A stretch of DNA of 31,643 nucleotides, from positions 1-31,643 of the forward strand of contig CAXXHA010000026.1 in NCBI GenBank assembly GCA_963662265.2, read 5' to 3'. The notes under the pieces were generated by a model. That model saw only the letters and a list, made by a program, of their open reading frames with translations. It had not been told where the DNA came from and searched no databases. The first letter of the stretch is position 1; every line of letters starts with the position of its first letter. Below, one piece after another: positions 1 through 31,643 of the stretch. This DNA comes from Spirochaetia bacterium. Lineage in GTDB: Bacteria; Spirochaetota; Spirochaetia; CADAEX01. A program made the position numbers and the translations under genes.

Positions 1-12
1 TATCTTTGCCAT
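1..12 (-). CDS. Possible 5' end of a divergent gene (MAKI...) running off the window
   Basis: Minus strand reads ATG GCA AAG ATA from 12. TATATT (24-19) lies 6 nt upstream, the same geometry as pepT and higB. Only 4 codons are visible. Confidence 0.3.
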
Positions 13-247
13 GGTATAAATATAACCTAAAAACAGAGATATGTTTATAATATTACTATGTTGCTGTTGTGAAGATTGTGTGAACCTTTATATTTGAAGC
101 CTGAACCGGAAGTTTTTATTATTGTATTTTAAATTGCATGATATTGTATGATACTTGAACTGATATAGAGTTATATCATTTAAATAACTGTTATTGATAA
201 CCTGGAATATGTTTACTGTATATTTCAGCATTGTGTTGCGAGGATTT

Positions 248-1429
248 ATGGGTGAAAAGATAGAGAAAAAAAGCTGGCTATTCTTAAAATTCTGAAAGAT
301 ACAGGTACTCCTGTGCCGGGAAGCCTGATTACTGAAGAGCTTAACAGGATGGGTAACGAAATCAGCGAGAGAACAGTCCGCTTTCATCTGCTGGAGATGG
401 ACAGGGAGGGGCTTACCAGGAGCGCCGGGAAACTCGGTCGCGTCATAACCGAGAGGGGGCTTGAGGAGCTTTCCATTGCCAGAATTTATGACAAGGTCGG
501 TTTTCTTACCGCCCGTATAGATGATATTACTGCCGCTCAACATATAACCTCACTACCGGGGAAGGTAATATAATTATCAATGTCAGCCTGATTAAAAACT
601 CGGAACTGCCGGAGGCGGTTGATCTTCTGCATGAAAGTTTTACATCAGGATACACAATGGGTGAGCTGATAACCCTTTTTGAACCTGGAAAAAATGCTGT
701 GTCAGTAAGCAGTGACAGAATCAGTTCAGGAAACAGGTCCGGAATCAGCAGGCATGAGGGGGTAAAGTCTCAGGGGTATTCCAGTTTGGGAGGGATTGAA
801 GAATCCGGAAGCGTTTTTTCGAAAAGCGGAAGGTCTGCAGGCAGGGTATCAGATTCGGCAAATAGTGAGATCAGCCCTTTTTCTTCCCCGGTCCATATTC
901 CGTGGGGATATACAGGTATCGGTACTGTCAGTTCAATAAACATAAATTCGATACTCCTTAAAATGGGAATCCCTGTGAAATCCGTGTTCGGGGGAATTCT
1001 TGATATATCAGAAAAAGCCCCGGTCCGCTTTCTTGAAATAATCAAATACGGGGGGACAAGTATTGATCCTCTTGAGGTTTTCATAAAAGGGAAGATGACA
1101 GATCTCGCCGGGGTTCTGAAGTCGGGAAGCGGCAGGGTAGGGGCGAGTTTTATCGATTCCCTGAAAGCTGCAGGAAAAAGGTGACAGAGGCAAATCTCCA
1201 GATAGAGGGGGAAGGGCTCGGCAGTCTTTTCGCGACAGGATGGCCTGGAAAAGAGCTTTTTGATATCCCTGTCAATGAGGGACGGGTCGGAGGAGTTGCT
1301 CCCGGCGGCTTAAATGCCGTTGCATATCTTGAAGAAAAGGGTATTTCTGTTCAGTCAAGCGCTTTATCAGCACTTGTGGATATAAAACAGATGTTTTCAT
1401 ATCGTGAACTTAAAAACAGGATAAGATAA
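248..1429 (+). CDS. nrpR: NrpR-family (DUF128) nitrogen regulator, winged-HTH plus one NRD domain, split by three apparent 1-nt deletions (~266-272 A-run, ~530, ~1156)
   Basis: AGGA then ATG at 248. Joined frames read MGEKIEK..KLAILKILK...ISERTVRFHLLEMDREGLT...GRVITERGLEEL (wHTH), then GNIIINVSLI, GIGTVSSININSILLKMGIPV, RFLEIIKYGGTSIDPLEVF, GASF, GGLNAVAYLEEKGI, typical of NrpR/DUF128. ORF-track pieces 313-573, 657-1184 and 1181-1429 are fragments of one ~394-aa gene. Confidence 0.85.
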
Positions 1430-1456
1430 TCCGGCATTTTGCCGGATATTAATTTT
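1429..1456 (+). terminator. Hairpin right after the nrpR stop, likely intrinsic terminator
   Basis: ATCCGGCA-TTT-TGCCGGAT (1429-1447) followed by an AT/T-rich tract. Confidence 0.6.
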
Positions 1457-1542
1457 AATTCTTACTTTTAATATCCATTAAATAAATAATCTCCAAAATA
1501 TCTATAGAAATGTTAGAAGTTCTTTAAAGAGACCGGCTAAAG

Positions 1543-1572
1543 TTGACATGGTGGTAACGGGGGTGATATGTT
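1543..1572 (+). promoter_or_regulatory. Sigma70-type promoter for gltBD
   Basis: TTGACA (1543-1548), 18-nt spacer, TATGTT (1567-1572) with extended -10 TG at 1564-1565. Confidence 0.6.
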
Positions 1573-1599
1573 CTTTCAATCAAACGGCAATGACTTGCC

Positions 1600-1690
1600 A
1601 CTTGCAAAACTTGTTTTGCAATAGCGACAGGGACTTTCCATGGGAAAGTGCCCGAAAGCGAAGTATGACTTGCAAAACTTGTTTTGCAAT
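1600..1690. repeat. Two identical 23-bp copies (ACTTGCAAAACTTGTTTTGCAAT), each containing a 9-2-9 palindrome, flanking a central hairpin
   Basis: Copies at 1600-1622 and 1668-1690. Core is TTGCAAAAC-TT-GTTTTGCAA. Central element GGGACTTTCC-ATG-GGAAAGTGCCC at 1630-1653. Confidence 0.95.
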
Positions 1691-1702
1691 CGATAGGAGA
1701 AC

Positions 1703-4700
1703 GTGATGGAACAAAAAACCCTGTACAGAAAGTCTTATGAGCATGATAACTGCGGTGTCGGTTTTATAGCTGATATAAACGGTAATCAGAGTCATGAAAT
1801 TATTACAAAAAGTCTTGTGATTCTTGAAAATCTTGAGCACCGGGGAGCTTCTGCCGGCTCGGAAAAGGTGGGAGACGGCGCAGGAATCATGTCAGCTGTT
1901 CCACATGAATTATTTTCTGATTATGCGGAAAAGAACAGCCTGAACCTCCCTCCGAAGGTAGCTACGGGGTCGGGATGTTTTTCCTTCCGTCAGGCAGGAA
2001 TGAGATAAAAAACATAAAATATGATATTGAAGCCTCTGTTTCATCTGAAGGGGGAGAGCTTCTTTTCTGGAGAGATGTCCCTGTAGATCCTTCTGTGCTG
2101 AGCGAGACTGCAAGAAAATCAATGCCTGTCATCAGCAGCACTTTTTGTCTCATTCGGAAAGCTGAAGGGAGAAGCTCTTGAAAAGAAGCTTTATATGCTC
2201 AGGCGTATCATTGAAAAAAAGATTACACCGAAGTATTCGGTAGATCAATTTTATATCCCCTCTTTCTCCGCAAACACGGTTGTCTACAAGGGGCTGTTTG
2301 TCGCTCCCCAGGTTGCATCCTTCTATCAGGATCTCAATAATACACTCTTTAAAAGCGCATTTGCTGTAGTTCACCAGAGATACAGTACAAATACATTTCC
2401 TTCATGGCCCCTTGCCCAGCCTTTCAGGTATGTTGCACACAATGGGGAGATAAATACCATACACGGCAATATAGATAGGATGAAAGCCCGGGAGAAATCA
2501 ATACTCACGACTGCAGCCATGCCTGATTCTTCGTTTACGGAAGAGGATTTCTGCAGAACTGTAATGCCTGTAATAAATGAAGATTTAAGCGATTCCGGCT
2601 GTTTTGACAATGTCTATGAACTTCTCCTTCACAGTGGAAGAAGCGCTGAACACAGTATAATGATGATGGTTCCCGAACCTTTCAGCGCTGAGTATCATAT
2701 CAGCCAGGACAGGAGGGCGTTTTACCAGTACCATGCTGCCCTGATGGAGCCGTGGGACGGGCCTGCTGCTCTTGTTTTTACAGACGGCAGAAGAATAGGC
2801 GCGACCCTGGACAGAAACGGGCTCCGCCCTGCAAGGTGGTGTATTACCAGAGACAATATAATGATACTGGCATCTGAGGCTGGTGTAATAGAAATCGATG
2901 AGGAAAATATAAGGGAAAAGGGGCGTCTTTCGCCCGGAAGAATGATTATTGCGGATCTCGACAAGAAGAGAGTTATTTCTGATAACGAGATCAAGGCTGT
3001 TGTTTCAAGGCAGAAACCATACAGGAAATGGTTCAACGAAAACCTCCTGGAGCTTAAAAACCTTTTCCAGCCTCCTGAATCATCAATTATTGAAGAGGTT
3101 GATATCTCGTATCTGACAGACATGTTCGGGTATTCGGATGAAGATCTTAAAGTGACTCTAAAGACTATGGCAGAAACTGCCGGAGAGCCGGTTATTTCCA
3201 TGGGCAATGATACTCCCCTTGCTGTCCTGTCAGGAAAGCCTCAGCTTATGTACAACTATTTCAAGCAGCATTTTGCCCAGGTGACAAACCCTCCGATAGA
3301 CCCGTTGAGAGAGCGGATTGTAATGTCGCTGATGAGTTTTATCGGAAGGGAACAGAACCTTCTTACAGAGACTCCTGAACACTGCAGGCAGATAAAACTC
3401 AATCATCCTGTTCTTACCAATGATGATATAAAGAAGCTGATTGAAATTGAAATAGAGGGGCAGAGAACAGAGGTCCTGAAATCATTTTTCTACCCTTCCG
3501 GTGATAATGCTCTGCAGCTTGAGAATGCTGTAAAAAAACTGTGTGAAAAAGCTGAAAACCTGATCGACAACGGTACGACTTTTGTTGTCCTCAGCGACAA
3601 GAATCCTGAGCCGGGGCAGGTGCCGGTGCCCCCGCTTCTTGCTGTTTCTGCTGTCCATAACTACCTTTCAAGGCAGAAGAAGAGGCATCTTGCAGGGTTG
3701 ATTGTTGAAACCGGCGAGGCAAGGGAAGTCTTTCATTTCGCGACACTTCTCAACCTGGGTGCAAGCGCTGTAAATCCATATCTTGCATTCGAGCTTATCA
3801 ACTACATGAAGAAAAGGGGAATGATTGATAATTCCGTTAAAACAGATATCGCGTTTGAGAATTATATAGATGCTGTAAAGAAAGGGCTTCTCAAGATCAT
3901 GTCAAAGATGGGAATTTCCACAATAAGGAGCTTCAGGGGAGGCGGTATTCTTGAGGCTGTAGGCCTTTCCGATGATCTTATAAAGAAGTATTTCCCTTCT
4001 GTAATATCAAGAATCAACGGTATAGGTATAAATGATATTGCAGAGGCTGCTGTTTCCAGGTTTGAAAAGGCAGAGGAAAACAGGGGAGATGAGAACCGCT
4101 TTTTCATCAATCCCGGAAACCTTCACTACAGGAAGGGCGGCGAAAAGCACCTGATGTCTCCCGAAGCCATAGTACTTCTTCAGAGAGCTGTGAGGGAAAA
4201 CGACTATTCCCTCTACAGGAAATATGCACAGGAGATTGAGAAGAATTCCGGAAGCCTCAATACAATAAGGTCTCTTTTCAGGTTTAAGAAAATGATACCT
4301 GTTTCGCTTGATGAGGTTGAATCTGTTTCTTCAATAGTAAAAAGATTTGTTTCCTCGGCAATGTCTATGGGATCATTGAGCAGGGAGGCCCACTATACCC
4401 TTGCAAGCGGAATGAACCGCCTCGGGGGAATGAGCAACTCAGGCGAAGGTGGTGAGGATGAGGAAAGATATACTATTGCTGAAGACGGAAGCGACTACAG
4501 GAGCCGTGTCAAGCAGATAGCATCCGGCCGTTTCGGTGTTACAAGCAGCTATCTTGTTAATGCTGATGAACTACAGATAAAAATTGCCCAGGGTGCAAAG
4601 CCTGGCGAGGGGGGGCAGCTTCCCGGCTACAAGGTGAACAGCATAATTGCAAGGATCAGGTGTTCAACTCCCGGTGTCACTCTCATATCGCCTCCGCCGC

Positions 4701-6241
4701 ACCACGATATCTATTCGATTGAAGACCTGAGCCAGCTTATTTATGACCTCAGGAACGGAAACCCTTCAGCCAGGATTTCCGTGAAGCTAGTATCTGAAGC
4801 AGGTGTAGGCACAGTTGCCGCAGGTGTTGCCAAGGCAGGTGCTGATATGGTCCTTATAAGCGGCCATGACGGAGGGACAGGGGCAGCTCCTGTATCATCA
4901 GTCAAGTATGCGGGACTCCCCTGGGAACTTGGTCTTGCAGAGACACAGCAGACTCTTGTCAGGAACAACCTGAGGGGAAGCGTTAAGATACAGGTGGACG
5001 GACAGCTGAGGACAGGGCGTGATATTGCGATAGCTGCTCTCCTCGGAGGAGAGGAATTCGGTTTCGGAACAGTTTCACTCGTCTGCATAGGGTGTATCAT
5101 GATGAGAAAATGCCATGATAACGGATGCCCTGTGGGGGTTGCGACCCAGGATCCTGAACTCAGGAAAAATTTCAAGGGGAAACCTGAGCATATAATAAAC
5201 TTTATGATGTTTACAGCCATGCACCTGAGGGAAATTATGGCATCTCTCGGATACAGGACTCTCGATGAGATGACAGGCAGGAGCGAGTCTCTTGAGACAG
5301 ATACTGACAATCCTGCTGTAAGTGAGAAGAATCTTGATTTTTCCGCAATACTTGCCCCTTCAGATATTGAATTTAAAAATCCTGTGAAATTTGTTTCATC
5401 CCCGCTGAATGAATGCAGGGACGAGCTTGAAAGCAGGATGATCAAGGCATTCTCTGGCAATATTGAGAAGAAAACTGCAGGGAATTTTTCTGCAGATATA
5501 AGAAATATAAACAGGTCGACAGGAGCAAGGTTGTCATCGGTAGTCTCAGGGCTGTTCGGTTCAAAAGGTCTTCCTGAAAAGACGCTGAATGCAGTTTTCA
5601 AAGGGACAGCGGGACAGAGTTTCGGAGCATTTCTTGCGCCGGGTATAAGCCTGGAAGTTGAGGGAGAGGTCAATGATTATCCCGGAAAAGGGCTTTCAGG
5701 CGGGATGATTTCCGTGTACCCGTCGGGCGAAGCAGGGTACAGGGCAGGAAGCAATGTGATTGCAGGTAATGCGGCGCTTTACGGTGCGACATCGGGAAAG
5801 GCATTTTTTTCCGGTATTGCCGGAGAAAGATTCTGCGTGAGAAACAGCGGAGCAGTTGCTGTTGTCGAGGGTGTCGGCGACCACGGGTGTGAATACATGA
5901 CCGGCGGTATTACTGCAGTTCTCGGGAAAACAGGGAACAACTTTGCGGCTGGAATGAGCGGCGGTGTCGCCTATGTCCTTGATAAGGACCAGCTTTTTGA
6001 TACCAGGTGCAACCTCGAAATGGTGAATATTGAACCTGTAATTATGAGGCGGGACAGGGCTGAACTTGAAAGCCTCATCTTTGAGCATGTTGAAATGACA
6101 GGCAGCGAAACCGGAAAGGATATTCTTTCAAGGTGGGACGAGATGTGGCCGCTTTTTGTCAAGGTTGTTCCGTTTGAATACGGGGCTATCATGAAGGAAG
6201 CCTGGGCTGAAGAGGAAAAGAGCCTGCTGGTTGCAGGGTAG
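1703..6241 (+). CDS. gltB: Glutamate synthase large subunit, with two compensating frameshifts near 1953 and 2140
   Basis: SD AGGAGA 1695-1700. EHDNCGVGF (amidotransferase Cys), LEHRGA, GDGAGI, HQRYSTNTFPSW, HNGEIN, EPWDGPA, FAQVTNPPID, QGAKPGEGGQLPG, SPPPHHDIYSIEDL, CIMMRKCH..CPVGVATQ (3Fe-4S), GCEYMTGG. ORFs 1703-2008 and 2195-6241 share a frame; 1975-2181 bridges them. Confidence 0.96.
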
Positions 6242-6275
6242 AAGTTTTCCTGTTCTTGTAAAGATATTCAGTATA

Positions 6276-6304
6276 TGTGTTCTGCATTTTTAATGCAGAA
6301 CATA
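6276..6304. other. Intercistronic stem-loop between gltB and gltD
   Basis: TGTTCTGCATT-TTT-AATGCAGAACA (6278-6302), perfect 11-bp stem. Confidence 0.65.
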
Positions 6305-6450
6305 AAAAGCGCTATAAGTTTGATAATGAAATGCAGGCTTGCAATTTTTCAGGGAGCTTGTAGAAAGTATTTCAGGCACTTTGAAACAGAGCCTGCCGGG
6401 ATGAAAAACGGCAGCCTGTTTAATGGCGGTATTAAAAAAGAGGTATAAAT

Positions 6451-7887
6451 ATGTCAGCTAACAGAAATTTTCTGGAAAAAGATAAGGTGAAGGCTGTTTA
6501 TCAGCCTGTCGAGGAAAGGACAGTTCATTACAGGGAATTTGCTCAGTACCCGGATGAGAAGATGATAGAGGGGGAATGTACAAGGTGCATGGACTGCGGA
6601 ACTCCGTTCTGCCATTCGGTAGGCTGTCCCCTTGGGAACCTGATTCCCGAGATCAACAGTTCTGTCGCAAGAGGCGACTGGAAAGATGCATATCTCAGGT
6701 TATCGGCAAGAAACAATTTCCCCGAGATTACAGGCAGGCTGTGCCCTGCTCTCTGCGAGGCTTCCTGTTCACTGTCAATAAGCGGGAGTTCTGTATCTTT
6801 CAGAAATGTTGAATACCGCATTGCAGAAAAAGCATTTTCGGAAGGGTGGGTAAATCCGCAACCTCCCGAAACTGAGAATGGTATAAAGGCGGCAGTGATC
6901 GGTTCAGGTCCTGCCGGTCTTGCTGCAGCTCAGCAGCTGCGGAGAAAGGGGTTTTCCGTAACTGTTTTCGAGAAAGAGAAACTGCCGGGGGGGCTTCTGC
7001 GGTACGGTATCCCTGCATTCAAACTTGAAAAATGGATTCTTGACAGAAGAATTGAAATACTCGGGAAAGAGGGGATTGTGTTTGAGACTGAAGTAAATGT
7101 GGGAGAGGATATTTCACCCGCATATCTGAAGCGGAGTTTTGATGTGATCGTCATGACACAGGGAAGCTCTGTTCCCCGTGATGTCAATGCTCTCGGGAGG
7201 GGGCTTGAAAACATATGCTTTGCGATGGACTATCTTTCAGGCATAAACAGGACGCTCTCGGGAGAGGAGAATGGTAAGAATCTTATCTCGGCCGAAGGAA
7301 AGCGGGTGCTTGTCATAGGCGGGGGAGATACCGGATCAGACTGTATCGGGTCTGCGGTAAGGCAGGGGGCTGATAAAATCTGGCAGTATGAGATTATGGA
7401 TGAGCCGCCCGAGTGGGCTGATACTTCAAACCCTGCATGGCCCTACTGGCCTGTAATAAAGAGAATCTCAACATCCCAGGAAGAGGGGGGGGAAAGAGAC
7501 TGGGGAGTCGAGGTTTACCAGTTTTCAGGACGTGATATTGTGGTTGAGAAGGCCTGGTGCAGAAAAATAGAATGGTATAATGATTTCGGCAGGGATGGAA
7601 AACCAGTGAGAAAGTACAGGACTGTTGAAGGATCAGAGTTTCAGCTTGATGTTGATCTTGTAATAATTTCAGCCGGATTTCTCCATGTAGAGCAGGGAAG
7701 GCTTCTCAACAGCCTCAAGGTGAAGTATGACAAAAAGGGCAATATAAGGACTGACGGAAAGGGGCGGACAACTGCGGATAATATATATGCGGCAGGTGAC
7801 AGCGCATCAGGCCCGTCTCTGGTTGCAAGGGCGATTAACAGCGGGAGGATTGCGGCAGAAGCAGTTATTGAGGATTTTGCTTTATAG
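6451..7887 (+). CDS. gltD: Glutamate synthase small subunit
   Basis: RCMDCGTPFC..GCPLGNLIP, NNFPEITGRLCPALCEASC, IGSGPAGL, GGGDTGSDC, YAAGD; follows gltB; SD GAGG. Confidence 0.96.
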   Translation: MSANRNFLEKDKVKAVYQPVEERTVHYREFAQYPDEKMIEGECTRCMDCGTPFCHSVGCPLGNLIPEINSSVARGDWKDAYLRLSARNNFPEITGRLCPALCEASCSLSISGSSVSFRNVEYRIAEKAFSEGWVNPQPPETENGIKAAVIGSGPAGLAAAQQLRRKGFSVTVFEKEKLPGGLLRYGIPAFKLEKWILDRRIEILGKEGIVFETEVNVGEDISPAYLKRSFDVIVMTQGSSVPRDVNALGRGLENICFAMDYLSGINRTLSGEENGKNLISAEGKRVLVIGGGDTGSDCIGSAVRQGADKIWQYEIMDEPPEWADTSNPAWPYWPVIKRISTSQEEGGERDWGVEVYQFSGRDIVVEKAWCRKIEWYNDFGRDGKPVRKYRTVEGSEFQLDVDLVIISAGFLHVEQGRLLNSLKVKYDKKGNIRTDGKGRTTADNIYAAGDSASGPSLVARAINSGRIAAEAVIEDFAL

Positions 7888-7972
7888 TGCCCGGAATAAT
7901 GCAGAATTTATACCTGCAAACAGTGCTTAAGGCTTATACTCCTTCTTTAAAATGCCCCGGGGCGGAATTATC

Positions 7973-8001
7973 TTTACTATATTTGTCAGGCGTTATATAT
8001 T
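7973..8001 (+). promoter_or_regulatory. Promoter predicting a leaderless pepT mRNA
   Basis: TTTACT (7973-7978), 17 nt, TATATT (7996-8001), 6 nt, ATG 8008; no SD. Confidence 0.55.
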
Positions 8002-8007
8002 TTTTAC

Positions 8008-9249
8008 ATGTTTGATAATAATTTTGAAAAAAAGCTTCTTGATAATTTTTTAAGATATGTAAAGATTGAGACAACTTCAGACCCGACATCAGGAAAGACT
8101 CCTTCCACAGATACACAGTGGATCCTTCTTGAAATGCTCAGGGATGAACTGGAATCCATAGGGCTTTCTGAGGTTGTTCTTGATGGAAACGGCTATATAA
8201 GGGCTGTAATACCTGCATCTGAAGGATATGAGAATGCGCCTGCAATAGGTTTTCTTTCCCATGTAGATACCTCGCATGATGTCTCAGGCAAGGATGTTAA
8301 ACCGATAATTCATGAAAAATATGACGGCAAGGCTATAAAGCTTGGGGAATCTGTTCTTGATCCCGAGGAATACCCGCTTCTCCTTGATTACGTGGGAAGA
8401 AAGATTATTACATCTGACGGTTCAACCCTGCTTGGCGCTGATGACAAGGCGGGAATTGCTGAAATAATAACAACTGCTGAATTTCTCATGCAGAATCCTG
8501 ATATAAAGCATGGCAAGATTGAAATCTTTTTCACTCCGGACGAGGAAATCGGGAAGGGTACTATCTTCTTTCCGTATGACAAGGCTGAATCAAAATTCTG
8601 CTACACTTTTGACGGGGATGCAGAGGGTGTTGTTGAATATGAATGCTTCAATGCATATACAGTCACTGTAAGAATACAGGGGCAGGTGATTCATCTTGGA
8701 TCTGCAAGGGGAAAGCTGGTAAATGCTCTCAAGGTGGGGGCTGAATTTATTTCCATGCTTCCGGGATCTGAGAGTCCTGAATCAACAGACGGAAGATACG
8801 GCTACTACTGTCCTCTTCAGATGAAGGGGGGGCTTGAAAGCGCCAAATTCCAGATACTTCTCCGTGATTTTGAAACAGAAGGAATGGAGAGGCGGATAAG
8901 CAATATCAAAATCATTGCAGAAACTCTGGAAAAGCTTTATCCGGGCTGTTCAATTGAACTTGAGTTTGATGAAAGTTATAAAAATATGAAAACCTACATT
9001 GATAAGGACAGAAAAGTTGTAGATTTTCTCTATGAAGCTGTTGAGATGACCGGTATAAAAATTGTAGACAAGATTATCCGGGGAGGGACTGACGGTGCAA
9101 GGCTTGCCGAGATGGGCATCCCGTGTCCCAATATTTTTACAGGAGGATCAAACTTCCACAGCAGGATTGAATGGGCTGCAGTTCCTGCAATGCTGAAATC
9201 CTGTGAAGTCATGGTTAATCTTTCTAAATTATGGGGAGACAAGGGGTAA
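8008..9249 (+). CDS. pepT: Peptidase T (tripeptide aminopeptidase, M20B)
   Basis: FLRYVKIETTSD, GFLSHVDTS, TSDGSTLLGADDKAG, FTPDEEIG, IRGGTDG, PNIFTGGSNFHSRIEW. Confidence 0.95.
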   Translation: MFDNNFEKKLLDNFLRYVKIETTSDPTSGKTPSTDTQWILLEMLRDELESIGLSEVVLDGNGYIRAVIPASEGYENAPAIGFLSHVDTSHDVSGKDVKPIIHEKYDGKAIKLGESVLDPEEYPLLLDYVGRKIITSDGSTLLGADDKAGIAEIITTAEFLMQNPDIKHGKIEIFFTPDEEIGKGTIFFPYDKAESKFCYTFDGDAEGVVEYECFNAYTVTVRIQGQVIHLGSARGKLVNALKVGAEFISMLPGSESPESTDGRYGYYCPLQMKGGLESAKFQILLRDFETEGMERRISNIKIIAETLEKLYPGCSIELEFDESYKNMKTYIDKDRKVVDFLYEAVEMTGIKIVDKIIRGGTDGARLAEMGIPCPNIFTGGSNFHSRIEWAAVPAMLKSCEVMVNLSKLWGDKG

Positions 9250-9304
9250 TAAATTACCCGTTTTCTGAAAAATATAATATATAAGATATATTGATGAATC
9301 TGCG

Positions 9305-9341
9305 GACCTCATACATGTTGCATGTATGAGGTCATTTTTTT
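9305..9341 (+). terminator. Intrinsic terminator after pepT
   Basis: GACCTCATACATG-TTG-CATGTATGAGGTC (13-bp perfect stem), then ATTTTTTT. Confidence 0.85.
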
Positions 9342-9395
9342 CCATATTTACATTTTTTTTACTTCATTACTCTGTTTTCTTCTTTTAACCGCTAT

Positions 9396-9423
9396 TTGAA
9401 AAAAAAATACACTATGTTATACT
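9396..9423 (+). promoter_or_regulatory. Sigma70-type promoter for the lipoprotein gene
   Basis: TTGAAA (9396-9401), 16 nt, TG-n-TATACT (9418-9423). Confidence 0.5.
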
Positions 9424-9436
9424 TAATATTGGAAAG

Positions 9437-11221
9437 ATGTTTATTAAGAAGATATTTGTGTTAATAACTGTTGCAGTTCTTTTCTCATGTGCTGATCCTT
9501 CAATATTTGAGGATAACGGGGATGATATAGCTGTATACACAGTAAAAAGCGGGGGGCTCCAGCAGCTTGGAACTTCTATTCCTGTTTCTCTTGACTACGG
9601 CAAGGAAAGTCCCGAATTTGATACCCTCGAAATAACACTCTTTTCAGATTCCGGCCTGATAATTCTGAAAGAAACAATTCCTTCCGCAAGTGTTGAAAGC
9701 CGGGAAAAGACCTATGTAAATATACCATCTGATTCAGGGAAAGGATTATACCATATAAAAATCAGGCTTCTTAAATCAGGCATCCCGGTCAAGGATGAAT
9801 TGCGAAGCTTTTTCTATGATATTGACGGCTACCGGATTGAAAGTGTCAGGTCCTATCCTCCCGACCCGGTCCCCGGAGAGAAAATTATACTCAAGGCGGA
9901 TTATTCAGCACCGGAAGATTCAGACCCCTGGTTTAAATGGACAGTTGACAGTGAAACAGTTTCTGAAGGTTACGCATCTGTAAACGGAAACATAGCTGCT
10001 CTTGATCTTCTCCCTTCAAACGGAGTTGTTGCTGTGACTGTTGAGATGTTTCCGTTTAAACCTTCCGGATCCGGATTTGAGGATTTTATATCTTTTTTCA
10101 ATACAGAAACAGCTGTTTTTGTATCTGATAAAAACCGGGAAAGGGGAAATGAATTAGAGAATAATGATAATTACAGTATGCTTCTCCATTTCAGGGGAGA
10201 AATTCAGGACTCTGGATTTGTTTCTGCAGATTATCCTGACAGGGTAAATATCTCTGTCGAAGGCAGTCCTGACCTTGATTTTAAAAACAGCTTATACGGG
10301 TATTCTTTCAAGAGGGAAGATTCTGTGACTGTTACCTATGAGAGCAATCCTCTCTGGAAAAGATTTTCAGCCCCGATGACTTTGAGAATGAGATTCCTCC
10401 CCGACAGGAGCGAAATTATTTCCGGTGAAGATTCCCTTTCTGATATGCCGCTTTTTTCCGCGGGAAACAGCAGTGATTTTAGCATGCAGATAGGTTTAAA
10501 AGATATCTACGGGTTTTATATCAATATTGATTCTCTGAAAGGTGATTTCTACAGTGTGTGTGAATACAGCCCTTCCAGGGGCAGTGAGGTTATTGATCTT
10601 GCTGTAAGTTTTTATCAGGGGATGAATTCCACCGGTATTGTCTGGGCTGTAAACGGCAGGACTCTTAAATCAGAAGAAATACCATTTAACCTGGCAAATG
10701 TAGAAAGCAGCAGACTTTCCTTAAGAATCGGCGGTGCGGATATGCTTGTCGATGAGGCAGGTTTGTATGTCAGGGATGAAAAAATTCCCTCTTCAGACAG
10801 CAGTTATTATTCATCTTTAATGAGAAATTATTATAATGGAAATTACATAGCATCAGACGGGTTTGATTATTCAGAGAAAGATGTTGAAAACGGATCAGGC
10901 AGCTGCAGTTATGAAAACGGATCCCTTATAATTAATCCCGGCTCTTCAGCTCTTGTTTTCAAGGAACTTGATATTGCTGATCCTTCAGAAATAAGAACCG
11001 CAGGGGAGGCCTACCTTGTAATTAAGAACAGTTCCGGCAGTATCCTTTTTGAGACTGCTGTTTCTGAAAGCAGCCCGGTCAATTTTGATCCTGAGCTGTA
11101 TCCTGGTTCCGGCAGTTTTGATCTTTATCTTGCAAATAATACCCGTACTGAGACATACAGTGTTGATAATATACTTGTAACAGTAAAATATCCCGAGGAA
11201 TCACGTTTCATCGGCCAGTAG
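9437..11221 (+). CDS. Uncharacterised lipoprotein, beta-rich, possibly Ig-like plus LamG/ConA-like domains
   Basis: 594-aa ORF; signal MFIKKIFVLITVAVLFSC with lipobox Cys. LLHFRGEIQDSG...MTLRMRF...VDEAGLY resembles a LamG-like jelly roll (tentative). Confidence 0.75.
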   Translation: MFIKKIFVLITVAVLFSCADPSIFEDNGDDIAVYTVKSGGLQQLGTSIPVSLDYGKESPEFDTLEITLFSDSGLIILKETIPSASVESREKTYVNIPSDSGKGLYHIKIRLLKSGIPVKDELRSFFYDIDGYRIESVRSYPPDPVPGEKIILKADYSAPEDSDPWFKWTVDSETVSEGYASVNGNIAALDLLPSNGVVAVTVEMFPFKPSGSGFEDFISFFNTETAVFVSDKNRERGNELENNDNYSMLLHFRGEIQDSGFVSADYPDRVNISVEGSPDLDFKNSLYGYSFKREDSVTVTYESNPLWKRFSAPMTLRMRFLPDRSEIISGEDSLSDMPLFSAGNSSDFSMQIGLKDIYGFYINIDSLKGDFYSVCEYSPSRGSEVIDLAVSFYQGMNSTGIVWAVNGRTLKSEEIPFNLANVESSRLSLRIGGADMLVDEAGLYVRDEKIPSSDSSYYSSLMRNYYNGNYIASDGFDYSEKDVENGSGSCSYENGSLIINPGSSALVFKELDIADPSEIRTAGEAYLVIKNSSGSILFETAVSESSPVNFDPELYPGSGSFDLYLANNTRTETYSVDNILVTVKYPEESRFIGQ

Positions 11222-11324
11222 CAGTTAAATTTATAACAAACTATGTATAAACGCAGGTGTAATTAAGAAGATTTTAAATCTTTGTGTAATAATTTAAAAT
11301 TGTAGAGGGCATTGGTTAAAAGCT

Positions 11325-12539
11325 ATGATATTAAAAGACATCAGGCCTTGTTATCTGGTAATTCCTGTATTTCTGTTTCTTTCTGTATTCAATATTTCAT
11401 CTGAAGAAGTTAAAAGCTATCTCATAAAAATTCCTGAATTCACCGATATGAGCGGGGGAAGTTATTCACATCCCGACAGCAGAATGCTGATGAAATCGCT
11501 GCAGCAGGAAATATATGAAGTCTTTTCCCATTACAGTTCAGGTAATGCTGAAAAAAGTGAATCCGGCAGGAATACTGATGATGCCCTGTTTCATATAGTC
11601 AATCCTCTTGTATTTCTCAATTTTGTAACTGCTTCTGAAAAGGGGGGATTTTTCTGCGAAACAGAACTGAACCTCCCGGGAGAAGATGACAGCAGGATAA
11701 GCATGAAATATACCGGTTACGGGACAAGTACAGATGAAGCATTCCTGAGTTCCCTGTCAAAGCTTCCTTCCCTCCTCAGGCACCGGTATTCCGATTTCGA
11801 TGAAAAAGGAGGTTTTTTCAGGATACTTGATATTTACCAGAAAGAAGTGATAGTAAGCTGCGGTAAGAGTGACGGTTTCAGTAAAGGGGATTATCTTGAG
11901 ATTCTTGATAGTATTACAGGCAGGCCTGAAGGGCGGATAATACTTACAGATTCTGATTCTGAAATATCATATGGAAGGCTTCTTGAATGGGAACCTCGTG
12001 GAAAAAGGAATGGACAGGAGGGTAAATCAGAAGCAGAGCTCCCGGGTCTGGAAAGACCTGATCTCCCTGAAGCCGGAACAAGGGTCAGGAAAATTGAATA
12101 TCTTGGTCTTGATACCTCTGTTTCCTGGAATTACCTTGTAGATGACCTTTTTTCCGGATACGGATTTAATTTCAAGCTTGAATATTTCAGAAGCTTCTAT
12201 ATTTTTCATCCTTTTTTTTCAGTCGGAATATATAATCTTGAAACAGAGTTGAATAATTACGATCTTTCGGTTTTTTCAGCAGGTCTTGCAATGTTCAGGC
12301 ATTTCGGTAAAGTGAGCGTCTATTCTGAAATTTCCCTTGGAAAGGGCTGGTACAGGAAGTCACTCAGCAGTTCGTCTGATTTTAACGGCGGCTGTGTAAA
12401 AGCCGGAGCTGAATATTATCTTGCCCGGCATCTCGGACTGTTTACCGAAGCCGGATTTATGAAGCTTTTTGCAGAGTCTGCTGAAGATCCTGATGTCGGG
12501 GGATTCCTTTTTGGCGCAGGTTTGAGTTTTAAATATTGA
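11325..12539 (+). CDS. Secreted protein with FlgT-C-like middle domain and predicted C-terminal outer-membrane beta-barrel
   Basis: Hydrophobic signal peptide; VIVSCGKSDGFSKGDYLEI...GRIILT..SYGRLL; about 8 amphipathic Gly/aromatic strands ending GAGLSFKY (terminal aromatic). Confidence 0.7.
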   Translation: MILKDIRPCYLVIPVFLFLSVFNISSEEVKSYLIKIPEFTDMSGGSYSHPDSRMLMKSLQQEIYEVFSHYSSGNAEKSESGRNTDDALFHIVNPLVFLNFVTASEKGGFFCETELNLPGEDDSRISMKYTGYGTSTDEAFLSSLSKLPSLLRHRYSDFDEKGGFFRILDIYQKEVIVSCGKSDGFSKGDYLEILDSITGRPEGRIILTDSDSEISYGRLLEWEPRGKRNGQEGKSEAELPGLERPDLPEAGTRVRKIEYLGLDTSVSWNYLVDDLFSGYGFNFKLEYFRSFYIFHPFFSVGIYNLETELNNYDLSVFSAGLAMFRHFGKVSVYSEISLGKGWYRKSLSSSSDFNGGCVKAGAEYYLARHLGLFTEAGFMKLFAESAEDPDVGGFLFGAGLSFKY

Positions 12540-12564
12540 AACCTTCATTCCTTTTCTGTATCCT
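12536..12564 (+). promoter_or_regulatory. Candidate promoter for mnmE-mnmG-rsmG with a very short leader
   Basis: TTGAAA (12536-12541), 17 nt, TATCCT (12559-12564), 10 nt, ATG 12575; no SD. Confidence 0.45.
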
Positions 12565-12574
12565 GTATTGAACT

Positions 12575-13942
12575 ATGAAAAATCTTGATTATGATACAGA
12601 TGATCTGATAGCTGCTCTTGCCACTCCCTGGGGGGAAAGCGCGCTTGCGGTAATCAGAACAAGCGGCAAAGGCTGCATAGAAGCAGTAGCTGCAATATTC
12701 AGCAACAGTAAAAAACTCATTAAAGCGGACGGCAACACCCTGCTGCGGGGGAATATTATTGATCCTGAAACAGGGGAGCCGGTTGATGAAGTTGTCGCAG
12801 GTATATACAGAAATCCCAGAAGCTATACCGGCGAGGACCTTGTGGAGATTTATACACACGGAAGCCTTCCAGGCATCAGAGCTGTTCTTGCTGCCCTTAA
12901 AAAAGGGGGATTCAGGGATGCAGGTCCCGGGGAATTCACTCTCAGGGCTTTTCTTAACAAGAAGATGGACCTTACCAGGGCGGAAGCTGTTCATGAAATA
13001 ATAACTTCAAAGTCACGAAAGGCGCAGAACCTTGCAATGGCAAGACTTTCCGGCAGGGTCTTTGATAAAATTGACAGTATTAAACAGAATCTTGCAGATA
13101 TACTCGCTTCGGTAGAACTGCAGCTTGATTATGCCGAGGATGAGGATGATCCCGGCGCAGGTATTGATCCTGATTCCCTTGCAGAAAGCAGAAGCGAGCT
13201 TGAAAAGCTTGCCTCAACCTACAGGATAGGGCGGCTTTACCAGGATGGTATAAAAATAGTACTTGCCGGAAAGACCAATGCGGGAAAATCTGCACTTTTC
13301 AATCTCTTTCTCAAGGAAGACAGGTCTATTGTTTCAGATATTCACGGTACAACACGGGATTATATCGAGTCATATATCTCAATCAAAGGTGTTCCTGTAA
13401 GACTCTTTGATACGGCGGGAATAAGGGATGCGGAGCACCCGGTCGAAGCTGAAGGGATAAGACGGAGCGAGCAGATAATAGACAGTTCAGATATAGTAAT
13501 CTACCTTGTAGACAGCTGTGAGGGAGTATGCGAAGAGGATCAGAAACTTCTTTCACTTTACCGCAGCAAGAAAATGATAAAACTGTGGAACAAGATTGAT
13601 ATCTGCAGGAATGATCCTCCTTCCGGGTATATATCTGTAAGCTCATTCACAGGGGAAGGTTTTTCTGAAGTTGAAAGCCTTATTCTGGAAACAGCGTACG
13701 GAGGGGAGCTGGCTGCTCTGACAGATGATACTGTTATTGATTCCGAAAGGCAGAAGATGCATATCGATAACTCAGTTGCTGCCCTTCTTGAAGCAGAAAA
13801 ATCAGTGGCAGACAGGATCCCGCTTGATCTTATTGCACCTGATATAAAAGAGGCGATGGATAACCTGGGAGAGATAACCGGAGAGATAACAAGCTCCGAT
13901 ATACTCAACAACATGTTTTCAAGATTTTGTGTAGGCAAGTAA
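12575..13942 (+). CDS. mnmE: tRNA U34 modification GTPase MnmE (TrmE)
   Basis: PRSYTGED, GEFTLRAFLN, GKTNAGKS, GTTRD, DTAG, NKID, C-terminal FCVGK. Confidence 0.97.
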   Translation: MKNLDYDTDDLIAALATPWGESALAVIRTSGKGCIEAVAAIFSNSKKLIKADGNTLLRGNIIDPETGEPVDEVVAGIYRNPRSYTGEDLVEIYTHGSLPGIRAVLAALKKGGFRDAGPGEFTLRAFLNKKMDLTRAEAVHEIITSKSRKAQNLAMARLSGRVFDKIDSIKQNLADILASVELQLDYAEDEDDPGAGIDPDSLAESRSELEKLASTYRIGRLYQDGIKIVLAGKTNAGKSALFNLFLKEDRSIVSDIHGTTRDYIESYISIKGVPVRLFDTAGIRDAEHPVEAEGIRRSEQIIDSSDIVIYLVDSCEGVCEEDQKLLSLYRSKKMIKLWNKIDICRNDPPSGYISVSSFTGEGFSEVESLILETAYGGELAALTDDTVIDSERQKMHIDNSVAALLEAEKSVADRIPLDLIAPDIKEAMDNLGEITGEITSSDILNNMFSRFCVGK

Positions 13943-13950
13943 AGATATAA

Positions 13951-14052
13951 GGAACTTCTGAAGACTGTTTTTTTATTTTTGTACTGTTTTTGTAATCTGA
14001 GTAAAGACTCTTGTGCGATGATTTATAATAAACAACGGTTTTCAGAAGTTCC
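13951..14052. repeat. Long inverted repeat between mnmE and mnmG
   Basis: GGAACTTCTGAAGACTGTT (13951-13969) pairs with AACGGTTTTCAGAAGTTCC (14034-14052): 19 bp with two G-U pairs. Confidence 0.8.
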
Positions 14053-14117
14053 CATAAACTAAGGCTCATGATATAAAGTCCTGACAAATTCAGTCAGGTT
14101 GATAATTAGAGGATAAT

Positions 14118-15989
14118 ATGGATTTTGATGCAATTGTCATTGGGGGAGGGCATGCCGGAATTGAAGCTGCCCTTGCTGTTTCCCGTTTGAATTTCAAGAC
14201 ACTTTTTATAACCCAGAATGCGGATACAATAGGGAAGCTTTCCTGTAATCCCGCAGTCGGCGGGCTTTCAAAAGGGAATATTGTCCGGGAGGTTGATGCT
14301 CTCGGCGGCGAGATGGGAAACCTGATAGACAATACAATGATACAGTTCAGGATACTTAACAGGAGCCGGGGGCCGGCAGTTCAGGCGCCCAGGGCCCAGG
14401 CTGATAAGTTTGCATATAACCAGCTTGCAAAGTGGACTGTTGAAAGGCAGGATAATTTAAGCGTTTTCCAGGATACAGTCACTGATTTTCTTCTGAATTC
14501 CTCTGAAACCGAGATAAAGGGTGTTGTCACCGAGCGTGGCAGAAAGTTTACTGCAGGGACAGTAGTTCTTACAACAGGAACATTTCTCGAAGGGATGATA
14601 TTTATAGGCGATTACTCGTCAGTCTCAGGCCGTATCGGGGAACCTGCGGCAGTGGGCCTGGGAACAAGGCTCAGGGAAATAGGCTTCAGGGTTGGAAGGC
14701 TGAAGACAGGCACCCCCGCAAGGGTCAACAGGAGATCCCTTGATTTCTCTAAGATGGAACTCCAGGACGGTGACAGCGAAATACTTCCTTTCTCCTTTTT
14801 CAGGGAAAAAATAGACAGGCCGCAGGTGCCTTGCCATATAACATTTACAAATGAGAATACACACAAAATAATTACAGACAACATACACCGTTCCCCTCTC
14901 TACGGGGGCAAGATTGTCGGCACAGGACCCAGGTACTGCCCCTCGATAGAGGACAAGGTTATGAGGTTCCCTGACAGGGAACGGCACCAGATTTTCGTGG
15001 AGCCTGAGGGGCTTGAATCGGAGGAGATGTATCTGAACGGTATATCATCATCCCTTCCTGAAGATGTTCAGGAAGCTTTTCTTAAAACCCTTCCGGGTCT
15101 TGAGCATGTCGAGATCATAAGACCGGGCTATGCTGTTGAATATGACTATGTTGATCCGAGACAGCTTTATCCATCCCTGATGACGAAACGGATTAAAGGG
15201 CTGTTTATTGCAGGCCAGACCAACGGTACATCGGGATATGAAGAGGCAGCCTGCCAGGGGCTTATGGCAGGAATCAATGCTGCTCTCTTTCTGCAGGGAA
15301 AGGAACCTCTTGTCCTGAGGAGGACTGAGGCATATACAGGTGTGCTTATTGATGACCTTGTTACACTGGGAACCAAAGAACCCTACAGGATGTTTACTTC
15401 CAGGGCGGAACACCGTCTCTCGTTACGGCATGATACTGCAGACTCAAGGCTTCTTGAAAAAGGATATGATGCAGGTCTTGTCTCAAGGGAAAACTATGAA
15501 AAATTCTGTGAAAAGAGGGACAGGATTGAAGAGGTCAGGGAGCTTTTGAAAAACCGCAGGCTTAAGGAGAAGGATCTTCAGAAGATCGAAAATGATAAGA
15601 CTGAAGAGCTTATGAGAAAGCACAGGGGCAAGACTCTCGAACAGGTCCTTAAAGATCCTGATATTACTATAAACGATGTTTTCGCAGTTGAGAATGAGAT
15701 AGGATGCTCAAGCCTCCTTCTCAGGCAGATTGAACTCGATGTAAAGTATGAAGGCTATATTACCAGGCAGGAAAAATACATAAACAAAGTTGAGAAGATG
15801 GAGAATGTCAGGATACCTTCCGGTTTTGACTACAGCAGCATAGAGGGTATTTCAACAGAATCGAAGCAGAAATTCCTGGATATTCTGCCTCAGACACTTG
15901 GGCAGGCTTCCCGTATCTCGGGAGTGAGGAATTCCGATATTGCGGTCCTGATGATATATCTCGGGAAAAAGAAAAAGGGGCAGCAGTGA
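14118..15989 (+). CDS. mnmG: tRNA uridine-5-carboxymethylaminomethyl modification enzyme MnmG (GidA)
   Basis: [61 protein letters not shown]. Confidence 0.98.
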
Positions 15990-16606
15990 AAGAGCTTATA
16001 AGGAGGGGAGTTGAAGAACTTTCCATACAATACACTGAAAAACAGATAAACCTGCTTAACCTCTATGTCAATGAAATAGCACTGTGGAATAAAAAACTGG
16101 GTCTTGTAAATGCCGAAGGGGAGAAGCTTGTTATCCATCATATTCTGGATTCTCTTTCCGGTGTCGGGTTTCTGGCTGAAATGAATTTTGAGACTGCAGC
16201 AGATATCGGTTCAGGGGCCGGTCTTCCCGGTATACCTCTATCAATATTTTTTCCTGACAGGAAATTCACACTTGTTGAACGCTCGGGCAACAGGTGCGGT
16301 TTCTTAAGAAACTGCAAAGAGCTTTACAGGCTTGATAATGTTGAAGTTCTTGAAGCCGGGCTTGAGAATGTAGAAGCAAGGTATGACATAATCACTTTCA
16401 GGGCTTTCCGTGATTTCAACGATTTTCTGGATCCGCTTATGAAGAGGCTTAAAGCTGACGGGCATCTCTTTGCATACAAGGGGAAAATGTCTGAAATTGA
16501 AAAGGAAATGAAAAAATCCGGTCTTGGGAGTTATGAAGTAAAAAAAATCAATGTTCCGTATCTGGAAGAAGAACGACACATAGTTATAATCCCTCAGCAG
16601 CAGTAA
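15986..16606 (+). CDS. rsmG: 16S rRNA m7G527 methyltransferase RsmG (GidB)
   Basis: [26 protein letters not shown]; GTGA overlap with the mnmG stop. Confidence 0.95.
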
Positions 16607-16808
16607 TTCAGCCGACTATAGCCATGCAGGTTATGATCAGCTGAAAAATCAGCAAGAGTATGAGGGAATCTCTAAAAACATAGTATTTTTCTTATAGATT
16701 CCCATGCAGGCAAACACCTGAGGCACTTGTCCGCATCTTGCCGGGGAAAAAACCCGCTTTGCGAGTTTTGGGAGAGCTTATAAACCATTGCTGCCTGAAA
16801 ATACTGTT

Positions 16809-18146
16809 TCAGGAAATTTTTGACAGCATGGAAAGCAGCTGCTTGTTGTCTACAAGATCTATAGTTCTTGCTTCGACAAATTTTTCAGCTGTATCAGTGA
16901 AGATTCCTGCTGTGATACACAGCGATTTCCCAGCCCTTATGTCCTTGCTCCTGAAGTATAAATCCCTCAGCATTATATCCCCTATCGAAGCGGAAGACCT
17001 TATAAATCTCAAAAGCGCGATATCTTCACTCTGGTCTGTTGTCAGTTCCGCTGTTATATCAACATAATCATTTTTTGCAGCTGTAATATCTGTTATCTTC
17101 ATATGTTCAGCCGGGAAAAACATAGGTGCAAGCTTTCTGCAGAGGTTTACAAATTCAGATGTGGGAGACATCAGGTAAATTTTAAGGTTTTTATTTGAAG
17201 CAAGCTCTGAATACTTTTTTCTCAATGCCTTAACATCCTTGTAATCGGGATGTATCTGCATTATTGTTCCGAACTGCTTCAATGCGTCTGTTATTTTATT
17301 ATCCTTGATATATGTCTGCGCCAGTTTGTAATGAAGGGCAAGACGGGTTGATGTTTCAATATCCTTATGCTTCAATCCGATTTCAAAATCTTCAATTGCC
17401 CGGGCGTAATTTCTTTTCGCGAGATTTATCTGGCCTGATTCATATGAAGCCGAAGGTCCGTATTGAGGATCTGGTCTCAGATGTGAATAAATTTTGTAGG
17501 CATTCTCAATTTTGCCAGCCTCGTTATATGCGTTACCAAGCAGGAATAGAACCTCTTTATCGCCCGGGTTTATTTCAATGCTTTTTCTAAGGTACCCGAT
17601 ACAGTCTGTAAATTTTCCAAGATAATAGAGTGATTTTCCGATGTAATGAATTGTCATTGCATGGTCAGGAATCTGCGTCCTGGCTGCTGAAAAAAGAAGG
17701 TATGCTTTTTCATAATTTTTCCTGTCAAACTCTATAACGCCCAGGTTGTAGTTTGTTTCAAAATGATCCTTGTTAAGCGATCTTACATATGCGAGGTATT
17801 TATAGGCTTCTTCAGTCTTCCCAGTTCTGAGAAGAGAAATTGCATACTTGAATGCTATATCAGCTTCATCAAGCTTTGGATTTGTGGAAGTCTGATCAAG
17901 CAGTACTTTGAAAAGATGTACCGCCTTGTCAAAAATATCTTCATTATAGTAAAGATTTGCCAGTTCAGATATCGCATCTGTATCTTTTGGATTCTGGGCA
18001 AGCCTTCTGTTGGCATGTTTTATAATCTGGTTCCTGTCTCTGTCGCCGGAGCCTGTAGATTTAAACTTTGTGAGTGCTAAAAACAAACCTGCAATAACAA
18101 CAATTATTACAGAAATGAATATCAATATAAAAATATAAGAGTTCAT
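16809..18146 (-). CDS. Membrane-anchored TPR protein with C-terminal degenerate Mrr-like restriction-endonuclease-fold domain
   Basis: N-terminal TM helix; several TPR units (NYNLGVIEFDRKNYEKAY, LFLLGNAYNEAGKIENAY); tail MSPTSEFVNLC...YVDI...IGDIMLRDLY...CITAGIFTDTAEKFV..IDLVD follows the Mrr_cat pattern. Confidence 0.8.
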   Translation of the reverse strand: MNSYIFILIFISVIIVVIAGLFLALTKFKSTGSGDRDRNQIIKHANRRLAQNPKDTDAISELANLYYNEDIFDKAVHLFKVLLDQTSTNPKLDEADIAFKYAISLLRTGKTEEAYKYLAYVRSLNKDHFETNYNLGVIEFDRKNYEKAYLLFSAARTQIPDHAMTIHYIGKSLYYLGKFTDCIGYLRKSIEINPGDKEVLFLLGNAYNEAGKIENAYKIYSHLRPDPQYGPSASYESGQINLAKRNYARAIEDFEIGLKHKDIETSTRLALHYKLAQTYIKDNKITDALKQFGTIMQIHPDYKDVKALRKKYSELASNKNLKIYLMSPTSEFVNLCRKLAPMFFPAEHMKITDITAAKNDYVDITAELTTDQSEDIALLRFIRSSASIGDIMLRDLYFRSKDIRAGKSLCITAGIFTDTAEKFVEARTIDLVDNKQLLSMLSKIS

Positions 18147-18154
18147 AGGTAATT

Positions 18155-18182
18155 ATTATATACTTGCGTTTATTGTTGTCAA
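18155..18182 (-). promoter_or_regulatory. Consensus sigma70 promoter for the TPR gene, near-leaderless
   Basis: Minus strand TTGACA (18182-18177), 16 nt, TATAAT (18160-18155), 8 nt, ATG 18146. Confidence 0.7.
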
Positions 18183-18195
18183 TTAAATAAAATTG

Positions 18196-18224
18196 TTGAC
18201 AAATTATTTCCAGAGCTATAGGCT
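18196..18224 (+). promoter_or_regulatory. Sigma70 promoter for the LysM gene, back-to-back with the TPR promoter
   Basis: TTGACA (18196-18201), 17 nt, TAGGCT (18219-18224); SD GGGAGG before GTG 18278. Confidence 0.6.
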
Positions 18225-18277
18225 TTGTATATCAGCAAAACTGCTGACTGCTCAATAAAAATTAGGGAGGCAGCCGG

Positions 18278-19441
18278 GTGGATTCCCCTGTAATTGGCAT
18301 TAAAATTGCTAATGGTACTTATTTCCCGATTCTCAAAGAAGAAGATAGAATTAAAAAAAGAGTAATATTGACACCTGTTGCCGAGGGGCAGACAGATGTT
18401 AAAATTGATATATTCCGGGGTGACGGGGAAGGTATGTTTAACCCTGTCTATGTTGCCAGTCTTATTCTTAACAATATTGAACCAGCTGCTGATAACAGTA
18501 TAGAAATAGAGCTTCTCATAGGTATCAGTGATGATAATATCCTTGATGCGGAAGCCTATGATCCGGTTTCGGGGGAAAAACAGCTCCTTTCGATAAGCAT
18601 GGAAGCTGTAGATGAAACCGATTTTTTCGAAATACCGGATGAAGAAGAAAGCACACCTTATTTCAATGCTGAAATGGCTGATGAAGATTTTGACAGCTTT
18701 TCACTTGATGAAGAAACAGGTGATTTCTCAGAACATGAAGACCTTTCTGATGAAAGTGATATATTTGATTCCGAAGAACTTTCGATTGAAGATGAATTTG
18801 ACGAAAATCCTGAATCAGATGAGCTTCCTCAGGAAGATGAGTTGTCTTTTAACGATGATCTGACATCTATCGATATAGAAGATGAAGAGAGCAGGTTTGA
18901 AGAACCTGCAGCAGCTGATATTCAGAATGAAGGTACTGATAATGCAGCGCCTTTTCTGTATGATTATGAAGACAGCAGAGCAGGCAGGAAGAATTCTGCC
19001 CTTAAAATTGCAATTGTCTTTCTCTCTATCGTATTCCTGATTTTTCTTGTACTTCTCATATATACAATAATCAAAAAGCCTGCCATGGCTGAAGAGGGGA
19101 TGAAAGAGGAGACAAAACAGGAAGTTGTTATCGGCGGTGACAGTGAAAAGGCTGAAAAACCGGTAAAAACACCTCCTCCCGCAGCCAGGAAACCTGCTGC
19201 GGCAGAAAAAAAGACTCCCCCTGCAGAGAAGAAAGCCACTCCTGTACCGGTTAAGAAAGCCGCTCCTGTTGCTGAAGCGGAAAAAAGTGTAAGGTACAGG
19301 ATAAAGAAGGGGGATACTCTCTGGGATATCTCTGCTGCGTATTACAGAACCCCCTGGAAGTATAAAAAAATAGCAAAAGACAATAATATAAAGAACCCGG
19401 ACCTTATTTTTACAGGCACCTATCTTAATATAAAGGAATAA
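18278..19441 (+). CDS. Bitopic membrane protein: Hsp70/DnaK substrate-binding-like domain, acidic linker, TM, Pro/Ala/Lys linker, LysM
   Basis: First ~107 aa align by eye with the DnaK SBD-beta; TM IAIVFLSIVFLIFLVLLIYTII; C-terminal YRIKKGDTLWDIS...IAKDNNIKNPDLIFTG is a LysM. Confidence 0.85.
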   Translation: MDSPVIGIKIANGTYFPILKEEDRIKKRVILTPVAEGQTDVKIDIFRGDGEGMFNPVYVASLILNNIEPAADNSIEIELLIGISDDNILDAEAYDPVSGEKQLLSISMEAVDETDFFEIPDEEESTPYFNAEMADEDFDSFSLDEETGDFSEHEDLSDESDIFDSEELSIEDEFDENPESDELPQEDELSFNDDLTSIDIEDEESRFEEPAAADIQNEGTDNAAPFLYDYEDSRAGRKNSALKIAIVFLSIVFLIFLVLLIYTIIKKPAMAEEGMKEETKQEVVIGGDSEKAEKPVKTPPPAARKPAAAEKKTPPAEKKATPVPVKKAAPVAEAEKSVRYRIKKGDTLWDISAAYYRTPWKYKKIAKDNNIKNPDLIFTGTYLNIKE

Positions 19442-19538
19442 AGAATCATAAAAACGCAGGGCCTTGTGTATTTACCTGTTTCAGACCTGATTCATATTTA
19501 TTAAGAATAACAGAAGTTTACAATTACTCTCTCTTAAC

Positions 19539-19568
19539 TCGACATGCAGTATAAATAAATTATATAAT
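19539..19568 (+). promoter_or_regulatory. Candidate ftsK promoter
   Basis: TCGACA (19539-19544), 18 nt, TATAAT (19563-19568); SD GAGAGG before GTG 19622. Confidence 0.45.
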
Positions 19569-19621
19569 CAGCCGAAATTTAAAATGAACATCACATGAAA
19601 AATTAAACTGAGAGGATATCT

Positions 19622-22600
19622 GTGACTGATAAAAAAGCCTTTATTTTTGCACTTTTTCTACTTATTTTTTCTTTATGGCTGACAGTCTCCATATTATTTA
19701 CCCTTTCAGGAGGGGGCGGTCCAGCCTTTTTCGGAGGATATTTTCTTTATAATACTTTTTATCATTCCGCATTTTATGTACCGCTTTATCTGGTATTCTG
19801 TTCATTTTTTCTCTTAAGGAAGAAATTTGATAAAAGCGATATAATTGTATTAATCCTTACCCTGGTCCCGTTTTTCACAACAGGATTGGCATTGAGGATA
19901 TATATAGGCGCAGGCAATACATCTCTTGAAAAGATGATCGTAAATTCATTCGGCCCGCTCAGCCCTGTTCTTCTACTACTGCTTGTTTTCATTGAAGCGA
20001 TTCTGATTATGAATGCTGCTCTTTTCCTCAGAAAGAATCCCTCCTTACTCGAAACTGTGTCAGGGAATATTCCGGATGTACAGAATACAGGTGAAATTGA
20101 TGAAGTACCGGCTCAGGAGAGTTCAGCTGCTGATGCAGGTGTGAGAGACGCAGATGCTTTTTCAGAGGCTGCAAAAATGAGTCCTGAAACAATATCAGAT
20201 ATTCAGGAAGATAATAATTCTGATGCAGATTCCTTTGAAAAGAGCACTTATTTCGTAAATAATACTGTTTCTGAAGAATATATGCATGACAGAAGTATTT
20301 CCGATTCTGATGAAGATCCTGTCAGTGAAGAAAGTGCAGGAGATGATAGTGATCAGAGGGAAAGTTTTAAAACACTGTCTCTTTCAAGTGTTTCATTACT
20401 GAAGGGAGGGAAGAGAGGTTCTGATATGTCTGAGCCTGAAGTACTGACAGAGGAAGTTGTATATCAGGATGAACCTGGAGAAAATTATGAGCCGGGTTTT
20501 GAATACAGTGAAGATGAAAAATACAACCCTGCTGATTACGGTCTGCAGATTCCTGACAGGAAAACAATTACAGAAGAGCCTGATGTGTCAGGCTCAATAC
20601 TTCCCGATGCAGATGATATTTATATGCAGGATGAGGCTTCCGGCTTTTCCGGCGCTGATGATGAAGAGGGTATGGCTACTGTAGATGGAGTGGATTATTC
20701 AGAGCCTGCATATTTCAGGCAGCAGAAAGATGCACCTTTTAAGTCAGATGAAATCCCGGAGCCGGAAATAGACAGGGAACCTTCTTCAGATAATTCATAT
20801 TATGAAGATACAGAATATGATCAATACCATGCTGTTCCTGATGAAAGAAATGCAGGGGAGTATGAACAGGAATCAGAAACTGCAGGGTATACAGAAAAGA
20901 CAGAAGAAGATTATTCAGATGAGATTTCAGTTGAATATGAAGAGGAATTCCCTGAAGAAATACTTGCGGAAGCTGAAAATGAATTCTCTGAAGATGTTAA
21001 AGGTTCTGGCATTCAGGCTGAAGAAGAAAGTTATGATCCTCTGACTGAGTATAACAGGGATATAGAAGTTGATGAATCCGGAGAAGAAATCTTTGACAGT
21101 GAATCAGATGATGAGTTCCTTGAAGATGATATTGAAGATGATATTGAAGATGATGGGCCTTCACAGCCTGACAACACAGCTATAGTAAAGCAGTATTTTG
21201 AATCTGCAAGGTTTATCAAGCCTTCGAAAAAACCTGGAAAATATGAAATTCCTGTTGAAGATGTTCTTGATTTATACCAGGAGGAATCTTATGACAGGAT
21301 TGATGCGAGGGCACGGGAAGAGGCAGAAGTCCTCAAAAAGACACTTGCCGAGTTCAAGATTGAGGCTGAAGTTACAGGTATCAGAAAAGGGCCTGTTATT
21401 ACAATGTTTGAAATTCTCCCTGCTCCCGGTGTAAAGCTGTCAAGAATAACAAATCTTGCAGACAACATAGCCCTGAGGCTTGCCGCATCCCGTGTGAGGA
21501 TTGTTGCGCCTATACCAGGCAAACATGCTGTAGGTATTGAGGTTCCAAACAGGAAAAGGGCTATTGTATCATTCAGGGAACTCATAGAAGTGGATTACAA
21601 GCAGTACAGGAAAGATGATCTTCCGGTTGTCCTTGGAAAAGATATTACAGGGGAGGAGCAGATTGTAGACCTCACTAAAACACCCCATCTTCTTATCGCA
21701 GGAGCGACAGGATCGGGTAAGTCTGTCTGTGTAAATTCCCTGATAACATCAATCCTCTACAAGAGGGCTCCCCGGGATGTCAAGATGATACTGATTGATC
21801 CGAAGATTGTAGAACTCAAGCTTTATAACGGGATCCCCCATCTTCTCACACCGGTAATTACAGATGCTAAAAAAGCTTACCAGGCACTCCAGTACTGTGT
21901 CTTTGAAATGGAGCGGCGCTATTCCCTCCTCGATGCACTCAGCTGCCGGGATATCAAGTCATTCAATAAGAAAATAAAGGAAGAAAAAATTGCGACAATG
22001 CCTCTTCCATACATAGTTGTTGTAGTTGATGAGTTTGCAGACCTTATGGCTACAACAGGCAAGGAGCTTGAATCAACTCTTGCAAGGCTTGCTGCAATGT
22101 CCAGAGCTGTCGGTATTCATCTGGTTCTTGCAACCCAGCGTCCGTCAATCGATGTTATTACCGGGCTTATCAAGGCTAATATTCCATCCCGTATTGCATT
22201 CATGGTTGCAAGCAAGACAGACTCAAGAATTATCATTGATTCAATGGGAGCTGAGATGCTTCTCGGAAAAGGGGATATGCTTTTCACCTCTGCATGGAAT
22301 CCCTATCCTGTCAGGATACAGGGCGCCTTCCTATCTGAAGGGGAAGTTGAAAGGGTGGTTGAACAGGTCAAGGAATACGGAGAGCCTGAATATATTGATG
22401 ATGAAATATTTGTCGATGATGAGGATGATGATTATATCTCCATGGAAGAAGAGACAATCAATGATCCCCTGATGAACAGGGCTCTTGAAATTGTTGCAAC
22501 TGCAGGTAAGGCGTCAGCATCCTATCTCCAGAGACGTCTCAAGATAGGCTACAACAGGGCAGCCCGCCTTGTCGAGGAAATGGAAAGGAAGGGAATAGTA

Positions 22601-22672
22601 GGTCCCCAGAACGGAAGCAAGCCGAGAGACCTTCTCCATATCCCGGATAATTTCAGGGATCAGCAGGATTAG
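19622..22672 (+). CDS. ftsK: DNA translocase FtsK/SpoIIIE
   Basis: N-terminal TM segments, long acidic linker, RIVAPIPGK..GIEVPN, HLLIAGATGSGKS, LIDPK, VDEFADLM, HLVLATQRPS, gamma domain SASYLQRRLKIGYNRAARL. Confidence 0.97.
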   Translation: MTDKKAFIFALFLLIFSLWLTVSILFTLSGGGGPAFFGGYFLYNTFYHSAFYVPLYLVFCSFFLLRKKFDKSDIIVLILTLVPFFTTGLALRIYIGAGNTSLEKMIVNSFGPLSPVLLLLLVFIEAILIMNAALFLRKNPSLLETVSGNIPDVQNTGEIDEVPAQESSAADAGVRDADAFSEAAKMSPETISDIQEDNNSDADSFEKSTYFVNNTVSEEYMHDRSISDSDEDPVSEESAGDDSDQRESFKTLSLSSVSLLKGGKRGSDMSEPEVLTEEVVYQDEPGENYEPGFEYSEDEKYNPADYGLQIPDRKTITEEPDVSGSILPDADDIYMQDEASGFSGADDEEGMATVDGVDYSEPAYFRQQKDAPFKSDEIPEPEIDREPSSDNSYYEDTEYDQYHAVPDERNAGEYEQESETAGYTEKTEEDYSDEISVEYEEEFPEEILAEAENEFSEDVKGSGIQAEEESYDPLTEYNRDIEVDESGEEIFDSESDDEFLEDDIEDDIEDDGPSQPDNTAIVKQYFESARFIKPSKKPGKYEIPVEDVLDLYQEESYDRIDARAREEAEVLKKTLAEFKIEAEVTGIRKGPVITMFEILPAPGVKLSRITNLADNIALRLAASRVRIVAPIPGKHAVGIEVPNRKRAIVSFRELIEVDYKQYRKDDLPVVLGKDITGEEQIVDLTKTPHLLIAGATGSGKSVCVNSLITSILYKRAPRDVKMILIDPKIVELKLYNGIPHLLTPVITDAKKAYQALQYCVFEMERRYSLLDALSCRDIKSFNKKIKEEKIATMPLPYIVVVVDEFADLMATTGKELESTLARLAAMSRAVGIHLVLATQRPSIDVITGLIKANIPSRIAFMVASKTDSRIIIDSMGAEMLLGKGDMLFTSAWNPYPVRIQGAFLSEGEVERVVEQVKEYGEPEYIDDEIFVDDEDDDYISMEEETINDPLMNRALEIVATAGKASASYLQRRLKIGYNRAARLVEEMERKGIVGPQNGSKPRDLLHIPDNFRDQQD
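21120..21154 (+). repeat. In-frame 12-bp tandem repeat (about 3 copies) in the FtsK linker
   Basis: TTGAAGATGATA twice plus TTGAAGATGAT, encoding EDDIEDDIEDD. Confidence 0.85.
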
Positions 22673-22724
22673 ATACAATTATTATTTATATGACTGTGCA
22701 ACATGCTAAAATGGCGGTATATAA

Positions 22725-23930
22725 GTGTCTCGTGACAGGAATAATATAAAACTATCAGTACTTTATTTTTTTCAGTTCTGCATTTGGGGCGGAATTGTTC
22801 CTGTTTTGAGTCTTTATCTCAAGGAACTTCCGGGATTTAACGGGTCAATGACAGGTTTTGTTATTTCCATGACAAGTATTGCTTCTGTGACTGCTCCTCT
22901 TATTGCCCAGCGTGTCGCTGACAGGTATATTTCCGCAGAAACACTGTTTTCAATTCTTCATTTATCATGCGGTGTCCTTGTAATAATATTCAGACAGCAG
23001 ACCCATTTTGCAGCTGTAACTGTTGTTTATCTGCTTCTCATGATATCGCTGTCCCCGACATCTCCGCTTCTCAATGTTCTGGTCTTTCATTCCCTCGGGA
23101 AAGACAAGATGAAATATGGCTTTCTCAGGGTGTGGGGGACTTTCGGCTGGATTTTTATGGCTGTTTTTTTCAGCTATGTATGGCTAGGTTCGGATCTTTT
23201 CCCATTTGATAAAAACATAGGTGATGTCTATTATGTTACAGCTTTTTTCTGCTTTTTCATGGGATTCTATTCACTTGCAGTAACATCCGGAAACAGCAGG
23301 AAAAGCATCGGAAAGAAGGCTGCGAAATTTGATATCAACAGTTTGCCGTCAGGTCCTCTCCGCCGGGAACTTTTCTACTTTGTTGCAGTCAGCATGCTTG
23401 CTTCCATTGCAGATAAAACTTACTTCCTGGGAATAGCCCCGTACCTGAAATATTCAGGATTTCCCGAACAGTCTATTATGCCTTCTATTTCACTCGGGAT
23501 GATTTCCGAGATTGCCGCAATGTTTATTCTCTATAAACTTATCAGGAGATTCGGATACCGGAATATACTTACAGCAGGTATTGTTGCCCATGTAATAAGG
23601 TTTTTCCTTTTTATAACTGCATCTGAAACAGGAGCATTTTATCTCATTATTCCGGGCATATTCCTCCACGGCTTTACATTCGCATTTTTCATAGCTGTCT
23701 CATATATATTTCTAGATACATTCTGCACTGAAAAAACAAGAAGTTCTGTCCACCTTATTTATGCATTTATAGTGTCAGGCAGCGGTAATCTTGCGGGAAA
23801 CCTTATAGGCGGTGTCCTTATTGACTTTTCGCTTGCATTAAGGGGGAGTTATACGATTTTCTGGATTTTCCCGGCTGTTGTGTCTGTATCTGCGCTGATT
23901 CTACTGAGACGCCATATTTCTTCAAAATAA
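22725..23930 (+). CDS. MFS transporter, nucleoside:H+ symporter (NupG/XapB-like) family
   Basis: About 12 hydrophobic segments; FFQFCIWG, VADRY, LRVWGTFGWI, SLGMISEI, LHGFTFAFF, GNLAG. Substrate not determinable. Confidence 0.85.
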   Translation: MSRDRNNIKLSVLYFFQFCIWGGIVPVLSLYLKELPGFNGSMTGFVISMTSIASVTAPLIAQRVADRYISAETLFSILHLSCGVLVIIFRQQTHFAAVTVVYLLLMISLSPTSPLLNVLVFHSLGKDKMKYGFLRVWGTFGWIFMAVFFSYVWLGSDLFPFDKNIGDVYYVTAFFCFFMGFYSLAVTSGNSRKSIGKKAAKFDINSLPSGPLRRELFYFVAVSMLASIADKTYFLGIAPYLKYSGFPEQSIMPSISLGMISEIAAMFILYKLIRRFGYRNILTAGIVAHVIRFFLFITASETGAFYLIIPGIFLHGFTFAFFIAVSYIFLDTFCTEKTRSSVHLIYAFIVSGSGNLAGNLIGGVLIDFSLALRGSYTIFWIFPAVVSVSALILLRRHISSK

Positions 23931-24028
23931 TTAAGTTGACTGAAAAATTTTAACCAGGCTATAGGCGGGGGATGATAAGTTGTTAAATATGCTTATCATA
24001 TAATTAAAAATGAAACAGTCTTTTTGAT

Positions 24029-24067
24029 TATAAAACACTTTACCTTTAAGGTAAAGTGTTTTATACT
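24029..24067 (+). promoter_or_regulatory. higBA promoter embedded in a perfect 18-1-18 palindrome (probable antitoxin operator)
   Basis: TATAAAACACTTTACCTT-T-AAGGTAAAGTGTTTTATA (24029-24065); -35 TTTACC (24039-24044), 17 nt, -10 TATACT (24062-24067). Confidence 0.85.
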
Positions 24068-24073
24068 TTGATG

Positions 24074-24409
24074 ATGCGGGTTAATTTCAAAAATCAAAAG
24101 ATGAGAAAAATCTTTGAAAAAGAGCAAAAGCTACGGCAGGAGTATGGTGATAAATGTGCTCGAAAAATTAAGATTCGCATGTCTGTTTTAATTGCCGCAA
24201 ATAACCTTGATTGTGTTCCGAAAATTAAACCTGATCGTTGCCATGAGTTAAAAAATAACCGTAAGGGAACATTTGCTGTGGATTTGGCACATCCATTCAG
24301 ACTTATATTTGAACCTGATATGGAAGAGCTTCCCATTCTTGAAAATGATGGAATTGACCTGAAAAAAGTAATCTGCATAAAAATATTATCTGTGGAGGAT
24401 TATCACTAA
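24074..24409 (+). CDS. higB: HigB/RelE-family toxin, 111 aa; start revised from 24056 to 24074
   Basis: MRVNFKNQKMRK, RCHELKNNRKGTFAVDLAHPFRLIF, terminal EDYH; toxin-first order. The 24056 GTG lies inside the promoter. Confidence 0.88.
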   Translation: MRVNFKNQKMRKIFEKEQKLRQEYGDKCARKIKIRMSVLIAANNLDCVPKIKPDRCHELKNNRKGTFAVDLAHPFRLIFEPDMEELPILENDGIDLKKVICIKILSVEDYH

Positions 24410-25491
24410 TGAGTAATCAATTTAATCCTGACTATACAATACATCCGGGTGAATATATTGAAGAAATATTAGAAGCCCGTAATATGAAAAAACATGATTT
24501 TGCACAACGATGTGGAATATCTGTCAAGGCTGTTAGCCAGATTATAAATTGTAAGTCATTGTTTTCATCTGATCTTGCTTTGCAATTTGAAAGAGTTCTT
24601 GGTGTTGATGCAGATTTGCTTATGAATTTGTTAACAAATTACCAGATGTATGAAACAAGACTTAAAGATAGAGAAGAGCTTGAAACTAAAGAGAATTGGA
24701 TAAAAAAATTCCCTGAAAAGGAACTTGTAGAGTATGAAATAATACCGAAATCCAGTCATGTTTCTGAAAAAGCAAACAATCTACTTGATTTTTTTAATGT
24801 ATCGTCACCTGAAGTATGGGAAGATTATTATTCAAAAAAGGCAGTTTCATTCAGGGAATCTCCGAAATTTAATTTTTCTCTTGAATCAACAGCAACATGG
24901 CTCCGTATAGGGGAAAAACTATCAGAATCTATTGAGTGTGGAAAATATGATAAAGATAAATTCAAATCAGCACTTAAGGAAATAAGAAAACTAACAACCG
25001 TTGATCCCTGTAAATTCTCTAATGAAATGGTTGAAATATGCAGAAAGTGTGGTGTTGCTGTAGTATTTGTACCTGAACTAAAAAAAACACATATAAGCGG
25101 TGCGTCGCAGTGGATATCATCTGAAAAAGCTTTAATAATTATGAGCCTGCGGTATAAGACAAATGATCATTTCTGGTTTACTTTTTTTCATGAGGCAGGT
25201 CATATTCTTCTTCATGGCAAAAAAGAGGTATTTATTGACAGTAATGATAATACTTATTCAGAAAATGAAATTGAAGCTGATAAATTTTCGAGAAAAATGC
25301 TTATTGATGAAAACCTCTATAAGGTTTTTTTAGAAAAAGGTGAATTTTATAAATCTGATATTCAAAAATTTGCAAAAAAGAATAATATAGCGGCTGGAAT
25401 TGTTGTTGGAATGCTGCAGCATGATAAAAAAATTAAATATTCATGGCATAATGATCTCAAAAAGAAACTGGAAATTATAAAAGAAGATTAA
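24409..25491 (+). CDS. higA: HigA-family Xre-HTH antitoxin fused to ImmA/IrrE (peptidase M78) metallopeptidase domain
   Basis: IHPGEYIEE...FAQRCGISVKAVSQIIN...ALQFERVLG (HigA HTH); ISGASQW, FWFTFFHEAGHILLH (HExxH), EIEADKF; TAATG coupling and SD GGAGGA 24394-24399. Confidence 0.88.
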   Translation: MSNQFNPDYTIHPGEYIEEILEARNMKKHDFAQRCGISVKAVSQIINCKSLFSSDLALQFERVLGVDADLLMNLLTNYQMYETRLKDREELETKENWIKKFPEKELVEYEIIPKSSHVSEKANNLLDFFNVSSPEVWEDYYSKKAVSFRESPKFNFSLESTATWLRIGEKLSESIECGKYDKDKFKSALKEIRKLTTVDPCKFSNEMVEICRKCGVAVVFVPELKKTHISGASQWISSEKALIIMSLRYKTNDHFWFTFFHEAGHILLHGKKEVFIDSNDNTYSENEIEADKFSRKMLIDENLYKVFLEKGEFYKSDIQKFAKKNNIAAGIVVGMLQHDKKIKYSWHNDLKKKLEIIKED

Positions 25492-25516
25492 ATATCTGTA
25501 TGATTTTACAGGCAAT

Positions 25517-25545
25517 AAAAAAGCTGCACACTGTGTAGCTTTTTT
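25517..25545. terminator. Bidirectional-type intrinsic terminator after higA
   Basis: AAAAAAGCTGCACA-C-TGTGTAGCTTTTTT: hairpin with A- and T-tracts on either side. Confidence 0.75.
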
Positions 25546-25609
25546 GCACTGTGTTTTGATAGTAAAAAGATTGCCTGTTTTGTATTGCGTAACGGAGGTT
25601 AAAAAAAGT

Positions 25610-28600
25610 TTGTACAAGGCATATTTCAGTAATTCGCTTGAAAAATTTATAGATAACTACAGCAGCCTGTTTTCTCCTGCCGGTCTTTTTGACAGGAATT
25701 CAGTGTTTATTGTCCAGAACAGCAACATGGAGGAGTGGCTCAAGCTGAGACTGGCTGATAAAACCGGCGTTTTTGCAGGCATCAATTTCCAGTTCCAGGA
25801 CGAAACTCTCAGGAATATAATCAGTCTCTCGCCTGAAGTATCCAGAGCTCTTGAGACAAAAAAGACAATATATCTTGATGATCTTAAACTCATCATATTT
25901 CATACGCTTAATAATATTTTCAGAAGTATTGAAGATTATCCTGAATTTTCCACTCTCAAAAGTTATGTGAACCATGAATACCCGCTCTCAGAGGGGGACA
26001 TGAATAATATCAAGTCAACACGCCTCTACCGCCTTTCAGACAGCATCGCGGGACTGTTTCATCATTACGGACTCAATTCATCAGAGATGATAAGAAAATG
26101 GGAAGCAAGGATGAGTTATGCTGCAGGTACTGAATTCAGTTATCTGGAAGGGAATGAAAGGTGGCAGATGCGGCTGTGGGATATTATTTTCGGAAAAGAT
26201 TCATCATATCTGCATCCTGGCCAGATAATAGCAGGTATTCTTGACGGCAAATATAATATTCCCCCTGTTAATAAGAAAATTATAATATTCGGCTCTTCAT
26301 TTCTCAGCGAGCAGGCTGTGGAATTTTTCCATTACCTGAGCAGCAGCTGCTCGGCTGAGATACATCATTTTATCCTTTCTCCCTCTCCCTTTATACAGAA
26401 GCCGGAAGTTGAAAAGTCGCTTATCCTTTCTCAATGGGGCAATATCGTAACAGGGCTTGCGGAAATGCTTGTCGGAAAAGGGGTTGATATCCATGAGGAT
26501 TACCTGGTGCCCGAAGGGGGTGTAATGCCCGAAGGGTGCGAAGTAATTGCAGAATCCAGGGGTCCTGAAGGAAGCAAGTCCGCCGGGACAGTCAGCGAAG
26601 TTTCAGAAATAAGGGGGCCTGATGAATGCAAGCTTACTGGAATAACAATGCTTTCCGCCCTTAAAAATGCTGTTTTCAGCAACCTGAAAAAATGTTCAGG
26701 ATTTTTTGATCAGGATGACAGCAGCCTCAGGGTAATTTCTGTCCCCGGGAAAAAGAGGGAGATTGAGATTCTCAAGAACAATATAATCTATCTGATGGAT
26801 AAAAAAGGATATGATTTTTATGACATCGGGGTCGCGGCTCCCGACATAAACAGCTATGTCCCTTTCATAGATTCAGTGTTCCGTTCCGGCGACCCTGCCC
26901 TTGATATCCCCTACAACCTGATGGATGTCAGCTTTGTTGAGAATTCCGATTATCTTAACGGTTTTTTCTCACTACTGGATCTCACAGGCTCCCGTTTTTC
27001 AAGGAAACAGCTTTTTTCCCTCTTCAACAACAGGTGCTTCAAGAACCGTTTTCATCTTTCCGATTCCGATGTCGACAAGTGGCTTGAAATTTGCGACAGG
27101 CTTTTCATCAAGTGGGGATATGACAGTGAGCACAGGGAAGAGATAATCAGCAGGAAGTCTGATTTTGCCACATGGAAGAAAGCTCTGGACAGGGTAGGCA
27201 GCGGTTTCCTTTTCAGTGAGGAGGAGGGAAGCCTCTCTTTATCATCAGGAAGCGATATAACACCGTACCAGCTTTCAGGGAGCAGCGAGGAAAACACAGC
27301 AGCCTCTCTTTTCCAGGCTGTTAACCTGCTTTACAGGAACATATATGGTCTAAGATTTTCCGAGTATGAAATACCTGCATGGGCAATGCAGATGGAGAAG
27401 ATTGCAGACTTTTTCCTTTCTCCTGTATACGGTACAGGGGATGATGATGACAGGAAATTCCTTAAAAATGTTTTCAGGCAGATAAATACCCTGGTTATTG
27501 AAAACAGCGAAGCTGAATCAATATCGGAAAAACCGGTTCCCTATTCCCTCTACAGGATGCTCATAGATGAGTTTGCCGGGAAAAGCGGGTACTGCAGGGG
27601 GCAGTATCTTGCAGAAGGGATCAGTTTCTCCTCTCTGAAACCGCTCAGGGCAATTCCGTTCAAGGTTATCTTTCTGCTTGGAATGGATGAGAACAGTTTC
27701 CCCGGCCGCGAAAAGAGCAGAAACTATGACCTTCGGTCTCTTACCCCTAAAAGCATTGACCTTTCGGTTCAGAATACTGACTGCTTTACATTTCTTGAAA
27801 CTGTTCTGTCTGCAGGGGAGAAGCTTTTCATATCATATACAGGAACAAATATTATTACAGGTGAAATACTTGAACCTTCTCCTCTTGTGACTGAAATACT
27901 TTCCATGTTTGAAAGTAGTGAAGCTGAAAAGATCCATGTTGCCCATCCGCTTCATTCCCATAACAGTGTTTACTTTGAGGAGACAGGAAGGTTCAGGGAT
28001 TTTATCTCATTTGACAGACTTGATTTCAGGGCGGCATCAGTCATGAAAAGCAGGCAGAAGAAAACTCCCCCTCTTCTTGAACTTGATACCGGTTTTGATC
28101 TTCCCGATGAAGTAGAGGCTGAAACAGATATCTACAGATTTGAAAGATTTCTTAAATACCCTGTTTCATTTTTTCTGGAATATGTCGAAGGGATTAAGGC
28201 TTCAGGTACACAGCTTCTGGAAAATGACGAGACAGAGCACTTCGGGCTTACATATAGTGATAACAATGTGATCAGCCGTGAAATTGCAGACAGCTCTGAT
28301 GGGGAGGACAGGATATTTGAAAGGTATGTTGAAGAGGGCAGGACTGCGGGAATACTCAACAACTGCAGTGTATCAGACTATGAATGCCTGCTTTCCGGGG
28401 ATGATTATGAGAAATTCCGCAGCAACCTTGTTTCCGAGGGGTATTTTGAATCTGATCCTGTTGAAGTTGTTCTCAGCGAGCACGGAGCCAGGGGGAAGTC
28501 GTCGCTTATATCTTTTCCTCCTGTTGAAGTTTTATCAGAAAAAGGGAGGCTCTCAATATCCGGTTATATGAAAGGCCTGAGGAGAAGGGGAAGCAGCTGG

Positions 28601-29047
28601 TTTGTTATTTCCTATGATTCTATAAAATACAGGAATATGATATCGCCGTTTTTCCGGTATCTTCTGCTCAGGAAAATTACAGGAGACAGTGATATTGAGC
28701 TTAATGTATTCAGCAGGGAGGGAAAGACAGCTGCTGTAATAAGTGACAGTGATATTGATCCTGATGCTGTTTTGAATGCTGCAGCATGCTCCTATATAGA
28801 AAGTTTTAATTCCCCTGTAACAGTCGATATATCCTGTATGGCTGAACTTATCAGGGACAGTAAGAATATAAAAAATATTGATGATTTCTTCGGCAGAATT
28901 GATGATTATTATTCGGTCAACAGCTTTTCAGATTCAATTTATCTGAACCACGGATCCGATATATCGCTTAACTACAGAAATGAAGATTTTTACAGGCTTT
29001 ATCAGTTGTTCTACAGCTGTCTTGATTTCAGCAGAAGGGGGAAGTGA
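25610..29047 (+). CDS. recC: Exodeoxyribonuclease V gamma subunit RecC; start revised to TTG 25610
   Basis: SD GGAGG 25594-25598; (M)YKAYFSNSLE, IVQNSNMEEWLKLRLA, WQMRLW, REIEILKN, DIGVAAPDINSYVPFI, SLKPLRAIPFKVIFLLGM, FLETVLSAGEKLFISYTG, PSPLV. Confidence 0.9.
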   Translation: MYKAYFSNSLEKFIDNYSSLFSPAGLFDRNSVFIVQNSNMEEWLKLRLADKTGVFAGINFQFQDETLRNIISLSPEVSRALETKKTIYLDDLKLIIFHTLNNIFRSIEDYPEFSTLKSYVNHEYPLSEGDMNNIKSTRLYRLSDSIAGLFHHYGLNSSEMIRKWEARMSYAAGTEFSYLEGNERWQMRLWDIIFGKDSSYLHPGQIIAGILDGKYNIPPVNKKIIIFGSSFLSEQAVEFFHYLSSSCSAEIHHFILSPSPFIQKPEVEKSLILSQWGNIVTGLAEMLVGKGVDIHEDYLVPEGGVMPEGCEVIAESRGPEGSKSAGTVSEVSEIRGPDECKLTGITMLSALKNAVFSNLKKCSGFFDQDDSSLRVISVPGKKREIEILKNNIIYLMDKKGYDFYDIGVAAPDINSYVPFIDSVFRSGDPALDIPYNLMDVSFVENSDYLNGFFSLLDLTGSRFSRKQLFSLFNNRCFKNRFHLSDSDVDKWLEICDRLFIKWGYDSEHREEIISRKSDFATWKKALDRVGSGFLFSEEEGSLSLSSGSDITPYQLSGSSEENTAASLFQAVNLLYRNIYGLRFSEYEIPAWAMQMEKIADFFLSPVYGTGDDDDRKFLKNVFRQINTLVIENSEAESISEKPVPYSLYRMLIDEFAGKSGYCRGQYLAEGISFSSLKPLRAIPFKVIFLLGMDENSFPGREKSRNYDLRSLTPKSIDLSVQNTDCFTFLETVLSAGEKLFISYTGTNIITGEILEPSPLVTEILSMFESSEAEKIHVAHPLHSHNSVYFEETGRFRDFISFDRLDFRAASVMKSRQKKTPPLLELDTGFDLPDEVEAETDIYRFERFLKYPVSFFLEYVEGIKASGTQLLENDETEHFGLTYSDNNVISREIADSSDGEDRIFERYVEEGRTAGILNNCSVSDYECLLSGDDYEKFRSNLVSEGYFESDPVEVVLSEHGARGKSSLISFPPVEVLSEKGRLSISGYMKGLRRRGSSWFVISYDSIKYRNMISPFFRYLLLRKITGDSDIELNVFSREGKTAAVISDSDIDPDAVLNAAACSYIESFNSPVTVDISCMAELIRDSKNIKNIDDFFGRIDDYYSVNSFSDSIYLNHGSDISLNYRNEDFYRLYQLFYSCLDFSRRGK

Positions 29048-31643
29048 TCATGGAAAAGATAAATGAGTTTAATATTGAAACAGCAGATCTCTCTTCCAGC
29101 ATGATTCTTGAAGCTTCTGCCGGTACAGGCAAGACATACAGCCTCGAGCATCTGTTTGTCAGGTATATACTTGAAACAGGCCTGAATGTAAGTGAAATCC
29201 TTGTGGTTACTTTTACAGAGAAAGCTGCATCCGAGCTCAAGAAAAGGATCAAGGCGCTCCTTCGCAAAGAGCTGTCTGAGCTGGAAGCTGAAACAGGATC
29301 CTCCTCTTCAGCTACTGATAAAATTCGGATCCTGAAAAGCGCGCTTTATGATTTTTCAGAAGCTCCTGTTTTCACCATACACGGGTTCTGCCAGAACAGC
29401 CTGTCAGCCTTCCCTGTGGAAAGCGGTCTGCCGTTTGATTTCAGGATAATGGAATCTGATGATATCTACAGGGAGACTGTTCTGGATTACTTCAGAATGC
29501 TTGATGCGGAAAACAATGATGAATATTATTCCTTCAGGGCGGGGAAACCCGGAATTGACAGTATTATTGATTTTTTTGTTTCTCTCCTGAAGAAAGACAC
29601 TCTTGACGGATCAGTCAATGTTTATCCGGGAGAGGATACTCTCTCAGAATACAGAAAGGAAATAAGGGATTTCAGCTCCGGGAAAGGGTGTATTTACGAG
29701 AGCCTGAGGACTCTTGAAAATCTTAAACCAGATGCTGATTTTCTTGATTCCATAAACAGGAAAATGAAACTGAGGATAGGCTCGAAATTCATTACACTGC
29801 TGCTGAAGCTTTTCGACGAACTCTTTAAATCAGAAACGCTTTTTCAGCTTTTTTCACCTGACTTTGTCTACAATTACGGGAGGTTTGAAAAGCTGTCGAT
29901 TGACTGGCTTGAAAATTCAAAAAGAGATATTTTCCCTGCTTGATGAGAGGGAGTATGCATTTTCATCTGCAGTTTCATCTTTTCTTGAATTTACTGAAAT
30001 CTTTCAATTTGACAGCGGTAAGGGCAGTTTTCCATTTCATGATATTGCATCATCTTCATTCATACTTAAATCTCTTGAAATTCTAAAAAATAATCTTTAC
30101 CTGAAAAAGATTAAAAACTCAGAACTGGATTTTTCTGATCTGATAAAGCTGACCTATGAGGCTGTAACCTGTGAAAAAAAACAGCAGCCGTGATTTCTGC
30201 CGGGAGATTGGAAGGAAGTACAGTCTAGTTCTGATTGACGAGTTTCAGGATACAGATAATCTGCAGTGGGATATTTTCAGCTCGCTCTTTTCTCTGAAGG
30301 GAAAAAGAGTTGTCCTCATAGGTGATCCCAAGCAGTCAATATACCGGTTCAGGGGAGCTGATATTGAGGTTTATTTCAGGGCACTCGATGAGGTCAAAGA
30401 TTCAGGCATCAAGTACATGCTTGAAACAAACTACCGCTCAGAAAAACGGGTTGTCAGGGCGCTTAACAATATGTTTTGATCAGGTTTTTGCGTTTAACTC
30501 AGGCCGGAGGACATAACATAGATTTTTATCCTGTTAAATATCTTGATGACAAGGATGTGCTTCTTGACAGGGGCGGTGTGGAATTCCCTTGCTGTTGAAA
30601 ATGATTCAAGGTTTACATCTGATGAGGTGAAGACAGTAATTGAAAGAGATATTCGCATCTGAAATTAAAAACCTTCTTGAAACAGGTTCTGTAAAAGCAT
30701 CTGATATCTGTATTCTTCTGGAATCCAATGACAACTGCAGGGATATGTACAGCACTCTTGTCTCTCTGAATATTCCTGCTGTATATGACGGGGAAACTGA
30801 TCTTTTTAAAAAGCGATGAAATATTTATTGCGCTTGATTTTCTTTACAGCAGTGTCATCTCCCCGTTTGACAGGGGCAGTATAGTAAAGACGCTTATTTC
30901 ACCCCTGTTTGATTATCAGCTTTCAGAACTTCCACCTGCTGATAATGATGCTGATTTTGAAAAAATATCTGCTGTCTTTCTTAAGTGGAAAGAATTGACT
31001 GACAGGGGGCGTTTTTCAGCAGTGCTTGATGAAATTACCGGACGGGGGGAATATTTTTCCATCGCTGCAGGATGATGAAAAAGAGCCTTTTCTTATCAGA
31101 AGGATAGGTGAAATAGGGGGAGAAAGAAGAACTCACAAACTTCGAGCATATTGGTGAGCTTCTTGTAAACCGCAACAGGGCGGGACGGGAAAATACATCA
31201 GAGCTTATATCCTATCTTGTATCTGTAATGGAAGGTGCGGAGCAGGAAGAGGAGAAAGTTACACGCCTTGAGAGGGATGACAGGTCTGTCAGAATAATGA
31301 CCATGACACAAGAGCAAGGGGCTTGAATTCCCTGTTGTATTCTTTGGCGGGGGAATGAAGGGGGGGGATCTCCCGAAAAGTTCCGAGCCTTTCTATGAAT
31401 TTATTGAAAACGGCAGAAGATGTGTTGATCTTGTCAGGAAAAGCAGCAATAAGGCAGCCCATTACTGCGAGCAGTGGGAGGAGAGGAAGAGGCTTTATTA
31501 TGTTGCTTTCACAAGGGCTGAGCAGAAGCTTTATCTTCCCCTTTTCAGGTACTCAAATCTGAATTACCTTACATCGCTCTACGGGTCAATGGTTTTATGA
31601 GAGTTTGTGTGAATCTGCAGCGGAAGAGGGGCTTTCTGTTGAA
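29044..31643 (+). CDS. recB: Exodeoxyribonuclease V beta subunit RecB; 3'-truncated by the window, about ten apparent 1-nt insertions after 29900
   Basis: LEASAGTGKTY, ILVVTFTEKAASELKKRI, FTIHGFC, LIDEFQDT, IGDPKQSIYRFRGAD, LETNYRS. After frame repair: GERRLTNFEHIGELL, RLERD..VRIMTMHKSKGLEFPVV, EERKRLYYVAFTRA. GTGA overlap with recC. Confidence 0.9.

Follow-up and report, generated by a model that had tools for sequence, protein, structure and literature searches.

The substrate-binding domain (SBD) of Hsp70 chaperones is normally understood through an ATPase-driven lid cycle. In the bacterial envelope, ZipA and FtsN/DamX combine one transmembrane (TM) helix and long flexible linkers with a cytoplasmic peptide-binding or tail module and/or a periplasmic peptidoglycan-binding domain. 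Polar hubs of the HubP/FimV type have a periplasmic N-terminal LysM, one TM helix and a very acidic cytoplasmic region with an interaction module, and are defined by a C-terminal FimV-type domain. In Treponema pallidum, a 2026 paper describes TPANIC_0042 as carrying LysM together with a predicted Hsp70 peptide-binding domain at its N-terminus (PMC13749626), and TPASS_0042 is listed in a table of LysM proteins (PMC4403809). We found no functional study of TP0042/TPANIC_0042, or of any spirochaete protein combining Hsp70 and LysM, in the open-access articles searched. The first-pass annotation of the locus studied here knew of no characterised protein with this architecture; this stands as regards function, but the architecture itself was already annotated in databases and in print for TPANIC_0042 (PMC13749626). 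Close to this gene in spirochaetes is that of the Borrelia lytic transglycosylase BB0259/MltS, an activity established by experiment; both the assembly of flagella and the turnover of peptidoglycan require it (PMC8517470; PMC12279116). MltS opens the peptidoglycan for the periplasmic flagella and frees anhydromuropeptides.

We analysed a window of 31,643 nucleotides from a Spirochaetia bacterium, in which one gene (18278..19441, + strand) encodes a protein of 387 amino acids. It begins with a GTG start codon, preceded by a Shine-Dalgarno-like GGGAGG (18265..18270, + strand) located 7 nt 5' of the start. The protein consists of five parts, namely the beta subdomain of an Hsp70 SBD, an acidic linker, one TM helix, a Pro/Ala/Lys stalk and a LysM domain, and is hereafter named SBD-LysM. 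In a full-length alignment its N-terminus matches 59 homologues residue for residue. We identified 506 homologues (E<=1e-3), and the family members of the SBD-LysM type are spirochaetal in every source that names an organism. Of 245 members, 236 have an SBD that begins no later than residue 12, and the alignment, where the family N-terminus begins at the SBD, shows no signal peptide or leader. Among the matches listed, 103 of 120 homologues carry both PF00012 and PF01476, some of them under the name 'Hsp70 family protein'.

The N-terminal domain (aa 1-110; 18278..18607, + strand), predicted to be cytoplasmic, is assigned to the Hsp70 SBD-beta by sequence, profile and fold. Residues 20-186 align with positions 408-540 of the 599 positions of the Pfam HSP70 profile (E 6.1e-5, 21.9 bits against a cut-off of 20.6), residues 23-109 align with positions 408-496 of the NCBIfam DnaK profile PRK00290 (E 3.9e-5), and a phmmer search of the PDB recovers Hsp70 SBDs from E 2.7e-5. 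A profile built from 60 family members matches DnaK SBD chains at E 6e-16 to 1e-13, and hhalign places aa 6-110 on residues 399-505 of E. coli DnaK (97.0% probability, E 1e-10). AlphaFold2 (AF2) predicts eight strands between aa 5 and 107 (pLDDT 85-97), and every top Foldseek match in the PDB is an Hsp70/DnaK SBD (probability 1.00, E about 1e-8), with an rmsd of 2.0 A to 4r5j_D and 1dkx_A over 107-108 columns. The eight-stranded fold is thus common to this protein and to the E. coli DnaK SBD (residues 389-607; 1DKX, 1DKZ, 4R5J). In contrast to DnaK, SBD-LysM has neither nucleotide-binding domain, interdomain linker nor helical lid, and its SBD is tied to a membrane and a LysM domain. No ATPase domain was detected by hhalign or in the span of the Pfam match, since the protein begins at about DnaK position 399; the hhalign alignment stops at DnaK 505, and instead of a lid (SBD-alpha) AF2 predicts one 9-residue helix (aa 108-116) followed by disorder. 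The family also differs from DnaK in having Lys in place of Glu402 and His422 and Asp in place of His439.

The linker that follows (aa 111-235; 18608..18982, + strand) is acidic, Phe-rich and predicted to be disordered (pLDDT 39-62). The short helix extends into its start, and 41% of its 125 residues are Asp or Glu, giving a net charge of -50. A single TM helix (aa 239-265; 18992..19072, + strand) is predicted with high confidence by AF2 (pLDDT 90-96), has a Kyte-Doolittle maximum of 3.27 at aa 244 and is preceded by R/K residues. It is followed by a stalk (aa 266-336; 19073..19285, + strand; pLDDT 52-61), predicted to be periplasmic, that is composed of 21% K, 20% A, 15% P and 15% E. An NCBIfam GltJ match (aa 205-335, E 3.8e-5) reaches 23 bits against a cut-off of 450 and was discounted because it spans only the TM helix and the low-complexity stalk. 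The C-terminus (aa 337-387; 19286..19438, + strand; pLDDT 86-97) is a LysM domain, a peptidoglycan-binding type (PF01476, aa 340-385, E 7.4e-11, 42.3 bits against a cut-off of 20.9). LysM chains in the PDB match the protein at E 4e-8 and 1e-6, and AF2 reproduces the beta-alpha-alpha-beta order (strand 337-341, helices 348-356 and 359-368, strand 382-386). From the positive-inside rule and the ligand of LysM, we infer that the SBD is cytoplasmic and the LysM periplasmic. The open reading frame is real and its parts follow one another as first proposed from the letters, with an SBD-beta that matches Hsp70 SBDs in both kinds of search suggested for it (profile and structure) and that lacks ATPase domain and lid. 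The parts resemble those of the HubP/FimV hubs, although the chain order is reversed, with LysM at the C-terminus; no FimV-type family is found among the Pfam or NCBIfam matches, and there is no sequence relationship. ZipA and FtsN/DamX likewise use other folds, without homology to the SBD-beta or the LysM described here.

In a 1.14-Mb single-contig genome from a Treponema-rich family (G102), a stretch at about 49.5-50.4 kb encodes a member of the SBD-LysM family (hmmsearch with the N-domain E 6.9e-14, LysM E 7.5e-12), after which come an SLT (lytic transglycosylase) gene and mnmG. This member is short (310 aa, with a short linker) and far diverged, tblastn matching only its LysM part. Based on its position and on the printed description, it is probably TPANIC_0042, whose architecture, as far as that description goes, is like that of the protein in the window (PMC13749626). 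In Borrelia-type genomes, the gene upstream of bb0259, presumably bb0260 by consecutive numbering, is divergent from a TPR gene and lies upstream of MltS, BacA and FtsK, as in the family. The N-terminus of its product matches the family SBD (hhalign 94.7%, E 5.6e-8, 64 columns), and an acidic linker and one TM helix follow, as in SBD-LysM. In contrast, the LysM has been lost, only about 30 residues remaining past the TM helix, and most groove-equivalent residues are changed. We found no mention of BB0260/BB0261 as a Borrelia gene in the open-access literature.

In DnaK the peptide is contacted by I401, F426, V436, I438, the side chain of Q433, the M404/A429 arch, T403, S427 and T428 (PMC9346034; Table 1 of PMC3561046). 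The equivalents in SBD-LysM, mapped by hhalign, are I8, I10, A11, L31, T32, V34, Q38, V41 and I43, so that the DnaK hydrophobic pocket and Gln433 have kept their counterparts. Among the 245 members, these residues are found at high frequency (I8 96%, A11 99%, L31 91%, T32 93%, V34 87%, Q38 100%, V41 93%, I43 89%). Mean conservation is 0.89 at ten groove-equivalent positions versus 0.60 over all 109 columns, and groove positions account for 8 of the 22 columns conserved at 85% or more. The groove-equivalent positions are the best-conserved part of the SBD. This pattern would fit a working peptide clamp, as the first-pass annotation had proposed. The groove residues also belong to the hydrophobic core, so their conservation is not proof of ligand binding. 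The arch, Met/Ala in DnaK, is Ala/Val in the family. Arch positions vary among Hsp70s and are determinants of client selectivity (PMC9346034); here they are nearly invariant, which suggests one fixed ligand.

We give a probability of about one half to the reading that SBD-LysM belongs to a module of peptidoglycan remodelling and division, in which it would serve as a trans-envelope tether, a bitopic inner-membrane protein that works without ATP. Its groove would hold an extended segment of one specific partner, as the fixed Ala and Val of the arch suggest, and would not serve unfolded proteins at large. Flexible spacing would come from the acidic linker and the stalk, LysM would fix the assembly to peptidoglycan, and the tether would position a cytoplasmic component at, or couple it to, sites of peptidoglycan remodelling or division, like other bitopic linkers. 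In this family, strong selection has preserved the bare beta-sandwich clamp by itself, with a predicted tether through the inner membrane to the cell wall; many spirochaete lineages have it, among them relatives of the syphilis and Lyme disease agents. If it binds one specific peptide, this would be a new use of the Hsp70 fold in an unstudied spirochaete envelope component encoded beside MltS. The family offers a testable entry point, with one domain, one groove and one conserved motif. Among the observations counted against the tether are the Borrelia-type homologue, without LysM and with its groove residues mostly changed, and the persistence of the family without MltS in the lineage of the window.

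Comparison of related loci shows an ancestral spirochaete gene order of mnmE-mnmG-rsmG, a divergent TPR-Mrr_cat gene, SBD-LysM, an MltS-type lipoprotein SLT, BacA and FtsK. SBD-LysM is present in one copy per genome. An SLT lytic transglycosylase gene (~700 aa) follows it in the same orientation in 50 of 59 related loci, and in several of them the gap between the two open frames is small or negative. The divergent TPR-Mrr_cat arrangement, as in the window, is found in 24 of 56 loci. Of the 46 loci with enough flank, 16 have a co-oriented ftsK no more than 8 kb downstream, and BacA is present in 10 of 51 loci. The SLT, BacA and FtsK assignments were confirmed by Pfam in 20 hand-picked loci. In the window, ftsK (19622..22672, + strand, 1016 aa; Pfam FtsK_SpoIIIE 1e-62, FtsK_alpha and FtsK_gamma) starts 180 nt 3' of SBD-LysM. 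A role at the division site or the pole had been proposed from this adjacency, together with a survey of ftsK synteny. The linkage is real, ftsK recurring downstream, but it is loose: the tighter, conserved immediate neighbours are the MltS-type SLT and TPR-Mrr_cat, and the direct abutment in the window results from gene absence, since this lineage has neither MltS nor BacA at the site.

The downstream SLT gene is an orthologue of Borrelia BB0259/MltS. Both published bb0259 knockout primers (PMC8517470) match the Borrelia-type locus L115 exactly and bracket the SLT open reading frame; a pattern search across the Borrelia-type family found exact matches in G315. The primers did not match L033, another genome of this type. 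The orthologues begin with lipoprotein-like signal peptides, which rules out MltS as a cytoplasmic ligand of the SBD. No MltS-type SLT lies between SBD-LysM and ftsK in the window. In the window's lineage, G000 contains no MltS-type match of full length: like G245, it gives only weak matches (E about 5e-7) that cover no more than part of the SLT region. G145, a 99% complete genome of the same lineage, has no MltS match; MltS-type scores of about 1e-200 were obtained for G288 and G210. An SLT protein encoded on contig C36 is of a different type, with two LysM-like repeats. A downstream SLT gene was not found either in f10, f24 and f32, families of other classes (L035, L037, L038, L039). The lack of a detectable MltS-type gene in the window's lineage implies that SBD-LysM does not strictly need MltS.

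SBD-LysM could instead regulate or position MltS from the periplasm through its stalk and LysM, the SBD being an oligomerisation or stability module with a groove that takes no foreign ligand. The SLT gene immediately downstream in most loci, with tight or overlapping junctions, and the lipoprotein nature of the MltS orthologues, which would share a compartment with LysM, are both expected from this. However, it is the SBD and not the stalk that is best conserved, with the groove as its best-conserved surface; moreover, the window's lineage has kept the family in the absence of MltS, and Borrelia-type members have no LysM although MltS is still adjacent. We consider this explanation unlikely.

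A membrane-anchored general holdase, whose lidless SBD would, on the inner side of the membrane and without ATP, bind hydrophobic segments exposed by a wide range of unfolded or nascent chains while LysM merely immobilises it, would account for the canonical SBD fold and the retained pocket. The near-invariance of an arch that is variable among Hsp70s (PMC9346034) argues against such breadth. The gene is present as a single copy in a cell-wall and division cluster, with no J-domain or exchange-factor gene among the neighbours scanned by Pfam. Lidless SBDs also let go of peptides quickly, and we regard a general holdase as rather improbable.

The divergent neighbour (16809..18146, - strand, 445 aa) encodes an N-terminal TM helix, TPR repeats and a C-terminal Mrr_cat-like domain (Pfam TPR families, and Mrr_cat at E 2.8e-6). 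Searched against the PDB, this C-terminus gave nothing informative (best E 0.047, an unrelated chain). The TM helix is followed by K/R-rich sequence in 22 of 22 aligned members, which should put its TPR part on the cytoplasmic side together with the SBD, and the divergent pairing is conserved in at least seven GTDB families besides that of the window (f5, f6, f7, f8, f10, f24 and f40). Both facts would suit a signalling or sequestration device across the membrane in which a cytoplasmic regulator, possibly TPR-Mrr_cat itself, is held by its tail in the SBD until LysM detects altered peptidoglycan. Yet fewer than half of the loci show the pairing, the Pfam scan of the neighbours reveals no evident DNA-binding or sigma-factor-like partner, and a single TM helix between long disordered spacers would be a poor conformational conduit, making such a device quite doubtful. 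Complex predictions of TPR-Mrr_cat (aa 28-444) with the SBD and its following motif (aa 1-135), run without controls, reached 0.17 and 0.20, with the mark set at 0.32, and speak neither for nor against binding.

A family motif follows the SBD, with the consensus T-Y-[DE]-[IV]-P-[DE]-F-[ED]-[LIM]. The pattern [ILVM]P[DENQA][FY] occurs just after the SBD in 135 of 245 members versus 1.6% of shuffled segments, and [DENQ][FY]x[LIVMF] in 205 of 245. The motif has the core D-I-P-x-F in common with the conserved tail of FtsZ, which ends D-L-D-I-P-A-F-Y-R in this genome and D-I-P-A-F-L-R in E. coli. In the window's protein the motif is degenerate (aa 116-124): this protein and its closest relatives lack [DENQ][FY]x[LIVMF], the sequence turning acidic after I-P-D, and in this clade the motif Phe and the aliphatic residue are both replaced by Glu. 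It is also missing in most loci without a downstream SLT gene, and in many with one, such as rumen-type Treponema. The motif might make the protein a divisome tether by mimicking the FtsZ C-terminal peptide, docking on FtsA-type FtsZ-binding proteins or filling the groove as a pseudo-substrate that the genuine FtsZ tail displaces, and its enrichment, the shared core and the recurrence of ftsK downstream point this way; but the degeneration in the window's clade, the acidic residues after Phe where FtsZ has basic ones, the low confidence of AF2 in placing the motif in a member with the canonical form (L046, first 140 aa; pLDDT 79 for residues 111-120 and 58 for 121-130) and the ease with which a five-residue likeness to one of many short motifs can arise by chance make it a very unlikely explanation.

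Similarly, we see only a slim chance that the SBD is a dedicated reader of D-I-P-x-F-type tails, with the FtsZ C-terminal peptide as ligand or the motif docking on FtsA; the copy that most members have behind the domain would then be a pseudo-substrate or a docking peptide. Were it so, the protein would be a spirochaete-specific tether of Z-ring, membrane and peptidoglycan with ZipA-like and FtsN-like roles, would bring MltS to sites of division and flagellar-motor insertion, and would be the first Hsp70 SBD recruited as a fixed-specificity, ATP-independent adaptor.

The FtsK encoded in the window has a long acidic insert between its membrane part and its alpha/beta/gamma domains. The 180-nt spacer before ftsK contains no terminator-like site on the + strand and one 11-of-12 sigma-70-like promoter match (19539..19568, + strand; consensus match only), at which ftsK may have its own promoter; this strong site was counted against shared transcription with SBD-LysM. 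On the other side of SBD-LysM, a 12-of-12 sigma-70-like promoter match (18155..18182, - strand; consensus match only) faces the TPR-Mrr_cat gene.

The SBD-LysM gene (18278-19441, +), on a window that comprises the entire contig C26 (genome size 3.77 Mb, completeness 90.6%), has a GTG start with GGGAGG 7 nt 5' of it and encodes 387 amino acids. The first-pass annotation had read the N-terminus as an Hsp70 substrate-binding domain (SBD), and this is borne out by both sequence and structural comparison. The Pfam HSP70 match covers aa 20-186, equivalent to profile positions 408-540 of 599 (E 6.1e-5, 21.9 bits, cut-off 20.6), NCBIfam DnaK models match aa 23-109, and single-sequence phmmer retrieves Hsp70 SBDs in the PDB from E 2.7e-5. 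A profile of 60 family members matches DnaK chains in the PDB at E 6e-16, and hhalign places aa 6-110 of the family profile onto residues 399-505 of E. coli K-12 DnaK (97.0% probability, E 1e-10). The AF2 model, for which the family alignment was the input, has eight strands at aa 5-107 (pLDDT 85-97), a single short helix (108-116), disorder up to approximately aa 235, a transmembrane (TM) helix (239-265), a low-confidence stalk and a confident LysM (337-386; Pfam match at aa 340-385, E 7.4e-11). Its top Foldseek matches in the PDB are Hsp70/DnaK SBDs only (probability 1.00, E ~1e-8), with an rmsd of 2.0 Å over 107-108 columns for 4r5j_D and 1dkx_A. Asp+Glu account for 41% of the linker (aa 111-235), which has a net charge of -50 and 9% Phe, and K, A, P and E are abundant in the stalk (aa 266-336), so that the acidic linker, single TM helix, Pro/Ala/Lys stalk and LysM were also correctly recognized. 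Neither a nucleotide-binding domain nor a helical lid is present in the sequence and profile matches or the AF2 model, in agreement with the same annotation. Given the absence of these two parts, the protein does not qualify as a member of the Hsp70 chaperone family; it is an Hsp70 derivative retaining the clamp only. We infer that it crosses the membrane, and in working principle it would most resemble bitopic linkers, which combine a cytoplasmic binding module, flexible spacers and a peptidoglycan-binding domain. HubP/FimV, ZipA and FtsN/DamX are linker proteins of this kind, with no homology implied.

In DnaK, the peptide is contacted by I401, F426, V436, I438, the Q433 side chain and an arch formed by M404/A429, whose residues are described as varying among Hsp70s and setting selectivity (PMC9346034); T403, S427 and T428 are further contacts in Table 1 of PMC3561046. 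In the hhalign mapping, the first five correspond to I8, L31, V41, I43 and Q38 of the window protein, the arch to A11/V34, and the last three to I10, T32 and P33, this last position being T in the family consensus. When 245 family members are aligned to the N-domain HMM, the commonest residue per column reaches 96% at I8, 99% at A11, 91% at L31, 93% at T32, 87% at V34, 100% at Q38, 93% at V41 and 89% at I43. Mean conservation is 0.89 over ten groove-equivalent positions, among them I77, which we take to be the equivalent of DnaK I472, versus 0.60 over all 109 columns, and groove positions make up 8 of the 22 columns conserved at ≥85%. At charged positions close to the groove, the family has conserved residues other than those of DnaK (K9 for E402, K27 for H422 and D44 for H439). 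As some groove residues are also part of the hydrophobic core, this conservation suggests, rather than establishes, a functional groove of fixed specificity, which would bind a single specific ligand.

Homologous proteins number 506 at E≤1e-3. Among the matches listed, 103 of 120 carry both PF00012 and PF01476 as precomputed domains; for the window's protein and its nearest relatives, LysM is the only one of these entered. Source databases name them 'LysM peptidoglycan-binding domain-containing protein' or 'Hsp70 family protein', from metagenome-assembled genomes of Spirochaetia, Spirochaetales, Spirochaetaceae and Spirochaetota, and JGI names include 'LysM repeat protein' and 'nucleoid-associated protein YgaU'. 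In an exhaustive search of 50%-identity representatives, 109 clusters match at E≤1e-30, and at E≤1e-10 the number is 862; the weaker matches will include some that rely on LysM alone or the DnaK SBD alone. In named GTDB genomes, loci matching the N-domain are nearly all spirochaetal (Treponema, Sediminispirochaeta, Gracilinema, Spirochaetaceae and others), the sole exception being one record labelled 'bacterium'; Psychrobacter and other non-spirochaete loci match through LysM only. Within the phylum, 93 of 301 sampled genomes match at E≤1e-5, genomes that match through LysM alone or DnaK alone being counted as well. Single frames of 280-620 aa that match at both the N- and the C-terminal end are present in families f1-f4 and f6-f8, which belong to the window's class, and in f10, f24, f32 and f40 of other classes, and the window protein found no match in the large families f16 (0/45) and f21 (0/38) of this sample. 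The combination of SBD and LysM is already visible in databases and has been noted for T. pallidum TPANIC_0042 (PMC13749626). The earlier statement that no characterized protein has this architecture thus holds for function, as our search of the open-access literature found no functional study of the family, and not for the architecture itself. New here are figures for the conservation of the groove, the genomic association with MltS/BB0259, BacA and FtsK, a Borrelia-type homologue without LysM, the window's lineage without an MltS-type gene, and an FtsZ-tail-like motif.

Gene neighbourhoods were compared at 90 loci (20 hand-picked across families and 70 from a scan of named genomes), 23 of which were dropped for want of an N-domain match in tblastn (16 non-spirochaete LysM-only and 7 spirochaete); two of these, L026 and L028, are family members by HMM and have the SLT gene downstream. 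Counts refer to those of the remaining 67 loci with enough flanking DNA, the window left out, and, as the loci are interrelated and Treponema-heavy, the following fractions describe the sample and not independent events. An SLT-domain gene of ~700 aa lies downstream on the same strand within 4.5 kb in 50 of 59 loci, ftsK downstream on the same strand within 8 kb in 16 of 46, and bacA between the two in 10 of 51. Upstream, a divergent gene for a TPR-Mrr_cat membrane protein is found in 24 of 56 loci, and rsmG and mnmG, both on the same strand as the SBD-LysM gene, in 15 of 51 and 13 of 48, respectively. At the hand-picked loci, the assignments of SLT, BacA, FtsK and TPR plus Mrr_cat were confirmed by Pfam. 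The recurring order, mnmE-mnmG-rsmG, divergent TPR-Mrr_cat, SBD-LysM, SLT, BacA, FtsK, is taken to be ancestral, and the protein may act as a tether within peptidoglycan remodelling and division. In the window, mnmE (12575-13942) precedes mnmG and rsmG (14118-16606, +) just upstream, an order that recurs beside the family locus in many spirochaetes.

The downstream SLT gene and Borrelia BB0259/MltS are orthologues. The two knockout primers for bb0259 given in PMC8517470 have exact matches in locus L115 (genome G315; 9016-9036, -, and 6165-6184, +), where they bracket an ORF (6489-8702, -) with 394-bp and 324-bp flanks, as that paper states. BacA-size and FtsK-size ORFs lie on one side of it, and an SBD-LysM homologue and the TPR gene on the other; in a second Borrelia-type genome (L033), Pfam assigned the equivalent ORFs to BacA, SLT, TPR and M23/LysM, and tblastn recognized FtsK. 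BB0259 is described as needed for periplasmic-flagellum assembly, motility and wave shape (PMC8517470), and as a lytic transglycosylase that releases anhydromuropeptides, renamed MltS (PMC12279116). MltS orthologues have lipoprotein-type signal peptides at the N-terminus, so that the SBD-LysM protein could contact them only in the periplasm. The Borrelia-type homologue upstream of bb0259 (L115 8635-9648, -, 337 aa; L033 9301-10497, -) would be bb0260 by consecutive numbering, and the open-access literature search returned no paper on BB0260 or BB0261. The N-terminus of the L115 homologue is related to the family SBD (hhalign 94.7%, E 5.6e-8, 64 columns). In both genomes the homologue retains this SBD-like part, the acidic linker, which is long, and the TM helix, here close to the C-terminus, but LysM and most groove-equivalent residues are missing.

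In the window, ftsK directly follows the SBD-LysM gene after a 180-nt spacer with an 11-of-12 promoter-like site, and the order SBD-LysM, ftsK, nucleoside symporter is shared with G145 (locus L034), a genome of the same family. This direct contact, from which a division link had been proposed, stems from the absence of the MltS and BacA genes at this position, yet a looser link with ftsK is widespread. BacA of the window's genome is on another contig. A profile of 13 MltS members scores ~1e-200 in G288 and G210, gives weak matches limited to a portion of the SLT region in the window's genome and G245 (E ~5e-7), and has no match in the 99% complete G145. In the window's genome, the main protein with an SLT domain (contig C36, 12236-13681, +; 481 aa, signal peptide) is not an MltS orthologue; it is of a different type with two C-terminal LysM-like repeats. 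In the window's FtsK (19622-22672, +, 1016 aa), the membrane segments are separated from the alpha domain, which begins at aa 543, by an insert of ~400 acidic, low-complexity residues; this insert resembles the SBD-LysM linker in composition.

Right after the short helix, most members have the motif T-Y-[DE]-[IV]-P-[DE]-F-[ED]-[LIM]-[DE]. The pattern [DENQ][FY]x[LIVMF] occurs in 205 of 245 members versus 20% of shuffled segments, and [ILVM]P[DENQA][FY] in 135 of 245 versus 1.6%; in the window's clade the motif is degenerate, F-F-E-I-P-D being retained with acidic sequence thereafter. A D-I-P-x-F core is common to the motif and the conserved C-terminal peptide of FtsZ (D-L-D-I-P-A-F-Y-R in the window's genome, D-I-P-A-F-L-R in E. 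coli), although the residues after Phe are acidic in the family and basic in FtsZ. This five-residue likeness is a lead only, and AF2 on the first 140 residues of a canonical member did not place the motif confidently. One subfamily (e.g., P0073, P0092, P0120, L059 and L062) has a second conserved motif, approximately E-E-P-x-L-T-G-E-[ST]-Y-P-V-x(3)-D-R-R-K-E, directly N-terminal of the TM helix; the window's protein is without it.

The TPR-Mrr_cat gene (16809-18146, -), conserved as divergent partner of the SBD-LysM gene, encodes an N-terminal TM helix, TPR and a C-terminal Mrr_cat-like domain. K/R-rich sequence follows the TM helix in 22 of 22 aligned members, and the TPR and Mrr_cat parts should therefore lie on the cytoplasmic side, together with the SBD. 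The Mrr_cat match is weak (E 2.8e-6), and a conserved strand of the domain, F-R-F-x-R-[ST], presumably does not represent a canonical nuclease motif; the nuclease site may be non-canonical. Contig C11 carries a paralogue (25% identity) at ~199.7-200.7 kb. Within the divergent intergenic region (18147-18277), a promoter-like site matching at 12 of 12 positions faces the TPR gene, and two 11-mers of nearly identical sequence, ATTGTTGTCAA and ATTGTTGACAA, are spaced 12 nt apart.
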